Part shown: positions 1-64,000 of the stretch, in pieces
Position numbering within the stretch: the stretch's first letter is position 1
Layout of the letters: every line of letters begins with the position of its first letter
IMG/VR virus record: IMGVR_UViG_3300011114_000773
Coordinates: 1-64,000 of that record
Origin: a virus
Direction: 5' to 3' (one strand)
Length of the DNA: 64,000 bases
Translations under genes and position numbers: made by a program
Notes under the pieces: generated by a model
The model's database searches: none
The model's input: the letters and a program-made list of their open reading frames with translations, nothing else
What the model was told of the DNA's origin: nothing

Positions 1-539
1 GCCGCTGTGGCCATCTGCGGGCTAACGAGCCAACTGCTCGGCATCCGATATTCAAAACCATGCTTTTGAATCCGAAAGTCCATCGCTTTTCCATAAGGAG
101 TCGCGGGACTCCCATAGATTTGCCGCGCCGGGGTTCGCCTCTCTTTGGCCTCTACGGGGTCTTCGACCAAGACTAACCATGGCGCGACAAACTGCGTTAG
201 AATTTCCGTTCCTGCTCTGGCGCTTATTTTCCGTTTTGTCCCAAAGTGGATATGTCCGCCAAGGGCATATTGTCCCTTGATAGACCCGGCTTGCCACCGG
301 AACCTCATTAGTTCCGGCTGCATAGAAACTCGGTGACTCATGGCCTTGGCTATATTTCCCACTACTTCCTTCGGGCACACGGATGGCGTTGGCCTGATTT
401 CAAAAGTCACCCCATTTCCATCCGTGCCTATCTCCTCCGCCGCGCTGCCGAAATGCTCGGCCTCGACGACACTCCCGGTTGAGCGGACCATGCAGAACTC
501 GGGGTCTGCACCAATCATTACATCATAGAATTTAGACAT
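1..539 (-). CDS. phiEco32-like COOH-NH2 ligase type 2 (putative amidoligase), runs off window start
   Basis: Not in ORF track; manual translation from ATG at 539: MSKFYDVMIGADPEF...FEIRP...GGHIHFG...YGKAMDFRIQKHGFEYRMPSSWL, no stop before position 1. Confidence 0.8.
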   Translation of the reverse strand, partial: MSKFYDVMIGADPEFCMVRSTGSVVEAEHFGSAAEEIGTDGNGVTFEIRPTPSVCPKEVVGNIAKAMSHRVSMQPELMRFRWQAGSIKGQYALGGHIHFGTKRKISARAGTEILTQFVAPWLVLVEDPVEAKERRTPARQIYGSPATPYGKAMDFRIQKHGFEYRMPSSWLVSPQMATA

Positions 540-555
540 ATATTTCTGTATTGGG

Positions 556-584
556 ATATTATCGGTAGTTGCAGCGCTTGTCAA
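556..584 (-). promoter_or_regulatory. sigma70-type promoter TTGACA-N17-TAATAT
   Basis: Near-consensus hexamers with 17-nt spacer upstream of the ATG at 539. Confidence 0.75.
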
Positions 585-647
585 GTATGGTGTATTGTTT
601 CGCTGTGTTAAGTAGCTAGCCGGACGACTTTGCGTGTAATACCGTCT

Positions 648-1067
648 ATGGTAGTGAATCGCACTTATAATGACATTTCTCGCTCTTCTGACTTCGGAGG
701 TCAGTTAATGTATCTTTATGATGCTGACCAAGGAGTATTCCGTCCAGTAAACACAGCGGACCTAGCAAGCTCTTCCCAAAGCACCGGCTCTAGCACGGTA
801 AGCTCTACGTCCATATCGGGCGTAAATGGGACTTGTCTTCCGAGAAATCTCTCTAGGAACTCTTATTTCATTCAAAATCTTTCGACCGGGTCGGCTCTTT
901 TCGTCAAATTGGGGACTGGGGCGTCTTCCACATCTTTTAATTTTATTTTAAAGGCAGATAACGTGCCGAATGGTGGGAATGGGGGTTCATCAGCAGACGA
1001 TGTATGGAAGGGTGATGTGTCCTGCTTCGGAAATGTCGATATAAGCTACGTCGCTTGGGAGGTATAA
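648..1067 (+). CDS. Ser/Gly-rich hypothetical protein, possibly virion
   Basis: ORF; ATG at 648 lies 8 nt after GTGTAA motif (634-639). Confidence 0.6.
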   Translation: MVVNRTYNDISRSSDFGGQLMYLYDADQGVFRPVNTADLASSSQSTGSSTVSSTSISGVNGTCLPRNLSRNSYFIQNLSTGSALFVKLGTGASSTSFNFILKADNVPNGGNGGSSADDVWKGDVSCFGNVDISYVAWEV

Positions 1068-1068
1068 A

Positions 1069-1464
1069 ATGATAAGGCTTTCTCAATCATCTGGCGGCGG
1101 AGGCGAGACTACGGTTAATTATATCATTTCGGATACAATCGCTAAAATAGCGAGCGGAACGATAAACGCAGGAAGTCTAGCTACGACTTCGTTATCTTGG
1201 ATTAACTCATGCAATCTGAGCAATACGGTTCCGATGTTCGCAATAATTAAAAAGGTCAGTGGGACTTTCGCTCTATCTAGCCTCGATTTGAAAATAGGCT
1301 CGACCTCGGTCGCTTCTGAATCTCTCGCTTCGCTTACCACGACAATTTCACCGTTATCTCTAGCAGGAAACGTAGATAATGGGGCGAGCCTAGATGTTCA
1401 GGTTACTGCTATAGAGCTATCCTCTGCCACTTTCTCTGTCGATATTTATGGGATGAAGTATTAA
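1069..1464 (+). CDS. Ser/Thr-rich hypothetical protein, possibly virion
   Basis: ORF starts 1 nt after previous stop; beta-rich composition. Confidence 0.55.
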   Translation: MIRLSQSSGGGGETTVNYIISDTIAKIASGTINAGSLATTSLSWINSCNLSNTVPMFAIIKKVSGTFALSSLDLKIGSTSVASESLASLTTTISPLSLAGNVDNGASLDVQVTAIELSSATFSVDIYGMKY

Positions 1465-1887
1465 GTCGGAGGTAGCTGTCACCTGAGCGAAATCGAACAT
1501 GACTCCCGGCCTAGCTCGGAACACGAACTCGTGGAGTCTTCCGTTCCCCACTGGTCCATTTCTTTGAAAGAAAACAGACATACGAATGGCTTCCTCGATA
1601 TATCTCTGGCCCGTCTCTGGCTCCAGAGCCTTAACTACAGAACATAAACCCTCATACTCAAATCGCTCGTCGATATCAGCAGCAGCAAGCCCATAGCAGA
1701 TTCCCTTCGCGAAGGATATATCAGAGCGGTTGTCCAATACCGCCTTCATCTTGGCGTTCGTAAAAAACACCCTGTCAGACCAATCGCCGAAGTCTGGATA
1801 ATCTGCGAGAGGCGTCTCCAACAGTTTGCGAGCTTCTTCAAGGGCTATCTGACGACGAGATTTGCGTTCTACAGGCATTTTTGGCAT
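1417..1887 (-). CDS. hypothetical protein
   Basis: 156-aa ORF in the minus-strand gene run. Confidence 0.55.
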   Translation of the reverse strand: MPKMPVERKSRRQIALEEARKLLETPLADYPDFGDWSDRVFFTNAKMKAVLDNRSDISFAKGICYGLAAADIDERFEYEGLCSVVKALEPETGQRYIEEAIRMSVFFQRNGPVGNGRLHEFVFRARPGVMFDFAQVTATSDLILHPINIDRESGRG

Positions 1888-2000
1888 AAGAATTGCTTAC
1901 CGGCTTCGTTAAGCGTTAGTTTTTGCATGGGTGTTTCTTCATGGCAGCATTCGCACTCGCATAATTCGCCAAGAGATACGGATACATCGTCTGTTTCCAT
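1869..2000 (-). CDS. small Cys-rich (zinc-finger-like) protein, 43 aa
   Basis: METDDVSVSLGELCECECCHEETPMQKLTLNEAGKQFLCQKCL; ATG 6 nt after the -10 of a TTGACA-N17-TAATAT promoter (2007-2035). Confidence 0.6.
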   Translation of the reverse strand: METDDVSVSLGELCECECCHEETPMQKLTLNEAGKQFLCQKCL

Positions 2001-2039
2001 ACGCAGATATTAACAGCATCCGCAGACAGTGTCAATACT

Positions 2040-2510
2040 TTACGAAAAATGGGCCTCAATTAAAAACTCTACGAACGCCCTTGTGCTTGGATGTAGCCGC
2101 ATTATGTTCTTATTATTTTCATACCATTCCGCGATTTCCCATCTTCCCGTTATAGATTTTCCAGCACCAGCCCAATCGGCCACCATTTCTCTTATGTATT
2201 CCGTCGGCATTGGTAATGCTTTTATCTCTCCAGAATCGTCTAGGAGAACCCAGTGCTGCCAATGGTGAGGATTGACGTTTTGATGATGAAGCCATGCTTT
2301 ATCAAAATCTTCACGGATAGAGTCTGGAACGCAAGTCTTGTTATACCCACCATAAAAGAGTTCTACGTAAGGACTGAACTCCTTAAATCCAAACTTACTG
2401 AGGTCGTGAATTAGCAGTTGCCAAATAGGAACTCTAGTCTTTATACCAGCGACAAAAACCCAATATTTATGGCGAGCAATATAGCTCAAGTATTTGATAT
2501 ATTTTTTCAT
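2040..2510 (-). CDS. DUF5662-like HD-fold protein
   Basis: HK, HDLSKF, HH..NPHHW, EMVADW motifs. Confidence 0.7.
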   Translation of the reverse strand: MKKYIKYLSYIARHKYWVFVAGIKTRVPIWQLLIHDLSKFGFKEFSPYVELFYGGYNKTCVPDSIREDFDKAWLHHQNVNPHHWQHWVLLDDSGEIKALPMPTEYIREMVADWAGAGKSITGRWEIAEWYENNKNIMRLHPSTRAFVEFLIEAHFS

Positions 2511-2770
2511 TGCTTCTTCTTATATTTTACGCACGTATATAAAAAAATAATGCTTAAAATTGTAAAAACGATATTATTGATTAAAAACATCACGGGCAAT
2601 ACGTCCATCGCCATACAGGAGAGGACTCCGAATACATTGCCAGCGAAAGCAATCCAACATGACGATAAATTTATGTCTTCAACGCTCCTAGTCCTTACCA
2701 TCTGCCGTATCTGTGGAATATTGCTAGCGATAAAGCAAATAGACATTAACGCCGCAAAAATTTCATTCAT
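2507..2770 (-). CDS. PQ-loop / SemiSWEET-like membrane protein
   Basis: 87 aa, three hydrophobic helices, IPQI..RTRSVEDI motif. Confidence 0.7.
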   Translation of the reverse strand: MNEIFAALMSICFIASNIPQIRQMVRTRSVEDINLSSCWIAFAGNVFGVLSCMAMDVLPVMFLINNIVFTILSIIFLYTCVKYKKKQ

Positions 2771-2774
2771 ATTA

Positions 2775-3158
2775 TTAATTCAGGCGCTCAAAGATATTAC
2801 CGATGACCACGAGGGTATCCTTCCCAAGCATTTTAAGATTTCTGGTATATACGCCAAAATCATCTCCGTCTCTATTTGCCGAAATTAAGGAAAATCCGCA
2901 TTCGCTCCAGATGACTTCGTAATCAGCCTGATAGTCTTTTCCCGCATTTATTCTGACGATATCTCCTTCGTAAATATCTACTTTTTTGTCATCTACAAGC
3001 CCGGTAAACTGCTGAATCTCTAAGTCGCAGAACTCCTCAAGTCGATACTGTTTAAGCAAATCAAACGCCGTGCATTCGCCGATGATATGAAAGCCGATGA
3101 ACGTGCTGGGGAATTTCTTATTTTTAGCGTCCCATGCTCTGAATTTAATTGTTCTCAT
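2775..3158 (-). CDS. YopX family protein
   Basis: MRTIKFRAWD...QFTGL.D...IYEGDIV...VIGNIFE. Confidence 0.85.
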   Translation of the reverse strand: MRTIKFRAWDAKNKKFPSTFIGFHIIGECTAFDLLKQYRLEEFCDLEIQQFTGLVDDKKVDIYEGDIVRINAGKDYQADYEVIWSECGFSLISANRDGDDFGVYTRNLKMLGKDTLVVIGNIFERLN

Positions 3159-3159
3159 A

Positions 3160-3399
3160 TCAGTCCCAAAAAAGCTGTGACCCGGTTAATGAGCCGTTAA
3201 TCATTCTCTGTAATACCGCTTCTGCGTCATGGGCATACACGCCTTTTTCAGAGCAGGTCTGGATTCCGAATAAGGCGCTAAATGTCCTCCTATTCAGTTT
3301 ATTTTTAATCAGTCCTCCGTCTAGGTCTTTATGAGTAACGATAAGCACGCCATTGTCATCCGTAATCGGTATCTTTAGTTTATTTAAAAGATTATTCAT
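3160..3399 (-). CDS. hypothetical protein
   Basis: 79-aa ORF abutting YopX. Confidence 0.5.
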   Translation of the reverse strand: MNNLLNKLKIPITDDNGVLIVTHKDLDGGLIKNKLNRRTFSALFGIQTCSEKGVYAHDAEAVLQRMINGSLTGSQLFWD

Positions 3400-3569
3400 T
3401 AGTTTTGGCTAAAAAGTATCACATCGCCTCCTATATTTCGACAAAGGAGCCACTTTTACGCTAAAGTCTATCGTGCGGCTCTTAAATGGTATGGTGCTCA
3501 TTTGCTTTCGATATAGCATATTCTTCTTTTATCATAGAGTCAAGGCATTTCGGTGTAACATTTAATATC

Positions 3570-3860
3570 ATGTCAAATGAGTCAGAACTACAAAAAGAAT
3601 GGCGAGATATTGTTATTAACAAACTCGATAGGATTGAAGCTGACCAAAAATCTGTTCAGTTGCAAATATCGAATAGCGTAGCTGTCGCCGCAGATGTTCG
3701 GCATTTACAAGCTAAACTTGCGAACTTAGAGCTTACCGTCAAAAATGACTATGTGACTAAACAGCAATACTCTACAGTCGAAAGGATTGTATATGGCGTA
3801 GTAACGACGACTCTCTTAGCAATCGTCGGTGCTATAATCACACTAGTTTTAAATAAATGA
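3570..3860 (+). CDS. coiled-coil protein with C-terminal TM helix (XhlA/holin-like architecture)
   Basis: Heptad-rich N-terminus, C-terminal IVYGVVTTTLLAIVGAIITLVL; GTGTAA motif at 3553-3558. Confidence 0.6.
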   Translation: MSNESELQKEWRDIVINKLDRIEADQKSVQLQISNSVAVAADVRHLQAKLANLELTVKNDYVTKQQYSTVERIVYGVVTTTLLAIVGAIITLVLNK

Positions 3861-4366
3861 AAACCAATCTATCTCTTAAGGAACTAACAAACAAGCTATC
3901 GACCATCGAAGAAAGGCGGAAACTGGCCTTGAGTGCGAGTGGAGTAGGAATTTGGGACTGGGATATTATTAATGATACCCTATTTTGGGATGAGGGGATG
4001 TGCTATATCTACGGCCTGACTATGGAACAGTTCGGGGGAAGATATGAAGCTTGGGCTAGCCTGCTTCATCAGGAAGACAAGCAGCAAACAGAGAAAGCCA
4101 TACAGCGCTGCCTAGCAGATTCAGCCCAACCTTATTCATTTAAATTCAGAATCAAGCGCGATAACTGCTGGCGCATAGTCTCTGGATTTGGCAATTGTAT
4201 TCGAGATATTGACGACCGACCGATAAGGATGGTGGGGATTAACGTCTTGGAGCCTGATTTCTGCGCAGAGCACTGTACGCGCAGTAAAGAGAACAATCCA
4301 TGCGATATATGCCCGACTAGGTTCGCTAGACTATACCAAGTGATATCTTCAGATGGGCCTAAATAG
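3857..4366 (+). CDS. stand-alone PAS (PAS_3-type) domain protein with Cys-rich tail
   Basis: ALSASGVGIWDWDI...W...LHQED...FRI...W...G..IRD...PIRMVGIN; tail CAEHC..CDIC. Confidence 0.85.
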   Translation: MKTNLSLKELTNKLSTIEERRKLALSASGVGIWDWDIINDTLFWDEGMCYIYGLTMEQFGGRYEAWASLLHQEDKQQTEKAIQRCLADSAQPYSFKFRIKRDNCWRIVSGFGNCIRDIDDRPIRMVGINVLEPDFCAEHCTRSKENNPCDICPTRFARLYQVISSDGPK

Positions 4367-4513
4367 GCTAGGTAGCGTTTCAAAAATATCTAATATCTCA
4401 TAATGCGTCGGGGCGAGCAAGCTCTCCATCTCTCCGACGTGAGTTGTCAGACTCTCATCTGTAATCCATACTCGCCAGATTTTTTCTCTTAGTTTTGATG
4501 CGTGGGTTTTCAT
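4349..4513 (-). CDS. small hypothetical protein, 54 aa
   Basis: MKTHASKLREKIWRVWITD...; ATGA overlap with upstream YopX stop. Confidence 0.45.
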   Translation of the reverse strand: MKTHASKLREKIWRVWITDESLTTHVGEMESLLAPTHYEILDIFETLPSLFRPI

Positions 4514-4965
4514 TTATTTAAAAGCTCTGGATTCTCAAAGATATTACCGACTATTTCATACTGATTTCCAAAAAGGGAAAACTGCCTGTCTCCATCGTCT
4601 CTCGGCAAAGGTCTAGCGTGGAAAAACCAAGCAGAATTAGGCAGTCGCTTGACGAGAATCTCGCATTTGTGCTTGGTATCGGAAAAGTTCCCGTCTTGCA
4701 CTGAGCCTTCTCGGAGTAGCACGATATCTCCCTCGTAAATATCCTTGCCATTTTTATCCACAAGGCCAGTGAACTGCTGCTCTACATATTCGTCGTCTTC
4801 TTCGGGGTAGTAACAATCTAGCGCTCCATTTGGAGGACTGCTCACGAAGTACTGCCCGCCTTCGTAATCGTGTCGCGGACAGACACAGGAGATAGCGAAA
4901 TCGTCCCAATCTGCCCAAGTCCCTAGCTTCTTATCCCAAACGCGAAATTTAATTTCTCTTTTCAT
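4510..4965 (-). CDS. YopX family protein
   Basis: MKREIKFRVWD...QFTGLVDKNGKDIYEGDIV...IVGNIFENPELL. Confidence 0.9.
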   Translation of the reverse strand: MKREIKFRVWDKKLGTWADWDDFAISCVCPRHDYEGGQYFVSSPPNGALDCYYPEEDDEYVEQQFTGLVDKNGKDIYEGDIVLLREGSVQDGNFSDTKHKCEILVKRLPNSAWFFHARPLPRDDGDRQFSLFGNQYEIVGNIFENPELLNK

Positions 4966-4970
4966 GTGTT

Positions 4971-5306
4971 TTACTTGTTTTTATCTATAAATTCTTGCAC
5001 TTCTCTGGCGTCGGTATAAGCTCCAGCGTTCGCTAATATTGTCGGCGAAGGGACTGACCAAGAGCGATTAGACGTGAGATGAATAACATTAAAAATAGGG
5101 CCGAATCCTACGGGAGCCTCTGTGTCGGTAGTCTCGTACTCTCCACGGAAGAACTTCTCGACGCCAGCAGTAGCGGCTTCGGCGATGACTTGGTCCGGTC
5201 CAAGTCCATCAAGCGCCTCTTTTGGTAGAGATATTTCATTAGACCAGTTATTCCCGAGGACTTTAAAATTTTCGCTATTCGTCTTATTGGCTCTTGTCGT
5301 TTTCAT
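4971..5306 (-). CDS. hypothetical protein
   Basis: ORF; start trimmed to MKTTRANK to limit overlap. Confidence 0.5.
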   Translation of the reverse strand: MKTTRANKTNSENFKVLGNNWSNEISLPKEALDGLGPDQVIAEAATAGVEKFFRGEYETTDTEAPVGFGPIFNVIHLTSNRSWSVPSPTILANAGAYTDAREVQEFIDKNK

Positions 5307-5592
5307 AAAAAGTACAGTTAAAAGTTTTGTCTCCCTTTGCTTGGATAACCACGCTAGTCTCTTTCCCATCGTTGTACTTCAAGACGACTTCCTTCAAGCA
5401 AAAATGGCAAACAGGAGAAACCGACGCGGTCTTAGTTTCATCTTTAAAAGAATAGTCGAAATAAGATAATTTACGAGCCTCCTTTAAGACTTCGTAGTCA
5501 TCCTGAGCATAAGCCATCGCGCATACGCAGCACTTTAGAACACGTTTCGAGGAAGGATTCGGTTCAATTAGAATTACGGTATTAGGATTCAT
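5284..5592 (-). CDS. hypothetical protein with two CxxC motifs
   Basis: CCVC and CHFC; start trimmed to MNPNTV. Confidence 0.5.
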   Translation of the reverse strand: MNPNTVILIEPNPSSKRVLKCCVCAMAYAQDDYEVLKEARKLSYFDYSFKDETKTASVSPVCHFCLKEVVLKYNDGKETSVVIQAKGDKTFNCTFYENDKSQ

Positions 5593-5962
5593 AGAATACG
5601 ATAAAGTCAGGAAGACATTCCCCATCGTTCTCATCGACCTTTATAGCTTTGTCGTCAAAGAAGTGAGTAAAATGCGGATATTTAATAGCTGTTACCGGAA
5701 GTTTTGGAATCCCGTTTCGTTCAAGAAAATCCCAAATCATACGAGTCTGATTTTTAATAAACGCCTCAGAGCGAAGACCGGCTTTGCCAGCAGGAGCGAC
5801 ACGCGCTGTGAAAATACTTACTTTATAGTCCTTGTCGAGCCAAACTTTGAGCCGATTGAGTATTTTCGGCACGGGTGCTCCGACAGTGCTAATTCCGTTT
5901 TTGCCGCCATGATAAAAGGCTAGTGTTCTATCAAAGTCAAGGGCGATATGTATTCCTTTCAT
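5582..5962 (-). CDS. HAD-superfamily phosphatase (phage PNKP-phosphatase-like)
   Basis: IALDFDRTLA, IFTAR, K, FFDD motifs. Confidence 0.75.
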   Translation of the reverse strand: MKGIHIALDFDRTLAFYHGGKNGISTVGAPVPKILNRLKVWLDKDYKVSIFTARVAPAGKAGLRSEAFIKNQTRMIWDFLERNGIPKLPVTAIKYPHFTHFFDDKAIKVDENDGECLPDFIVFYES

Positions 5963-5971
5963 ACGGAAATA

Positions 5972-6412
5972 TTACTTCGATATGGAGATGGAGTCAAGAC
6001 GAATTTGGCGCAAGTCTATACCGAACTCTTTAGCTAATTTTATCGTTAGCCCCGAGTCGTATCCCGATGCCTCTTCCGAGAAGCAAACCATTTTGATTCG
6101 TTTCTGCGCGATTATCTTTATACATTCACAGCAAGGCATGTGAGTTACGCATAGGAGTTCTACCTCGCCGGGGAGGCAAAAATTTAACGTGTTGCTCTCG
6201 GCGTGCAAAACCCTTTTCCTACGTTCGTCGCGATTACTCCAGTCGATTTCAACCCCACAAGGCGCTCCGTTATACCCGAGGACTACAGAGCCGTCATATT
6301 TCTTAGCAAACGCTCCCACTATTAAAAATGGGTCTTCAGAACGGCATTTAGCGATTTCATAAGCTAGGCGGATTCCTGTCTCCGCCCAGCCAAGGCGTTC
6401 GCGAGCGCTCAT
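5972..6412 (-). CDS. dCMP deaminase
   Basis: GYNG, HAE.N, PC..C zinc motifs. Confidence 0.9.
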   Translation of the reverse strand: MSARERLGWAETGIRLAYEIAKCRSEDPFLIVGAFAKKYDGSVVLGYNGAPCGVEIDWSNRDERRKRVLHAESNTLNFCLPGEVELLCVTHMPCCECIKIIAQKRIKMVCFSEEASGYDSGLTIKLAKEFGIDLRQIRLDSISISK

Positions 6413-7416
6413 TTAAATACGATTACATTAGTACCAGCGACTAACTTGCGGTTTACGCTAGTGGACTGCAAAAAGATATTAAACACGGTATTATTTGCCG
6501 GACAGACCTTCACGGTCGTTCCCGTAGGCAGCCCAATCAGATTTCGCGCATTGTCGCCAGAATAGACCTTGCCCGTGAGCTTTTCTTGAATGCAAATTTG
6601 CTTATAGGGCTGGACTGTCTCGGGCTTGACCAATTGATGATAAGTAGAGCCAACAACATACGGGACTTTAGTCCAACTTTCGACGAAGTCTTTGATTGCA
6701 GCCCCTTCTCGGGCGACTGGCAAAACCATAAACGAAGTAGGAGGGATGGCGTCGAGAGAACTCTTCACGACGGTCCTGCTGAGTCCGGTAGTGTCCAAGG
6801 AGAACAGGGTCTTAGTGCCTCTTGTTCCAGTGGAACGGGAGGTCATAAAACTCTGCGTCGCAGAAGACACAACATCCCCAGCGTCATCCATACCTGCTCC
6901 AGTTGCAGTCCAAACGGCAATATTGTTCGCTGGAAAGCCGAATTTTTTCGCGTCATGCACGCCAACTTGATTTGGGACTAGCGCCGCAAGTGTCCAGTTT
7001 TCGGGGAGAAGTTTAATTCTCTCTGTTAGGGTCGCCGCAGTAATTCCTCGACTCGCGTTCTCTTCGCCGTCGGTAATAACATAAATCAAAAACGCATGGT
7101 CGCCATGAAGCTGCGCGGTCTGCTCAAGCTCTTTAATGGCAGTGGCAGTGGCGGACATTAAAGCTGTCTTGCCACCCGTGACATACAGCGATTTAAGCGA
7201 CGGCAAACGGAGCACGTCCTTATCATAAACGAGGCAGGTCGTATCGCTATTAAATACATAAACCGTTACTCGCGTTTCCTGATTGAGAGTTTTTGACTGT
7301 TGCGCAAGTTTAGATATCTGCGAATCAAATACGCGGATGACGTTTTCCGAAAGAGAGTGCATTGAGCCAGAGCCGTCGATGACGAAACAGATGTGATTGA
7401 TAATATCTTTAATCAT
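6409..7416 (-). CDS. von Willebrand factor A domain protein
   Basis: MIDAS DGSGSM, T, ITDGEEN. Confidence 0.85.
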   Translation of the reverse strand: MIKDIINHICFVIDGSGSMHSLSENVIRVFDSQISKLAQQSKTLNQETRVTVYVFNSDTTCLVYDKDVLRLPSLKSLYVTGGKTALMSATATAIKELEQTAQLHGDHAFLIYVITDGEENASRGITAATLTERIKLLPENWTLAALVPNQVGVHDAKKFGFPANNIAVWTATGAGMDDAGDVVSSATQSFMTSRSTGTRGTKTLFSLDTTGLSRTVVKSSLDAIPPTSFMVLPVAREGAAIKDFVESWTKVPYVVGSTYHQLVKPETVQPYKQICIQEKLTGKVYSGDNARNLIGLPTGTTVKVCPANNTVFNIFLQSTSVNRKLVAGTNVIVFK

Positions 7417-7450
7417 AATATTAGACTTTTTTTAACTACAAAACTTTAAC

Positions 7451-7681
7451 TTATTTTCTATTTTTTTTACTGAAATTGTCTTCTTTCGTAAGAATCGCAG
7501 CTATTAGTGCGCGAATGCCATCCTCCCTGCGGAAGAGCAAGGTTCCCTTTGTCTGTTCTCTCCTATCTACATCATAGTAGTCGTAGTCATATTTAGTTTT
7601 TCCAGAGATATCCTCGCCCTTATTTTGGCCATAAATATGACCGATAAGTGACCCATTGATTTTAAGTTCTACAGTGAACAT
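7451..7681 (-). CDS. hypothetical protein
   Basis: 76-aa ORF in operon. Confidence 0.55.
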   Translation of the reverse strand: MFTVELKINGSLIGHIYGQNKGEDISGKTKYDYDYYDVDRREQTKGTLLFRREDGIRALIAAILTKEDNFSKKNRK

Positions 7682-7690
7682 ATTAATTTA

Positions 7691-8104
7691 TTAATCGTAT
7701 ATACTTCCTGCCTGTCCGGTACTATTACTATTTGTACATTCAAAATTATGGTCGGTGGCGTGCGGACAACGCTTGTTACCACAAATTTCGCATACAATCA
7801 TGCCCACAAATTCGCCGCCCATTCCAAAAGTAGTTAAATCGGAGCCTGTTAGAGAGACAGCTTTGACAGCCCCGCGTTCAGTGAGACACTGGCGGCAGCG
7901 GCATAATTTGTTTTCAAGTTGAGCGGCGTCTGTTTGCTCAAAAATATCGTCGAGCGCATCCAGAGATACGACAACGTCTTCTCTGTGATAATCGAACTCC
8001 TCCTTCTCTGCTGCATCTGCGAATTGATAGTCGCCGCACAATGAGTCTAGGTCTTCTATCATTTTGGCGATTTTGTTTTTGATGTCTTGGGCAGTAGTTT
8101 TCAT
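7691..8104 (-). CDS. hypothetical protein with Cys-rich C-terminal domain
   Basis: CRCRQC...CEICGNKRCPHATDH. Confidence 0.6.
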   Translation of the reverse strand: MKTTAQDIKNKIAKMIEDLDSLCGDYQFADAAEKEEFDYHREDVVVSLDALDDIFEQTDAAQLENKLCRCRQCLTERGAVKAVSLTGSDLTTFGMGGEFVGMIVCEICGNKRCPHATDHNFECTNSNSTGQAGSIYD

Positions 8105-8475
8105 TTGTTTTTTAGCAGTAGGTCAATGTCCCGTTTCGCATAAGAGTTTAGCGTATGAATAGTATAATGAGGTAATCTTAAGCCTTTGTCAAGGCAGTAA
8201 CTCAATAGCCATTTCGCGCAGTGCCAGCCGGTCTTGGGGCAGCAGGAATCATAAGGAAAATTTGCCCGACCTTCTCTCACACAAAAATCAAACAGGGAAT
8301 AATGGCTCTCATGTAAATCGTTATCAAATGATACGTGCTCGGGTATCCCTCTGGAAATCACCATGCTGACGAACTCGTCGTAGCTCCTGACAATAGTCCA
8401 CGTAACAAACGGCAACTCAACCCAAACGACATCCTGTACTTTGCGCGTATCGTCCAAAAAAAGATTGTAGTACAT
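8101..8475 (-). CDS. cyclic-phosphate-processing receiver-like domain protein
   Basis: LFLDD.R, VRSYDEF, SFDNDL, TG..CAKWL, HT.N. Confidence 0.75.
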   Translation of the reverse strand: MYYNLFLDDTRKVQDVVWVELPFVTWTIVRSYDEFVSMVISRGIPEHVSFDNDLHESHYSLFDFCVREGRANFPYDSCCPKTGWHCAKWLLSYCLDKGLRLPHYTIHTLNSYAKRDIDLLLKNK

Positions 8476-8477
8476 CC

Positions 8478-8798
8478 TTAATAGCTCCTATGCTGATAAG
8501 TCTCTGTAGTTATCATAACAGGCTTCCTGTTTATACATTTAGTCCACGAGCACTCCAAAAAGTCGCGGGAGCTATTTTTCTCATATTTTATCTTATACCA
8601 TTTTTTCTTCCCCGGCGGACGAATAAGTATTTCACTCGTGGGAATTCTACAGCCGATTATTTCTCCGACTGGGCCGAAAACGAGAATAGCGATTCTCTCA
8701 AAAATATTAAAAGTCAAATAACCAAGTCCGTCATCTGCGATACTGAAGCTGGGGAATTTCGAGGGAATGCTGGCGCTTTTTACGTGATATGTTTTCAT
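8478..8798 (-). CDS. hypothetical protein
   Basis: 106-aa ORF coupled to ligase stop. Confidence 0.5.
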   Translation of the reverse strand: MKTYHVKSASIPSKFPSFSIADDGLGYLTFNIFERIAILVFGPVGEIIGCRIPTSEILIRPPGKKKWYKIKYEKNSSRDFLECSWTKCINRKPVMITTETYQHRSY

Positions 8799-9967
8799 TA
8801 GCTTTTGAAGCAGTTATTAAGGTCAATACGGGCGTAATTGGGTTTATTCTTTCCAGTAAGCCCATTATAATATACTGTGAAGATTTTCCCGATATAAGAC
8901 TCCTTCTGTTTCCAGAATAGCAAGGTCAAATCATCTCCCCCAATGAATGAGGCGTTAAAAGTATCCGTTCCGTCAGCAAAGAGTTTTCCATCAATGCGCT
9001 GGCACGTTGCGGTCGAAGCTCTATTTGCGTCGTTTCCGTCTCCGTCTTGGATACTCAATACTCTAAATTCGGCATCGTCTATGGGTTTATATTTCAGCAG
9101 ATATTTACTCCTCTTATCTTCATAAGGAGAGTCTAAAATCCTAATAATCGCACCTTCTTGCTTATCATCCAAAAATCCATTATAGACTTTATTCAATTCG
9201 TCTGCCGATTTCACTATCCAAGTATGGACCTTCGGAAAAAATGTGGTGTCAGCCAGTAGCGAGCAAGCGTCGATAGCGTCTTTTCTTGTCGAATAACCAT
9301 CCTGCATTGTAGAAAGAATATTTAACTTGCCACGGATAGGAAGGCCAAATCCGTCATAAATATAGAACTTAATCAGTTCCTTGCTGCGAGCCAAATCTGC
9401 TTCTGTAAAGTGGACCGTCTTGCGAAGTAGTTCCATTATCTCGTTCAACCTCTGCCGCAGGCCATAATTGAAGCCTTCTCCGTCGAGTATAGCTTCTGGA
9501 TATGCGGCAAAAAATGGCTCCAGAGCCTTCTCAATATGAGGTATGCACATATACCGCTCACCTTTGCGAGAAAATAGGCCGATTTTTCGGGCCACGATGC
9601 GACCCCCATTATACTTAATCTGGACTCCGACTCCATCGGTCATATCAATCTGATAGTCCTTATAGTTCTTCGCGAGCATAGGTTGGAAGAATTTGGGAGT
9701 GTCGATTTCTTCTATCGACCGTGAATATCCTCCAGATTTTAGTTGCTTCTTGTATTTAGCTTCGATTTCTAAAGCCGCCTGATTTTCAGCAGTTGTTTCA
9801 TTTCTCTTTCCGATATTCTTAGGAAGAGCAATTGTCGGAGCGCTCTCAGTCTTCTCTCCGAACTGCTGGCCAAAAACAGACCTATATTCGCTACCGACTT
9901 GCACAACGTACCAAGTCTGTACTGCTCCCGTATTGGTTCTTGCGAATAGAGTTGGGTGAATTATCAT
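8798..9967 (-). CDS. lig: ATP-dependent DNA ligase
   Basis: PMLA, motif I KYNGGR, LDGE, YD, EGAIIR, KRS..LLKYK, OB-fold C-terminus. Confidence 0.9.
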   Translation of the reverse strand: MIIHPTLFARTNTGAVQTWYVVQVGSEYRSVFGQQFGEKTESAPTIALPKNIGKRNETTAENQAALEIEAKYKKQLKSGGYSRSIEEIDTPKFFQPMLAKNYKDYQIDMTDGVGVQIKYNGGRIVARKIGLFSRKGERYMCIPHIEKALEPFFAAYPEAILDGEGFNYGLRQRLNEIMELLRKTVHFTEADLARSKELIKFYIYDGFGLPIRGKLNILSTMQDGYSTRKDAIDACSLLADTTFFPKVHTWIVKSADELNKVYNGFLDDKQEGAIIRILDSPYEDKRSKYLLKYKPIDDAEFRVLSIQDGDGNDANRASTATCQRIDGKLFADGTDTFNASFIGGDDLTLLFWKQKESYIGKIFTVYYNGLTGKNKPNYARIDLNNCFKS

Positions 9968-9975
9968 AACTAAGT

Positions 9976-10446
9976 CTAGCAAAACTGTCCGCGAATGTCA
10001 ATGCCTAATTCTTTTCTGATACGCGAGCACACGGACTTTAGTAAATCAGGAGTTTCAAAAGGATTCTGCGACGCTGGCCATTCCCTGAGAGCGACGGCGA
10101 GTTTCTGATTAGCAAGCCAAATTTCTCCGGGTTTAAATCGAAAACTCTGTTCCGACAGATGAATCGGTATGCCATACCCATTATCGTTTAGTAATGGCGA
10201 CTTAGATAAATATATCGGAGAAAGACGTGCATCGAATTGAGATGCCGTGATGTCTAAAAAGTGCCCCGAGTATTCACTAAAGCAGTGAAATCGGTTGTAG
10301 TGTAATACAGGCGAACCTCCCCTACTTGCAATAGCCCTATTGACTACATAAGAAGAGAAAGCGCACCATCCATTTAAATCATCTTCCGCGCCGAAATCAA
10401 GCATTATCCGTCTGATTCTTTTTAGTTCTTGTCTCGTTACCATCAT
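9976..10446 (-). CDS. hypothetical protein
   Basis: 156-aa ORF; C..HCF..DITASQF suggests a papain/transglutaminase-like triad (weak). Confidence 0.55.
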   Translation of the reverse strand: MMVTRQELKRIRRIMLDFGAEDDLNGWCAFSSYVVNRAIASRGGSPVLHYNRFHCFSEYSGHFLDITASQFDARLSPIYLSKSPLLNDNGYGIPIHLSEQSFRFKPGEIWLANQKLAVALREWPASQNPFETPDLLKSVCSRIRKELGIDIRGQFC

Positions 10447-10982
10447 GCGATTCCCCTATCTTCATACATTCTTTTGAAGCATCTCAACCCCTGCTTGGCC
10501 CCCTCTAGGGCATTGTGTATCTCGGCCTCTGGTTTGACCCCCAGCCTCTCGCAAAGACATTTGGCGGAGAATGACTCACCGAACATGCAAAATGCCACTG
10601 CATGAGTATCTACCGTCCTAGATTGGAACGGCCAGCTTTTCTTCACAGATTTTAATGAGTTAACGTCTCCATGAATATTATGCCCGCCCATAATCGCAAG
10701 CTCCTTTCCAAAAAATTCAGAGCGGATGACCTCTACCCATTTATAGAAAGCGCTAACGGCTTGAGACTGAGTTAGAAGGCTGTCGTTGTAACAATCATTA
10801 GCGGTAAACCCGTTCACGGCCAGAGCCTTCTCTTCATAAACTTGATGAGGGTCAAGCCGCATTTCGGTATAAAATTCTCTACCGCTAAGATAATGGACTG
10901 CTCCAATCGACAACATTCCGGCAGCAAAGGAAAGCCCCGAAGCTTCAATATCAACGAAAATCAATCTTTTCAAGTGCTGCAT
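10443..10982 (-). CDS. DEDDh 3'-5' exonuclease
   Basis: DIEASG, GHN..D, DT, HNAL. Confidence 0.85.
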   Translation of the reverse strand: MQHLKRLIFVDIEASGLSFAAGMLSIGAVHYLSGREFYTEMRLDPHQVYEEKALAVNGFTANDCYNDSLLTQSQAVSAFYKWVEVIRSEFFGKELAIMGGHNIHGDVNSLKSVKKSWPFQSRTVDTHAVAFCMFGESFSAKCLCERLGVKPEAEIHNALEGAKQGLRCFKRMYEDRGIA

Positions 10983-11235
10983 AATTAATCATGTTATACC
11001 CTCGCCGCGCTCGCTTGCAATTAATGCGGAACTTCTCAGCGACTCTTTTTGGACAATATGCTTTGACCTTTAATCCCATCCACAAGCGCCTGCCAGACGT
11101 ATCTTGGTATCCGTTTAAATGGCTCACGCACGACAAGAAGTTGTAATATTCCGATGTACTAATCGAAATAGATAACGGGACTTTGCCGAGTCTCTGCTTT
11201 GCAATCAATCGTTTAAGCACGTCGTCAGTAGTCAT
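10951..11235 (-). CDS. hypothetical protein
   Basis: 94-aa ORF in operon. Confidence 0.5.
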   Translation of the reverse strand: MTTDDVLKRLIAKQRLGKVPLSISISTSEYYNFLSCVSHLNGYQDTSGRRLWMGLKVKAYCPKRVAEKFRINCKRARRGYNMINYAALEKIDFR

Positions 11236-11372
11236 ATCTGGAAGTCTATCGGACTCTTATCGGGGACCGCTTCGCCGACTATGTGCCCGCATGTCCGGCA
11301 AACGCTATATGACGATAGCATGTTCCCGAGACAAGCCGCGCATATTTTGATTATTTTTTTTAGTCTAGGCAT
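11232..11372 (-). CDS. small zinc-ribbon protein, 46 aa
   Basis: MPRLKKIIKICAACLGNMLSSYSVCRTCGHIVG...; fills the gap and overlaps both neighbours. Confidence 0.5.
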   Translation of the reverse strand: MPRLKKIIKICAACLGNMLSSYSVCRTCGHIVGEAVPDKSPIDFQI

Positions 11373-12133
11373 CTATCAAGAGCTTCAATGGAACCTGCGA
11401 TATATTTTTTGACTTTTGGGAAGTCTTTTTCGTAACCCTTGTTTCCGAACATCCTTAGTTCAATGCGCGACTCAGGCTTCCTGACCAATTCCCAGTTCCT
11501 CAAGCTAACCGCTTGATATTTTTCACGACTCACGGCATTCTGAATGACGGGGATGCCATATTCATCTAGCGGCTTTCTCTTTCCACCATCACCGAGCGAA
11601 TTGAGATACCAAATCAATTTATAGACCTGATTTGCAGTTAGTAATCTTCCAGATTCGCAAGTCTTAATTATGGGACTTTTATCATTTATGACTTTGCAGT
11701 AGTAATTGTTTTCTCGTCTAAAAGCCTTAGCAATAGTTCTCCAATATGGATGAGACTGAACTCTGAATAAATTTACCCTATCATATACGGCGTCGGACTC
11801 GGGAGAGAAATTGGCGTGAAGTCCGCAAGTGGCATTAGTCTGGACTGTTGACTCGCTCATTGCAGTGAAGCATTTCTCCAGTATGGATAAAGAATCTCTT
11901 GAATAAATTGCTGGAGTTTTGACCTCTAGCGGGGAATGGACATAGTTAGAGAGTCCGTGGGGCAGCCTTCCATAGTTCATATCTATAGACCAGTCTTCCC
12001 CGATTTTAATATCTGGATGGATAGATTTTATTTGACTCTTAAATCGGCGCAGATTTTTTGTGAAGCCTTCGTCCAAACCATAAAAAGCAAACTCCAGTTC
12101 AAATCCCAAGTTCCATTTATTATTAATAGGCAT
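11360..12133 (-). CDS. amidoligase family protein (Amidoligase_2-like)
   Basis: GFELEF, DWSI, LEVKTP, NATCGLHANF, KY.AV, IELRMF. Confidence 0.8.
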   Translation of the reverse strand: MPINNKWNLGFELEFAFYGLDEGFTKNLRRFKSQIKSIHPDIKIGEDWSIDMNYGRLPHGLSNYVHSPLEVKTPAIYSRDSLSILEKCFTAMSESTVQTNATCGLHANFSPESDAVYDRVNLFRVQSHPYWRTIAKAFRRENNYYCKVINDKSPIIKTCESGRLLTANQVYKLIWYLNSLGDGGKRKPLDEYGIPVIQNAVSREKYQAVSLRNWELVRKPESRIELRMFGNKGYEKDFPKVKKYIAGSIEALDRCLD

Positions 12134-12138
12134 ATCTT

Positions 12139-12339
12139 CTAGCGAGTTAAAAATTCACAAACTCTGGCAAGTTCGCGCATTTGGAGTGCCGTCAAGTATA
12201 TTTGCGCTCCATTTGATGTTTGCGGGCATACAACACTAATTAAAAACTGTCCTTCATTTATAGAACTTCCCCTCTCCACGCGGAGAACATCGTGCCCTCT
12301 TCGTTCGTCTTTGGGGCTATGAAACTCAAAAGGCTCCAT
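12139..12339 (-). CDS. hypothetical protein
   Basis: 66-aa ORF in operon. Confidence 0.5.
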   Translation of the reverse strand: MEPFEFHSPKDERRGHDVLRVERGSSINEGQFLISVVCPQTSNGAQIYLTALQMRELARVCEFLTR

Positions 12340-12340
12340 A

Positions 12341-12649
12341 TCAATTCCAAAATTTAAACAGGCTCAGAAATTGTGAAAACTTCATCACCTTGGGGCGGTC
12401 TTCCCGCTGGATAATCGCCCGATTAATTGCTCGCTCGAATTCATCCGCCGGAAACATCAATTCTACATCTCCACGACCGATGCTTTTAACTCTAACAAAG
12501 TAAAGGCCTGCATCAGCGAGGCCCGTAGCTTTGCTATTCCTACAGAGATGAACGACGCCATTTCCTTTGTCAAAAAGAGAGTAAGGGTTTTCAGAAGGAA
12601 GAACTTCTGAGGTTTCGGATATAAAGTTTTGGAATTCTTGTTGTTTCAT
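12341..12649 (-). CDS. hypothetical protein
   Basis: 102-aa ORF downstream of TTGACA-N17-TATCCT. Confidence 0.55.
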   Translation of the reverse strand: MKQQEFQNFISETSEVLPSENPYSLFDKGNGVVHLCRNSKATGLADAGLYFVRVKSIGRGDVELMFPADEFERAINRAIIQREDRPKVMKFSQFLSLFKFWN

Positions 12650-12707
12650 TTGTATTTTAAGTTGTAGTAAAGGATACCTGTGCTTGTAAAAGATGTCAAG
12701 AGAAAGG

Positions 12708-13007
12708 TCAGGACTCGGAGCGATTGAGGTATGCGGCGATAATATCTCCGTGACACCGGACAGGTGCTCCCTTTTGCTTGCAAAAGCATCCGAGCCTCTT
12801 GCCTTTTAGTAAAAGCAGGGCCGACTGAAAGGTTTTGTCTTTAAGTAGATGGTTAAACCACGTAGAGTATCTATCTATCACTTGGCCCCTTGTCCCATCT
12901 TTTCCTATCTCAAATGGATTTCCGAAGATAGACCCTCGACCTATATAGCAGTCGAACTGACTTTCGCGTATGTTTACGACTGTGCATTTGCTTATATTGT
13001 TTTCCAT
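12708..13007 (-). CDS. DUF4326 family protein
   Basis: YIGRGS.FGNPF...LKGKRLGCFCK...CHGD. Confidence 0.85.
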   Translation of the reverse strand: MENNISKCTVVNIRESQFDCYIGRGSIFGNPFEIGKDGTRGQVIDRYSTWFNHLLKDKTFQSALLLLKGKRLGCFCKQKGAPVRCHGDIIAAYLNRSES

Positions 13008-13008
13008 A

Positions 13009-13845
13009 TTATGCCTTAGCTACTCTAGGGTCGCTCAGATTCTCGTCTGCGACTACCCGCCATTTTTTGTGATTTGGGTCGTGATACGCCCTATGTATTG
13101 TACATGGGTCGAGATTTGCCTTATTAGCCAAGTTTTTTAAGCTGTCGCCCTCAAATAGTATTAGGCCCGTCTTCTTCTCTAATAGCCTACATTTTATCCT
13201 ATTGTGTGGGGTCTTCTGGTTTTTGAAATTAAATCCGCGCCTGCTCTCGAATGGCTCAATAGTACTTGGCGGACTGCCGCTAAACTTTCGATACATGAAC
13301 CCGTTTCTGCTCCATTTTTTTCTATGGCATCTATGTATGTCTGTGTCGGGAATACTATTTGCTCTGGATGCCTCCATAACTGACGGATAGGACTCGATTA
13401 GGTTGCCAAGTAAACTATATTTTGCTACTCTGATTTTTCGAGAGCCTCTAACTCTGTTTAAAGTACACTCCTCATTCGGCGTATTTCTTTCTCCTCCCAA
13501 AGTAAGATTGTATCCAAAATTTGAATTACTGCTGTTATACTGTTTTATAAAAAATGACTCCTTCTCATTCAGCTCTTCGGGGCCGGACGCCGTATATATA
13601 ACCTCAAATGAAAAGTTTTCTAGCTTGTCTTTTGAAATTGCAAAATGTAGATAGCTCTTACACGGGTGAGATTCAGATAAGGAGTATTTAATATGCTCGA
13701 CTATTCTCCTTTTAATACGAGAGGTGACTCCTATATAGCATTTTTTGTTGACTAAATTGGTAATTTTATAGACGACTAATTTCGATACGTACTGATTAAA
13801 ATCTTTTCTATTTCTAATTTGGCTGAGATATAACAATGTATTCAC
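13009..13845 (-). CDS. free-standing GIY-YIG homing endonuclease with NUMOD1-like repeat
   Basis: VYKITN...CYIG, GYN.T.GG, Y.S..EA.R; directly downstream of thyX. Confidence 0.85.
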   Translation of the reverse strand: MNTLLYLSQIRNRKDFNQYVSKLVVYKITNLVNKKCYIGVTSRIKRRIVEHIKYSLSESHPCKSYLHFAISKDKLENFSFEVIYTASGPEELNEKESFFIKQYNSSNSNFGYNLTLGGERNTPNEECTLNRVRGSRKIRVAKYSLLGNLIESYPSVMEASRANSIPDTDIHRCHRKKWSRNGFMYRKFSGSPPSTIEPFESRRGFNFKNQKTPHNRIKCRLLEKKTGLILFEGDSLKNLANKANLDPCTIHRAYHDPNHKKWRVVADENLSDPRVAKA

Positions 13846-13867
13846 ATAATAGCATACACCAGATTCG

Positions 13868-14593
13868 CTAGAGTATAGCTAGATTGTTCTCTACCAATTG
13901 GAACTTATATTTATTATAAGCCTCCCAAGTCCAAGGGAACAACTCTTTAACTATTAGTCCAATCGCATTTGAATATTCTTGAATCTCACTCTGCGCATGT
14001 CCATCACTCCTAAGTTGCGTAAAATGCAGTAAATTTTTCAAATCCCAGCAAGTATATATCTCGGTATAGATGTTAACCGGCAAGACCATACGAGCCATTT
14101 CGCGAGCAACGCCGCACTTTAGCAGGTCTTGATAAAACTCATACTGACGCTGACAGTTTAACGAAAAAGCATCAGACAGAGCCTTATTATCTAAATCTTC
14201 CGTCTGGACGCTACTTTGTTTGTTTTTCGCGTCCTGTTTGCGCCATTTTTCCGGTATATAAAATTCATTTGGCAATTCTGTATATCTGGCAGAAACCTCA
14301 TTCAAGTTCTGCATTCTATGTCTTACGTATTGCCTCATAATGAATATGGGCATTTTTATGTTCAGCGTCAACTTGACCATCTCGAACGGAGACGTGTGTC
14401 TGTTCTTCCACAAGTAATTAATAAGTTTTTTATCGGCCTCGTCCCCCTTGCTCGGTGATTTGTAACTAATACGCGCCGCCTCGACGATTCTTCTATCTGA
14501 ACCTAAATGGTCTATATAGCGGACGTACCCGTAGTCTAAACACTTAATTGTGTAACCTTTTTCCATAGCATCTGTTGGTTTTTCTACGTTCAT
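13868..14593 (-). CDS. thyX: FAD-dependent thymidylate synthase
   Basis: AARISY, H.SPFE, RQ.VRHR...NEVSARY, E.ARMVLP, HAQ.EI. Confidence 0.95.
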   Translation of the reverse strand: MNVEKPTDAMEKGYTIKCLDYGYVRYIDHLGSDRRIVEAARISYKSPSKGDEADKKLINYLWKNRHTSPFEMVKLTLNIKMPIFIMRQYVRHRMQNLNEVSARYTELPNEFYIPEKWRKQDAKNKQSSVQTEDLDNKALSDAFSLNCQRQYEFYQDLLKCGVAREMARMVLPVNIYTEIYTCWDLKNLLHFTQLRSDGHAQSEIQEYSNAIGLIVKELFPWTWEAYNKYKFQLVENNLAIL

Positions 14594-14601
14594 AATTGAA
14601 A

Positions 14602-14898
14602 TTATTCGTAAAAATACTTCCCATCTCTAAGGATTGCCGTCTGCTCCTTCATAAAAGCAGAACCATACAGACCTTCACACACACCAGACATAGGATACCA
14701 AATACCCGATAAAGGCATTTCACCGACATACTTCTCGTAATAATCGTCCAACTTAACCACGGGAGCTTTTTCAACAGGCGGTAAGTCCTTAAGCGGAGTG
14801 GGCTGGGTATATGGATTTACATACGTCGCCTTGGCTACGATTGGTGTCAAAAACGACGCCATCAGGCCTTTTAAAAATCCTGCTCTTGATACTTTCAT
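14602..14898 (-). CDS. hypothetical protein with Tat-like signal peptide
   Basis: N-terminus SRAGFLKG, hydrophobic stretch, AKA. Confidence 0.5.
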   Translation of the reverse strand: MKVSRAGFLKGLMASFLTPIVAKATYVNPYTQPTPLKDLPPVEKAPVVKLDDYYEKYVGEMPLSGIWYPMSGVCEGLYGSAFMKEQTAILRDGKYFYE

Positions 14899-15329
14899 AA
14901 TTTATTCCCTGTTACTCTTTCATAGTCCTTGCTCATGCAGTGGTGAAATAATGCAGGAAGCCTATCTAGTTGTCTGGCGTATTCCGACTCTCTAGTCAGA
15001 TTTTTGAAAAAGTGAAAAAATACGCCCAAGAGCGAATCATGGAATTCTCTGTTAATTCTTTTAGACTTGTCCGTTGGACGGCCAGCGTCGTCGAACTCCA
15101 AGAAGTGAGAAAGGGAATTCCACTGCCACACAATCTTGACTCCTTCTTCGTTATTGAGTTCTGGAAATAGATAAAATTTCACACCAGCATCAGTGAGTAT
15201 CTTGACGGCGTCCTCAACGGCTTTATGCCTAGCCAAGTCGTCTGCTCCGAGGCTAGATTTAATCTTTTCTCTGGTTATGTCGGCGCTTGTCTGCTCCGCC
15301 TCTAGGTGTTCTTGATTAACGGGATTCAT
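14895..15329 (-). CDS. hypothetical protein
   Basis: 144-aa ORF. Confidence 0.55.
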   Translation of the reverse strand: MNPVNQEHLEAEQTSADITREKIKSSLGADDLARHKAVEDAVKILTDAGVKFYLFPELNNEEGVKIVWQWNSLSHFLEFDDAGRPTDKSKRINREFHDSLLGVFFHFFKNLTRESEYARQLDRLPALFHHCMSKDYERVTGNKL

Positions 15330-15338
15330 TATTAAAGC

Positions 15339-15556
15339 GTTTGGGTCCGACCTATATCATACCTCGTACTAAGCGCGAGTCCACGTTTTACTGGTTGCTA
15401 GTTACTTATTACGAGCTACAAGTCCACAGATTTCATCTTGGCGCTTGCTGTATGGGGTTTTGAAAGCCCACTGGAGACGCATTTGCAAGCCGATATCAGT
15501 GTTCTCAGCCATAAGTATCGCACCGTTCCTCAGTACAACACACGCCGGACCCAAAC
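15339..15556 (-). ncRNA. putative structured RNA (~220 nt) with long closing stem and internal 7-nt repeats
   Basis: Arms 15544-15556 and 15339-15351 pair (GUUUGGGUCCGGC/GUCGGACCCAAAC) and extend ~10 bp through G-U pairs that work only on the minus strand; heptads at 15387-15421. Confidence 0.6.
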
Positions 15557-15559
15557 AAA

Positions 15560-16009
15560 TCACTCAGCGAAATCTACGTCGGTTTTCGCATTGAAGTCGT
15601 CAATCTTATCTTGCAGTTCGGCGACTTCTCCTCGGCAAATAGATTGAATCTTGTCCAAGTCTTCTCTGCCTACATGGGCGTACCATATATAGGTCTTCGT
15701 CACCTCTCGACCGAGAGGTACGAGTTCAGTTCCGCTCCTCGTAGGGAGGGTATTGAAAAAGTTGGATGAGTCCTTTGCTTCAGCAAGTTGCACAAGCAGT
15801 CCTGAAATAGGTGCCGTCGCCAAAGCGATTGCTGTTTTTAGCCTGACGAGCTTGGTGCTTTCCGCAGCCAGTGTCGAAAGAATCTGTCCCATATTGACAG
15901 TAGATGTTGAGTCATCTCTGCGGCTATTTTCGCGCCTAGCGACTTCTCGCAGGGCGTTGATACTTCCGACTAGGCGGTTTTTGACTTTTAGAGCTTTGTG
16001 AATTTTCAT
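15560..16009 (-). CDS. DIP1984/DUF6847-like long coiled-coil protein
   Basis: MKI.KALK.KNRL...I..L...EN...LKTAI..A...LAEAK...LPT...LQD.ID.FNA.T pattern. Confidence 0.7.
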   Translation of the reverse strand: MKIHKALKVKNRLVGSINALREVARRENSRRDDSTSTVNMGQILSTLAAESTKLVRLKTAIALATAPISGLLVQLAEAKDSSNFFNTLPTRSGTELVPLGREVTKTYIWYAHVGREDLDKIQSICRGEVAELQDKIDDFNAKTDVDFAE

Positions 16010-16015
16010 ATAAGG

Positions 16016-16044
16016 ATATTACTGTTATTTACAGAACTTGTCAA
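16016..16044 (-). promoter_or_regulatory. leaderless sigma70-type promoter TTGACA-N17-TAATAT-N6-ATG
   Basis: -35 at 16039-16044, -10 at 16016-16021. Confidence 0.8.
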
Positions 16045-16277
16045 GAGAGTAGCCGGTATTTCTTAGTCCCATCTTCGTAAATATCTACCGCTATATCTAA
16101 CTCATCAGCTAGCTGAACTACCCAATGAGCTTTACGATGGTCGTCTGATATTTTGTCATCTTCTCTGACGGACTCCCTGCCTGTAAATGCTTTATTTATA
16201 GCGCCAAACGCATGAAACCTCTGGCGCTCGCTCAGGCTTACAGAAACGACTTTATTGAAAGTAGCTACTAGCTTCAT
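16041..16277 (-). CDS. hypothetical protein
   Basis: 78-aa ORF. Confidence 0.5.
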   Translation of the reverse strand: MKLVATFNKVVSVSLSERQRFHAFGAINKAFTGRESVREDDKISDDHRKAHWVVQLADELDIAVDIYEDGTKKYRLLS

Positions 16278-16282
16278 AAGAA

Positions 16283-17905
16283 CTAGACTTCAAGACTCTT
16301 ATTGATTCGCCCCCTAATTTCCGCAAGAGTATGGTCGATAATTAACTTGCCATCAAGAAAAACTGTCTTAAGTTCACCCTTCTCCTCCTCTTCTGGAGTT
16401 ACGCAGTCCTCGTAAGTATAATGCCCATCCACTAAGTCCACCCGGATAAGCCCCTTGGCAGACTTTTTCATGCCATCATCAGAAACGGGGTCTTTATATA
16501 CCTCGATAGCCAAGTCGTTCACAACGCCATACGTAGCCTTGATGGCCATACCGAAGGTATCCCTAGTATTATATTGGTAAGTGAAACTGCCAATTCCATA
16601 GATGCTGTTCGTGGAAGCGAAACCCTTCTCTTTCAGCCGAATACAAATTTTCTCGCCACGGGCCTTAGTAATCGAATCTCCATAAATCGCGCCGATATGA
16701 TAGTCAAGGACTTTATATCCCTTGGGACTGACGGTTCCACCGAAGATGTTCCACAGCGATTCAATTAGTCCCTTACGGACGACTTCCTTCTCCAAGGCTG
16801 TAAGCTTCTCCATCTGAGGGTGATATCCGCTGAAACCGCACAGGCAGTCAACTGGGTCCGTCCAAAACGAGTCGGGACGAATAACAAGCCTATCTACCGG
16901 AAACCCTCCGGTGCGAGCAAGAATCTCTGGCTTAAGCCGAGGAAGAATCTCAACGACGACAGAAAACAAATTATATGTGTCACCGACATACGACGCGACG
17001 CCATTCGGTACGCATTCAGTGATGTACCATTTAAGAAAAGCGTACTCCTTAACAAGGCGCGGATTAACGGACTCGGAAGTCGGCTTCTCCATACCGAGAG
17101 GAGTTCTCTCGATAAATTCTGCAAGAATTGCTTCGTAGTCCATGCACCCGTAGATGATGTTGAACGACGCTACAGCGTGCTCCGTCGCCGAGACGCTCGC
17201 TCCGACTAGTTCCTTATCAACGTCGGCATTATAGTAATGCTCAAGCCACTCAATCGCCGGAATAGTGTCCGTGCCCGAAAAAGAGAGCAAGTGACCGCCA
17301 CCGCTCGAACAGGCGGTTTCAAGGCTTCCCATTCCACGGAAACTAAAATCGTGCCCTTGCCATTGGCAGAACGACGTATCACCGACTGTTTCCATCGCGT
17401 ATTTGTTAAGCATCTTACGAAAATCCAATGCAATTGTAGCGCTGGTAATTGGTTGCCAAGTGACGCAACTCCAAAGGCTTTCCAGATAATTCACCAGCCA
17501 ATACGCATGGTCAATAGTGTTTGTAATTGTCGTGACAGGCGTACGAATTAATGCGCTAACCCCTTCTGGTAAAGCCTTGATTTTAAGGGGCAAATACCCA
17601 AGGTCGTGCAGTTTTTTAATATGCTCGGTATCGACCGCTCCTTTACCCAAGGTAGCATTTACCATTCGGAGATATTTCTTTTCAACCTCGGCCCAAGGCT
17701 TGCTAAAAAAGTTCTTTCCCCACTGTACGAGAAGATACTCTTTAATAAAATATTGGAGGCCGAACACGACAACAGTATTCAACCCTTCTACGCGGCTCTT
17801 CCGAGCCGTCAGGTTGGAATAGACTTTCTGAGTGCCCTTGGGATAGCACTTGTAGTGAGTCTGCTTGTAGAAGTCTGTTAAAGTCAATGGTTGGATGCTA
17901 TTCAT
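16283..17905 (-). CDS. nadV: nicotinamide phosphoribosyltransferase-like (Namat of NARP1)
   Basis: TDFYK, HDFSFRG, GTDT, ATEH, DTY, IRPDS, YGDSIT, GIGSFTYQY.TRDT, KKSAKG. Confidence 0.9.
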   Translation of the reverse strand: MNSIQPLTLTDFYKQTHYKCYPKGTQKVYSNLTARKSRVEGLNTVVVFGLQYFIKEYLLVQWGKNFFSKPWAEVEKKYLRMVNATLGKGAVDTEHIKKLHDLGYLPLKIKALPEGVSALIRTPVTTITNTIDHAYWLVNYLESLWSCVTWQPITSATIALDFRKMLNKYAMETVGDTSFCQWQGHDFSFRGMGSLETACSSGGGHLLSFSGTDTIPAIEWLEHYYNADVDKELVGASVSATEHAVASFNIIYGCMDYEAILAEFIERTPLGMEKPTSESVNPRLVKEYAFLKWYITECVPNGVASYVGDTYNLFSVVVEILPRLKPEILARTGGFPVDRLVIRPDSFWTDPVDCLCGFSGYHPQMEKLTALEKEVVRKGLIESLWNIFGGTVSPKGYKVLDYHIGAIYGDSITKARGEKICIRLKEKGFASTNSIYGIGSFTYQYNTRDTFGMAIKATYGVVNDLAIEVYKDPVSDDGMKKSAKGLIRVDLVDGHYTYEDCVTPEEEEKGELKTVFLDGKLIIDHTLAEIRGRINKSLEV

Positions 17906-17946
17906 TGGAAGTAGTTTATCTGAAAGTTGGGGCCAAGTCAAGGCGT

Positions 17947-18381
17947 TTATAGCCTTTCGGAGTCTTTCCACATGGTTTTTCTATTAATCTTAACTATTAA
18001 ATTTTCCAATATTTCTAGTGCTTGATACAAACCCGCTCTGTCGTCTAGCAAGAGATTAAAGAAAATCTTGCCGTTCTTTCCAAATGGCGTGTCGATTACG
18101 TTTTCGTTAATTCCGTTAATCTCGATGTCCATCTCAGACTTAAAATAATCACGAATGAACCCATAACGACTAGTCGGAGACGCAGTAAAACAAACTATAA
18201 AAAAATCTAATCTTTTGCATTCAGACATGATGAATTTGATTCGACTATACCCCGTGTCTGGATAATTATGATAATTGAAGACGGTATCGTCAAAACCCAC
18301 AGCGACAATTAGCCTTGGATGTTTTTTATATTCAGCGTAAAGTCTATCTACGCATCTGTCAGTACGTTCAAATGGATTCAT
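17947..18381 (-). CDS. HAD-like protein (motif I Asp replaced by Gly)
   Basis: IVAVGFDDT, FTA, INEN, K, LLDDRAG. Confidence 0.65.
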   Translation of the reverse strand: MNPFERTDRCVDRLYAEYKKHPRLIVAVGFDDTVFNYHNYPDTGYSRIKFIMSECKRLDFFIVCFTASPTSRYGFIRDYFKSEMDIEINGINENVIDTPFGKNGKIFFNLLLDDRAGLYQALEILENLIVKINRKTMWKDSERL

Positions 18382-18382
18382 A

Positions 18383-18835
18383 TTATGCCTGTCGTTCGAG
18401 GAGGAATACAAGCCCTCGCGCATACTTCAAGATTTGCTTTTGAGTGGGCGAATCACTAAGATTGTGAAGCATATCCGCGATTTTAACTCTTCTGGCTATT
18501 TCGTTTTCGCGAACGCCTTCGAGGTACGCCTCGTAAGAGCAGTCTCCTGTTTTCGTGAGCAGTGCTACCGCATCTACTACCGGATTAGGCACTCCGAAAT
18601 GGAGTAGCGCGGCCTGCGTTACATCAGTATCTTCTAGCACGTCATGCAACCAACCAGCAGCCCTTACGAAATCGACTTCTGCCGCCAACTTTTTCACGAC
18701 GGCTTCTGGATGAGTAATGTAGGGAGTTACTCTATCGCGCCGGAATTGATTAGCGTGAGCCTTTCTTGCTATATGTTCTGCCAGCGCGACAATCCCACCA
18801 GCCACGGCTGTACTGGTTAGCTTCTCTTCACTCAT
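18383..18835 (-). CDS. HD-domain small alarmone hydrolase (Mesh1/SpoT-HD-like)
   Basis: H..Q.R...PYITHP, LHDVLEDT, VK.AD..HN. Confidence 0.85.
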   Translation of the reverse strand: MSEEKLTSTAVAGGIVALAEHIARKAHANQFRRDRVTPYITHPEAVVKKLAAEVDFVRAAGWLHDVLEDTDVTQAALLHFGVPNPVVDAVALLTKTGDCSYEAYLEGVRENEIARRVKIADMLHNLSDSPTQKQILKYARGLVFLLERQA

Positions 18836-18837
18836 AA

Positions 18838-19092
18838 TTAATATATCCTATCCACTTCAAAACATTCCTCAAATGCCTCTGCGTCACCCAAATGAAAATC
18901 CGCGAATAATAGAACCACAAAGTCACTAGTGTCTATGTGACAAGAGTGAGTATATGACCCGACCTTCATGCCTATCCTATCGTCCTTAACCACGCGATAG
19001 AACTCAGCGTCATTAGGAACCATGATACCTCGCGAAGAAAGCTCAAGTCTGACCCGAGTAGCTGCCGCTTGATTTTTAGTAAGACGCTTCAT
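18838..19092 (-). CDS. hypothetical protein
   Basis: ORF in operon. Confidence 0.45.
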   Translation of the reverse strand: MKRLTKNQAAATRVRLELSSRGIMVPNDAEFYRVVKDDRIGMKVGSYTHSCHIDTSDFVVLLFADFHLGDAEAFEECFEVDRIY

Positions 19093-19948
19093 GTATGTTA
19101 AATTTATCGCCATATTTGCGACGATTTTCGATTATGTATTCTCGCGACATAAGACTATCAGTGGTCCAAATATAATCTATGCCATTATCATATAAATGCT
19201 GAATCCCACGAGAAAAAATGCCATGAGTAACATATAAATGAATGACAGATGCGCCCTTTGCTCGTAGGACTTTCGCTAATTCAATGAATGTGGCACCACC
19301 GTCGCATATATCGTCAACGATACATACTTGCCGACCGAGAATCGGTTCGTCTTCGTGGACCTCGGTCTTGATTATTTTTCCGGTAGATAAATCTCGGACC
19401 TTCTCGCAGCGAACAAAGCTATTATATTTAACACTGGCAGCGAGTTTCGCGACCTTCTTACTCGCTCCGTCGTCTGGACTGACAAGAAGCGGTTTATCAT
19501 CGACATAAAGGAATAGCCTTTGGAGATTATAGAAGCAATGAATTATTTTCTCTTGGGAAATAACTTTTACGTTATTAATGAGGGCCGGTGCGACATTGCT
19601 ATGCGGGTCCATGACCTCTACCTCGTCAAAGCTAAGAAAGTTTAAGTAATCGCAAAAGACCTTCAAACTAAAAGCTTCGCCTTCATCGCACACCCTATCC
19701 TGCCTAGCGTATGGTATATATGAGAGTTTTAAATAAGATTGCTTTTGGCCGAATTGCCTTTTTGCCGCGTCTTTAACCATCGCTAATTCGATTAAGTCAT
19801 GCGCCGATTTTGCTTTTAGCGTAAAAGTCAAGCAGTTTATAGGGCCATACTCCGACTTGTCGAATTTAATTCCGACTTCTCCTCCGGGGAAGACGAATGA
19901 TTTAAACCGACATACTTTATCGAAGTGTGTAACTGTGATATTGCTCAT
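19076..19948 (-). CDS. prs: ribose-phosphate pyrophosphokinase-like (Adps of NARP1)
   Basis: FPGGE, YIPYARQDR, DPHS, SPD.GA, K.R, IVDDICDGGATF, THGIFS. Confidence 0.9.
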   Translation of the reverse strand: MSNITVTHFDKVCRFKSFVFPGGEVGIKFDKSEYGPINCLTFTLKAKSAHDLIELAMVKDAAKRQFGQKQSYLKLSYIPYARQDRVCDEGEAFSLKVFCDYLNFLSFDEVEVMDPHSNVAPALINNVKVISQEKIIHCFYNLQRLFLYVDDKPLLVSPDDGASKKVAKLAASVKYNSFVRCEKVRDLSTGKIIKTEVHEDEPILGRQVCIVDDICDGGATFIELAKVLRAKGASVIHLYVTHGIFSRGIQHLYDNGIDYIWTTDSLMSREYIIENRRKYGDKFNIHEASY

Positions 19949-19980
19949 GCAAAAGACTCTATACGCTCTTTTCCAGTAAG

Positions 19981-20385
19981 TCAAGACGATAGTTTCGCCT
20001 CGCGCATTAGATGAGGATGCTCATGGATATTTCCGACCACTTCGATATCCCACACTCCTGATATCCTAGGCCTCTCGAAACGGTGCCCACCAAGCGCAGG
20101 ATAAAAACTATATCGAAAGCAGGCGTCTTCAGGGTCATAATAAACAATTGCCTTATAATAAAATCCTATCTTATCGCTCCAGCTATCGAAACTCTTGACG
20201 GATAAGATGTCCCTTTCGCAAATCTCGTTTCCGTTTTTGTCCAATCGACCAGTGTATTGAGAGTAAACATAATTGTCTTCATCGAGACAAATAGATACAA
20301 TGCGAACACCGCTTGGGCTAATGAATAATGGAGCAGACCATGCTTTCGTGGATAAATTCCAAACTCTAAATTTTAACTCGCGCAT
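19981..20385 (-). CDS. YopX family protein
   Basis: MRELKFRVW...QYTG..DKNG.EI.E.DI...VVGNIHE. Confidence 0.85.
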   Translation of the reverse strand: MRELKFRVWNLSTKAWSAPLFISPSGVRIVSICLDEDNYVYSQYTGRLDKNGNEICERDILSVKSFDSWSDKIGFYYKAIVYYDPEDACFRYSFYPALGGHRFERPRISGVWDIEVVGNIHEHPHLMREAKLSS

Positions 20386-20394
20386 AATTTGATT

Positions 20395-20628
20395 TCAGTC
20401 GATGTCTCCATGACCGTCATTGCCGCGATACGTATAAAAATCCTCTTTACTTACAAGCTCTTCGCTCAAAACGAACGACGACCCGACGAGGGTATTCCGA
20501 GCATACCTCGAACGAAGCTTTCCTTTCATTACTGACGAGTCGAGAGTGTATTTGCCATCCTTTTGCCTAGTGAACCGAGCGCCGTCTGATTTGCGGTAAA
20601 TGTATTTGGGAGAGTCTAACTTTTTCAT
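20395..20628 (-). CDS. hypothetical protein
   Basis: ORF; start trimmed to MKKLDS. Confidence 0.45.
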   Translation of the reverse strand: MKKLDSPKYIYRKSDGARFTRQKDGKYTLDSSVMKGKLRSRYARNTLVGSSFVLSEELVSKEDFYTYRGNDGHGDID

Positions 20629-20629
20629 A

Positions 20630-21025
20630 TTATTTGGGGAGTGAAGATTCTTTTCTCCATACTCTATATGAGTCATCATCTCTATGGAAAGTACTGAACT
20701 CTATAATATCAGAATCTTCAATAGCTTCGACTTCATGTGGAACGAGCCTTCCAATTTCGATACAGTCTCCAGCTTCTAAAACTCCATGATGGAGGGAGGC
20801 ATCGGTTGTGTCTATGAGCCAAAGATTCACCCGCCCCCTAGCCAAAAAAAAGGATTCCTGCTTTTCGCTGTGGAAATGGGCGCTGAACCTATGTCCCTTT
20901 TTAATATGTAAAATTTTTCCACAATAATTGTTCTTTTCATCATTAACGATGAAGTCCTCATACCCCCAAGGCTTCTCTACCCGTTTAATAGGGCCGCGCT
21001 TTAAAGAAGAAACTAGATTAGACAT
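20630..21025 (-). CDS. cupin (mannose-6-phosphate isomerase C-terminal-like)
   Basis: VEKPWG, S.HFH..K.E.F, H, EFST.H..DDSYR. Confidence 0.8.
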   Translation of the reverse strand: MSNLVSSLKRGPIKRVEKPWGYEDFIVNDEKNNYCGKILHIKKGHRFSAHFHSEKQESFFLARGRVNLWLIDTTDASLHHGVLEAGDCIEIGRLVPHEVEAIEDSDIIEFSTFHRDDDSYRVWRKESSLPK

Positions 21026-21168
21026 AGGTATTAAAAGTGTTGATGTAGTTAATAAACTGTTGCTCAAATTGACTTTCTTTCTTACGAATAGACTTATTCT
21101 GTCCATTTTGCCATACTCTCAATTATACAGAGGATAGCGTATCGAGAAATCCAAATCTCACACCCCCG

Positions 21169-21621
21169 CTACCTCGTCCCGGTGCTTCCAAATCCACCCT
21201 GTCCGCGCTCGCTACCGGAAAGCTCATGGACTTCTAGCATGTCACAAGTTAAATACGGCTCGATAATTAGTTGGGCAATTCTGTCGCCTTCTTTGACTTG
21301 AAAGAGGCTCCTCTTGTCGGTATTTAAAATAATAATTCCCACCTCTGCTCGGTATCCAGAGTCGATAACGCCAGCAAGAATATCAATGCCAAATTTAAAA
21401 GCCAAACCAGAGCGCGGCGCGATTCTGCCGTAGAATCCTTTGGGAATACTAAGGACTAGATTGGTAGGAATCAGACTTCTTTCTCCGGGTTCAATGAGAA
21501 TTCCACATTGCTGTGTAAGCGCCGCCTTTAAATCGTATCCAGCGTCCTCGCTCCTTTTCTCGGGTAGATAGAAGTTCCGTGATGGGTCTGCGCGTCTGAC
21601 AAAAAGTTGTGGGATTTCCAT
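21169..21621 (-). CDS. dut: trimeric dUTPase
   Basis: AGYDL, PRSGLA, GVIDSGYR, RIAQL, RG.GGFGSTG; leaderless promoter at 21628-21656. Confidence 0.95.
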   Translation of the reverse strand: MEIPQLFVRRADPSRNFYLPEKRSEDAGYDLKAALTQQCGILIEPGERSLIPTNLVLSIPKGFYGRIAPRSGLAFKFGIDILAGVIDSGYRAEVGIIILNTDKRSLFQVKEGDRIAQLIIEPYLTCDMLEVHELSGSERGQGGFGSTGTR

Positions 21622-21657
21622 ATAGGCATATTACCGAGACTTTACGAGAAAGTCAAC

Positions 21658-22032
21658 TCAAAAATAAACAATAACCGTGGGTTTTTTCTGTGCTTTAGCT
21701 ATCCGAAGAGAATCGGCAGAACCCTTAGACGCCCCATCCCAAAAACAAATGACCTCATCACACGCTGTAATTATGTCAGCATTTCTCTTGAACCCTGCGG
21801 AGCGCCCATGAGTTTTCCAATCAGGAAGGATTTCATTAAGAGAGATTAGATTATCTTTGGCGAAGCGAGCGCCCAGAGCGTCAGCGCCGACCGCGCCACC
21901 CGAGACTATAGAGTCCATCTTCCACTGAACGCTTCTTATTTGAGTATCCCATGCTCCATAGTGGTTGTTTATACTTCTATAAAGCAACTGGTAGTCGCTA
22001 AAAGAGCGAGAGCCTATAATTGCAAGTCTCAT
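21658..22032 (-). CDS. SLOG-superfamily (DUF2493/YspA-like) protein
   Basis: IIGSR.F, VSGGA.GAD, W..HGRSAG..RN, FWDG.S.G. Confidence 0.85.
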   Translation of the reverse strand: MRLAIIGSRSFSDYQLLYRSINNHYGAWDTQIRSVQWKMDSIVSGGAVGADALGARFAKDNLISLNEILPDWKTHGRSAGFKRNADIITACDEVICFWDGASKGSADSLRIAKAQKKPTVIVYF

Positions 22033-22256
22033 GTTGGAATTACCATATCAGCCACCTTAAGTTCAGCCATGCCGTATTCCAGCATCGCCAGAGCGACGTT
22101 CCGATTTCGCATCTGCGACCGTTCGCATTCACACGACGCTGTGAGGCCAGTAGGTATATGGGTTACTTTGACACCCAGCGGCATTGCGCCGCAATGTTGC
22201 CCGCCTTTTGGCGTATGACTGACTGTTTCGATTTTGAGATTTATGGGGTTTATCAT
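22029..22256 (-). CDS. minimal peptide-chain-release-factor (GGQ) domain protein
   Basis: GGQH...V.VTHIPTG...C..ERSQ..N...A...L; only 75 aa. Confidence 0.8.
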   Translation of the reverse strand: MINPINLKIETVSHTPKGGQHCGAMPLGVKVTHIPTGLTASCECERSQMRNRNVALAMLEYGMAELKVADMVIPT

Positions 22257-22280
22257 AGCTACAGACCGGGCTGTCCATGC

Positions 22281-22664
22281 CTAGTAAACTAAAGACTCAC
22301 TATATAGCCAGTCTTGTAGTTCGAGAATCTCTTCGGAGATTATCCCTGCTTGAACAGAGTCCACTTTGCTTGCGTCCTCGCACTTATCGTAGAAGCATAT
22401 ATAAAAGCGCAATCCTCCAAATTTTAATTTAATTTGGTGAATCTTGAAGTCGGGCATCGTCGTCTCAAGTTCGACTAGGAAATCATTAATTATCGCAGCC
22501 CAAGAATTTGGCGCATCAGCTAGTGCGAATCCATACCAACCCTTCTCTACGCGATAAGCCCACTTATGGAAGAGAATTATGTCGGTATTAAAACCGCCAG
22601 ACTTTTTCGCAATAGATAGTCCTGCGTATTTAGCCTTTAGACCTTTTACGAACCCTTTTTCCAT
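22281..22664 (-). CDS. hypothetical phage protein
   Basis: QIK.KFGGLRFY motif, which I recall from other phage hypotheticals. Confidence 0.6.
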   Translation of the reverse strand: MEKGFVKGLKAKYAGLSIAKKSGGFNTDIILFHKWAYRVEKGWYGFALADAPNSWAAIINDFLVELETTMPDFKIHQIKLKFGGLRFYICFYDKCEDASKVDSVQAGIISEEILELQDWLYSESLVY

Positions 22665-22888
22665 AAGATATTTTAGTATGACTGGCCGGTTAGTTTAACA
22701 CTTGAGGTAAGCCCTCGGACTTAGCCCGCACTATCTAATATCTACTATATTCTACACAGTGATATTAAACTAATCTAAGTTTTAAAGATTTTCTTTTTGT
22801 TCTCTTTTACTCAAGTCGTATGTAATAACATTACCCTCCTTTAGCTATCAAGGCAAGACAATTCTTCTAAATTAGTGTAAATATCAAT

Positions 22889-23332
22889 ATGGCTGCGTTA
22901 TTAACACCAGAACTATTGAGTCTGCTTTTCGGAAGCATTACTGGCTTTATTTTTAAAGCTATTGCTATTCGCGAACAGAATAAAGCCGCGCAGTTTGACA
23001 GGATGATGCGGGCCATAGACAAGGCCGACGACTCTGCCGACAAAGCAGCGAATCGAGATGGAGAATCTGGTAAGTGGGTCAGAAGAGTTATCGTCCTAAG
23101 TGTATTATTTGCAGTTATTTTAGCGCCATTCGTCTTAGCTCTTATGCACGAACCGACGGTCGCTCAGGTAGTTACTAAAACCCCATCTTATTTCTTCGGC
23201 CTTTTCGGAGGAAAAGACAAGGTAGCATTTGTTAAAATATACGGATACCTAATGATTCCAGAACTCAGGACATGCCTACTGGCCATCTGTGGATTTTATT
23301 TTGGACAAGCATCAGCAAAAGTAAACGGATAA
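22889..23332 (+). CDS. membrane protein, putative 3-TM holin
   Basis: Three hydrophobic segments, WVRR, C-terminal GFYFG; GTGTAA-N8-ATG. Confidence 0.6.
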   Translation: MAALLTPELLSLLFGSITGFIFKAIAIREQNKAAQFDRMMRAIDKADDSADKAANRDGESGKWVRRVIVLSVLFAVILAPFVLALMHEPTVAQVVTKTPSYFFGLFGGKDKVAFVKIYGYLMIPELRTCLLAICGFYFGQASAKVNG

Positions 23333-23335
23333 ATT

Positions 23336-23947
23336 ATGAAACTAATACCAATTATTGTATGTATATCTCTCCTGTTCGCCGTGGGCTGTAAAACGACAGA
23401 CGGGAAATCTCATGGGACTTTTGAGCCGTCTAGGATAATGGAGACTGGAGAGTTCACCTCGGAGCTAGGGGAAGAGGCTTCGGAAGGGGTCAGGATAGAC
23501 CTTGGTGCGGATAAGGTGTCAGGTATGGATTTGAAGACACAGGGCGACAATAGTAATAGCCCCAACAAGAGGCCGACAGTAAAAGTGTCCAAGACTATAA
23601 TATTCAGAGCCACGCCCGGAGCCACTGGCTCGACAGAACTTACTTATACAGAACCCGTAACTGCCGCGCAAGTTCGCGTAGAACAGGCGGGCAGACCAGA
23701 GTCCTTGGGAGAGAGAACTCTGAAGTATGGAATCGTCTGGATAGTAGTTCTCCTAGTCGCTTTTGGATTATTTAAGATATGGAGAGCCTTCCCTATTCCG
23801 AAATCTCCGTATCCAGACGTATTTAGACCAACTCCGATAGTCTCAGCAGACCTAAATCGCGTAGAAAAAGATGGAATTAGCCACGCCGCTCTGACCTCTG
23901 TTTATCCAGAAACGAATGCCGCAGGCCAACGAATGAGGGAGTTCTAG
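23336..23947 (+). CDS. lipoprotein with internal TM helix (possible unimolecular spanin)
   Basis: Lipobox FAVGC at aa 14-18; TM YGIVWIVVLLVAFGLF. Confidence 0.5.
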   Translation: MKLIPIIVCISLLFAVGCKTTDGKSHGTFEPSRIMETGEFTSELGEEASEGVRIDLGADKVSGMDLKTQGDNSNSPNKRPTVKVSKTIIFRATPGATGSTELTYTEPVTAAQVRVEQAGRPESLGERTLKYGIVWIVVLLVAFGLFKIWRAFPIPKSPYPDVFRPTPIVSADLNRVEKDGISHAALTSVYPETNAAGQRMREF

Positions 23948-24006
23948 GCTATCCTATTTTACCAGTCATCGTCTCTTCAAAAGTCAGATTCGGTCCATCC
24001 AGCGGA

Positions 24007-24294
24007 TTAGCACGATAGTATTTGCGGGATTTGCCTATTACCCTCAAGGGAAGAGCAGTAGCCAACAGAATTAGCAGGACTAATAATATCGCTACTTCTG
24101 AAGTCAACAGGAGGGAGGACGTTGATTTTGATGTCAGATTTTTGTTCATTTTTGAGAGGGGTGACTTTTTTGAGCACTAAAGCTAGATGGTTTTTTATCT
24201 CACGCGCCTGCTCGGGCGATAGGCCAGAGTTTGGATTATGATTTGCTAGCTCAAAGAATCCCTGCATCCAATAACAAAAGTTTATAGGTTCCAT
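24007..24294 (-). CDS. hypothetical phage protein
   Basis: FCYWMQGFFEL...IKNHL.LV. Confidence 0.6.
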   Translation of the reverse strand: MEPINFCYWMQGFFELANHNPNSGLSPEQAREIKNHLALVLKKVTPLKNEQKSDIKINVLPPVDFRSSDIISPANSVGYCSSLEGNRQIPQILSC

Positions 24295-24295
24295 A

Positions 24296-24892
24296 TTATT
24301 TCAAACTCACAAGATATCCGGCCTTAGACAGCTTTTTCCTGACAGCGAAAGCTCTGCTCATAACGGTTCCGACGGGACAACTCATAATGTCAGCTACTTC
24401 CTTATGACATAGTCCGTCAAGAAAGATTAAATCAAAAATCTGTCTCTGAGAGATAGAAAGCGTGGCCTTGGCCCTTTCTATTCCTTTCGCGATTGACTGC
24501 GCGGCGTCCGCATTCTCAGCCACCTGCGCCGGATTTGGAGTAGTCAAATCCTCTATATCGAAAGAAAAATCGGGGTCATCTAGTGATTGGCTATTGTTGA
24601 TACTAAGGTTCTTCCTCTCTGGCTCGCGCAAACCGTCATACGCTATGTTCCTAGCAATAGTGAACAGCCAAGTCTTAAACTTACAATTTCCCTTAAAATT
24701 GGCGGCGTGCTTGAATACCTTAAGAAAGGCCTTTTGCGCCGCGTCTTCCGCTTCGTGAAAGGAGAGGCGATAGCGAGAGGCTAGGAAGTCCCTCGTCGAT
24801 TCAAAATGTCGAGTATATAATACAGAGAAGGCCTCGTTACTGGAGGCCATCTCTGCTACTAACGACTCGTCGGTCAAAGAGTCGTAATCCAT
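24296..24892 (-). CDS. ECF-type RNA polymerase sigma factor
   Basis: AEDAAQKAFLK...F.G...FKTWLFTIARN; region 4 GL.H.EVA..M.CPVGTVMSR. Confidence 0.9.
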   Translation of the reverse strand: MDYDSLTDESLVAEMASSNEAFSVLYTRHFESTRDFLASRYRLSFHEAEDAAQKAFLKVFKHAANFKGNCKFKTWLFTIARNIAYDGLREPERKNLSINNSQSLDDPDFSFDIEDLTTPNPAQVAENADAAQSIAKGIERAKATLSISQRQIFDLIFLDGLCHKEVADIMSCPVGTVMSRAFAVRKKLSKAGYLVSLK

Positions 24893-24896
24893 ACTC

Positions 24897-25304
24897 TTAG
24901 AAGACAGGCTCTTCTGTGTCGGCGACCGGAGCCGCCTTGGCAGGCGAGGCGGGCCTAGTCGGTGCGGTAGTTTTGCCCGCGATAGCTCCCGTAGCACTAG
25001 CGGTCTTGCTAGACGCTGCTGCGGCCCCACCTTTCAATGCCTCAACGCGAAAGGCAGAAAGATTGTGGAAAACTCGGCCATTATACTCTCGGCCACGAAT
25101 AGAGAAGGAGACGTTCACTTCTTGTCCGGGCGCTACGCCATCAATAAGAGGTACAGATTTATTAACGAGTTCAAACTCGAACAACTGAGGATAATCCTCG
25201 ATTGACTTCAGTACAAATTTGCGCACTGAAATGCTTCCGCGTTGTGTCGGTTCTGCCTCGGCTGAGACGAGGTTTCCATTAATGGTGTATGAGTTGTTTT
25301 TCAT
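24897..25304 (-). CDS. DUF3127-like OB-fold single-stranded DNA-binding protein
   Basis: YPQ...FE...V.VSF.IRGREYNGR.F..L.A; Ala-rich linker; acidic tail DTEEPVF. Confidence 0.75.
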   Translation of the reverse strand: MKNNSYTINGNLVSAEAEPTQRGSISVRKFVLKSIEDYPQLFEFELVNKSVPLIDGVAPGQEVNVSFSIRGREYNGRVFHNLSAFRVEALKGGAAAASSKTASATGAIAGKTTAPTRPASPAKAAPVADTEEPVF

Positions 25305-25356
25305 AATGATTTGGTGTTTTTCTGTATAGTTATACTACTGTTTTTTAACCGAAAAG

Positions 25357-25638
25357 TCAAGAGAAATCACAGGTATGGCGACTTCTCCAGTCTGCTTTTC
25401 CACTTAGGATTTCCGACATTATTTGATAGATTGTCGTGCAAGATTCAACGCCGAAATTGGAGTCAGCGGTAGCTAATTTCTCGCGCCAGATTTCTTCGTT
25501 ATTAAACGATACGACTAGCAAATTAGGAAACACGATAAGACTCAGCCCTATCTCTCCAATATACAAATCGCAATCGACGGATTTCTCATGCGTGGCTGCT
25601 ATAAATTGCAATTCATTAACTAGAGATACAGTTATCAT
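25357..25638 (-). CDS. hypothetical protein
   Basis: ORF in operon. Confidence 0.45.
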   Translation of the reverse strand: MITVSLVNELQFIAATHEKSVDCDLYIGEIGLSLIVFPNLLVVSFNNEEIWREKLATADSNFGVESCTTIYQIMSEILSGKADWRSRHTCDFS

Positions 25639-25639
25639 T

Positions 25640-25852
25640 TTAGGGTTTTTCGCAGAAAGGCCCGTCCACTCCAAATAGCAGTTCGCGCATTCCTTTTAGG
25701 CAATGAGTAATCGCATCATCCCCTTCTCTAGTTAGATGACATTGACTATTCTGGTTAATTAACCCAATCATTTCGGTATCTTGAATCGCCGCCAGAAGAA
25801 TAGCTTGGTTTAATAACTGTTCAACAGACTCCCGTCGTTTCTCGTATTCCAT
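25640..25852 (-). CDS. hypothetical protein
   Basis: 70-aa ORF. Confidence 0.45.
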   Translation of the reverse strand: MEYEKRRESVEQLLNQAILLAAIQDTEMIGLINQNSQCHLTREGDDAITHCLKGMRELLFGVDGPFCEKP

Positions 25853-26072
25853 ATTTCAAGGCAAATTTATCCATCTCTTTTCGTTCAAAAGAGCATCTGG
25901 CATATAACGTAGAAAGCCCTTGATATAGGGCGTCAATTCGTCTAGCGTTCGGGACTGGGCAGTTTTCCTCCACGTCTATTTCCGACATCACTGCACGGAT
26001 GTTCTCGTTAAGCCATTCCCCTGACCTCTCTAAGACACCGTAAGAAGTTACCATTAGGGATACATCGTTCAT
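25821..26072 (-). CDS. hypothetical protein
   Basis: 83-aa ORF. Confidence 0.45.
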   Translation of the reverse strand: MNDVSLMVTSYGVLERSGEWLNENIRAVMSEIDVEENCPVPNARRIDALYQGLSTLYARCSFERKEMDKFALKYGIRETTGVC

Positions 26073-26099
26073 TATAGATGAGACTCTATCACCAATGGG

Positions 26100-26747
26100 C
26101 TATTCACTAGTTAGCACCATTTTCCAGTCTGGATGTCTATAGGAATCATTTGTGAATTTTCTGATAGCACTTATGGGCGTTGATTTTGGCTTGAAGGGCT
26201 GCCTGATTAGCGTTAGACCGGCTTCTTTAGGTGTCTTATTCGCTTTTGTAAAATTTAGCATTTTATCGCAGCATACCATATTCTCCCAAGTGTTTAGCCC
26301 ACCGCGAGAAACTGGAATGACGTGGTCGATATTAAGTTCGCTAACGTGTAGTCTCCTTCCGGTATATTGACAAGTATAATCATCTCTGTGGAAAAGATTG
26401 GATTTAGTCAACTTAGGCTCTCTCATAATCGTCTTGGCGAATTTGCGAGAAACGATTGTCGAAGGGATTCTTACCGGACCACGAACAGTTTTAATTGATA
26501 AATCGAAGTCTCTGACTGGTAGTTTTACCCATTCGCTCCACTCGACCAGTCTGAAATTCGTACAATTACTCGTGTCTATTGACCCATCTGCGAGTTCGCC
26601 GTAGGAAATCTCAAGAGCTAACCAACTAGGCTTTCCATCCTTAGAGCAGGAATTCATAGACACGAATGCGTCGGCGACAGATTTATATTCTATGTCGCGA
26701 TACACGGCGTCTAAGCACAAGACAACAATTTTATTTTCAATTCCCAT
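26100..26747 (-). CDS. HNH endonuclease
   Basis: RD.YTCQY...IDHVIP.SRGG..TWEN.V.C....N..K; leaderless promoter at 26754-26782. Confidence 0.9.
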   Translation of the reverse strand: MGIENKIVVLCLDAVYRDIEYKSVADAFVSMNSCSKDGKPSWLALEISYGELADGSIDTSNCTNFRLVEWSEWVKLPVRDFDLSIKTVRGPVRIPSTIVSRKFAKTIMREPKLTKSNLFHRDDYTCQYTGRRLHVSELNIDHVIPVSRGGLNTWENMVCCDKMLNFTKANKTPKEAGLTLIRQPFKPKSTPISAIRKFTNDSYRHPDWKMVLTSE

Positions 26748-26806
26748 AACGGTATTCTAAGGACGTAAGACGCAGAAGTCAAGAAAATTATTAACAAGCT
26801 AATATC

Positions 26807-27619
26807 TCAGGAATACTTCCAAGTGGCTAATTTTCCGTTTATTTTTCCGCAGAACTTGACTCTGCCCCTGCAACAATTCGAGATATTTTTGGGACTGACT
26901 TTTTTATCGAAGAGTTTACTTCTACCAGCGTCGCCCATACTTAGAAAACGATATTCTTTATCGTCGCAAAAGCAGCAGACCGCCCTATCTCCCCGGCCTT
27001 TAATGGGGACTCCCTGCACGACAGACCTCCATTTGTTGTGATATTCTTGCGTACCTTTAACGAGTTTTAATATACAAGTCGTGTTAAGACGATTGTCTCT
27101 ACAGAACTTCCTTAAACCAGTGAAGACGACAATGTCTCCTTGAGGGTTTATAATAGAGTAAGTCTTCTTTCTGCCGGAAGACGGCTTTTTTATTCCACTC
27201 TGCCCCAGTGCTATATTTCTGACATGAGAACTACTCAGCTTTTTCCCCCAATTTGGGTGATTTTCTCCGCTATTCGAGGCCGACATTTTAGCGAGAGTTT
27301 CGGGGGAAGCTTTTTTGCCTAGTCTCGGCCTTTTTGGATACGGGCTAAAATTATAGCCGAACTTGGCTTCAAAACTCTGAAGCTGTAAAATCCAGAATTC
27401 CTCCCTATCTATTAGAATTTCTTTATCGCACTGCTCAATTATCTCATAAAGAAAGCTATCCTCACCGTGTTTTCGGAAACTGTTCTGTAGGAAAGAATTG
27501 GCGTGAGAACCGCATCGTAAATCGCTTTGATGCTCTTTAAATCTCCGATAGATATCGACAGAAGACCCTATATATCTTCTTTTATTGATTTTGTTAGTGA
27601 TACAGTATATGCCAATCAT
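26807..27619 (-). CDS. GIY-YIG homing endonuclease with NUMOD3 repeats
   Basis: GIYCITN...YIGSS; GKK.SPET..KMS, GENHPNWGKK. Confidence 0.9.
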   Translation of the reverse strand: MIGIYCITNKINKRRYIGSSVDIYRRFKEHQSDLRCGSHANSFLQNSFRKHGEDSFLYEIIEQCDKEILIDREEFWILQLQSFEAKFGYNFSPYPKRPRLGKKASPETLAKMSASNSGENHPNWGKKLSSSHVRNIALGQSGIKKPSSGRKKTYSIINPQGDIVVFTGLRKFCRDNRLNTTCILKLVKGTQEYHNKWRSVVQGVPIKGRGDRAVCCFCDDKEYRFLSMGDAGRSKLFDKKVSPKNISNCCRGRVKFCGKINGKLATWKYS

Positions 27620-27636
27620 ATACTATATTACACCAA

Positions 27637-27905
27637 TTTACGTTTTTATAGCCGATATTCTGTATTAATCTAGCATTTATCTCACTATTTCTAGTGGTCG
27701 TGTACTAATAACGACTGCTTTAACCTTCTCATCGTCGGGAAACATTACCCTAGAGACTTTAAAATTGCAGCTACCTTGTGGTATTAGCGAGGCGATTGAT
27801 TACCCATAGGCGCTCTGCTACCTCTCCCAAACGGCTGTTTAGCTGTATCGAACTTCCTCTAAAATAGGGTTTTACCTATTCCAGCGCTAGAATCACTTCG
27901 TAAAA
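27637..27905 (-). ncRNA. rnpB: compact RNase P RNA
   Basis: GAGGAAGUUCGAUAC and ACAGAAUAUCGGCUAU form P4; P2 CUAGC/GCUAG; P1 UUUACG/CGUAAA; GCUGCAA; P18-like CACUA-GAAA-UAGUG then AGAUAAAUG. Confidence 0.85.
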
Positions 27906-27915
27906 TACTAAGACT

Positions 27916-28536
27916 TCAAAATGGCGTCAGGAATTTGAAGATTTTTTTAAGGAGCCAAATCGGAGTGTACCATATAGCGCTTATAGTCTGGAGGACAACC
28001 TCCAAAATCTTTTTGTAGATAAGGTATGCCGGAAACCATTTAGCCTCTTGTCGTTTGATAGTTTTATTTAAGGACCGTTGCTGTTCGAGCAGGCTGGACT
28101 TGCGTGAAGAATTGTCTATCCTATTCTTTATGGAAAGGACTACTTCATCGAGTTTCCCCCTATAGAAAGTAATGTTACCGACAAGAAAATAGTCATCTTC
28201 TCCGATATCGGAGGCTACGTATGTCTCGAAACAGATAGACCCAGTAAAAGAGTCAAGCTTCAGGAGATTCATTTTAGCGCATTCTGCTTTGTATCCCACG
28301 GGAGAAGTATTGTCCTCTACTAGTGAGAGGTCGCTATATTCTACATATAGTTCACCAGCCTCAGTTATACACAACTCGTTCCATTTGTCAGGCACACAAA
28401 ACGGATACTGGTCATAAGAGAGAAAGACAGTATCTCTCCAGCCGGAAGGCTCCGCCCCGAATTCGGGTGGCCATTTTAGCTGGTTTCCTTCTAGGCGAAG
28501 GCCGAAAGTGGGAGGAGAGAATTGGGTTAGGTCCAT
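27916..28536 (-). CDS. hypothetical protein
   Basis: 206-aa ORF; promoter TTGACG-N17-TATCAT-N5-ATG (28542-28570). Confidence 0.6.
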   Translation of the reverse strand: MDLTQFSPPTFGLRLEGNQLKWPPEFGAEPSGWRDTVFLSYDQYPFCVPDKWNELCITEAGELYVEYSDLSLVEDNTSPVGYKAECAKMNLLKLDSFTGSICFETYVASDIGEDDYFLVGNITFYRGKLDEVVLSIKNRIDNSSRKSSLLEQQRSLNKTIKRQEAKWFPAYLIYKKILEVVLQTISAIWYTPIWLLKKIFKFLTPF

Positions 28537-28612
28537 GTAGGATGATACTTCTAACTTAGGCTCACGTCAAGGGAAATAATGAAGCATTGGCGTCTAGTAT
28601 AGTCTAACCTGT

Positions 28613-29359
28613 ATGGATGATATTAAAATTCGCAGGACTCGTGGAGATTATATTTCACTAGACCTCTCCGACCCTCAGATAGCAGCCCATGTTTCTAGCA
28701 AAACCAGTCAGGCTAGGTTAATCGCGGCACAACTAGATACTGTTTTCTACCCATTTTTCAACGACAAAAGCGATTTAGTTGTCTTGGATTTGGGCGCGAA
28801 TATCGGATTATTTTCTATGCACGTATCCGATTGCTGCTCAAAAATTTTCGCAATAGAGCCTACCCCATCTCATTTCTCAATATTGCAGAAAAACATTAAA
28901 AATCTGCCTAGGATAACTCCATTAAGATACGCCGTAAGCCCGACGAATGGACCCATTGAGTTTTTTATTGACGAAAGTAACTCGACGATGAATTCGTTGG
29001 TCAAAAGAACATCGACCTCTCATACGACTTCAGTAGAAGGAATGACATTGAGGGCAATCGTTTCGATTATTAATCAGAAGAAAATAGACTTCTGCAAGAT
29101 AGACATTGAAGGCTCGGAATACGAGTCTATCACCGCCTCGTCAGTGGGAGAAGTAAAAGATGTGGTCCGTAATTTCTTCATAGAAACCCACGAGACTCAT
29201 GGGAGAAGTTTTGATTTTATGGCAAAACATTTCTTAGATATATTTACCGATGCCGGTTATTCAGCGACGAGAACAGGAATTGATGCGATATTCGCGACGA
29301 GAATCAACCAAAAGAACTTAAATTCCTGCTCTTCCTTGGGGAAAGCTAGCTCTTGCTAG
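28613..29359 (+). CDS. FkbM family methyltransferase
   Basis: LDLGANIG, AIEP, KIDIEGSE, IETH. Confidence 0.85.
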   Translation: MDDIKIRRTRGDYISLDLSDPQIAAHVSSKTSQARLIAAQLDTVFYPFFNDKSDLVVLDLGANIGLFSMHVSDCCSKIFAIEPTPSHFSILQKNIKNLPRITPLRYAVSPTNGPIEFFIDESNSTMNSLVKRTSTSHTTSVEGMTLRAIVSIINQKKIDFCKIDIEGSEYESITASSVGEVKDVVRNFFIETHETHGRSFDFMAKHFLDIFTDAGYSATRTGIDAIFATRINQKNLNSCSSLGKASSC

Positions 29360-29384
29360 ACTGACTAGTAAGTCAAATAAATTC

Positions 29385-29402
29385 TACGCCGTATTGGGCG
29401 TA
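29385..29402 (-). terminator. hairpin downstream of tmRNA
   Basis: UACGCC-6nt-GGCGUA followed by a U-rich stretch. Confidence 0.4.
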
Positions 29403-29410
29403 AAGAAAAG

Positions 29411-29796
29411 TGGTGGACGCGGCGAGGAGTCGCACCTCGCGTCAAAAAAATACTTTCCATAGGTCACTACACGCTTAGTTTATTTTTAATTACTTCAGTC
29501 CAAGTGACTCTTGATAAACAAACATCATTTGAACTATAGATTACTTTTCAGTCGGCCCTCTAATCACTGAGGCTGACCAATTCTGAATTTACGCTTATGG
29601 AATCTACAGACATCAATCCCTAAGCGGCTTGGCCATTAGACCAAGGCGGTTGCACGGCTGCTCACTACGCAGAAACTATTCCGTGTGTTTTTTGCTGTTT
29701 TAGCACTTACTTTTTTTCCGATTATTTAAGAGGCCATCGGAGTCCTCTGCGTGCGACTGAATAGTTCGTATTTTAGTTCGATACTACTACGCGCCC
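29411..29796 (-). ncRNA. ssrA: tmRNA
   Basis: 5' GGGCGCG pairs with CGCGUCC-ACCA 3' (G3:U70); T-arm GCGAGG-UGCGACU-CCUCGC; tag ORF 29636-29704 AKTAKNTRNSFCVVSSRATALV*; promoter TTGACA-N17-TAAACT (29812-29840). Confidence 0.92.
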
Positions 29797-29844
29797 ATTA
29801 CTAACTATTGGAGTTTACACCTAAGTCCGTCCTTTGTCAAGGGA

Positions 29845-31500
29845 TTATCCTTCGCATGATTTGCAGGTCATTATAGACCTAGATAACTCCTGTGCTGGAT
29901 TAGCAGACCGTTGATAATAAAATGTTTTAATTCCGAGTCGCCAGCCTTCAATCAGTAAGTCGCTTATCTCTTTAGGCTTGATGCTTGGAGGTATCATTAG
30001 ATTCAAAGACTGGCTTTGGTCAATAAACTTCTGCCTTGAAGCAGCCTGAATTACTATTTCTTTTTGGCTAATCTCGCCAAAGGTTTTAAACACGGCGCGT
30101 TCTTCTTCCGACAAGAAAGATAGATGTTGAACCGAGCCTCCGTGAAGTAGAATCGACTCCCAAACTGGTTCTGTATTTTGGTCTTTATCGACCAACAGTT
30201 TACGCAAAAATGGATTGGTATAAGTAAACTTACCTTTCGCTAAGTCCTTGACGAAATAATTAGAGTTCAACGGTTCTATCGAGGGGCTTACCTGTCCCAA
30301 GATAAAAGAAGAGGAGGTCGTGGGAGCGATAGCTATAAGCGTAGTATTTCGACGCCCTTTTCCGACTAGAAGACTCGGTTCTCCGAGAATGATTGCGAGT
30401 TCTTGAGATGCCTTTTCGGCTCTACTCTTTAGCTCCTGAAATACCTCTAAATTAAGCATTTTCGCGCTCATAGACTCGAAGGCAATCATTTTAGACTGAA
30501 GCAGAGAGTGCCATCCTAATACCCCCATACCCAAAGCTCGATGGTTCTTGGCGAAAAGATGCGCTGGACGCATGAATGGGACGCCAGCAGATTTCTTGAC
30601 GAATTCTTCGTTCACGGCGTCAAGAAAATAGACAAGGCATTCGACGGCATCAGTCTCCTTTATCTCGTCCCAATACAATAAATTTAGCGACGATAGCACG
30701 CAAGTAAACGACTCTTCACCGCTAGAGGGCAGGCAGATTTCGCTACATAAATTCGACGCCAAAATCTTCATCCCCAAATCTTTATATACCTGCGGAGAAT
30801 TATTATTAACAGTGTCGGTAAAGAAAAGATAGGGATAACCCGTTTCACATCGTTTTTGGATTATTTTGCTCCATATTTTTCGCTTATCAGGACATCCTTT
30901 GGTCATCTCCCGCATCCACTCATCAGTAATTGTTACTCCGATGCTGATGTTCTGAATCTTGTGCCCGTCAGAACGAATCTTAAGGAACTCTAATACGTCA
31001 GGATGCTCTACGGGAAGATATGCTGCGAAGCTGCCCCTGCGGGTGCTACCTTGGCTGACTGTTTCCGAAACAGAGTCAAAAATCTCCATGAAATGTACCG
31101 GGCCAGAAGATTCTCCACCAGCACTTATTTTCGACCCGCGTGGTCGGATTGCGCCAAAATCAGCGGATGTTCCTCCGCCCCCTTTTGACATCATTCCTAC
31201 CTCCGCTGCTTTCCCAAGGATAGACGGCAGGGTATCTTCTACCCTTGAGCCGAAGCATGACACAGGAAGACCATTTTTCGCTCCAAAATTAGTAAGCACC
31301 GGCGTCGCTAGAGAGTAGTAGCCCTTCTTGATATATCCATAGAACTTCTCTGCGAATCCGGGGATTCCTAGAATTTGTTCAGCGACATTAGAAATAGTCA
31401 AGTATCGGTCTTCTGGAGTGACACCGCTCTCTAGGTAGCCGCGACTTAAAAAGGTTCTTGAGTCTTTATTTAAAAATTGGAAATCTGGTCTAGTCTTCAT
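29845..31500 (-). CDS. nrdA: class I ribonucleotide reductase alpha subunit (no ATP cone)
   Basis: SCF, GGG, SNLCSEI, CVLSS, APT.SS, FYY, C-terminal CKSC. Confidence 0.95.
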   Translation of the reverse strand: MKTRPDFQFLNKDSRTFLSRGYLESGVTPEDRYLTISNVAEQILGIPGFAEKFYGYIKKGYYSLATPVLTNFGAKNGLPVSCFGSRVEDTLPSILGKAAEVGMMSKGGGGTSADFGAIRPRGSKISAGGESSGPVHFMEIFDSVSETVSQGSTRRGSFAAYLPVEHPDVLEFLKIRSDGHKIQNISIGVTITDEWMREMTKGCPDKRKIWSKIIQKRCETGYPYLFFTDTVNNNSPQVYKDLGMKILASNLCSEICLPSSGEESFTCVLSSLNLLYWDEIKETDAVECLVYFLDAVNEEFVKKSAGVPFMRPAHLFAKNHRALGMGVLGWHSLLQSKMIAFESMSAKMLNLEVFQELKSRAEKASQELAIILGEPSLLVGKGRRNTTLIAIAPTTSSSFILGQVSPSIEPLNSNYFVKDLAKGKFTYTNPFLRKLLVDKDQNTEPVWESILLHGGSVQHLSFLSEEERAVFKTFGEISQKEIVIQAASRQKFIDQSQSLNLMIPPSIKPKEISDLLIEGWRLGIKTFYYQRSANPAQELSRSIMTCKSCEG

Positions 31501-31513
31501 TTTTTATATCCGG

Positions 31514-32485
31514 TCAAAATAATTCATCGACATCAAAGCTCTTGCCTTTTTTAGAGTATTCCGTCGGCCTTGTCTTGAAAAAATCCGCCATGTTATTCCC
31601 GAGGAGTTCTTCGTAGAACCACTTAGTCTCCTTGACGACAGTCGGACTCACGATAAAGATTTCAGAATAGCCTATCTGGACAAGCGATTCATTGATTCGC
31701 CTTTGGACGAAAGCCTTTAAGACCTCTGGAGTAAGTCCATCTTGTTTGTAGTTAGACAAAATCCAGTCAATGATAACCGACTCCGACTCGAATGCCACGA
31801 CCGCCTCTTGTTTAACCCTAGCCTCTAGCTCCGCATCAAAAAGCTCTGGATATTCCTCACGAATCACGTTAACGAGTTTAATTCCCACTAGGGCATGTAT
31901 ATTCTCCTCGTTCCTAGTGTATTTAACCTGCTGGTCTGTATCTTTAAGAACGTTCTTATTACGGGCAAACCAGTTAATAACGTAAAATTGGCTGAAGAGC
32001 GATACGTTCTCTACGAAAAGGGTAAAGAGAATTAGCGCGTAAATAAACTGCTTTTTCTCATCTCGATATACGCCCTTAGAATATTTCTTCAAGTACTTAA
32101 CTCTATTGCCGATGCAGGGGAGTTTTAAGTTCTGCTCAAATACGTCATCTAGCCCGAGGACATGAAGAAGCCTTTCGTAAGCATTATTATGGATGACCTC
32201 CACGTTGGCCATGACATATCCCATATCAGCGATATAAGGATGAGGAAGGTTGTCTCCGAGTTTACCCCAAAATGTCTTTACAGCAACTTCTATTTGAGAA
32301 ATGGCAGAAAGCGTCCGAACGATGACCTCACGCTCCTCTTCGGTAAGCGTAACTAGAAAATCGTGCTTATCTGAATTAAAATTAAATTCTTTATCCGTCC
32401 AGAAGCCATTGTGCATAGCTTCTACGAATTCCGTAGTCCACGGATATTTATTAGGCCTTCGAGATGTCTGTTCTTCAAAAATCAT
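31514..32485 (-). CDS. nrdB: class I ribonucleotide reductase beta subunit
   Basis: FW, E.IH..AY, EN.SLFSQF, EE.IH, DFF..RPTEY. Confidence 0.95.
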   Translation of the reverse strand: MIFEEQTSRRPNKYPWTTEFVEAMHNGFWTDKEFNFNSDKHDFLVTLTEEEREVIVRTLSAISQIEVAVKTFWGKLGDNLPHPYIADMGYVMANVEVIHNNAYERLLHVLGLDDVFEQNLKLPCIGNRVKYLKKYSKGVYRDEKKQFIYALILFTLFVENVSLFSQFYVINWFARNKNVLKDTDQQVKYTRNEENIHALVGIKLVNVIREEYPELFDAELEARVKQEAVVAFESESVIIDWILSNYKQDGLTPEVLKAFVQRRINESLVQIGYSEIFIVSPTVVKETKWFYEELLGNNMADFFKTRPTEYSKKGKSFDVDELF

Positions 32486-32582
32486 ACTGTTCAAGTATCA
32501 TACAGCGGGTTGCACCCACGCGCAAGCGAAAACGCCCAAACAGAGAAAATACATTTTGCGCCATAAATTCCCGTGTAGGGAG

Positions 32583-33089
32583 CTATACGACGAGAAACGG
32601 TTCGGGAGAAGAGGATAAATCAAAAAATTTAACAATAGAAACTCCTGCTATAGTTTTTATGGTTCCTATCAGGTCGTTGCCTCTTTCATGGTTCGTGAGA
32701 AAGAAGTTCTTATAATATTCTTGAGCTTGGCTATTCCGGGCCGATTTACTGCAACTGCATCCGCTATTAACCAGTACCTCTAGGGCACAAAGACTATTAA
32801 ACGCTTCTTGCTGCTCTTTGGAGAACTTATCTTTTAAAGGGAAGTACCACCCAACAAAGGACTGCAACCCCTCAAATGATATTTTTAGCTCAGAGTCTAT
32901 CGCGTCGGCTACGGGTCCGCCGCCAAGGAGCACGACTAGACTCTCTGGAGAAGTAGGAACTGGTGCGCTGGAGGCTCCGACGTGCTCTGGAAGATTGACT
33001 TGAGGCGCAACGACTCGTCCCCCGATAACCGTATCGAGATTCCATGCCTCCGCGCCAGCGGCGAATCGTTTTTCTAATTCTGGACTCAT
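32583..33089 (-). CDS. hypothetical protein
   Basis: 168-aa ORF with GCSC. Confidence 0.55.
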   Translation of the reverse strand: MSPELEKRFAAGAEAWNLDTVIGGRVVAPQVNLPEHVGASSAPVPTSPESLVVLLGGGPVADAIDSELKISFEGLQSFVGWYFPLKDKFSKEQQEAFNSLCALEVLVNSGCSCSKSARNSQAQEYYKNFFLTNHERGNDLIGTIKTIAGVSIVKFFDLSSSPEPFLVV

Positions 33090-33457
33090 CCTTTTCTGTT
33101 AAGGATATACACGATTTTAACTAGCGAATAGTAAAAAACAACAGTCACCCAGACAGTAGCGAATACGATGACTAGTCTTCCGTCTCCGAATATTACACTT
33201 ATCGCAATTGAACAGAACACTGATAGGCACTCTCCACAGCTTGCTAGCGCTATCCAAAAGCTATTTGGCCACTTTATCCCCAGTCGCGTCCAGAAATTCA
33301 ACCTTGACTGTATTGGGTCATTAAAAAAGGCGCTCCCTTTCCTCGCCATCCGGCAAAACAGCTTGGAGTATGACTCGAATGCCTTCGTATCCGACACGAT
33401 ATATCCGATTGCCGACGACGCCAACGCTATAAAAATAACCAATTCTATAAAATTCAT
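33086..33457 (-). CDS. membrane protein (DUF1360-like CxxC)
   Basis: Hydrophobic helices, L.SC..CLS motif. Confidence 0.5.
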   Translation of the reverse strand: MNFIELVIFIALASSAIGYIVSDTKAFESYSKLFCRMARKGSAFFNDPIQSRLNFWTRLGIKWPNSFWIALASCGECLSVFCSIAISVIFGDGRLVIVFATVWVTVVFYYSLVKIVYILNRKG

Positions 33458-33602
33458 AATTATTAAAATGGACTTGGTGAGTATAAAAATGCTCTCCGAG
33501 CTATACAAGAATACGTTATGGCCAGCAGCGCTAGTACGAATACAATCATACTATTCGACGGGCCATCTAAACACGTATTCTACGACTCTGCCAAAAAAAA
33601 CT

Positions 33603-33631
33603 TTGACAAATCGCTAAACCCATGCTAGCAT
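33603..33631 (+). promoter_or_regulatory. sigma70-type promoter TTGACA-N17-TAGCAT
   Basis: Directly upstream of the ORF-free structured region. Confidence 0.7.
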
Positions 33632-33646
33632 AATTTCAGTAATATA

Positions 33647-33984
33647 TCTGGACATGGAAATAAGTGCCTCCCGCTTTCAGACGGGCGTTAACTAGCAGCT
33701 ATCACCTGAAAATGGTCGTGGCCCTTGGGCAAGGTCGAAGATACTACTGCGTGGTTAAAGCGTGTGATATGGGGAAACAAGCAACAGGTCACATAAGGGC
33801 ACATCAACCGTTGGTTGGGAATCCCTAGTCGAAAGACTAGGGGGATGGTCCGAAACTATTTTTAGGACGAGGCGGGTAACGTCACGTTGACAAAGGTAGA
33901 GCTAGACGCCGGGGCACGATAGACCCCTATGGTCCTGAATGGCTGAAGCTGCCCTATGCGCGTCTAACTCCGTCTATGTCCAGA
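33647..33984 (+). ncRNA. unclassified ~340-nt multi-helix structured RNA
   Basis: 12-bp closing stem UCUGGACAUGGA/UCUAUGUCCAGA, several nested helices, GAAA-capped hairpin, no ORF, own promoter. Confidence 0.7.
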
Positions 33985-34144
33985 ATAGTAATATTCAACA
34001 ACATAACACGGAAATGAAGACACCTCAAAAAAGTTTGGTTTGCAGGATGTTAAGAAAGCATGTCCTTTAAAACAGGCTTGCTTTCTTAATTTCCTAAAAA
34101 AGTATAGTCTGCGCTTCTTTTGTCTTTACATTATTATTCATTTT

Positions 34145-34753
34145 ATGATTCATCACGGTACTAACACCGAGGGTACTCTTATTAAGGTACAGGGGCTAGT
34201 TGGGTTGTGCGGCCTAGCTAGGTCAGGCAAGGACTTATTATGCTCGAAACTAATGGAGCGCGGGGAAGTTGTCCGAGTGGCTTTAGCTGACGAGCTTAAG
34301 AAAGACATGCGAGACTTCCTAACGCTTAAGTACGGTATCGACATTCTACACTGCTCTGCTGTGGAAAAGGAGGTCGTCCGCCCTCTTCTGGTAGCACATG
34401 GATGCGCTATGAGAGGATTAACTAATGGAGACTGCTGGATAAATAAAATCCACCAACAAGTTGTAGCTAACGCATTGCAGTCATTGGTTGTCGTCACCGA
34501 CATTCGGTTTCCAAACGAACTTGCGTGGCTTAGGAGATTGGGCGGCGCTCTAGTCCATATCCGAAGATATAATGTAGTGGAGGGTGAGCGGTGGTATCTT
34601 TCTCCTCCTAACGCAGACGAGGCAGAATACGACCCCCACTTAAGGGAGTCGGCTGATTTTAAACTTGAATGGCAAACATCAAACGATATAGGAGTAAAGT
34701 TAAATGCAGAAGTGGACCAAGTAGTCTCATACTTGAATGGACGACTTTACTAA
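34145..34753 (+). CDS. deoxynucleoside monophosphate kinase-like
   Basis: GL.G.ARSGKD, LAD.LK, R..L...G, W, TDIRFPNE. Confidence 0.85.
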   Translation: MIHHGTNTEGTLIKVQGLVGLCGLARSGKDLLCSKLMERGEVVRVALADELKKDMRDFLTLKYGIDILHCSAVEKEVVRPLLVAHGCAMRGLTNGDCWINKIHQQVVANALQSLVVVTDIRFPNELAWLRRLGGALVHIRRYNVVEGERWYLSPPNADEAEYDPHLRESADFKLEWQTSNDIGVKLNAEVDQVVSYLNGRLY

Positions 34754-35336
34754 AAAAAACGACAGTGAACTTATTTCTTCCGTCGTGAATAGTTCATGCT
34801 CGGACAGCTACCTTGAGCTTTGCCGAAGATACGAAAAGGTCTTTTACAAAGTATGCCAGAGGTATAGCTCTGTCTTTACCTCCGTAGGAATCCCAATAGC
34901 TGATATACTTGACGATAAAGATTCAATCATTTATTTTTGCGTAAAAAAGTTTGACCCGACTAGAGGCGCTAAATTTTCTACGTTTGTCGGAAACTACGCC
35001 AGATTTTTATGCTTGAAAAGTATTTTAAGTAAAAAGCATTGTTCTGACTTCAGCGATGATTCGATAAACGAACTTATTGAGAGTCGCCAGATTGCTCAAG
35101 AATATGAATCTTCCAATACTATTTTTGGAGCGTCTTTAGTCAACGAGGCTGTCGAAAAACTAGAGAATCCGATACATCGCAAAATTATTCACTTAAAGTA
35201 CTACGCACAAGCTGGCCCTGTTACATGGAAGACCATCGCTAATGATATGAAAATTAGCGTCCCGACCGTAATTGGAATACATGGTCGAGCTATTAGGAAT
35301 CTCAAAAGGAAAATAAAAACGCTAGAATTACAATGA
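34737..35336 (+). CDS. sigma70-family sigma factor-like protein
   Basis: KFDP.RGAKFSTF (region 2); W..IA..M.IS...V..IH.RAI..LK (region 4). Confidence 0.8.
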   Translation: MDDFTKKNDSELISSVVNSSCSDSYLELCRRYEKVFYKVCQRYSSVFTSVGIPIADILDDKDSIIYFCVKKFDPTRGAKFSTFVGNYARFLCLKSILSKKHCSDFSDDSINELIESRQIAQEYESSNTIFGASLVNEAVEKLENPIHRKIIHLKYYAQAGPVTWKTIANDMKISVPTVIGIHGRAIRNLKRKIKTLELQ

Positions 35337-36433
35337 AAAACTTCTCTCTTCATCTACCAATAAACTCTACCAGTCTAGGTCAGACATCGACCTTAATTCT
35401 GCGGACACTCATCGAGAACCCGGAGTTACTAGCGAAAGTAGATGGCTTATTTAATATCGGACATGACTTAGACTTGTCCAGTCAGGACCAGTCTTCTGTG
35501 AAGTCGTTTAGCCCAGCCGTACAGCAATTGATGAATGACAGTTTATCTAAGTATAGCAGGAGCACCCCATGCTTCAAGTTGTGGCACTTGTTAGGTTCTC
35601 TTGAATCGTATAGCGCAAATCCGACACTTCTATCATTTTACGAGTTAGACGAGCCGACAAGCGCAGAGCTTACTATTGCTGGAAGTCAGAACACGTTATT
35701 TACGTCTCGATACACCTGCGATGTATTCGCTAGTCGAGGAGTCCAGACTAAATATGTTCCGCTCGCTTTTGACGACTTCAATTTCAAAGTCAAAAATACA
35801 AGGAGAATTCCTGATAGGATTACTTTTAACGTCGTAGGCAAATATGAGAAAAGGAAATCTCACGAAAAAGTAATCAAATCTTGGATTAAGAAGTTCGGAA
35901 ATGACCGTCGTTATTTCTTGCAGGCCGCTGTCTATAATCCTTTCTTCCCGAACCCGGCAGAGACAAATAACAGAGTTACGAATGAACTATTGGGCGGACG
36001 GTCTGTATTTAATGTGAATTTCTTCGGGCACATGCTACAGAACTCTCTATATAATGACTTTCTTAACTCGTCGGATATCGTGCTTGGACTGAGTGGAGGA
36101 GAAGGCTGGGGACTTCCTGAGTTCCAGTCTGTAGCGATGGGAAAACACGCGGTTATTTTGGACGCTCATGGATATAAAGGCTGGGCCAATGCCGAAAACT
36201 CGGTTCTTGTAAAGCCAAACGGTAAAACCCCAGCATACGACGGATTATTCTTCCGTCAGGGAGCGCCGTTTAATCAGGGCAGTATTTTTACATTCGATGA
36301 AGACGCTTTTATCTACGGATGCGAACAAGCTATAGAAAGAGTCAAGAGCAGCCCAGTTAACGCTTCTGGAATTAAATTGCAGCAAGAGTTCTCAAGACAA
36401 AAAATGGTAAATCAAATTATAGAAGCACTATGA
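35333..36433 (+). CDS. GT-B glycosyltransferase (GT4-like)
   Basis: GKYEKRK, S.GEGWGLPEF. Confidence 0.85.
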   Translation: MKNFSLHLPINSTSLGQTSTLILRTLIENPELLAKVDGLFNIGHDLDLSSQDQSSVKSFSPAVQQLMNDSLSKYSRSTPCFKLWHLLGSLESYSANPTLLSFYELDEPTSAELTIAGSQNTLFTSRYTCDVFASRGVQTKYVPLAFDDFNFKVKNTRRIPDRITFNVVGKYEKRKSHEKVIKSWIKKFGNDRRYFLQAAVYNPFFPNPAETNNRVTNELLGGRSVFNVNFFGHMLQNSLYNDFLNSSDIVLGLSGGEGWGLPEFQSVAMGKHAVILDAHGYKGWANAENSVLVKPNGKTPAYDGLFFRQGAPFNQGSIFTFDEDAFIYGCEQAIERVKSSPVNASGIKLQQEFSRQKMVNQIIEAL

Positions 36434-36696
36434 ACGAAAATCCTATCGTATTTACCTTGAAGCGAGAAGATTTAAATAAGGCGTCTTTGCCGATGGACTT
36501 AATAGTCGGAGACGTATCAGACCGCCCGCCAGAGTTTTTCATTACTCAAATCGAGAATACATCTCCAGAAATCGTGACTGAAGAAGAGGTAGGAGAAGGT
36601 AGAATAAAAATTACGATTAAATCAGAGAGATGTCTTAAGAAAGCTTTTGATAAATTTAACGAAGCACGAGCAAACAGCAAGAAACACAATCTATGA
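36430..36696 (+). CDS. hypothetical protein
   Basis: 88-aa ORF with ATGA overlaps. Confidence 0.5.
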   Translation: MNENPIVFTLKREDLNKASLPMDLIVGDVSDRPPEFFITQIENTSPEIVTEEEVGEGRIKITIKSERCLKKAFDKFNEARANSKKHNL

Positions 36697-37370
36697 ACCC
36701 AACGCTACAAATTAGATTATTCACGAACGACCAGTTCGTCCTAGACAAAGTCTTTTACGCGAACGCTTACAAGTTGGCGACATTACCGAAGGATTCTATT
36801 GTGTTCGACATCGGGGCACACATCGGGTTCTTCGCTACGAACTGCGCTGTTCGCGGTGCTGCTAGAATTTACTGCTTCGAGCCTAACGCAGAAAATTTTG
36901 AGTGTCTTCTTCGTAATACTTTATTTATTAGAGATGGGGTTACGGCGGTCAATTCTTCTGTATTATTTGAGTCTGGATTTCTAGCTTTTGAAAAGCCGAA
37001 GCTCTCTGAGGATAAGTTTTTTGATTTCTCTTCGGTAAATATTGCGGACGAAAGCTCTGGAGATAAAGAATTGTCTATATGTATGAGTTTAGACACCGCT
37101 CTACTTAACTACGGTGGACAAGAAGTTCATCTGCTAAAAATAAATCTTGGTGGCTCCTATGAGCCAGACGTGCTAATTAATAGCAAGCTTATCAGCAAAT
37201 GCAACGCCGTATGCGGGATGACCAAGACCGACGACACGGCATCTCTGGACAAACTGTTCGCGCACATGAAAGAACATGGCTTCACTAATTCAAGTCTGAT
37301 AGACACTGGCGAGGACAAGGAGTTCCTTTTCGTATTTACCAAAGACATCGCTAAATCTTATTTTCAATAA
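36693..37370 (+). CDS. FkbM family methyltransferase
   Basis: FDIGAHIG, CFEP. Confidence 0.8.
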   Translation: MNPTLQIRLFTNDQFVLDKVFYANAYKLATLPKDSIVFDIGAHIGFFATNCAVRGAARIYCFEPNAENFECLLRNTLFIRDGVTAVNSSVLFESGFLAFEKPKLSEDKFFDFSSVNIADESSGDKELSICMSLDTALLNYGGQEVHLLKINLGGSYEPDVLINSKLISKCNAVCGMTKTDDTASLDKLFAHMKEHGFTNSSLIDTGEDKEFLFVFTKDIAKSYFQ

Positions 37371-37371
37371 T

Positions 37372-37704
37372 ATGCCGTATTATACTTATAAAAACCCCAA
37401 GACCTCTGAAACCAAGGATATCTATCAAAGTATGAGAGAAGACCATGTCTATTCCGAAGGGGGCCAAGCTTGGGTTAGGGTTTTTGAATCACCGCAAATG
37501 TCTGTTGACACTAACATAAATCCAGACTCTAAGGCTGATTTTATGCGCGCTACCCAAAAGAGAATGACAATGGGCGATATGTGGGATGTCAGCGCCGATT
37601 TGAGTGCGAAGCGGGCGGAAAAATACGGGTCAGACCCGGTTAAGGACACCGCTGTTGAAAAGTACAAAAAGAAGTGCAAGAAAAACAAACACCCGCTAGC
37701 TTAA
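37372..37704 (+). CDS. FmdB-like protein (Cys-less variant)
   Basis: MP.Y.Y N-terminus, W.RVF..P. Confidence 0.55.
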   Translation: MPYYTYKNPKTSETKDIYQSMREDHVYSEGGQAWVRVFESPQMSVDTNINPDSKADFMRATQKRMTMGDMWDVSADLSAKRAEKYGSDPVKDTAVEKYKKKCKKNKHPLA

Positions 37705-38421
37705 ATGAAGATAGGAATTCTAGCTGTCTCATACAATTGTGCTGGCGATATAGATAATGTTCTATCTCCGTTCAAGGGAGACTCATTCGTAATCTCGGCG
37801 TGCAATATCCAGTTCGATAAGTTCGATATCCCGCCAGACGAGGACACTCTGATAAAACTTTACGAAACTCCAGAAGTCCAGCATATCTCTACGTCTGTAT
37901 GTCCGCTACCAGAAGCGGAAGCTCGGAATCTGGCGTTGAAGTATCTGCTCTATAGGGATGTCGATTACGTATGGCTCGTTGACGGAGACGAGTTCTACAC
38001 AGATAAAGAGGTAAACGCAATTACTAAAATTTTATCAGAAACGAGTCACGGGCCGTATTTTTCCATCAATTTCAAGAACTATGTTTTCGATGGTAGGACT
38101 TGGATAAGTGGATTTTGTCCTCCTAGGATATTCAGTAACAGGATTCACGGTGGAATCTCGTCGTTTTATTGGGATAACGACGTATCTTATAATGACGGCA
38201 CGGATTACAAAAGGCTTCCTAACGCGAAAATCCCAGAGTCCGTAGCTAACGTCCGCCACATGACTTGGCTTCATACTAATGGAAAAGAGAAAGTCCGTTA
38301 TCAGTTGAAACATTTTGGAGAGTGCTCTTACTCGTGGAATAGTTCTCTTGAGCGATTAGAATTCAATGAGGCATATTACCTAAAGAACAAAGTAAAGAAG
38401 CCTGAATTAATATATGATTAG
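37705..38421 (+). CDS. GT-A glycosyltransferase (GT2-like)
   Basis: EA.ARN, WLVDGDEFY. Confidence 0.75.
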   Translation: MKIGILAVSYNCAGDIDNVLSPFKGDSFVISACNIQFDKFDIPPDEDTLIKLYETPEVQHISTSVCPLPEAEARNLALKYLLYRDVDYVWLVDGDEFYTDKEVNAITKILSETSHGPYFSINFKNYVFDGRTWISGFCPPRIFSNRIHGGISSFYWDNDVSYNDGTDYKRLPNAKIPESVANVRHMTWLHTNGKEKVRYQLKHFGECSYSWNSSLERLEFNEAYYLKNKVKKPELIYD

Positions 38422-39217
38422 CGTTTATACGACAGCCTTTAATATAACTAAAGGAAAATTTAACATAGAGTCCGCTCTCAAGAACTTTTCCCTAGTCGGA
38501 GACGAAATCGTCGTTGGTACAATAAAAAATGAAGACGATACGCTAGACGTGCTAAATAGTTTTAAAGACTCATATCCTATAAAGATAGTCCAGACCGACT
38601 ACGATACTAAAACGTTTGCTGTAGATGGGAAGCTGAAAGAAGCTGCCTTGCAAAAATGCTCTGGAGAGTTCTGTATTCAGCTAGACGCTGACGAAAGAGT
38701 CGGGAATCCTGACGCATGGAATGACTTTATCAGTGACGAAGAGCTTCTTCGCAAAGTACTGTCCGATGATGTCGATGCTTTAATGTTGCCAGTAGTTAAT
38801 ATGTATAGGGACATAAATTCTTATAAAGACATAAATAGTAAATGGTATATCCATAAAAAAGATTCAAAATCACGAGGCAGACTGCACCGTGGAGTAGTAT
38901 ATTTCGCAAGGCTAGAGGGCGAAAAATTCGATAAGGAGAAGAGCGACGGATGCGAACTTCTGTATAGTGATAGCTCACTAGTCTCAAGCGTAGCCTTCAA
39001 AAATGCAGAATCTATTGAACAACTCAATTCTGCCGATATTCCATTCGTCGTACATCTTGGATACCTAGATTTATCGCGCAGAGATTCTCTGAACAAGGAG
39101 TTCTGGAATGCTACTTGGGCATCTTATGGAGGAACCGCAGTAGAGGACAAAGTAGAAGGACTTCCGCAGGTCAACAGTCTCAGATATGCGAGTTTAGATT
39201 TCTCGAATTTAATATGA
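38414..39217 (+). CDS. GT-A glycosyltransferase (GT2-like)
   Basis: DEIVV, D.T, QLDADE, HLGY. Confidence 0.8.
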   Translation: MISVYTTAFNITKGKFNIESALKNFSLVGDEIVVGTIKNEDDTLDVLNSFKDSYPIKIVQTDYDTKTFAVDGKLKEAALQKCSGEFCIQLDADERVGNPDAWNDFISDEELLRKVLSDDVDALMLPVVNMYRDINSYKDINSKWYIHKKDSKSRGRLHRGVVYFARLEGEKFDKEKSDGCELLYSDSSLVSSVAFKNAESIEQLNSADIPFVVHLGYLDLSRRDSLNKEFWNATWASYGGTAVEDKVEGLPQVNSLRYASLDFSNLI

Positions 39218-40047
39218 AGTTTTTTTCTGGTTTTAACGCCGGTCAGTATGGAGACTTAGTAATGAATACCGTCGCAGCCAGAAGGCTAAAATGGATGTAT
39301 CCAGAATGTCGATTATCTTTAGGAATCTCTCAAAAATATTCTGGCGCTGAACCTCTGTTCGAGAAACACCCCTTTATAGACGAAACCCATATATGGGAAG
39401 GCTATGACAACTTTCCTACCGAGAATGACAGAAAATTAATAAAATCAAAAGCATTTTCTGGCATTTTTAATCCCATGCCGAAGCACGATTATTCCAATGG
39501 CCCTTGGTTCTCAAAAAGGCATCAAACTAGTGAGGTCTGTTTCATGCACGGGCTGGGTGATGTTCCAGCCGAGCAGTGCCACTTGAACAGATGGTTTTCT
39601 CTTCTTTCTGGATATGAAGACTATATCGCACTGGCCCCGTTCGCTGGATGGTATAATCAGTCTAATCTTAAGAAACTAACGATTGAAAAAGCTGATGAAG
39701 TATGCGCTCGCATACGAGGCATGGGATATAAAGTTTTTCAGACGGGTGGCCCGGACGAGCCTAGGTTGAGATACGCAGAAAAGCCAAATCTTTCTATTCT
39801 GGAGTCCGTACAAGTAGTATTGTCGACCAAAGTCCTAGTCCACACAGATACTTTTATGGGGTGGGCAGCATCGGCCTATGGACATAAACAGGTCGGACTA
39901 TATAGCGATGCGGAATATCAAATAGGAGAGCAAAATTTCGTTCATAATATACAGCCAATCAACAGAAATTTTATTCCAATCAACGCTCGTAACGTAAACG
40001 AAATCGACTGCGAACAAATAGTATCCGCCCTCAAATATCTATTATGA
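39214..40047 (+). CDS. GT9 (heptosyltransferase-like) glycosyltransferase
   Basis: GD.VM, PFIDE, DT...WAASA. Confidence 0.7.
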   Translation: MKFFSGFNAGQYGDLVMNTVAARRLKWMYPECRLSLGISQKYSGAEPLFEKHPFIDETHIWEGYDNFPTENDRKLIKSKAFSGIFNPMPKHDYSNGPWFSKRHQTSEVCFMHGLGDVPAEQCHLNRWFSLLSGYEDYIALAPFAGWYNQSNLKKLTIEKADEVCARIRGMGYKVFQTGGPDEPRLRYAEKPNLSILESVQVVLSTKVLVHTDTFMGWAASAYGHKQVGLYSDAEYQIGEQNFVHNIQPINRNFIPINARNVNEIDCEQIVSALKYLL

Positions 40048-40934
40048 GAATAACTTGCCTAGGTGCCCGGACAGAACTGTCTCAGATTGAGAGAATCGAG
40101 TATGGATTACAGTCGCTCGGTCATATCACAGAACCGACAGATAGCCCTGATGTAATTTTTTGCAATGATACTGGACTATGGGATAAAGCTATAGAGATGA
40201 AGCAAAGGTCGGGCGCGTTTCTGATTTTAAACATTTTGGACCTTCCATATTTTCTTCCAAATTTCTTGGAGATTGTCGGAAAGCTCAAAGGTCAATGTGC
40301 GCACGCAGATGCTATAACCTGTATAAGCGAAACTACGAGGTTTTCTATTAAAAGATATCTTGGTATTGACGTATCGAAAGTCAGAGTCATTGGAAATCCC
40401 ATCAAAGATGTCTGCAATCTAGGATTTGTTAGACACATCCCGTTTCTCTATTGCGGAAGAGCTAATGATAGCATGAAGCGGGTCAGACTGGTTAAGGAGA
40501 CTATGGAGCTAATGAGTATCCATACTAGGGAACTAGTGGTATGCGGCCCGGAAAACCCCGGATTCGGAAACTACATAGGCCTTATTAGAGACGAACAGTT
40601 GCAGAGTATTATGAACTCTTGTCAGATTTTGATTTATCCATCGTGCTTCGATGGACTTGGTCTTCCTCCGATAGAGTTCTGTATTACTGGCGGTGTTCCT
40701 ATTCTTTGCAACGATTCGCCCACGTCTTTAGAGTTCTTTCCGAGTCAAGTCCTCTGCTCTCCTAATGCGGCCAGTATAGCCGAAAAAGTAGTCCATGTCT
40801 ATAATAATTATAGCGATTATCAGAAGCTACTACGTAAAACTAAAGACTCTTTCATTGACCGATTCAACCGAATGCAAGTAGCTAAAAATATTTTGGATAT
40901 CTGTAAGAATGCTCCTGTCACGAATAAAGTCTGA
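40044..40934 (+). CDS. GT-B glycosyltransferase (GT4-like)
   Basis: GR...KR, YPS.FDGLGLPPIE. Confidence 0.8.
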   Translation: MRITCLGARTELSQIERIEYGLQSLGHITEPTDSPDVIFCNDTGLWDKAIEMKQRSGAFLILNILDLPYFLPNFLEIVGKLKGQCAHADAITCISETTRFSIKRYLGIDVSKVRVIGNPIKDVCNLGFVRHIPFLYCGRANDSMKRVRLVKETMELMSIHTRELVVCGPENPGFGNYIGLIRDEQLQSIMNSCQILIYPSCFDGLGLPPIEFCITGGVPILCNDSPTSLEFFPSQVLCSPNAASIAEKVVHVYNNYSDYQKLLRKTKDSFIDRFNRMQVAKNILDICKNAPVTNKV

Positions 40935-40939
40935 TACTG

Positions 40940-41770
40940 GTGAGCCGAATACTAATTACAGGAGCTAACGGATTCCTAGGGAGAAATCTCTGCAAGGATT
41001 TTTCTGATGCTGGTTTTGAAGTCTTTGCTTGGCTCAGGAGTAATGACATCAAAGATATCGGGACATTTCGCCCAGAGTATGTAGTTCACTGCGCTGGAGA
41101 AGTACATAATGAGCAGAAGATGATTGAGTCCAATATTATCTTGACGGAAAATGTGCTTAAGCAAGTATCTGGATACCACTATCGACCTTCGCTCAAAAGA
41201 TTTATTTATTTAGGGTCTTCGTCTGAATATGGTAGGATGACTGTGCCCAGCAGCGAAACCGATATACCTAATCCAACGTCGATGTATGAAGCCACCAAAA
41301 CCTCTGGCGCGATGATAGCTCAGGCCTACGGAAAGAAGTGCAACTTTAAAGTATCTATAGTTAGGCCGTATTCTATATTCGGCGAATTCGAGTCTCCCGA
41401 TAGATTTATTCCCACAATATATCGTTCAGCTAAAAATGGAGAGGTGGTAAAAATTTACGACGGAGCACACGACTTTCTATATGTAAAAGATTTCGTAGAA
41501 GCAGTCCGAGCGATAATTACCGCCAATGAACCTAGCGATATAGTGAATATAGGAAGCGGAATCTGTACGTCAAACGGACTGCTAGTTCAGACTTTTGAGG
41601 CTGCGTTCGGAAAATCTATCTCAAAACAGCTCGTTCAGAGCAGAATTAGAGACTATGACTCTGATTATTGGTGCGCTAATATCTCATACTTGAAAAGGAC
41701 GTATGGCTGGTCGCCCAGATTTAGCCTTGAGCAAGGATTAAAAGACTATATCAGAATTTGCGGAACATGA
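40940..41770 (+). CDS. NAD-dependent sugar epimerase/dehydratase
   Basis: ITGANGFLG, GSSSEYG, Y..TK, HDF.YV.D. Confidence 0.9.
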   Translation: MSRILITGANGFLGRNLCKDFSDAGFEVFAWLRSNDIKDIGTFRPEYVVHCAGEVHNEQKMIESNIILTENVLKQVSGYHYRPSLKRFIYLGSSSEYGRMTVPSSETDIPNPTSMYEATKTSGAMIAQAYGKKCNFKVSIVRPYSIFGEFESPDRFIPTIYRSAKNGEVVKIYDGAHDFLYVKDFVEAVRAIITANEPSDIVNIGSGICTSNGLLVQTFEAAFGKSISKQLVQSRIRDYDSDYWCANISYLKRTYGWSPRFSLEQGLKDYIRICGT

Positions 41771-42393
41771 AAGACTACTCACTCCATCAAAGGATAATTG
41801 ACATCAGCGTAAAGCATAAGCTCTCGCATTTATCATCATGCCTAACAGCGGTTGATATTATAAACGAGATATACGCTCAAAAAAAGATGGACGAAGTATT
41901 CGTTCTCTCTAGCGGTCATGCTGCGTTAGCTTTATATGTTGTTATCGAAAAGTATCAAGGACTAAACGCCGAGGCTCTCCTTGAAAAGCATGGAGTCCAC
42001 CCCGGATTTGATAAGGCGTCTGGAATCTACTGCTCTACTGGCAGTTTGGGATTAGGAATTACCGTATCCGTTGGATATGCGTTGTCTGATAGAAGCAAGA
42101 ATGTTTATTGCCTAATTAGCGATGGCGAGTCTTTTGAAGGAAGCGTATGGGAGAGCCTAAGCTTTATAGACAATAATAAGTTAGAGAATATGAAGATTTA
42201 CGCCAATATAAATGGATATTCTGCTTATGATGCAGTAGATTGCGACAAGTTAGTTAGAAAGCTGAGAGCATTTTTACCGACAGTGAACGTCCGTCTTACT
42301 GATGTCAGAGAATATCCGACGCTAGCTGGAATCGGCGGACATTATCTCGTCCTTAAAGAACATCCACTTACAGATGATATTGGAGTATTATGA
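41767..42393 (+). CDS. transketolase-like N-terminal (TPP-binding) subunit
   Basis: HLSS, LSSGH, HP, STGSLG.G, SDGE..EG..WE, N. Confidence 0.9.
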   Translation: MKDYSLHQRIIDISVKHKLSHLSSCLTAVDIINEIYAQKKMDEVFVLSSGHAALALYVVIEKYQGLNAEALLEKHGVHPGFDKASGIYCSTGSLGLGITVSVGYALSDRSKNVYCLISDGESFEGSVWESLSFIDNNKLENMKIYANINGYSAYDAVDCDKLVRKLRAFLPTVNVRLTDVREYPTLAGIGGHYLVLKEHPLTDDIGVL

Positions 42394-42866
42394 GAAGAGT
42401 ATTCGCAGAACTTACAGAGAATTTAATGAGTCAAAGTCACAACGTCTTTTTGTTGACTGGGGACTTAGGATATGGTATTTGGGATAGCGCCAGACTGAAC
42501 CATCCAGATAGAGCTATTAATGTTGGCGCGGCTGAACAATTACTAGTCGGTGCTGGTGTCGGTATCGCTCTAACCGGGAAAATAGCTATTTGCTATTCGA
42601 TAACTCCATTTTTATTATATAGACCTTTTGAGATAATTAGAAACTATATAGACCACGAAAAAATCCCAGTTAAGCTAGTAGGCTCAGGGCGCGGAAAAGA
42701 TTATTCGCATGATGGCTTTTCTCACTGGGCAGAAGATGATGAGGCTATTATGAGCAACTTTAAAAATATCTCAGTATGGCACCCTAAAACTACCGACGAG
42801 CTACGGCAAAACTTTTTGTACTATATGTCCTCCGTGAACCCTTGCTATATTAATCTGAAACGCTGA
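42390..42866 (+). CDS. transketolase-like pyrimidine-binding subunit (short)
   Basis: GDLG, NVG.AEQ, F..R..E.IRN, G.SH; ends at YI.L. Confidence 0.85.
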   Translation: MRRVFAELTENLMSQSHNVFLLTGDLGYGIWDSARLNHPDRAINVGAAEQLLVGAGVGIALTGKIAICYSITPFLLYRPFEIIRNYIDHEKIPVKLVGSGRGKDYSHDGFSHWAEDDEAIMSNFKNISVWHPKTTDELRQNFLYYMSSVNPCYINLKR

Positions 42867-42867
42867 T

Positions 42868-43551
42868 ATGAAATTTCTTGTTTTTTCGTTCTACGACTCT
42901 GGCAGTCACGAAGGTTGCCCATTTAGTGAGTTAGCTAAATTGACCCAGCCTTCAAAGGAATTATATTCTCTAAGACACGGCTATGATTTTTATTGCAAAA
43001 CAGATAATTTCGCCGCAGATAGGGCTATCGGATGGGCTAAGATAGACATCATCAACGACAAGCTCCCGAATTATGACTGGATAATTTACATTGAGTGTGA
43101 TGCAATGATAATGAATCAAACTATCAGACTTGAGAATCTAATAGATAATAACTATGACGTAATTATTTCTGACAGCAAATACAAGCATCATTTTCAAGGA
43201 GTAAACTCTGGAGTCATGCTCATCAAGTCCTCTAGCTGGAGTAGAGAGTTCTTTAAAAGGCTGTGGCTTAAAGAGCACTACTTCAGAGGTAACTGGTGGG
43301 AACAGGGCGCTCTAATCGAGGAAATAAGAGATAGCCCAGAAGTACGAAACCACGTCAAGTTAGTCAATAACAGATTCTTTAATAGCTACTACCACTGGGG
43401 CACGCCGGATGAGAACTTTGTCGTCGGCGACTTTATTTGCCATTCGGCAGGTACAAGTAACGAATCGAGAGAAGCCCTTTTTACAGAGCTTCAGAGAAAG
43501 CAGATAGTAATTCCAGAAGATACCCGTATAACTACACCGTTCTTCCCATAA
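42868..43551 (+). CDS. GT34 (GMA12/MNN10-like) glycosyltransferase
   Basis: HGY, W.K, ECDA, NSGVML, WEQ.AL, GDFI.H.AG. Confidence 0.8.
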   Translation: MKFLVFSFYDSGSHEGCPFSELAKLTQPSKELYSLRHGYDFYCKTDNFAADRAIGWAKIDIINDKLPNYDWIIYIECDAMIMNQTIRLENLIDNNYDVIISDSKYKHHFQGVNSGVMLIKSSSWSREFFKRLWLKEHYFRGNWWEQGALIEEIRDSPEVRNHVKLVNNRFFNSYYHWGTPDENFVVGDFICHSAGTSNESREALFTELQRKQIVIPEDTRITTPFFP

Positions 43552-43552
43552 T

Positions 43553-44107
43553 ATGAACATATATGAAATAGGAGTTGGAAACCCGTCAATCAGCAGGACT
43601 CTAGGCAACTATACAGATAGTCTGTATCTTTTCGAGGCGAATCCATTAATTTATGCTGAGTTAGCTAAGGCTTTTTCTAATAAGAAGAATTGCCGCATCT
43701 TTAATTTATGTATATGCGGGTACGACGGTCAAATAGAGTTCTGCTCGAATGGCGACTCTTCCTACGTGCATGGAGTAGCATCTCCAGCAGAAATGACCGG
43801 TAGCGAAGAATATCTTAAATCATTTAAGAAGATAACCGTGGACTGTAAAACTATAAAAAGCTTTGAGGCTATGGCTCCGATAGATATCCTACTATTGGAC
43901 ATGGAAGGCTCGGAATATCAAGTTCTTCTTGATATGGTGAGCAGGCCGCGAGAAATAACAATAGAGATGCAGAATCACAATAAAACATATATAAACCCCC
44001 ATTTTGATGATATACTATCTTGGATGGAAAAGAACGAGTACATCTTGAAAAGCAAAAATAGTAACGAAGAGGATTGGACTTTTTCAAGTCATAACATACG
44101 TAAATGA
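43553..44107 (+). CDS. FkbM family methyltransferase
   Basis: EIGVG, FEANP, LDMEGSEY. Confidence 0.75.
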   Translation: MNIYEIGVGNPSISRTLGNYTDSLYLFEANPLIYAELAKAFSNKKNCRIFNLCICGYDGQIEFCSNGDSSYVHGVASPAEMTGSEEYLKSFKKITVDCKTIKSFEAMAPIDILLLDMEGSEYQVLLDMVSRPREITIEMQNHNKTYINPHFDDILSWMEKNEYILKSKNSNEEDWTFSSHNIRK

Positions 44108-44730
44108 AAACACAAACACATAAAGATGTCCCCGGATGGTTCGACTTCGAGAATATCTACAATTTCGCCGTAAACAGCTCGAAGAGCGGAGATACGCTCG
44201 TAGAGGTAGGTTCTTTTCTCGGAAAGAGCGCCTGCTATATGATGGAGAAGATAGGCGAGGGCGGCAAAGAGCTTAAGTTTTACTGCGTCGATTTATTTAC
44301 AATAACTCCAGACGAAGGGGACGGAGCGATGCCTTGGGGAGAGAATGCAAAAACATGGCAGGCCGCGAACGGAGGAGTTGACGCACTGTACCTGTCTTTC
44401 TTGAAGAATATATCGGGCAACACCCCATCAAATCTCACTGGTCACTTTCGAGAGGATTCCTCCAGTTCAGCGGCGCATTTTGAAGACAACTCTGTACATT
44501 TTTGTTTTATAGATGCAAGCCATTTATACGAAAATGTCAAGAGGGACTTGGTCGCTTGGTATCCCAAGATAAAACCCGGTGGCTTCTTGGCTGGACACGA
44601 TTTTGGTAATGGGACAAACGGAGTAGGAATAGCTGTGAAAGAATTTTGCTCCGAGAGAAGGCTTGAGTTTAGAAATGACTATTCATTTATCTTTCAGAAG
44701 CCATTCTCAGACGCTATAGCTGTCAATTGA
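44104..44730 (+). CDS. class I SAM methyltransferase (Methyltransf_24-like)
   Basis: VEVGSF.GKS, FIDASHLYE, KPGG..AGHD. Confidence 0.85.
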   Translation: MKTQTHKDVPGWFDFENIYNFAVNSSKSGDTLVEVGSFLGKSACYMMEKIGEGGKELKFYCVDLFTITPDEGDGAMPWGENAKTWQAANGGVDALYLSFLKNISGNTPSNLTGHFREDSSSSAAHFEDNSVHFCFIDASHLYENVKRDLVAWYPKIKPGGFLAGHDFGNGTNGVGIAVKEFCSERRLEFRNDYSFIFQKPFSDAIAVN

Positions 44731-44733
44731 TAG

Positions 44734-45801
44734 ATGAAAACCGTCTTTATAACAGGTGTGACTGGTCAAGATGGATATTACCTAGCGGAGTATCTAACCA
44801 AATACTTCCCAGAGCATAAGGTCATAGGATTCACAAGAAGCCGCCTAACTAGTAGCCAGCAGGGGCTTCTACTGGACCAATTCGGCGAGAAATTCACAGT
44901 TCAACATCTCGATATAAGAGACGGTTTGGCTATGAAGTATTTTTTTAAGCACTATCGTCCAGACTATTTTGTTAATTTCGCAGCAAGTACTAACCCATCA
45001 GCTAGTTGGAGGAATGCCTCAGAAGTCTTTGAGTGTAACGTAGATTCTGTCGCTAGAATACTAGAGCGCATTCACTTGTCTCGCCCATCGTGCAGATTCT
45101 TCTCTGCGGGTTCGAGTTTAGAGTTGGGAGACGCTATATCTAATGAAATTAAAACGCCATACGCACTTTCAAAATCTACAGCGGGAAAACTTGTCTCTAT
45201 GTTCAGAGATGAGTATGGGATTTTTGCCACGCACGGAATTCTTTTTAATCATACGAGTCCTAGGTCAAAAGAGAACTTCTCTGTTTGTAAGATAACGAAG
45301 GGCGCGGCAAGAATATTCTTATCCATGAAGACCTTGTCTGAATTCGAGCCGATAGTATTGGACGGAGACATTTATAATTATATAGACTGGTCTGATAGCA
45401 GGGAAATCGTCCGTGGAGTGTGGGACGCTCTCCAACAAAAAAAGCCGCTAGATTCTCCTCATTTTTGCAGTGGAATTAGGAGACAGCTATCAACTATTAT
45501 TTTTAGCGCGTTCTATTCACTTGGAATCGTCGGTGAATGGCGAGCGGATGGATTGTATCTCCCCGATTCGCTGGTTAAGGGGATGTCGGTTAAGTCTAAC
45601 TGCCTAGTAAGGATAAATCCCAGCAACCAGCATACACTAGCCGATAACCCCTATGGGGATGTCAAAAAGATGTCTGACATCGGATGGAAAATCCAGATTC
45701 CATTTGACACAACCATAAGGAATATGGTAGAGTACTACCTCACTGAAAACAAGAAAGCCATCAATATACGTCCCGATAATAAAGAAGTTCCTATCGGATG
45801 A
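44734..45801 (+). CDS. gmd: GDP-mannose 4,6-dehydratase-like
   Basis: ITGVTGQDG.YL, PYA.SK, GILFNH.SP, F...KI, DW. Confidence 0.8.
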   Translation: MKTVFITGVTGQDGYYLAEYLTKYFPEHKVIGFTRSRLTSSQQGLLLDQFGEKFTVQHLDIRDGLAMKYFFKHYRPDYFVNFAASTNPSASWRNASEVFECNVDSVARILERIHLSRPSCRFFSAGSSLELGDAISNEIKTPYALSKSTAGKLVSMFRDEYGIFATHGILFNHTSPRSKENFSVCKITKGAARIFLSMKTLSEFEPIVLDGDIYNYIDWSDSREIVRGVWDALQQKKPLDSPHFCSGIRRQLSTIIFSAFYSLGIVGEWRADGLYLPDSLVKGMSVKSNCLVRINPSNQHTLADNPYGDVKKMSDIGWKIQIPFDTTIRNMVEYYLTENKKAINIRPDNKEVPIG

Positions 45802-45811
45802 CAAGACGCGC

Positions 45812-46135
45812 TTGTTCTGCGGCGCTGATTGGGGTCGAGAAACCAAAGCGTGCAAAGACATGCTCGCGGAGAATTCTCTTACTCCAGAAGACGCCTTATT
45901 GATGGCCAAACCGACGTTCTCAATAAATTCTCTTAATTTTTTTAAGACAGCGAACGGTAAAAAATATGTCCTAGAGTGGCGAAGTAAGCAGTCGAAAAGC
46001 GAGCAACTATCGAATCAGTTAGCGTCCCGATGCGTCGAAGAGTATCCGCTTGATGAAGAGCCGGTAAAGACGAACGTCTCTCTTCGACCCAAGACGGTAA
46101 TGCAATTCGTTAATTATGGCAAAGAAAACCACTGA
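45812..46135 (+). CDS. hypothetical protein (start uncertain)
   Basis: ORF bridging gmd and recA. Confidence 0.5.
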   Translation: MFCGADWGRETKACKDMLAENSLTPEDALLMAKPTFSINSLNFFKTANGKKYVLEWRSKQSKSEQLSNQLASRCVEEYPLDEEPVKTNVSLRPKTVMQFVNYGKENH

Positions 46136-47216
46136 ACCAGTAGAGCAAATCACCTCGCAAAGTCAAATTGACGCCTTTTTAAAGGACAACTCTGACTATC
46201 ACTTTAATTTTAAACCAGCAGCGAATTACAAGATTCCGGGCGGCTCTTTGAAGTTGAATATAGAAATGGGAGGCGGTCTTCGCCCCGGTGTGACGAGATT
46301 CTCTGGAATTACAGAAGGCGGAAAAACTAGCTGCGCTCTTAGTTTCGCTAAAAATTTCCAAGAGCTAGTTCCTAACGGACACGTAGTGTATTTTAAATCA
46401 GAAGGCAGACTCTCGGACGAGATGCTGACAAGAAGCGGGATGAATCTCTCTCCCGAGAAGTTCAGAGTTATTAAGACCAACATCTATGAGGTGGTAGGCC
46501 AATTAATAATTCAACTTATTAATAACAACCCCGGAGATGTCAAATACTTTTTCGTTATCGACTCGATGGATTCTTTGAATCCCCAAGACGACGTTAATAA
46601 GGTGTTCGGGACGGCTGGAAGAGTGGCTGGAACGTCAGCTTTAACGGCGGACTTCTTAAAGAAAATGTCTCTTCCGATTGCCGAACTAGGACATATTTGC
46701 GTAATGATTTCGCAGATACGAACTAAGCTTCAATTAGATAAATATGCCCCGAAAGAGCATCAAACCACTAATGCGTCTGGTGGACATGCCCCGCTTCACT
46801 ATAGCGACTGGATTCTCGAATTTCAACACCACGACAACAAGGACGATAAGATTTTAGCCTCAGATGCCTCCCAGAAAATAATTGGGCATTGGTGCGGTAT
46901 CGTGTTTCGCAAGTCGATGAACGAAAAAACCGGAACTGAGGTTCGTTATCCAATTAAATATGGTAGGACTAATGGTTCTTCAGTATGGGTTGAGCGCGAA
47001 ATAGTTGACCTAATGATAATGTTCGAGTTGATTAAGAAGAAATCTTCTTGGCTGTCTGTCGATGAGAGCATCCTGACAGAGCTTAAAACCGCCGGTTTAG
47101 AGTGTGTAGATAAACTCCAAGGTGTTGACAACTTTTATCAATATTTCGAGGACAATCCAGCTTTGACAGAGTATTTTAAACGCAAATTCCAAGAGACTCT
47201 CCAGAAGACTCTGTAG
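46116..47216 (+). CDS. recA: RecA/UvsX-like recombinase
   Basis: G..EGGKT, IDS.D, ISQIR, SGG.A..HY. Confidence 0.9.
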   Translation: MAKKTTEPVEQITSQSQIDAFLKDNSDYHFNFKPAANYKIPGGSLKLNIEMGGGLRPGVTRFSGITEGGKTSCALSFAKNFQELVPNGHVVYFKSEGRLSDEMLTRSGMNLSPEKFRVIKTNIYEVVGQLIIQLINNNPGDVKYFFVIDSMDSLNPQDDVNKVFGTAGRVAGTSALTADFLKKMSLPIAELGHICVMISQIRTKLQLDKYAPKEHQTTNASGGHAPLHYSDWILEFQHHDNKDDKILASDASQKIIGHWCGIVFRKSMNEKTGTEVRYPIKYGRTNGSSVWVEREIVDLMIMFELIKKKSSWLSVDESILTELKTAGLECVDKLQGVDNFYQYFEDNPALTEYFKRKFQETLQKTL

Positions 47217-47222
47217 AATAAG

Positions 47223-48128
47223 CTATTGTATTTTCTTAAGTATCTCTAGTTTCCTAGGTAAAAACATATCGTAAATTTCGTTTTGGGCGTATAAATAATC
47301 TCTAATTCTTTTTACCTGTTTATTACCATCGCAGGAAATTTCCATATACTTCTTACCGGGCCTTCTGTACGTATAAAAATTAACACCGCACTTGTCTTCG
47401 ATTTCTCCTTTTATACCCAATAGGACTGCAACATTTCCTACAAATGAGACTCCTGCCTGATTGTTATGTCTCCTTATCTTAACGCACCCATCGCCCTCGA
47501 AGTATCCCCTGATAAAAAAGCGTACCAGATTGCTTCGTATATTAGGATACAGAGCCAAGAATGTTTTCTTTTCAATACATCCATGCTTTTTTAAGTCGTT
47601 TGCCATTTTTCTACTATTGACGCACACCGAGAATATATCTTTGTGTGAAGTCTGGTATCTTAGCACCTCTCCCTCAAAGTTAATTGCCTTTTTAAACTTC
47701 GCCAAGACTTCCTCGTCAATCAGAGCCAGTTTAACCCTTCTTCCGCTTATATTTCCGTCAGACATCATCCATCCAAACCAGTAAGCCTTTTCAGCAGTGT
47801 CAATTTCTTCAAAAAAATCGTGATTTACTTTAAACTTTTTTCTAGCTGTACTAAGGCCCATCTCTCGTAAAAAGGCTATCATTGTCGGCAAACTCACGCC
47901 GTATTCTAAGGCAAGCGTCGAAGAGTTCTTGCAATCAATGTATTTCTTTTTTATTTCGTCCTCAAGCCCTTTTAGGATTTTACCTTTACGGAACCCGACT
48001 TTCTCCGATATTAGTCTGCTACGAATCGGGCATGGAGATACATCGTGCTTTTCAGCTATCTGTCTTATCGTCAGCCCCGAAAGATAGTCGTTTTTAATTT
48101 GCTCTATATCAAGTTTAAGAGAATTCAT
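47223..48128 (-). CDS. double-motif LAGLIDADG homing endonuclease with N-terminal HTH
   Basis: AYWFGWMMSDG and FIRGYFEGDG. Confidence 0.85.
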   Translation of the reverse strand: MNSLKLDIEQIKNDYLSGLTIRQIAEKHDVSPCPIRSRLISEKVGFRKGKILKGLEDEIKKKYIDCKNSSTLALEYGVSLPTMIAFLREMGLSTARKKFKVNHDFFEEIDTAEKAYWFGWMMSDGNISGRRVKLALIDEEVLAKFKKAINFEGEVLRYQTSHKDIFSVCVNSRKMANDLKKHGCIEKKTFLALYPNIRSNLVRFFIRGYFEGDGCVKIRRHNNQAGVSFVGNVAVLLGIKGEIEDKCGVNFYTYRRPGKKYMEISCDGNKQVKRIRDYLYAQNEIYDMFLPRKLEILKKIQ

Positions 48129-48189
48129 ATCGTCTAAAATATGATACACTTCGTCTTATCTTCTCGTAAAACTAAAAGTAATATACTAT

Positions 48190-48603
48190 ATGCGTCTGTA
48201 TAACGTCAATGGCAAGTTAGTCAGCAAAAATGTGTCAAAATACCTAATAAAGTGGGACGCGCCCAGCCGGTCAAAGATACAGTTTAGAGTGAAGCAGTTC
48301 TTCAAGCCATATTGGACTGGTCAGATAGTTTATGAGGAGTACCCAGTCTTCGGGAGTTTATTGAAAGTAGATATACTCAACGCTACCCGAAAAATCGCAA
48401 TAGAAGTCCACGGGGCACAGCACGAACACCATAACCCATTTTTTCATCCCACAAAGCAGGACTTTTTAAGTTCCGTGGTTAGGGACTTAAAAAAGCACGA
48501 ATGGCTTAGTATGAATAACTTTAAAATTATTGAAATCTACGAGCATGAGATAAAATTGGTGTCTAAAACCTTTATCAAAGAAAAATTCGGACTGGACCTC
48601 TAA
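48190..48603 (+). CDS. Vsr/DUF559-like endonuclease
   Basis: EEYP, D, AIEVHG.QH, RD..K..W. Confidence 0.7.
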   Translation: MRLYNVNGKLVSKNVSKYLIKWDAPSRSKIQFRVKQFFKPYWTGQIVYEEYPVFGSLLKVDILNATRKIAIEVHGAQHEHHNPFFHPTKQDFLSSVVRDLKKHEWLSMNNFKIIEIYEHEIKLVSKTFIKEKFGLDL

Positions 48604-48619
48604 TAGTGTATATACCAGC

Positions 48620-48871
48620 ATGGAACAACCTCGACAAATTCCCGAGAGCTTTATATCCACGCTCAATGAGCACACTACTGGAGGATATTTAATTTGCTAT
48701 TTCGATTTGAATGGTTGCCCGCGAATGCAGTGCGAATTTGATAATGTCGCGTATTCGCTCGCCGCACAGAAATATCTAAGTAATTGGCTTGAGGCTATTT
48801 CCGCTTCCCAGCAGAATGTAATGATGGACGCCTTAGATGGCACCATTCAGGAAGACGGGGAAGAAGAATAA
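48620..48871 (+). CDS. hypothetical protein
   Basis: GTGTAT-N8-ATG; acidic C-terminus. Confidence 0.55.
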   Translation: MEQPRQIPESFISTLNEHTTGGYLICYFDLNGCPRMQCEFDNVAYSLAAQKYLSNWLEAISASQQNVMMDALDGTIQEDGEEE

Positions 48872-48913
48872 TTTCTTGACATTTATCCCTTCGTCTGGTA
48901 AAATTAGCTCGCA

Positions 48914-50419
48914 ATGAGCAAACTTTACTCTATAGAGTCCGAACGAGCACTGCTTGGCGGAATTCTAAATAAACCCATCACTTTCCCCGACATAGATGGT
49001 TCTCTGAAAGAGACAGACTTCTTCTCCCGCGAGCACGGCACAATCTATGCGTGCATGAGACAGATTCTTTCTGAAAAAAAAGAGCTGACAGTCACTTCCT
49101 TGACAACAAGGGTCAAGAGTCTCGGCCTCAAATTTAATGGTGTCCTCGATATCGAGGAGTATATCGAATCTGTCAGCCTCCACTCCTTAAATGATAAGGC
49201 TATTTTAGAAACTGCTGGAGAGATAGTCAAACTCCGAGCGTTCAGGGGTATGGAGTCATCGGCAAAAGAAATCTGCCGCTTTTTAGAGAAAAATACATCA
49301 GCGACTCTTAGCCACGCAGTCTCCTCGGTAGATAGCCTAATGGCAGAAACGGTCAATGGGTTTATCGTCGATGACATTCCTGTTAATATTTTTGACGAGT
49401 TAAGCAAGGAAGTAGTTATCCTCGGGAACTCTCCGACAGAAGGAACCGGCCTTAAGACTCCGTATCCTAGTTTCAACAAACTGTTCGGAGAACTGCGTGG
49501 AGGAAACGTATATGGAATAGCATCGCGACCCGGACAAGGAAAGACTACATTCTTATGCGATATGGCCCTCGGAGTCGCTAGGGAAAACAATGTTCCGACC
49601 CTTTTCCTTGATACAGAAATGACTACGAAGGAAATCCGACTACGAATGGCCGCATCAATCGTCGGGATACCCCTGTGGTACGTGGAGACTGGGAACTGGA
49701 ATAAGAACGCAGACCTCCGGGCAAAAATGAATGCTGGACTTGCTAAGATTGATTCGGAGATGAAGTCTCTCAAATTTTTTCATTTTCATGTAGGCAATAA
49801 GACAATCGTAGAGGTCTTGACCATTATCCGAAGATGGTATTGGAGCGTTGTTGGTCGTGGAAATAAATGCTTGGTAGTCTATGACTATTTGAAACTAACT
49901 GGCGAAAAGGTCGGGGCAAATTGGGCGGAATATCAAGCGATTGGCGAAAAAACCAATCAGCTTAAAGCGATTTCTGTTGAAATTGATAATCCCGTATTTA
50001 CTGCTATTCAAATTAATCGCTCTGGAGAAAGCTCTGGCCGTCAAGCAAAAGAAGTAACGGATGACTCCAGTGTCATCGCTCAGTCTGACCGCGTATTGTG
50101 GTTCGTTACATTTTTAGCTATTTTTAGAAGAAAAACTTCTGACGAGCTAGCCCTAGACGGAAAAGATTTTGGCTCTCATAAGCTTATTGATTTGAAGACG
50201 CGCTATCAGGGTAAGGAAGCGGCTGGACATCAGAACCTAGTTGAGAGGCAGCAGCAAGACGGAAGCTCGACGTTCGAGCCAAACTATATCAGTTTTAATA
50301 TCGAAAATTTTAGAGTCACCGAAACTGGAACACTCAAAGACATCATCGCCAAGGGAGGCCCAATGCAGGTGTCCTTTAAGAAAGAAGACGACGAGTCCGG
50401 CGAAGCCCCATTTAAATGA
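48914..50419 (+). CDS. dnaB: DnaB-like replicative helicase
   Basis: E.ALLG, SRPGQGKT, DTEM, DYLK, QINR, K.R; promoter TTGACA-N17-TAAAAT (48876-48904). Confidence 0.92.
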   Translation: MSKLYSIESERALLGGILNKPITFPDIDGSLKETDFFSREHGTIYACMRQILSEKKELTVTSLTTRVKSLGLKFNGVLDIEEYIESVSLHSLNDKAILETAGEIVKLRAFRGMESSAKEICRFLEKNTSATLSHAVSSVDSLMAETVNGFIVDDIPVNIFDELSKEVVILGNSPTEGTGLKTPYPSFNKLFGELRGGNVYGIASRPGQGKTTFLCDMALGVARENNVPTLFLDTEMTTKEIRLRMAASIVGIPLWYVETGNWNKNADLRAKMNAGLAKIDSEMKSLKFFHFHVGNKTIVEVLTIIRRWYWSVVGRGNKCLVVYDYLKLTGEKVGANWAEYQAIGEKTNQLKAISVEIDNPVFTAIQINRSGESSGRQAKEVTDDSSVIAQSDRVLWFVTFLAIFRRKTSDELALDGKDFGSHKLIDLKTRYQGKEAAGHQNLVERQQQDGSSTFEPNYISFNIENFRVTETGTLKDIIAKGGPMQVSFKKEDDESGEAPFK

Positions 50420-51330
50420 GCGCAGAAACCTCTATAAAAGATATCCTAATTGAATTAGGGTTTACCGGAATAACTGATGCCGGAAAGAATTACAGATGCC
50501 GCCCAATTTATCGTGATTCAAGTTCTGCTACTGTCTGCTCTATACAGAAGCAGAACGGATTGTGGTATGATTTTCGAGAAAATCTTGGTGGAGACTTAAA
50601 GGATTTAGTCGCTTTATGCCTTAAAGTTAATAAAGAAGAAGCTCTTAAGTTCCTAGCTGATAAGAACTACGCCCCCACGGAGGTCGATGAGCGTGAGGAG
50701 CTACTATCCACAGTAAAAAAATATCCTATCGAATGGCTTAGTAACCTAGAGCAGTCAAACACATACTGGTTAGGAAGGGGTATATCAGGAGCTACTATAA
50801 ATAAATTTCGCGGAGGAGTCGCTACGACCGGGAGAATGTATCATAGATATGTATTTCCCATCTTTGACGAACGCGAAACTATCGTTGGATTCGCTGGAAG
50901 AGACTTGCTTAAGCTAGAGAATAGTCAGCGTCCAAAGTGGAAAATACTAGGTGAAAAACGCGAGTTCGCATATCCCTATTATCTGAATAAAGGAGCCATC
51001 TCTTCTTCTAAGTCGGTTATCCTAGTTGAAAGTATTGGCGACTGCCTTAGTCTTTATGAAAGCGGAATAGAAAATACTTTAGTGACCTTCGGTGTCTCTA
51101 TAAGTTCTGGAGTAATTAAAACCTTACTTAAGACTAGGCCCGAACAGATAGTAATTGCTCTAAATAACGATAGCTCAGGGAACTCAGCCGGAAATGAAGC
51201 AGCGCTAGAATTTAAAAAAGAACTCGGAAATTATTTTAACCCAGAAACGGTAAAGGTAAAACTTCCTGCGCAGAAAGATTTTGGTGATATGTCTCGTGAA
51301 GAAATCGCATTATGGAAAAATCAGATTTAA
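50416..51330 (+). CDS. dnaG: DnaG-like primase (TOPRIM)
   Basis: FPI, GF.GR, KW, LVES..D, NND..G..A, KD. Confidence 0.85.
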   Translation: MSAETSIKDILIELGFTGITDAGKNYRCRPIYRDSSSATVCSIQKQNGLWYDFRENLGGDLKDLVALCLKVNKEEALKFLADKNYAPTEVDEREELLSTVKKYPIEWLSNLEQSNTYWLGRGISGATINKFRGGVATTGRMYHRYVFPIFDERETIVGFAGRDLLKLENSQRPKWKILGEKREFAYPYYLNKGAISSSKSVILVESIGDCLSLYESGIENTLVTFGVSISSGVIKTLLKTRPEQIVIALNNDSSGNSAGNEAALEFKKELGNYFNPETVKVKLPAQKDFGDMSREEIALWKNQI

Positions 51331-52313
51331 AAAAACTATCAGCTAGCAGGATAAAAACTCTTCAGAGTTGCTCATGGACGTACTGGGCGAACTACGTCCT
51401 CAAGCTTCCTCAGTTGTCTAATTCTGGAGCTATGAGGGGTAGTATATGCCACGATATTTTCGAGTTGCTGCTTATGGACAGCAGGAAGAAGTATCAAAGA
51501 AAAATAGTCAAAAGCAATTCTCTGGACGCCTGTCCTTCTGTGAAAAGGCTCGTCAAGCTGTATCTCAAGAAGCAGAAGCTTAATGACCAATCGGAATACA
51601 ATCTCGTAGAGAGGATGATTGTCGTCGGGCTTGCTAGCGATTTCTTTGGAAAGAAAGGGACAAAACTGTTCTCTCCAGAGCATCAATTCGATATAGTAAA
51701 CTCGGAACCTCTATATCATATCGGCGGATTCATTGATAAGTGGGGGATAGACGAAAAGACGAAAACCATCTATATCTATGATTATAAGTCTAGTAAAGCT
51801 AAATTCGCTGGAGAAGAGCAAACATCTAATATCCAAGCGATGATGTATAGCCTTGTCGCTAAGAAGTTGTATCCAGAATACAAGCCCGTAGTCATTTTCA
51901 TATTTCTACGATTTGGTGACTCTCCAGAACAAATAGTTGAGTTTGATGAAAAAACGCTGGCCGGTTTCGAGCACTACCTAGAAGATGTAAATAGTCAAAT
52001 TAATAACTTTTCCTACGCTGATGCTATGGCGAACTTCGCCGCCGACCAACAGCAAAAGGGAGATTCCTTTAGTGGAAGGTTGGTCTGTGGTTTTTCAAAA
52101 ACGAAGGGCGAACTTAAAAAAGATGGTATGCCAAAATGGAGTTGCCCATATAAATTTGGATTTGATTACTTTGTCGGACTGGACAAGAATCAACAGATAG
52201 TGTCAACGGCCTTCACTAAAAACGAACTCGTTGACTCAAAGATTGTCTCTATTGAACCTCGGCAATACAACGGCTGCCCAAAATTCAATAAAACAGGCTT
52301 GACTAGTTTTTGA
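51312..52313 (+). CDS. PD-(D/E)XK RecB/Cas4-like exonuclease
   Basis: SASRI...C, G.ID, DYKS, Q...Y, C..C.Y. Confidence 0.85.
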   Translation: MEKSDLKKLSASRIKTLQSCSWTYWANYVLKLPQLSNSGAMRGSICHDIFELLLMDSRKKYQRKIVKSNSLDACPSVKRLVKLYLKKQKLNDQSEYNLVERMIVVGLASDFFGKKGTKLFSPEHQFDIVNSEPLYHIGGFIDKWGIDEKTKTIYIYDYKSSKAKFAGEEQTSNIQAMMYSLVAKKLYPEYKPVVIFIFLRFGDSPEQIVEFDEKTLAGFEHYLEDVNSQINNFSYADAMANFAADQQQKGDSFSGRLVCGFSKTKGELKKDGMPKWSCPYKFGFDYFVGLDKNQQIVSTAFTKNELVDSKIVSIEPRQYNGCPKFNKTGLTSF

Positions 52314-52357
52314 CGATTGTCCTTGACTGAATAGAGTGTGCAGCTTATGATAAGAGT

Positions 52358-53152
52358 ATGACTCAGAAAGTTTTTCCGATGCTAAAATCTCACTTTTCCG
52401 TGGGAAAGTCTATTTTAACTTTAGACGAGCCGGGTACCGAGGTCGTCGGTGGACCGGATTCGATATTCTCCCTTGCTAAAGCTAGGCCGGATGACAGATT
52501 CTTCGTAGTTGAAGACTCTATCTCTGGAGTTATGCAGGCGCTAACGGTTGCGAGTAAGACTAAAACCAAAATGACATACGGACTTCGCTTTACATACCTA
52601 GATGATGCTTCCGACAAAAGCGAGGCATCCCTGAAAAAAGAAAGTAAGATAGTTCTCTTGATGAAGAACTCTAATGCCTATACCGACTTAATTAAACTCT
52701 CTACGCTAGCGTCAAAAGATGGCTTCTATTATCTTCCCCGCCTAGACGCTAAAATGCTAAAAAAAATAGGGACGAGCAACTTGGTTTTAGTAGTTCCGTT
52801 CTACGACTCTTACCTATTCCGTAATAATCTCGAAACAGCGTCTGTCGTCCCTTCATTTTTGGGGGAATTCCCTAATGTTTATTTTTCTATTGAGGACAAC
52901 GACCTTCCTTTCGATTATCTTACTGAATGTCTAGTGCGGGATGCTGTTTTTAACCTCTCCAATGCTCAAGTAATTTATACGCAAAGTATCTTCTACGCAA
53001 AAAAGAAAGACTTCCTATCGTATCTAACTTTTAGATGTATTCATAATAGGACAAGTCTGGAGAAACCAAATCTCGAACACATGAGTAGTGATTCATTTTG
53101 TTACGAGAACTACCTTTTAAAAACTAATGAGCATACCCAATACGCCGTCTAA
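52358..53152 (+). CDS. stand-alone PHP domain of DNA polymerase III alpha
   Basis: HFS..KSIL, LL.KN...Y..LIKLS, FYY.PR.D; leaderless promoter at 52323-52351. Confidence 0.75.
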   Translation: MTQKVFPMLKSHFSVGKSILTLDEPGTEVVGGPDSIFSLAKARPDDRFFVVEDSISGVMQALTVASKTKTKMTYGLRFTYLDDASDKSEASLKKESKIVLLMKNSNAYTDLIKLSTLASKDGFYYLPRLDAKMLKKIGTSNLVLVVPFYDSYLFRNNLETASVVPSFLGEFPNVYFSIEDNDLPFDYLTECLVRDAVFNLSNAQVIYTQSIFYAKKKDFLSYLTFRCIHNRTSLEKPNLEHMSSDSFCYENYLLKTNEHTQYAV

Positions 53153-53639
53153 ACAGAGTCCATCGTCTGAAAAAATATTCGACTTCTCCGAGCAGATGAA
53201 GTCTGGAGATGCTGGTGAGCGGCTTTTCGTAAAAGCCTATAGCAATCTAAGTCCAGTTAAGTCTCAAGACTTACGGTATGATTTCTCAACAAGTATTGGC
53301 ACGGTTGAGTTAAAAACAGACCTATACCCGATGAGTCAGACAAAAAACTTCTTTATGGAAAGGTTCGGCGACATGAACGCAAAGAAGTCTGGCGGCCCTT
53401 GGCGGTCACACGAAGATAAGGTTGATTATTTCGTCTATTTCTACACAAGCGATTTAACTTTCTTTTGGTTTAAAACTCCCGAACTCATTGCTATTATCGA
53501 CGGCTTGACTAATAAGCGAAGAGAAAGATGGGTCAGGAACAAAGCATGGACCACTCTTGGGTATGTAATTCCTAGGTCCGAATTGGCATCTGTGACCTAC
53601 CAGACCGACGTTTTTCCTGCTCCGACAGACCCTTTCTGA
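53127..53639 (+). CDS. PD-(D/E)XK endonuclease-like protein
   Basis: G..GE, DF, ELKTD, NFF.E. Confidence 0.6.
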   Translation: MSIPNTPSKQSPSSEKIFDFSEQMKSGDAGERLFVKAYSNLSPVKSQDLRYDFSTSIGTVELKTDLYPMSQTKNFFMERFGDMNAKKSGGPWRSHEDKVDYFVYFYTSDLTFFWFKTPELIAIIDGLTNKRRERWVRNKAWTTLGYVIPRSELASVTYQTDVFPAPTDPF

Positions 53640-53648
53640 TATAAAAAT

Positions 53649-54296
53649 ATGGATGGACATTTAATTAGATTTGATAAACAGTCGAAGTTCTGTTTTGTGG
53701 ATATAGAGTCATTTAATCTATGCTTATCTCTGGTATATAATAGGCCTTGGCAAATAGGACTTATCTCAGTCGTCGGAGACTCGATAGTCAAAAGCAATGA
53801 CGTGATAATCAACTGGCCGCATGTAAACGGCTTGACTTGCTCGGAAGGCGCAGCTAGAATCAATCACTATAATCAGTTCTCAGTCGCTAGAGATGGAATA
53901 ACCCCACAGGAGGGATTCGTTATGCTCGACAGTTACCTTTCTGATGCGAAATACATAGTGGGTCATAATTTATTTGGGTTCGACCTATATCTTATTCGAG
54001 ATATGTATCGGATGTTTGGCAAACCTTGGCAGCATTTAATTCCAAAAGTAATCGACACTAAAGCAATCGCCTTTGGCGTTAAGACAAACGTCCCATTCGA
54101 TGCTAGCAAAGAGAGTATAACCATGTACCAATATAGAATGGGAAATACCAGAGCTAAAGGAGTAAAAACATCACTTTCTACGTTAGCAAAAGAATACGGT
54201 ATAAAATTAGACGAGACTCGCTTGCACGAAGCTTTATATGACTTGGAGATAAATATCCAAGTGTGGAACAAATTAAAATTTCAAATAGACCTATGA
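53649..54296 (+). CDS. DnaQ-like 3'-5' proofreading exonuclease
   Basis: DIES, GHN..FD, DT, LHEALYD. Confidence 0.85.
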   Translation: MDGHLIRFDKQSKFCFVDIESFNLCLSLVYNRPWQIGLISVVGDSIVKSNDVIINWPHVNGLTCSEGAARINHYNQFSVARDGITPQEGFVMLDSYLSDAKYIVGHNLFGFDLYLIRDMYRMFGKPWQHLIPKVIDTKAIAFGVKTNVPFDASKESITMYQYRMGNTRAKGVKTSLSTLAKEYGIKLDETRLHEALYDLEINIQVWNKLKFQIDL

Positions 54297-56842
54297 TTGA
54301 TTTTGACAGTAACTTCTCGGAGATTCCATATAGCCCTACTGGCGTCAGATTGCCGGAAATCTCCATTTCAGAAAAGCACCTAACGCTCGTCGGCCTAAAG
54401 ATGGGGGATTCTAATTACGATTTCCTTCGTGCTATATGCTTGACTGGTTTCAAATCTCTTAACCTGAAAAAGACAGACGCAAAATATGCGATTTATACAG
54501 ACAGGGTAAAATACGAACTCAGTATTTTCAAAGACTTAGGCTTTGTTGACTATGTCCTCATGGTTTGGGACGTGATTAATTACTGCAAAGAGAACTCTAT
54601 TCCCGTGGGTCCGGGAAGAGGAAGCGCGTGCGGCTCTCTAGTTCTCTATTTAATCGGAGTAACGAAAATTGACCCTATTAGATATGACTTATTCTTTGAG
54701 AGATTCGTTTCAAAGACAAGGGCAAAAAAGACAGTCGTCGATGGCGTGACATATCTCGATGGTTCATTGATGTGCGACGTTGACATGGATATCTGTTATT
54801 ATCGGCGTCAAGAGGTATTAGCCTATATAGACCAGAGATACTCTGGAAAGACCGCTAAAATCTTGACCTTTAATACTCTAAGTAGCAAAATCTTAGTTAA
54901 GGAAGTCGGAAAAACTGTCGGTAGCAAGGCAGACTCGGACATGACCAAAGTGACCGCGATGATTCCAAAGACTTTCGGAATTGTGGCGGATTTGCCGCAG
55001 GCATATAAAGAGGTCGCGGAATTCAAGACGTGGTGCGACGAAAATCCATTGATATTTCAGATTAGTCAAAAACTTCACGGCCTGATTAAGAACAAAGGCG
55101 TTCATCCATCTGGTGTACTAGTCTCTTACGAAAAACTCGAAGACTCATGCCCCACGGAATTGACTTCAGACAAGGCGGAAGTCTCGTCTGTCGATATGTC
55201 ATGGGTTTCCGTCGCTAACGTCAAGCTGGACGTTCTGGGACTTAGGAGCGTATCTGTGGTGAATGACGTTTGTAAATCCGTCGGGATAGAGATGAAGGAC
55301 ATCGACCTAAATGACTCGTTGATATATCTTAGCCTTCAAGATTTGAAAACTCCTCACGGACTTTTCCAAATTGAAGCGGACTTGGCATTTGAAGTGCTTA
55401 AGAAAGTCATGCCTCGAAGTCTTGAACAACTAAGCGACGTGCTAGCACTTGCTAGACCCGGTGCTATGGCGCACATTGACCAATATGCCGCCTATTCCAA
55501 TAACGGAGTCTATGATGCGGAAAATCCATTCTTTGACGATATTCTAAAGCCTACAGGTGGAATTTGTCTTTATCAAGAGCAGTTGATGAGGATGGTAAAT
55601 AAAATTGGATTCAGCCTTGAGGATTCAGAGCAAGTCCGCCGATGCGTCGGCAAGAAAAAGGTAGAGGAGATGGCCCTTTGGGAAGAGAAGATTAGCAACA
55701 AGATTACTGAAAAAGGTCTGGACCCTAAGATTGGTAAAACGCTTTGGGATATTGCTAAGGCCTCTGCTAATTACCAGTTCTGCAAAAGCCATAGCGTAGC
55801 TTATGCGGCGCTTTCTGCGCTAACTATTTATCTTAAGTTCAAATATCCCCAGCAGTTCTTTCTGTCTCTTCTTAAAATGACGAAGAATGAACCCGACCCA
55901 GTTCAAGAAATTTACAAGATTCAAAAGGAGATGTCTTCGTTTGGAATGAGACTTCTTCGTCCCGACCTTCTTAAGTCGGAAATGCAGTTCAGTATAGTAG
56001 GAAAAGACATCAGATTCGGACTCATGTCTGTAAAAGGAATCTCTGAAGGCTCTTTAGACTCACTGCTTAAGTTCCGCACGGAATGCGGCGGGAAGCAGAT
56101 GGACAAATTTGAACTATATGAGTGCGCGAATAAGGCTAAGATTAATGTCGGCGTGCTGAGTTCTCTAATTCAAGCCGGTTGCTTTGAAACTAACGGAACT
56201 AGTCGCAGCTATGCCGTGTATCAGGCGCAGTTGTGGGGGCAGCTTACCGATAGAGAGAAAGTCATCGCAAAAACTATCGGCGAAAAGCACGAATTCAATT
56301 TAGCGAAGACTCTCGGAGCCATGAAGACAATGAAGACTGCCACCGGCAAAGAGGTTCTTAAAGAAACTCGCGTCGCTACGATTACGAAGGACTGTCGTAA
56401 ATACGCAGATATTTTTGAAATAAACAAGAAGAACGAACCGATAGCTAACTGGTGGTACGAGACTAAACTACTAGGCTATTCTTTTTCTAGTTCGCTAAAG
56501 AGTATTTATAGCGAGCAGCTAGAAAACTTTATGACCGTAAAAGAGGCGAAGTCCGCTCGTCAGCGGAGCACAGTTTATTTTGGTGGACTTATTTTTGAGA
56601 AAAGCATTAACGGCCAATCTAAAAAAGGCTCGAAATACATCAAAATGTTTCTCCGGGATGAGACGGAGCAAATCGTAGTAATGGTATTCAATGAGAGAGC
56701 AGAAGCTCTCGTCTCTGTTCCTGCTATTGACGATTTAGTACTGATAAAAGGAACAATACAGGATGGAGGGGTAGTTTTCGCCGACATCGTCGCTCCTCAG
56801 TCAGCTAAGATATACACAAAACTCTGTCAGCTAAAAGGCTAA
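54293..56842 (+). CDS. dnaE: DNA polymerase III alpha catalytic part (lacks PHP)
   Basis: GPGRGSA.GSL, FERF, DVDMD, HPSG, KLD.LGL, YQEQ, F.KSH..AY. Confidence 0.93.
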   Translation: MIDFDSNFSEIPYSPTGVRLPEISISEKHLTLVGLKMGDSNYDFLRAICLTGFKSLNLKKTDAKYAIYTDRVKYELSIFKDLGFVDYVLMVWDVINYCKENSIPVGPGRGSACGSLVLYLIGVTKIDPIRYDLFFERFVSKTRAKKTVVDGVTYLDGSLMCDVDMDICYYRRQEVLAYIDQRYSGKTAKILTFNTLSSKILVKEVGKTVGSKADSDMTKVTAMIPKTFGIVADLPQAYKEVAEFKTWCDENPLIFQISQKLHGLIKNKGVHPSGVLVSYEKLEDSCPTELTSDKAEVSSVDMSWVSVANVKLDVLGLRSVSVVNDVCKSVGIEMKDIDLNDSLIYLSLQDLKTPHGLFQIEADLAFEVLKKVMPRSLEQLSDVLALARPGAMAHIDQYAAYSNNGVYDAENPFFDDILKPTGGICLYQEQLMRMVNKIGFSLEDSEQVRRCVGKKKVEEMALWEEKISNKITEKGLDPKIGKTLWDIAKASANYQFCKSHSVAYAALSALTIYLKFKYPQQFFLSLLKMTKNEPDPVQEIYKIQKEMSSFGMRLLRPDLLKSEMQFSIVGKDIRFGLMSVKGISEGSLDSLLKFRTECGGKQMDKFELYECANKAKINVGVLSSLIQAGCFETNGTSRSYAVYQAQLWGQLTDREKVIAKTIGEKHEFNLAKTLGAMKTMKTATGKEVLKETRVATITKDCRKYADIFEINKKNEPIANWWYETKLLGYSFSSSLKSIYSEQLENFMTVKEAKSARQRSTVYFGGLIFEKSINGQSKKGSKYIKMFLRDETEQIVVMVFNERAEALVSVPAIDDLVLIKGTIQDGGVVFADIVAPQSAKIYTKLCQLKG

Positions 56843-59800
56843 TATAGGCCTTTGTTATACTCTGTCCAGGTTATACCTTTGGGTATAAGCGTTCCCACGT
56901 TCGGTTGCGGGTATCTCCAGACAGGAATAACTGACTCTGAAAACCGTGAGTCTCCAGAAGCGGCTGTGAACTCGGCGTCATAATATTGTTTTTGGGCGCT
57001 AACTTCATATAATTTGCTGATAATCGGATTAACTGTGTTATCTGCTAGAGACTGCCCTTGACATGCGCTATAAAGCATGGTCGTCTCTGGCAGCATTTTG
57101 CCGTCTGGAAGCGTCACTCCGTCATACGATGGCATCACTTTTGCGTTAAGATATGCGTAATCGCTAATCGCGCCGACAATGTATTTATTATAGTTCTTTT
57201 CGTTAGTGTTTACCTCTGCGAAAGACTCGTCTGTCAAATATTTTACGTTTTCTCCAGTTACTTCTAGCTGCCTAGAAGGGGCGTATTGTAACTCGCAATT
57301 CGCAGGAATGGATACCTGATATCCGTGCTCAATCATAGTATTGGACAGGAATTGAGGATATAGAGAGTTCTCCTTGACGACATCCCCTACCGAGATATCT
57401 TTCAGGAACAGCCCCTCGGAGAGTACTGGGCGTTCCTTGATATTCTCATATTTTAGAACTCCAGTTATTAAGCAGTTTCCTGTCGGCATCACCAAATCTT
57501 CAACATCGTATGGAGGATTGCCGTATCCTGACCAATTTATGTTCGACACGATAACTTCTATTTTACACTGCTGTCTCCAGTAGTATATCTCTCCGGTATG
57601 AGTCGCTTGCCAGCCTGTTACAGAAACTCCCGTTCCCCAATCCGAACCGGACGGAATTTTGTATAAAATTCCAGTCTCCATTGTCCCTGTATATGAGAAT
57701 ATCTGGTTTTCATAGTTGAACGGTCCCGAAGTCTCTCGGGCAAATCCAGAACGAAAATATCCAGTTTCATCCAAAAATGAAGAAGCCGTTTTCTTTCCAG
57801 AGTATCCTCCGGGAAAATATTCCAAGGCGGCAAAGTGGAATCCGAATCCAGTAGGCTTCATGTCCGCTATAATTATCCGGTTGTCTTTGGCTGGTTCTCT
57901 TTTATGGCCAGCACTGAACATGCTGTCCCAATGGTAATGCCCATATCCATATCGGATAGAGTCAACAGTCTTGTCCCCACTGTAGAACCCCATCCAACTG
58001 TCCCCTACTAGGCCACTCGGTCCCGTAGGATGCCGAGAACCATTTAGCTGCTCATCGGCAGAGTAGTTATCGGTTATTCCGCTAAAATTTCCGACTCTCT
58101 TTAAGTACAATGGGTCAGAGCCAGCATATCCATATCCGCGTTCTGGATTAGACTGGTTTTCTTCGTATAGATTACGAGAGATTGAAAATGCAGAATACAC
58201 GCTCTCTGCGTCAAACGAAGAAGTCTCCAATCTGTATCCCGGCATCACGTAAGAACCCGTAATAGGAATTGTATATCCGGTATATCGAGAAAACAAGCCT
58301 ACTGGATTCTTAGTAGATGTCGCTGCATAATCTGGACCATACCACCCATATCCAACTATATGAGTATGGCCGACTATGAAAGCGCCGGTATCTCTTAGTC
58401 CGAAGTCAGAAGCGACAACCGCGTTCGTGCCCGAATATTTTCCTATTTCGTCAGACAGAAATCCCTGTATGTAGTTAGGAGGACTATCATATATAAAAGG
58501 ATTAGAACCCGAGTCGGCCATGACAAAGACATTAGAGTATATCTGATTAATGGGCTGCGAGAAGTTTTCATCTACGGCATGACTCGGCGTAGAAGAATTA
58601 GCTGTATCGAACAATATCGAATTAGGATTGACTGGATAGTTATAAGTATTTAATCCTCCACCAGCATCATAAGCCTGACGTTTATAGAATTCTCTTTTGG
58701 CATATTGTCTTATCGTCAGATTATATGTAACCTTATGAGGAAATCCTATTTCTTTAGGGAATCCCTTTCCGCTATATTCTTCGATAAGGTCTGCCTTTCC
58801 AAATTTTGTCAGGAATACATTATTACCCTTATTCTCGAAAGAATCAAGACCCTCCGTGTCTGATTTATAAATCTCCCCTCCAAACATCTGTTCTGCTGCT
58901 GGATACAAGAACCTCTTCTTAGCAGTGGCAAATGGTCCTCTAAAGTAGCGCGGAAATGAGTTTTCTCTCTTTTGTGTCTTTATCACGGGATACCAACCGG
59001 AGGACAGAAGACCAATGGAGTGCGGAGTTTTGGCAAATCCGTCTTCCGGTCCGATAAACGGAAATACTGTATTGCCAGCTATTGATGAAGACAGCCCACT
59101 GTCAAATCCGCTATATAGGTATTCTCCAGTGCCGTCATAGGCATACAGCAGGCTTATCGGAATCTCGCCATATAGCTCATGCGCCCATCCCACAAGCATT
59201 CTATCTTCTATTTGTGGCGACCCGATTATAGCTCCAGAAGACGATAGACTTCCATACCCGTCCAGAGCAGCATTACCCCAAACATAATCCGGTATTTCGG
59301 AGTAGCCTTTTGCTATTAGATAGTTTCCTAACTGCGAAGAATTTACGGTAGCGAACGGAATAGCTCCACCCGAAAATAAAAATCCAGAGTGGATATACCC
59401 ATTATTTGATATCCCGTATTCCGATAGAGAAGCCTTTTCCATTCCATTCCCCATGCCCAGACAAAGGCTCTCTATAATCCCAGAATAATCTTCTGAGCGG
59501 ATAATCCCGGTTGATGGGATATTATATCCGAACACTACCTCTGGTTGTATAGGTTCGTCTGGTTGATAGAAATTTTGATTTTCAAAAGATTCTGAAGCGC
59601 CGCTGGAAATTCCCATGAAGGTCGTTCTATTCCCTAAGTATCCGAATTCTGTTGCGGAAATTCCAAAGCGTAATCTTAATCCAGCATACCGGCTAGCAGT
59701 TTCGCTCTGGAAGTCCTCCTCCACGACTATATATGGATAATCACATTTTGTACTACGCTGCGGCGGACCAGCAATTCCGCTATTGCTATTGTCCAAATCA

Positions 59801-61116
59801 ATCATGGACAATTTGGAAAAGTTCATGGCCGTCTGGCACATTCTCTCAGAAGGGACTACCGGATTAGAGATTATTGATGATAGCCGTCCAGACCAGTTAT
59901 TTATATTTAGCTGGATTGGGACTATTTTAAATCCTGTATGGCCGGTAACTACATTGTATATCTCGTGTGCTACATTAGTAAATGGATATCTTCCGTATCC
60001 GCTTAGGGAATAACCTACTCTTCCGCTATTGTAATTTCCTACATGCTGCTCGACAATATTTCCCCCGATAGGTTGTTGAAGAATCTCCCGCTGAAATGGG
60101 GCGACGAACTCTCCCAACGCAGAATCTACGGTAACACCAGCCCCTTCTATTCCGTTCATTTCAATTCCATCAAAACTAGAGAGGACATTAGTATTACCAG
60201 AGTAGGAGCTTCCTGATAAATGCTGCTTATCCCTGTTATGAAATACATCACCGATAGTAGTCTCAGACCACTCTCCACTAGAGTATGGGCCATCGTTGAA
60301 TCTCCTGAAAAATTGCGTTCCTGTAATTGGGTTAATCGCCCTCTCTTTCTCAATACAAGGTAAAACGCGGGGAATTGTGTGAAAATATCTACCAACCACG
60401 GCTATATGATTCGTGGGATAGATAGGAACATCAATATACTCACAAAATGGGACTCCGTCCCAAGGTTTGGCCGAATAGACGAGTTCTCCGCTAACTGAAT
60501 ATTCCTGCGATGCCGAATCCTTTGCTTTTACTAGATTCGTCTTTGAACTAAAGCTGTCTGACAAGTCATAATATCTAAAGTATATAGCGGGAGATTCTAT
60601 TATTTTTTCAGACTGCTCGTATATAGTGTCAAGGACGGACTGATAGTTGAGTCCAGTGATAGCCTCCACGGCTGCGCGGGAAAAAGGTTCTCCATTCGGC
60701 CCACTGCCAAGAAAATAGTTCAGATGGTCGTATCCTTTGTATAAAAATCCAGTAAAAGACTGGTAGCTTAGGCCAGCGGATAGAGAGCCGAGAGCCATCG
60801 CCGCCGTCATGGTGGAATAGACGCTCTTGGTAGTAGATGAATATGAATATAAATAGTCAGTAGTTATCTGCTCTTCAATTGCGTGAAAATCTGAACCATT
60901 TTCAAGGCCGACTATGCTGTTCAATCCAGTATTTCCCGCAAGGTGTAGAGAGTATATTTCGTCTGCCGAGCCGATTTTCCCTAATCCGTTAAGACACGCC
61001 CTACAAACAGAGAGGTCTAAGCCATCTAGCGACAAACTCTTTTTGCGAAATCTAGCTATCGCTATATTAATAGCAAATGATGCTGCGATTTTTAATTGTG
61101 GGTCAAGTACTGACAT
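56839..61116 (-). CDS. 1425-aa Ser/Gly/Tyr-rich protein, probably virion structural
   Basis: Very long ORF with many SG/TG dipeptides; no recognisable enzyme motif. Confidence 0.55.
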   Translation of the reverse strand: MSVLDPQLKIAASFAINIAIARFRKKSLSLDGLDLSVCRACLNGLGKIGSADEIYSLHLAGNTGLNSIVGLENGSDFHAIEEQITTDYLYSYSSTTKSVYSTMTAAMALGSLSAGLSYQSFTGFLYKGYDHLNYFLGSGPNGEPFSRAAVEAITGLNYQSVLDTIYEQSEKIIESPAIYFRYYDLSDSFSSKTNLVKAKDSASQEYSVSGELVYSAKPWDGVPFCEYIDVPIYPTNHIAVVGRYFHTIPRVLPCIEKERAINPITGTQFFRRFNDGPYSSGEWSETTIGDVFHNRDKQHLSGSSYSGNTNVLSSFDGIEMNGIEGAGVTVDSALGEFVAPFQREILQQPIGGNIVEQHVGNYNSGRVGYSLSGYGRYPFTNVAHEIYNVVTGHTGFKIVPIQLNINNWSGRLSSIISNPVVPSERMCQTAMNFSKLSMIDLDNSNSGIAGPPQRSTKCDYPYIVVEEDFQSETASRYAGLRLRFGISATEFGYLGNRTTFMGISSGASESFENQNFYQPDEPIQPEVVFGYNIPSTGIIRSEDYSGIIESLCLGMGNGMEKASLSEYGISNNGYIHSGFLFSGGAIPFATVNSSQLGNYLIAKGYSEIPDYVWGNAALDGYGSLSSSGAIIGSPQIEDRMLVGWAHELYGEIPISLLYAYDGTGEYLYSGFDSGLSSSIAGNTVFPFIGPEDGFAKTPHSIGLLSSGWYPVIKTQKRENSFPRYFRGPFATAKKRFLYPAAEQMFGGEIYKSDTEGLDSFENKGNNVFLTKFGKADLIEEYSGKGFPKEIGFPHKVTYNLTIRQYAKREFYKRQAYDAGGGLNTYNYPVNPNSILFDTANSSTPSHAVDENFSQPINQIYSNVFVMADSGSNPFIYDSPPNYIQGFLSDEIGKYSGTNAVVASDFGLRDTGAFIVGHTHIVGYGWYGPDYAATSTKNPVGLFSRYTGYTIPITGSYVMPGYRLETSSFDAESVYSAFSISRNLYEENQSNPERGYGYAGSDPLYLKRVGNFSGITDNYSADEQLNGSRHPTGPSGLVGDSWMGFYSGDKTVDSIRYGYGHYHWDSMFSAGHKREPAKDNRIIIADMKPTGFGFHFAALEYFPGGYSGKKTASSFLDETGYFRSGFARETSGPFNYENQIFSYTGTMETGILYKIPSGSDWGTGVSVTGWQATHTGEIYYWRQQCKIEVIVSNINWSGYGNPPYDVEDLVMPTGNCLITGVLKYENIKERPVLSEGLFLKDISVGDVVKENSLYPQFLSNTMIEHGYQVSIPANCELQYAPSRQLEVTGENVKYLTDESFAEVNTNEKNYNKYIVGAISDYAYLNAKVMPSYDGVTLPDGKMLPETTMLYSACQGQSLADNTVNPIISKLYEVSAQKQYYDAEFTAASGDSRFSESVIPVWRYPQPNVGTLIPKGITWTEYNKGLY

Positions 61117-61135
61117 TATCTATTATAGTGTTTGG

Positions 61136-64000
61136 CTAAAGAGACGCAAAGACATTGTAGTTAGCTGCGGTTAGCCCATTTATCAATACCGCTGGGGTAG
61201 TATTCCCCCCGACATGGAGCGTCGGTGTATTATAATTACAATGGTCAGCTCCTCCCTGTTCGCATGGACTTATAGAAAAATCAATCCTAGAGGTTCTTCT
61301 CAGAGTGGCTAGTGAATTAAAAGGAGTGGCAAGGTTATTCGCGGCAAATGTTGTATTCTTAAGGGCAGTCGCATAAGGCGTATTTGCTGGGCCACGCAGA
61401 ATTGTAACCAGCCCCCCAGCAGCCGTTGACGCTACAAAATCATCATGCTTTCCGTCCTGAGTAAGAATGACTTTGTACTTAGATAAGCCTCCAGCCGAAG
61501 ACATAGATGACATATTAGACATATTAGTCAGCTTTTTTCCTCCCGGTAAAAATCCATGACTATATCTCATACTTAGGCAGGGGTCAAAGCACTTGCCACC
61601 ACGAACGCCCTGTTTGGTGCAGTAATATTCTCCCCCATCAAATAAATTAGTAGAGCTGATATCGTAATAAGCGCATCTAGCTATGTATCCATTAGGGTCA
61701 ATTCCAGCAGTATTAACTACTCCACCGTTAAATATAGCCCCGACTTGATTGGACACGAATTCACAATTAGCTCTTACGTCTCCATATCCATAAGCTTCCC
61801 CCGGACCCTCTGAGCGGCCCAAATACATTCTTCTAACAGAGCGATGAGGAAAAGCCAAGCCCCTGATTATTTTTATATTATCAATAGTGGCCATGCGAGT
61901 TGCATTCGAGTCGTTCTTGAAATACAAACCGTAAATAGCAGCAGCGTCATACATTAGTGAATATTTTTGACCCCATCCCATTGAATAGAATCCCTGTGAG
62001 ATTCCGTTACCTAGCCTATCTCTATTATGGCGCATAACTTTCCATTGGTATGCGTATGGCCCATACATTGATTTCCTTGTCAAGTAAGTATCGCTCGGCT
62101 GACCAATCCATGCGTACTGAAATGGAGCGTCTCCTTGGCGGAGTCCGGGCGCAATAAATCCCTTATTCGGGACGTTATATTTAGCCTTTGCATCGCATAG
62201 AATATAGAATCTATCGAATGCTTCCACGAAGTACAGCATTTTTCTTCCAAGACTAGGCTCTACATAGCCACAGTTAGGGCCAGCTAGAGTGTCTGGGCGG
62301 ACTACAGTATTTTGTACATAATCAAATGCGTAGCGTGCCATCGCCTGATTTGCCGCGCTTATGTCGTTGACAAATACGAAATCACTTCCCCATACGGAAG
62401 AGTTCATAGCCTCATATCTTGTATAAGCCCCAAATCTTCTAACCGGACCTAGGTTTTGATGAAACTGCCAAGAGGTAGAAACACCCATCTTTATTTCGTG
62501 ATTGATATTGTATAGTTGACCCACATGGTCAATATTCGGTACGGGATAGGTATACCCCGGCGGCTGCTTCATCGGAGAAGGGGGATTGGTAAGACCTATT
62601 TCTGCCGGATTAGTTATGCTCTTATGCTTTACCGCTATTCCATTAATTTGGGCTTCTATCCTAACTCCTTTTCTTCCAATGGGCATTTGATAATTTGAGC
62701 ACACTGGTAAATGAGAATGACCATATACAGCTCCACCAATTTTATCAGAAAGGTCTAGCTTATATTGCAGCAATTCTCCATAGTCAACAGGTCTGTGGTT
62801 CATCGCCTTTAGCCCGCGAGTGTCTTCTATAGTTTCCGGCTCGTATGAGCGCAAAACCCCACGAAATCCATCAGAACCGTCAAATCCGAATCCTATATTT
62901 TGCCCTCCCCCATTTCTGATATATTTTTTTCTAACCATCACCTCTTCTGGAATTGTATAGGCGTCCTGAGCTAATCCATGATACGCGGCGAGTATTGGAG
63001 AACCCTGAATAGAAAATGACTGCGAGATAGCCGTCCCATCCTGCAAAAATCCATTTGATACAGTGCTGTCGATTTTCATTGAAAGAGTCGGATTAAGAAC
63101 CGTTCCTCCTCCATTAATGAACGCAATGTCTGTAAGTATGAATTTATCAGCCTCTACAGCGAGCAAGTCACTTCCTCGTATCCCATATCTGCCAGAAGCG
63201 ATACAAAAATAAAAATACGAACTAGCATCCGCCGACTTAATCCCTTGGATATAGGAATAGTTGTCTCTATTCGGACCATTGTAGCCGACAGTTGTTCCAT
63301 TTTCAGCGACGCATTCCGCTGGATGAATAAATGTACAATTCGGTCCGCTATTGTTTTCTAAACATCCCCATGCCGAACTAGCGCCGACTCCCGCATAACT
63401 TATTTGGCTATGGGAGTAGTCCCCTTTCAGATATTCTCCAGTGTATGAGACATGAACTCTTCCCCAAGTATATTTCATTGGATAGAGATATCGGTTCGTT
63501 TTAGAAAGTAGCTTGAGCTTATGCGCCCAATAGTATATTTCTGGATGACGAACGCCTATTTTATCTTCTGGAATTGTATGATAATCAACGGCGTGCGCTC
63601 GGAAAGTCGGAGACTGTCCTATCTTGCAAAATGTATTTTTAGGCTGCTGTAGAAGTATCGGAGTGAAGCAGGAGAAGTTTCCATCTAGTTTTCCAATTTC
63701 GTTATAACCCAACGCTCTCCAAGTATTAACGATTGGAGACGCCGCCAATGTCGTCCTGTCAACCATCATTCCGTCCAGCACAGAAATCATAAGGCCTTTT
63801 GGACCCATTTTTCCACAGCTCTCATTACAGAACATCGAACCTAGCGTGAAATTACTACCCGCCGTAGGATTATCGTCAAGAGAGTTAGGATGCGCGATTT
63901 TATAATTCGCGTATAGCTCCATAAGACCAGTAAGTCCGGCTCGTTTCCCGAATGTCCCCTCGAAATATCTTCTTGGCACCTCTGGTAACTGTAGGCTATT
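61136..64000 (-). CDS. large probable virion protein, N-terminus outside window
   Basis: Frame stays open to the window end; Ig-like start LQQP......G.S.TF...A. Confidence 0.55.
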   Translation of the reverse strand, partial: NSLQLPEVPRRYFEGTFGKRAGLTGLMELYANYKIAHPNSLDDNPTAGSNFTLGSMFCNESCGKMGPKGLMISVLDGMMVDRTTLAASPIVNTWRALGYNEIGKLDGNFSCFTPILLQQPKNTFCKIGQSPTFRAHAVDYHTIPEDKIGVRHPEIYYWAHKLKLLSKTNRYLYPMKYTWGRVHVSYTGEYLKGDYSHSQISYAGVGASSAWGCLENNSGPNCTFIHPAECVAENGTTVGYNGPNRDNYSYIQGIKSADASSYFYFCIASGRYGIRGSDLLAVEADKFILTDIAFINGGGTVLNPTLSMKIDSTVSNGFLQDGTAISQSFSIQGSPILAAYHGLAQDAYTIPEEVMVRKKYIRNGGGQNIGFGFDGSDGFRGVLRSYEPETIEDTRGLKAMNHRPVDYGELLQYKLDLSDKIGGAVYGHSHLPVCSNYQMPIGRKGVRIEAQINGIAVKHKSITNPAEIGLTNPPSPMKQPPGYTYPVPNIDHVGQLYNINHEIKMGVSTSWQFHQNLGPVRRFGAYTRYEAMNSSVWGSDFVFVNDISAANQAMARYAFDYVQNTVVRPDTLAGPNCGYVEPSLGRKMLYFVEAFDRFYILCDAKAKYNVPNKGFIAPGLRQGDAPFQYAWIGQPSDTYLTRKSMYGPYAYQWKVMRHNRDRLGNGISQGFYSMGWGQKYSLMYDAAAIYGLYFKNDSNATRMATIDNIKIIRGLAFPHRSVRRMYLGRSEGPGEAYGYGDVRANCEFVSNQVGAIFNGGVVNTAGIDPNGYIARCAYYDISSTNLFDGGEYYCTKQGVRGGKCFDPCLSMRYSHGFLPGGKKLTNMSNMSSMSSAGGLSKYKVILTQDGKHDDFVASTAAGGLVTILRGPANTPYATALKNTTFAANNLATPFNSLATLRRTSRIDFSISPCEQGGADHCNYNTPTLHVGGNTTPAVLINGLTAANYNVFASL

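Follow-up and report, generated by a model that had tools for sequence, protein, structure and literature searches.

The hut leader RNA of Bacillus subtilis is recognized by the hexameric protein HutP through XAG triplets alternating with 4-nt spacers, i.e. with a 7-nt period (PMC2425495). HutP, as well as TRAP bound to the trp leader, is an oligomeric protein that reads short motifs at fixed spacing on single-stranded RNA, and represents the closest analogy for the phage-borne gene–RNA module analysed in this study. The likeness is mechanistic only, since the protein of the module (P0001) has an unrelated fold and no HutP match in Pfam. Furthermore, the HutP sites are placed in a 5' leader and serve the control of termination, whereas the module carries a rail of 7–9 repeat units within a closed RNA of ~220 nt, encoded 3' of the gene of its own protein.

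A protein gene linked to its cognate structured non-coding RNA is also known from Ro60 (Rsr) and the bacterial Y RNAs, which occur in phages as well as near tRNA-like modules. However, the protein of the module is not a Ro60/TROVE protein, Y RNAs have no counterpart of the rail, and no Y RNA match of the element was found in Rfam. Type III toxin–antitoxin systems (ToxIN, CptIN, TenpIN) likewise contain a protein gene beside a tandem-repeat RNA, but their repeats of ~34–45 nt are located upstream of the toxin gene, whereas those of the module are 7 nt long and located downstream. Moreover, the type III toxin is an endoribonuclease, whereas P0001 has a helical bundle fold devoid of any such toxin fold. 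Finally, the sponge RNAs CsrB/RsmZ and CrcZ also expose many copies of a short single-stranded motif on a structured scaffold. Their motifs (GGA, AANAANAA) are not strictly periodic and bind global regulators encoded elsewhere, in contrast to the exact 7-nt spacing and the adjacent partner gene of the module.

On the protein side, the closest described group is the DIP1984/DUF6847 family (PF20935; NF038048; structure 3KDQ of Corynebacterium diphtheriae), whose members of ~150 aa comprise three helices and a beta hairpin, the same as P0001. The family has no assigned function and its members are often annotated as 'septicolysin'. No mention of DIP1984 or DUF6847 was found in the literature searched, and we know of no RNA-binding activity ascribed to this family.

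The window, i.e. the whole stretch of DNA subjected to analysis, corresponds to positions 1–64,000 of an IMG/VR phage record of 108 kb, whose completeness was estimated at ~60%. All genes around the module are encoded on the minus strand. The following features were distinguished:

13009–13845, minus strand: GIY-YIG homing endonuclease gene
13868–14593, minus strand: ThyX thymidylate synthase gene
15330–15338, minus strand: U/A-rich tail following the closing helix (GCUUUAAUA), aligned with the U-rich tail in which the family model ends
15339–15556, minus strand: structured RNA element, 218 nt between the ends of its closing helix, P1
15339–15363, minus strand: 3' arm of P1, identified by comparison with locus L041
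15378–15430, minus strand: heptad rail of seven units (GUGG, GUAG, GUAA, GUAA, GCAA, GUAA, GUGG) at 7-nt spacing
15452–15471, minus strand: predicted apical hairpin (GGGC..CCCC) capping the predicted rod, from the fold prediction; invariant in L041
15532–15556, minus strand: 5' arm of P1 (13-bp core, 1-nt bulge, 10-bp G-U-rich extension), identified by comparison with L041
15560–16009, minus strand: gene of P0001 (149 aa, DIP1984/DUF6847 fold), from the ORF call, the fold match to 3KDQ and homologs matching NF038048 and PF20935
16016–16044, minus strand: sigma-70-type promoter TTGACA-17-TAATAT, 10 of 12 consensus matches
16283–17971, minus strand: nicotinamide phosphoribosyltransferase gene (562 aa)
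19076–19984, minus strand: ribose-phosphate pyrophosphokinase gene
29411–29796, minus strand: tmRNA gene (Rfam RF00023, 103.6 bits)

Upstream of the module lies a nucleotide/NAD cluster (16283–19984, minus strand), similar to phage NAD+ salvage modules, which encodes nicotinamide phosphoribosyltransferase, a phosphoheptose-isomerase-like ORF, an HD phosphohydrolase and ribose-phosphate pyrophosphokinase. In the related locus L041 (positions 2501–3000), a homolog of the 158-aa ORF of the window (17947–18423) is placed directly upstream of the DIP1984-like gene. Therefore, the nicotinamide phosphoribosyltransferase gene, together with a 78-aa ORF (compared region 16041–17971), was either gained by insertion in the window phage or lost by deletion from L041. 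The gene following the RNA element begins with an ATG at 15329 (minus strand) and encodes 144 aa. Further downstream, the GIY-YIG endonuclease gene directly follows thyX (13009–14593, minus strand), an arrangement typical for homing endonucleases. ARAGORN called no tRNA in the 64-kb window, and the tmRNA gene at 29411–29796 was likewise uncalled by this program. Comparison of four sequencing DNA runs over the region yielded only identical contigs, with zero variants.

The promoter at 16016–16044, which the original prediction had described as leaderless, is indeed present and constitutes the best promoter-like site of the region. The end of its −10 box is separated by 6 nt from the ATG (16009), and no Shine-Dalgarno sequence precedes the gene. 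The mRNA of the 149-aa gene is thus predicted, from its sequence, to be leaderless. The same arrangement recurs in homologous loci: a promoter with the −10 box 4–12 nt (mostly 6) before the start codon was detected in 16 of 31 of them, compared with 10.7% of 206 background ORFs, and thus a leaderless transcript spanning gene and RNA is a trait of the family. No additional promoter from which the RNA could be transcribed on its own was detected in the region. One promoter-like site inside the 3' part of the RNA (TGGACT-16-TATGAT, 15356–15383, minus strand, 9 of 12 matches) was rejected, as its −10 box is lost in L041 and the match is probably due to chance; such a site could serve the downstream 144-aa gene.

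P0001 itself gave no direct family match in Pfam, NCBIfam, PHROGs or PADLOC, and neither PF20935 nor NF038048 was matched even at E≤10. Its AlphaFold model (pLDDT 91) contains three helices and one beta hairpin; the earlier description of an all-helical protein is therefore not strictly correct. When the model was compared with PDB structures using Foldseek, the top match was chain A of 3KDQ over the full length (TM 0.69/0.67, probability 1.00), at an E-value of only 0.04. The relatives of P0001 form 802 clusters at 50% identity, and the closest of them include P0002 (94% identity), P0004 (77%), P0005 and P0006. Among the relatives identified with phmmer (at E-values of ~1e-11 to 1e-12), full-length matches to NF038048 (DIP1984_fam) were obtained with E-values of 6e-13 to 8e-7, and two of these relatives exceed the gathering score of PF20935 (30.4 and 30.6 vs 27). 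The homolog encoded in L045 also matches NF038048 (E 1.8e-7), and the nearest Atlas clusters are viral and partly assigned to DUF6847. Other searches were negative: PF20935 was not among the top families of any of 28 close homologs of P0001, a sequence search of PDB with the family profile returned nothing relevant, and phage T5 gave no match to NF038048 or to the family protein alignment at E≤1. The DIP1984/DUF6847 assignment of the original prediction was right at the level of the fold or superfamily, by way of the 3KDQ match and the intermediate homologs; HMM searches with these homologs matched both NF038048 and PF20935, whereas those with P0001 did not. P0001 belongs to a mainly viral branch of DIP1984/DUF6847.

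In a model built with four copies of P0001 the self-binding score reached 0.72, compared with 0.00 for the best of three controls. Contact agreement between the runs was at least 93%, the pLDDT of the partner was at least 85, and the confident interface was that of a symmetric pair. Twenty of 30 proteins whose structures are pairs of one chain attained the mark used for self-binding, as did 1 of 23 whose structures are single chains; these counts are only a rough calibration for P0001, which was modelled with a custom alignment and in four copies. The modelling supports self-association of P0001, probably as at least a dimer, and the result may in part reflect memory of the multi-chain 3KDQ crystal.

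The RNA element begins 3 nt past the stop codon of the P0001 gene with the predicted 13-bp closing stem (15556–15544 paired with 15351–15339, including one G-U pair). The ~10-bp extension of this stem proved equally sound: it consists of 10 bp, five of which are G-U/U-G pairs possible only on the minus strand. Counted as a whole, P1 comprises ~24 bp, of which 23 pairs were compared with L041. An alternative helix that had also been suggested (UUGUACUGAG with CUUAGUACGA) was rejected, because two of its eight pairs are lost in L041, while the stem extension is kept there by compensatory changes. The five in-register heptads noticed at the outset (15387–15421) fall inside the seven-unit rail, and the AGTCCAC repeats flanking them, read on the minus strand as GTGGACT boxes (15427–15421 and 15384–15378), are its first and last units. 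Two looser ..AA units are present just upstream of the rail (15431–15444, minus strand). Autocorrelation of the element was strongest at lag 7 (0.51), a value above those of 100 out of 100 shuffles.

Folding of the minus-strand RNA gave −79.4 kcal/mol (z = −3.6; none of 200 shuffles was as good), compared with z = −1.7 for the plus strand. The first three units of the rail are paired with a 5' segment when the RNA adopts its minimum-energy fold; their unpaired probability is 0.36, versus 0.75 for the second half of the rail. The apical hairpin at 15452–15471 is likewise a feature of the predicted structure. The element is present in a single copy in the 108-kb record. It matched no family of Rfam 15 (including RAGATH-27, 6S, SRP, Y RNA and tmRNA) at E≤10, and a search with RF03100 (RAGATH-27) at this site was also negative.

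The only close relative used for the analysis of covariation in the clade of the window was L041, whose protein is 83% identical to P0001. Between these two loci, identity amounts to 92.9% in the interior of the element, but only 79.1% in the gene and 57.7% at its third codon positions; two downstream genes show 73–77% nucleotide identity. The arms of P1 are only ~70% identical, yet none of the 23 pairs is broken: three are changed on both sides and seven on one side via G-U intermediates, so that they are still paired. Substitutions in the rail spare the GUAA or UUAA cores and fall on the positions flanking them; the interior rod shows few substitutions relative to this single relative. Covarying stems combined with conserved unpaired or functional sequence are a signature of selected RNA. 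The element of the window is a real, strand-specific, structured RNA under strong purifying selection, obligately linked to its gene, and the covarying arms, the one-strand G-U pairs and the z-score of the sense-strand fold agree with its original interpretation as RNA rather than a DNA palindrome.

A profile scan of viral contigs revealed 38 loci encoding homologs with protein identities of 26–48%. An ORF-free stretch of at least 139 nt (mostly ~200) comes after the homolog in 33 of 37 viral loci, and in the remaining four spurious short ORFs overlap the element. The predicted folds of these viral elements share a closing stem, which begins a few nucleotides past the stop codon, and a rail composed of A-rich YUYAAAA units. 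Evaluated without alignment, 13 of 34 elements had a closing stem whose length exceeded that of every one of 30 dinucleotide shuffles, and lag 7 was the best autocorrelation lag in 26 of 34. In all, the homologous gene of 34 loci besides the window is followed by such an element of ~200 nt, ORF-free and provided with a closing stem and a 7-nt-periodic A-rich rail, and the 7-nt periodicity is family-wide.

Covariance models were built in three rounds, with R3 as the final one. Searches with R3 gave 23 matches at E≤0.051, all of them full-length, on the sense strand and directly after the gene, with none comparable elsewhere in 264 kb. With the filters switched off, three more matches were obtained, bringing the total to 26 loci, including the huge-phage GenBank records LR756500.1 and LR756511.1. 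The consensus of the model ends in a U-rich tail following P1. In an alignment of 19 sequences, 89.5% of cells were paired, compared with 48.9% after shuffling and at most 45% after sliding, and 30 of 30 pairs change on both sides; since this alignment was fitted to the model, the counts lean towards structure. The family helices contain 26 G-U cells versus 11 A-C cells, a bias in favour of the sense strand. When alignment A9 was searched for additional conserved helices or pseudoknots, P1 alone was detected, and we do not claim a pseudoknot. Rfam gave no match at the elements of 28 related loci, and fragments of the element may be present in a catalogue of candidate viral structured RNAs (PMC10690425).

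In the window itself, R3 had its top match with the whole model at 15328–15559 (minus strand), with a score as low as 12.5 bits (E = 0.19 for 3 kb searched), and it left the element of L041 unmatched. Direct comparison of the window element with the 38 loci using blastn and nhmmer also revealed no significant similarity. An exact-pattern scan of viral contigs for the conserved interior was negative, as were a single-protein scan of the same collection and a search of plasmids in which a DUF6847-positive homolog served as the tblastn query. Because of the low R3 score, we infer the affiliation of the window element with the wider heptad-rail RNA family from its synteny, size, P1, tail and in-register rail. 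It has the architecture shared by the family, i.e. (i) a position on the same strand, 3' of the homologous gene, (ii) a length of ~175–235 nt, (iii) a closing helix, (iv) a 7-nt rail in the 3' half and (v) a U-rich tail, and when aligned with 22 other elements by MAFFT, its rail falls into register with their A-rich rails.

Four canonical DIP1984 genes (176–196 bits) were identified in 301 genomes of Planctomycetota. The two readable canonical genes, as well as one weaker match, are followed by a closed element in which GCAA or GUUA units recur periodically, and a clear U-run is present at the element end in two of the three planctomycetal loci examined. In the genome G182, a canonical DIP1984 gene (locus L057) is followed by ~1.4 kb containing no ORF of at least 90 aa, in which GUUAC/GUUAU units occur at 6–7 nt spacing within the first 260 nt after the gene. 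Rail motifs vary with the protein clade: the window has GUAA, most phages have YUYAAAA, and Planctomycetota have GCAA or GUUA. This variation fits co-evolution of each RNA with its own protein.

No neighbour genes conserved across the loci were found. Same-strand tRNA genes are present within 3 kb in 13 of 34 loci, sometimes abutting the element, and a tmRNA gene is located nearby in two further loci. In several phages (L040, L016, L015, L022) the module lies inside an island of RNA genes: the order in L040 (1216–3370) is gene, heptad RNA, four tRNAs and tmRNA, while L015 and L022 contain 8 and 13 tRNAs within 3 kb, respectively.

Several other explanations of these observations were considered. 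The element might be a cis-acting 3' UTR of the mRNA (a large terminator or stabilizer, or an autoregulatory site) and not half of a stable particle. Its location 3 nt past the stop codon in the same transcription unit, the U-rich tail after P1 (a clear U-run in the bacterial loci) and the lack of any detected RNA promoter speak for such a role, which we nevertheless regard as rather unlikely: a terminator or stabilizer needs neither ~200 nt, nor a 7-nt rail, nor an interior conserved at 93% in the face of 42% synonymous divergence, and the architecture persists at protein identities down to ~26% and in the canonical bacterial family. Autoregulation by binding would, in turn, still involve a protein–RNA pair. 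It is less likely still that the RNA is a stand-alone decoy or sponge for an RNA-binding factor of the host, in the manner of CsrB or CrcZ, with the neighbouring protein being only a helper or functionally separate. The element is phage-borne, and its short, mostly single-stranded repeats with an A-rich, G-poor motif are typical of sponge RNAs; on the other hand, the clade-specific rail motifs fit co-evolution with the module's own protein better than recognition by one conserved host factor, and the R3 searches never found the RNA without the gene.

The original prediction had favoured either a type III toxin–antitoxin-like pair, in which the RNA neutralizes a toxic protein, or a defence or anti-defence role. 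A protein gene beside a repeat-containing RNA in a mobile genome does resemble the former, but P0001 matches none of ToxN, AbiQ, CptN and TenpN in Pfam, PHROGs or PADLOC and has no nuclease or ToxN-like fold, and its 7-nt repeats lie downstream of the gene instead of forming units of 34–45 nt upstream, behind a terminator. The toxin–antitoxin idea is accordingly very improbable. Nor was the proposed defence function borne out: PADLOC returned no real match for P0001, merely weak coiled-coil noise to LmuB, and no conserved defence partner is encoded nearby. Readings of the region as a DNA element or as a small coding sequence are both unlikely. Inverted terminal arms combined with short tandem units might indicate iterons, an origin, a partition site or a MITE acting at the DNA level, a possibility to which we assign a very low probability, as the element is single-copy in the 108-kb record, its arms covary rather than keep their sequence, the G-U pairs are valid on one strand only, and its orientation to the gene is fixed in every locus. 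The idea that the gap encodes a small protein, i.e. the 36-aa ATG ORF at 15402–15512 on the minus strand (53 aa if started from GTG), carries next to no weight. No stop codon interrupts this frame in the window or in L041, and three of the four substitutions between them are synonymous. However, third positions differ by only ~8%, compared with 42% in the neighbouring gene, and therefore the constraint acts on the nucleotides themselves; in addition, no Shine-Dalgarno sequence is present, ATG ORFs of at least 20 aa are missing from 16 of 34 elements, and no peptide similarity extends beyond the window–L041 pair. With synonymous sites too conserved and no counterpart at other loci, this ORF was judged to be non-coding.

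We return to the reading of the gene and the RNA as one autonomous module, in which the protein likely binds the rail unit by unit to form a ribonucleoprotein; on balance, we consider this reading somewhat more probable than not. Transcription would start at or next to the ATG and yield a single transcript containing the DIP1984-fold ORF followed by the non-coding RNA of ~220 nt. The ends of this RNA would pair in the long helix P1, succeeded by the U/A-rich tail, while its 3' half would display short units exactly 7 nt apart. The RNA might be released from the mRNA, e.g. by an RNase III cut in P1, and the protein, probably at least dimeric, would occupy the units of the rail. By analogy with HutP, the rail is probably the binding platform of an oligomeric protein. 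Binding of P0001 at one heptad per subunit, as initially put forward, is plausible in view of the strict gene–RNA linkage, the shared transcription unit and the predicted homo-oligomer. As the module is often located among phage tRNA and tmRNA genes, its cellular role may involve stable-RNA or translation biology.

Dozens of distant phages and some bacteria carry the gene–RNA pair, which corresponds to no catalogued RNA family and is thus probably an undescribed protein–RNA particle. A broader and more tentative proposal is that DIP1984/DUF6847 as a whole could be the protein half of a widespread, so far undescribed ribonucleoprotein of phages and bacteria, whose oligomer would read a 7-nt rail on its own 3'-encoded, helix-closed RNA, with motifs co-evolved clade by clade and a role in stable-RNA or translation biology during infection. 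If this were true, it would provide the first functional handle on a large family (the 802 clusters mentioned above) whose structure has been solved but not explained, and 'septicolysin' would be a mislabel for DIP1984/DUF6847 proteins. It would also define an uncatalogued class of RNA carried by large phages beside their tRNA and tmRNA genes. The compact cassette of ~700 nt (promoter, leaderless ORF and RNA), with its exact 7-nt period, might bring to light a new type of periodic RNA recognition.

Follow-up and report, generated by a model that had tools for sequence, protein, structure and literature searches.

The window analyzed here is a 64-kb stretch of DNA (64,000 nucleotides) that forms the first part of the 108,297-bp IMG/VR virus record IMGVR_UViG_3300011114_000773, which is about 60% complete according to CheckV and comes from an uncultured aquatic phage. 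Around a gap at 33509-34144, a leftward arm with the genes for both subunits of ribonucleotide reductase and two unknown ORFs diverges from a rightward arm that opens with a dNMP kinase gene and continues with genes for a sigma-70-like factor, a glycosyltransferase-like protein, and an FkbM-type methyltransferase (Table 1). A preliminary description of the locus, made from the DNA alone, placed in this gap an orphan, highly structured RNA of about 340 nt with its own promoter, within an ORF-free segment richer in GC than its surroundings. Both properties of the segment hold: with ORFs of at least 70 aa masked, only one ORF-free stretch in the 108-kb record, the one that contains a tmRNA gene, is larger than the gap, and the GC content is 0.50-0.51 within 33700-33999 versus 0.36-0.43 in the flanks. 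With the revised starts of both flanking genes (see below), the non-coding interval spans about 640-690 nt. No ORF appears in the gap under genetic code 4 or with TAG read as Gln, which removes recoded ORFs from consideration, and none of its short ORFs is recorded as a called gene in the protein collection; a small peptide gene was rejected because the frame is not conserved in L056, a distant relative described below. The cumulative GC skew of the record turns at the gene-orientation switch that holds the gap.

Table 1. Genes and RNA features at the strand switch (coordinates are those of the window)
Feature	Position	Strand or arm	Remarks
Ribonucleotide reductase, large subunit	29845-31500	leftward arm	
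Ribonucleotide reductase, small subunit	31514-32494	leftward arm	
Two unknown ORFs	32583-33089 and 33086-33508	leftward arm	
o140-family small CxxC hydrophobic protein	33086..33457	-	divergent; adjoins the RNA in the window, L056, and L025
Sigma-70-type promoter	33603..33631	+	TTGACA 33603-08, 17-nt spacer, TAGCAT 33626-31; 10/12 matches
8-nt direct repeat AGTAATAT	33638..33645 and 33987-33994	+	immediately outside both P1 strands; p ~0.004-0.02
Closing stem P1	33647-33658/33973-33984	+	12/12 pairs, one G-U
Conserved block UGCCUCC, hairpin Ha, conserved block GGCGUUAAC	33665..33692	+	Ha 33670-73/33682-85
Three-way junction	33695..33750	+	helix 33695-98/33747-50 around Hb and Hc
Hairpin Hb	33699-706/33714-21	+	loop with CUGAAA; partly kept in the model alignment
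Hairpin Hc	33723-26/33731-34	+	partly kept in the model alignment
Hairpin Hd	33762..33794	+	7 bp, 19-nt loop (GGGG..AAC..AAC..GG)
3' domain	33823..33899	+	GNRA hairpin He 33823-42, GGAUGGU 33843-49, Hf 33848-51/33865-68, Hg 33877-81/33885-89, AGGUAG 33894-99
Long hairpin Hh	33899-909/33960-70	+	within 33899..33970; inner helix 33912-16/33950-54
A/C-rich, G-poor, poorly paired spacer	33985..34047	+	63 nt, separates the RNA body from the trailing hairpin
Trailing hairpin	34039..34100	+	perfect 11 bp 34050-60/34079-89, extendable to 22-nt arms, then UUUCCU
dNMP kinase	34145..34753	+	first gene 3' of the gap; PHROG and Pfam dNMP kinase matches
Sigma-70-like factor	34737-35336	rightward arm	
Glycosyltransferase-like protein	35333-36433	rightward arm	
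FkbM-type methyltransferase		rightward arm	after the glycosyltransferase-like gene

The start of the dNMP kinase gene is fixed at the ATG at 34145 by four close relatives (P0002-P0005; 201 aa, 75-79% identical, encoded on contigs of 16-186 kb), all of which begin with MIHHGTN. The stretch upstream of this ATG is AU-rich and shows no Shine-Dalgarno sequence. On the other side of the gap, the ORF annotated at 33086-33508 belongs to a family of small, apparently membrane-like proteins that we denoted o140; its true start probably lies near 33457, which would make the annotation about 17 codons too long. Neither o140 nor the other neighbor, o168, has a recognizable RNA-binding domain, and neither gene points to a protein partner for the RNA.

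A sigma-70-type promoter of the form TTGACA-N17-TAGCAT lies in the gap exactly where the preliminary description had put it, and it is further equipped with a TG-extended -10 element (TG at 33623-24) and an upstream A-tract; from its position, transcription would start near 33638-33639. The record contains about nine perfect TTGACA sites with a promoter-like element 17 nt away, mostly intergenic, and these sites suggest a set of early promoters used by the host polymerase. One of them, on the minus strand at 29840 (TTGACA-17-TAAACT), lies directly upstream of the tmRNA gene, so the promoter at 33603 is of the same class as one used for a proven RNA gene. This one-piece tmRNA gene (29411-29796, minus strand) matches the Rfam model RF00023 with 103.6 bits and went unreported by ARAGORN; its tag frame would read approximately AKTAKKHTE, which lacks the usual hydrophobic ending of the ..LAA type. 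The RNA in the gap resembles its neighbor about 4 kb away in that both would be stable-RNA genes in a large ORF-free gap behind a TTGACA-17-TAnnnT promoter, but it fails to match RF00023 and lacks both a tRNA-like end and a tag reading frame. Examples of the perfect sites are those at 584(-), 2035(-), 10001(-), 12699(-), 16044(-), 29840(-), 33603(+), and 48876(+), most of them in short intergenic gaps of the leftward arm; record-wide, promoter-like sites with at least 10 of 12 matches number 40 compared to about 23 in shuffled sequences.

The claim of an orphan RNA with its own promoter thus divides into two parts. The promoter is credible, but the word orphan is doubtful: the stretch between the RNA and the first ORF showed no promoter that would serve the dNMP kinase operon separately, and for the same reason the RNA probably forms the 5' head of the rightward early transcript.

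On the plus strand, the segment folds with a minimum free energy (MFE) of -123.6 kcal/mol (z -3.5), a value that none of 100 shuffled sequences attained; the corresponding figures for the minus strand are -109.2 and z -2.9 relative to shuffles. After correction for GC content, the plus strand ranks third among 636 genome windows (z -2.5), level with the window that covers the tmRNA, whereas the minus strand is unremarkable (z only -0.7), so the preference for the plus strand in the preliminary description was right. A chance fold in decaying non-coding DNA or in a pseudogene remnant gains a little from these numbers, given that a z-score of about -3.5 is not decisive by itself and that other genome windows reach similar GC-corrected stability; however, only one ORF-free stretch in this densely coding genome is larger than the segment, and the comparative evidence presented below makes this explanation the least probable of those considered here, very close to negligible.

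Most helices described earlier were recovered. The closing stem P1 is complete, and the GNRA-capped hairpin, the long helix of Hh (10 of 11 pairs), the inner GGGCA/UGCCC helix, and the 11-bp hairpin downstream are all present as described. Two further pairings fared differently. The strands of GCCUC/GAGGC (33666-70/33869-73) are indeed complementary, but this helix is absent from the MFE fold and has no counterpart in L056; GUGGCCCUUG/UAAGGGCAC (33718-27/33794-802) is likewise complementary and likewise absent from the MFE fold, and it clashes with a three-way junction that L056 supports. The best reading of the body is a structured non-coding RNA of about 340 nt, encoded on the plus strand at approximately 33639-33990. 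Beyond it come the unpaired spacer and the trailing hairpin, which has a poor U-tract and was not called by the terminator scan; it is a putative weak terminator, processing site, or protector of the 3' end. An imperfect 17-nt direct repeat, AAAAAAGT.T.GT.TGC, flanks this hairpin (34027-34043 and 34096-34112).

The RNA is uncatalogued and belongs to no Rfam family. None of the 4227 models of Rfam 15, which include tmRNA, RNase P, SRP, 6S, group I and group II introns, GOLLD, ROOL, HEARO, raiA, riboswitches, and self-cleaving ribozymes, matches it at gathering thresholds, the tmRNA gene being the only match in the window, and a permissive search (E up to 10) returned nothing over 33640-33990 save a 12-bit match to the GAAA hairpin. 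The preliminary description likewise recognized no signatures of tmRNA, RNase P, SRP, 6S, or group I/II introns. ARAGORN reported no tRNA genes in the 64-kb window and nothing for the gap RNA; with no match to the RF00023 model there either, a tmRNA identity was discarded. Several other candidates were also set aside: a group I intron, given that the flanking genes are intact and divergent and that no intron model matches at E up to 10; RNase P, given that neither P4 nor CR-I motifs are seen by eye; and a CsrA-type sponge, given that GGA is not enriched by count.

Searches for relatives by sequence were similarly blank. No homolog of the RNA was found by nhmmer and blastn among 181 loci. In viral contigs, the exact pattern of the hairpin retrieved one unrelated terminator, and the patterns TGCCTCC..GGCGTNNACNAGC and GGCGTWRACWAGC..CTGAAA retrieved only random GC-rich or coding matches, as did TGCCTCC..GGCGTNNACNAGC with CTGAAA in genome contigs (all by regular expression and with the covariance model R1 described below). 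Among viral and genome contigs, no close relative emerged from scans with o140, with an alignment of the close dNMP kinase relatives, or with an o140-family alignment. Neither the window nor its two syntenic relatives, L056 and L025, shows DNA similarity to cultured phages, and the dNMP kinase and glycosyltransferase-like proteins yielded only matches near or below 30% identity among cultured phages.

Synteny was more productive. The arrangement of leftward reductases and a rightward dNMP kinase, sigma-like factor, and glycosyltransferase-like gene recurs in many contigs of uncultured aquatic phages, but an o140-family ORF beside the switch was found in only two such syntenic contigs, L056 (Ga0070749_10000015) and L025 (Ga0129345_1000247), whose dNMP kinases are 38% and 45% identical to that of the window, respectively. 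The o140-family ORFs of the three phages (window 33086-33508, L056:1723-2082, and L025:3073-3417, all on the minus strand) share 32-35% identity, and a search of viral contigs found no further relatives. At the exact same strand switch, both contigs have an ORF-free gap of 500-570 nt that begins with a TTGAC -35 box behind a T-tract (TTGACA in L056, whose -10 element is imperfect), folds well (z -3.5 in L056 and -4.5 in L025), and contains a long hairpin before the first ORF; neither gap RNA matches an Rfam family.

We built a covariance model, R1, from window positions 33662-33802 alone, comprising Ha, the three-way junction (closing helix, Hb, and Hc), and Hd. In 583 kb of loci, its best match is L056:2259-2407, on the right strand of the syntenic gap (21.9 bits, E 0.013), followed by a match with E 6.4. 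Within the L056 locus, the E-value is 2e-4 and the runner-up scores 4.6 bits. A further 1.03 Mb together with 20 loci selected by pattern yielded nothing better than E 1.8, leaving L056 as the single match in 1.6 Mb. By comparison, R3, a sequence-only model of the same segment, gives the L056 site 2.2 bits (E 1.6), so about 20 bits of the similarity come from base pairing, and the blank results of nhmmer and blastn are explained by the same fact.

The two RNAs differ in the way expected of a conserved fold. In the R1 alignment, 92% of the cells in helices can pair, and 9 of 26 pairs are changed on both sides compared to 0-1 when partners are slid by 1-3 columns, an alignment that is fitted to R1 and involves two sequences, one of them the only demonstrable homolog. 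Unaided, RNAalifold recovered Ha, the junction helix, part of Hb, and Hd, with eight compensatory pairs. The UGCCUCC and GGCGUUAAC blocks are identical or nearly so in L056, and two pairs of the intervening Ha are changed on both sides; in the closing helix of the junction, two pairs are compensatory, and the enclosed stretch is exactly 48 nt long in each phage; all seven pairs of Hd are kept, two of them changed on both sides, and the GGG, AAC, and AAC motifs of its loop are common to both. The comparison thus supports a fold of the 5' half (approximately 33662-33802) that compensatory changes have preserved even in the very distant L056. The survival of this fold in two phage lineages that have lost almost all sequence similarity implies strong selection on the 5' half. 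Helices kept by compensatory changes, the mark of a structured RNA family, are found in the 5' domain only and in two sequences.

Two explanations that do without a functional RNA are weakened by these observations. For the chance fold discussed above, it would have to be accidental that the single best match in 1.6 Mb falls in the syntenic gap of a distant phage, on the right strand, with compensatory changes in its pairs. The other invokes an element that works as DNA, for instance a replication origin or a divergent control region. The position at the gene-orientation switch, where the cumulative GC skew turns, and the AT-rich tracts on both sides would suit such an element, but there are no iterons or tandem repeats, the stability is strongly strand-asymmetric and includes G-U pairs, a promoter reads into the segment, and the 20 or so bits shared with L056 reside in base pairing. 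We therefore regard a DNA-level element as very unlikely.

For the 3' half and P1, the search for covarying homologs gave no support, in contrast to the 5' half with its eight to nine pairs changed on both sides. R2, a model of the L056 3' domain, does not find the 3' domain of the window. By eye, the two phages have the same order of elements in this part, namely, a GNRA-capped hairpin, GGAUGGU, two consecutive hairpins, AGGUAG, and another hairpin, the last being a short one in L056 at the position that corresponds to Hh; common 6- to 7-mers are expected by chance between two stretches of 150 nt, so this order is a lead only, and the homology of the 3' domains is a candidate. A candidate long-range pairing, UGCCU(C)/(G)AGGUA, can form in the window, in L056, and, with 4 bp, in L025; it shows no covariation. 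P1 has no counterpart in L056, the RNA of which seems to begin at the UGCCUCC block.

The 8-nt repeat AGTAATAT, one copy of which sits just outside each strand of P1, may serve as a processing signal, or it may be the scar of an insertion, namely, a target-site duplication. Under the latter interpretation, the segment would be a small non-autonomous mobile insertion, with P1 as its terminal inverted repeats and perhaps a functional RNA as its cargo. This explanation would account for the repeat and for the apparent turnover of content at this spot, where L025 may have a different RNA, and the core of the L056 RNA is flanked on both sides by AAAGAU(U)C when inspected by eye. Nevertheless, the element is present in a single copy in the record, no copies were found in the viral, metagenome-derived, or genome loci searched, the L056 copy has no inverted termini, and the RNA occupies one and the same syntenic position in two phages that diverged deeply, which is more readily explained by vertical descent than by repeated insertion. 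On balance, we consider an insertion improbable.

Together, these features can be assembled into a mechanism, which we put forward tentatively as our preferred reading, namely, a discrete early RNA that is released from the transcript and acts in trans on a protein. The host RNA polymerase with sigma-70 would read the RNA right after infection from the near-consensus promoter, one of the best that the phage has, and the RNA is probably the first product that the phage makes from it. The early transcript would carry the RNA followed by dNMP kinase, the sigma-like factor, the glycosyltransferase-like protein, and the methyltransferase. The RNA itself would fold into a closed multi-helix body, its 5' and 3' ends joined by the 12-bp stem, with a conserved 5' domain made up of Ha, the three-way junction, and Hd with its large, conserved loop, and a 3' domain consisting of four to five hairpins with conserved purine-rich linkers between them. 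At or before 34039-34100, the body would be separated from the mRNA by weak termination or by cleavage with a double-strand-specific RNase, whereupon the freed, end-protected RNA could accumulate early in infection and, as a decoy or scaffold, bind a protein of the host or the phage. Sensing a metabolite on behalf of one particular gene would not be its role.

Several features are consistent with a discrete body: P1 begins about 8 nt after the predicted transcription start and encloses all of the fold, 63 unpaired nucleotides of spacer follow, and a long hairpin stands between the RNA and the first ORF in the window, L056, and L025. Release as a free RNA is conjecture, since the U-tract of the trailing hairpin is poor and the terminator scan was silent.

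That no promoter was found for the genes downstream is equally compatible with a leader acting in cis. Such a leader of the early rightward operon would act on the stability of the mRNA, on translation of its first gene, or on read-through of the hairpin, in the manner of terminator-based riboswitches, attenuators, or processive antitermination RNAs such as the put RNAs of phage HK022. In all three phages, the RNA is co-oriented with the operon and directly heads it, and a hairpin separates the RNA from the first ORF; no separate promoter lies between the two. One hexamer, AUGUCC, is found twice, at 33976-81 in the 3' strand of P1 and at 34062-67 in the upper 5' arm of the hairpin, such that the 5' strand of P1 could pair with either copy, an alternative pairing that appears in the window only. 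Against this reading stand the 63 unpaired nucleotides between fold and hairpin and the absence of good U-tracts in the hairpins; the long unpaired spacer and the poor U-tract make a coupled expression platform, in particular, less plausible. Furthermore, the first downstream gene varies. In L056, two tandem sulfotransferase-domain genes (L056:2588-3999) lie between the RNA and dNMP kinase, and because the first gene is dNMP kinase in the window but a sulfotransferase in L056, a gene-specific riboswitch is disfavored. At 240-340 nt, the RNA would also be larger than put RNAs and typical riboswitch aptamers. All told, a cis-acting leader is nearly as likely as the preferred reading.

Comparison with known systems is instructive for both readings. 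HK022 put RNAs consist of two stem-loops and are about 70 nt long. The gap RNA is like these and other antitermination leaders in being a folded RNA transcribed first from an early phage promoter, before hairpins and early genes; it differs in having at least 10 helices, and the likeness serves as a lead. With terminator-type riboswitch leaders such as the T-box and cobalamin families, it shares a long 5' leader, a P1-like closing stem, and a hairpin before the first gene, but neither these nor any other Rfam riboswitch model matches it even at E 10, and its downstream gene is not conserved. The early transcripts of coliphage T7 are made by the host polymerase, are processed by RNase III, and contain long hairpins between their functional units. 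One long early transcript with hairpins between units would be common to T7 and the locus described here, except that T7 has mRNAs as its units, whereas the transcript of this locus would open with a non-coding RNA.

The preferred reading of a released RNA acting in trans brings to mind a different group. ROOL and GOLLD are about 580 and 800 nt long, respectively, so the gap RNA, with its 340 nt or so, is smaller than either. Like them, it is a large multi-helix phage-borne RNA without an ORF and without a known job, located in a long, GC-richer intergenic region, but it matches neither Rfam model, it heads an early operon, and its 64-kb surroundings have no tRNA genes. Both GOLLD and ROOL belong to the large "ornate" non-coding RNAs, often found in phages and prophages, that have been studied by cryo-EM (PMC12286853).

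A free form of the gap RNA would be a candidate decoy or scaffold RNA for taking over the host; as a leader, the RNA would represent a new type of operon-level control. Large structured RNAs of unknown function are rare, and past examples proved to be ribozymes, riboswitches, or RNA-only assemblies. With two demonstrable members and an uncultured host, the value of this one is limited for now.

The corresponding slot in other phages of the group is occupied in different ways. At L025:3560-3990, a TTGACG-17-TATATT promoter is followed by the well-folding ORF-free stretch already mentioned, about 375 nt long and with a 23-bp hairpin at its end. R1 does not match this RNA, which is either a stripped-down version, without the junction and Hd, or a different RNA; blocks colinear with the window can be marked in it, by patterns written after inspection of L025, and we do not claim homology on that ground. 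In the more distant syntenic phages L046, L051, L067, L126, and L146, the slot between the early promoter and dNMP kinase holds no RNA but a conserved ORF of about 100 aa (CSDW..V..AE..EAC). Gaps of 300-450 nt upstream of dNMP kinase in many other loci were considered as RNA slots and rejected, as each has a small conserved ORF inside. Looking across these phages, one could imagine that the slot at the head of the early operon is filled by interchangeable structured RNAs, with the window and L056 sharing one family, L025 having a stripped-down or different RNA, and more distant relatives a small protein gene; the RNAs would serve as early, abundant protein-binding cassettes for host takeover or anti-defense. 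This broader scenario is speculative, and we think it unlikely; if true, the RNAs in the slot would parallel, at the RNA level, the variable accessory proteins that phages make early. In L025, a gene for an Hsp20 protein is located just beyond the two leftward ORFs.
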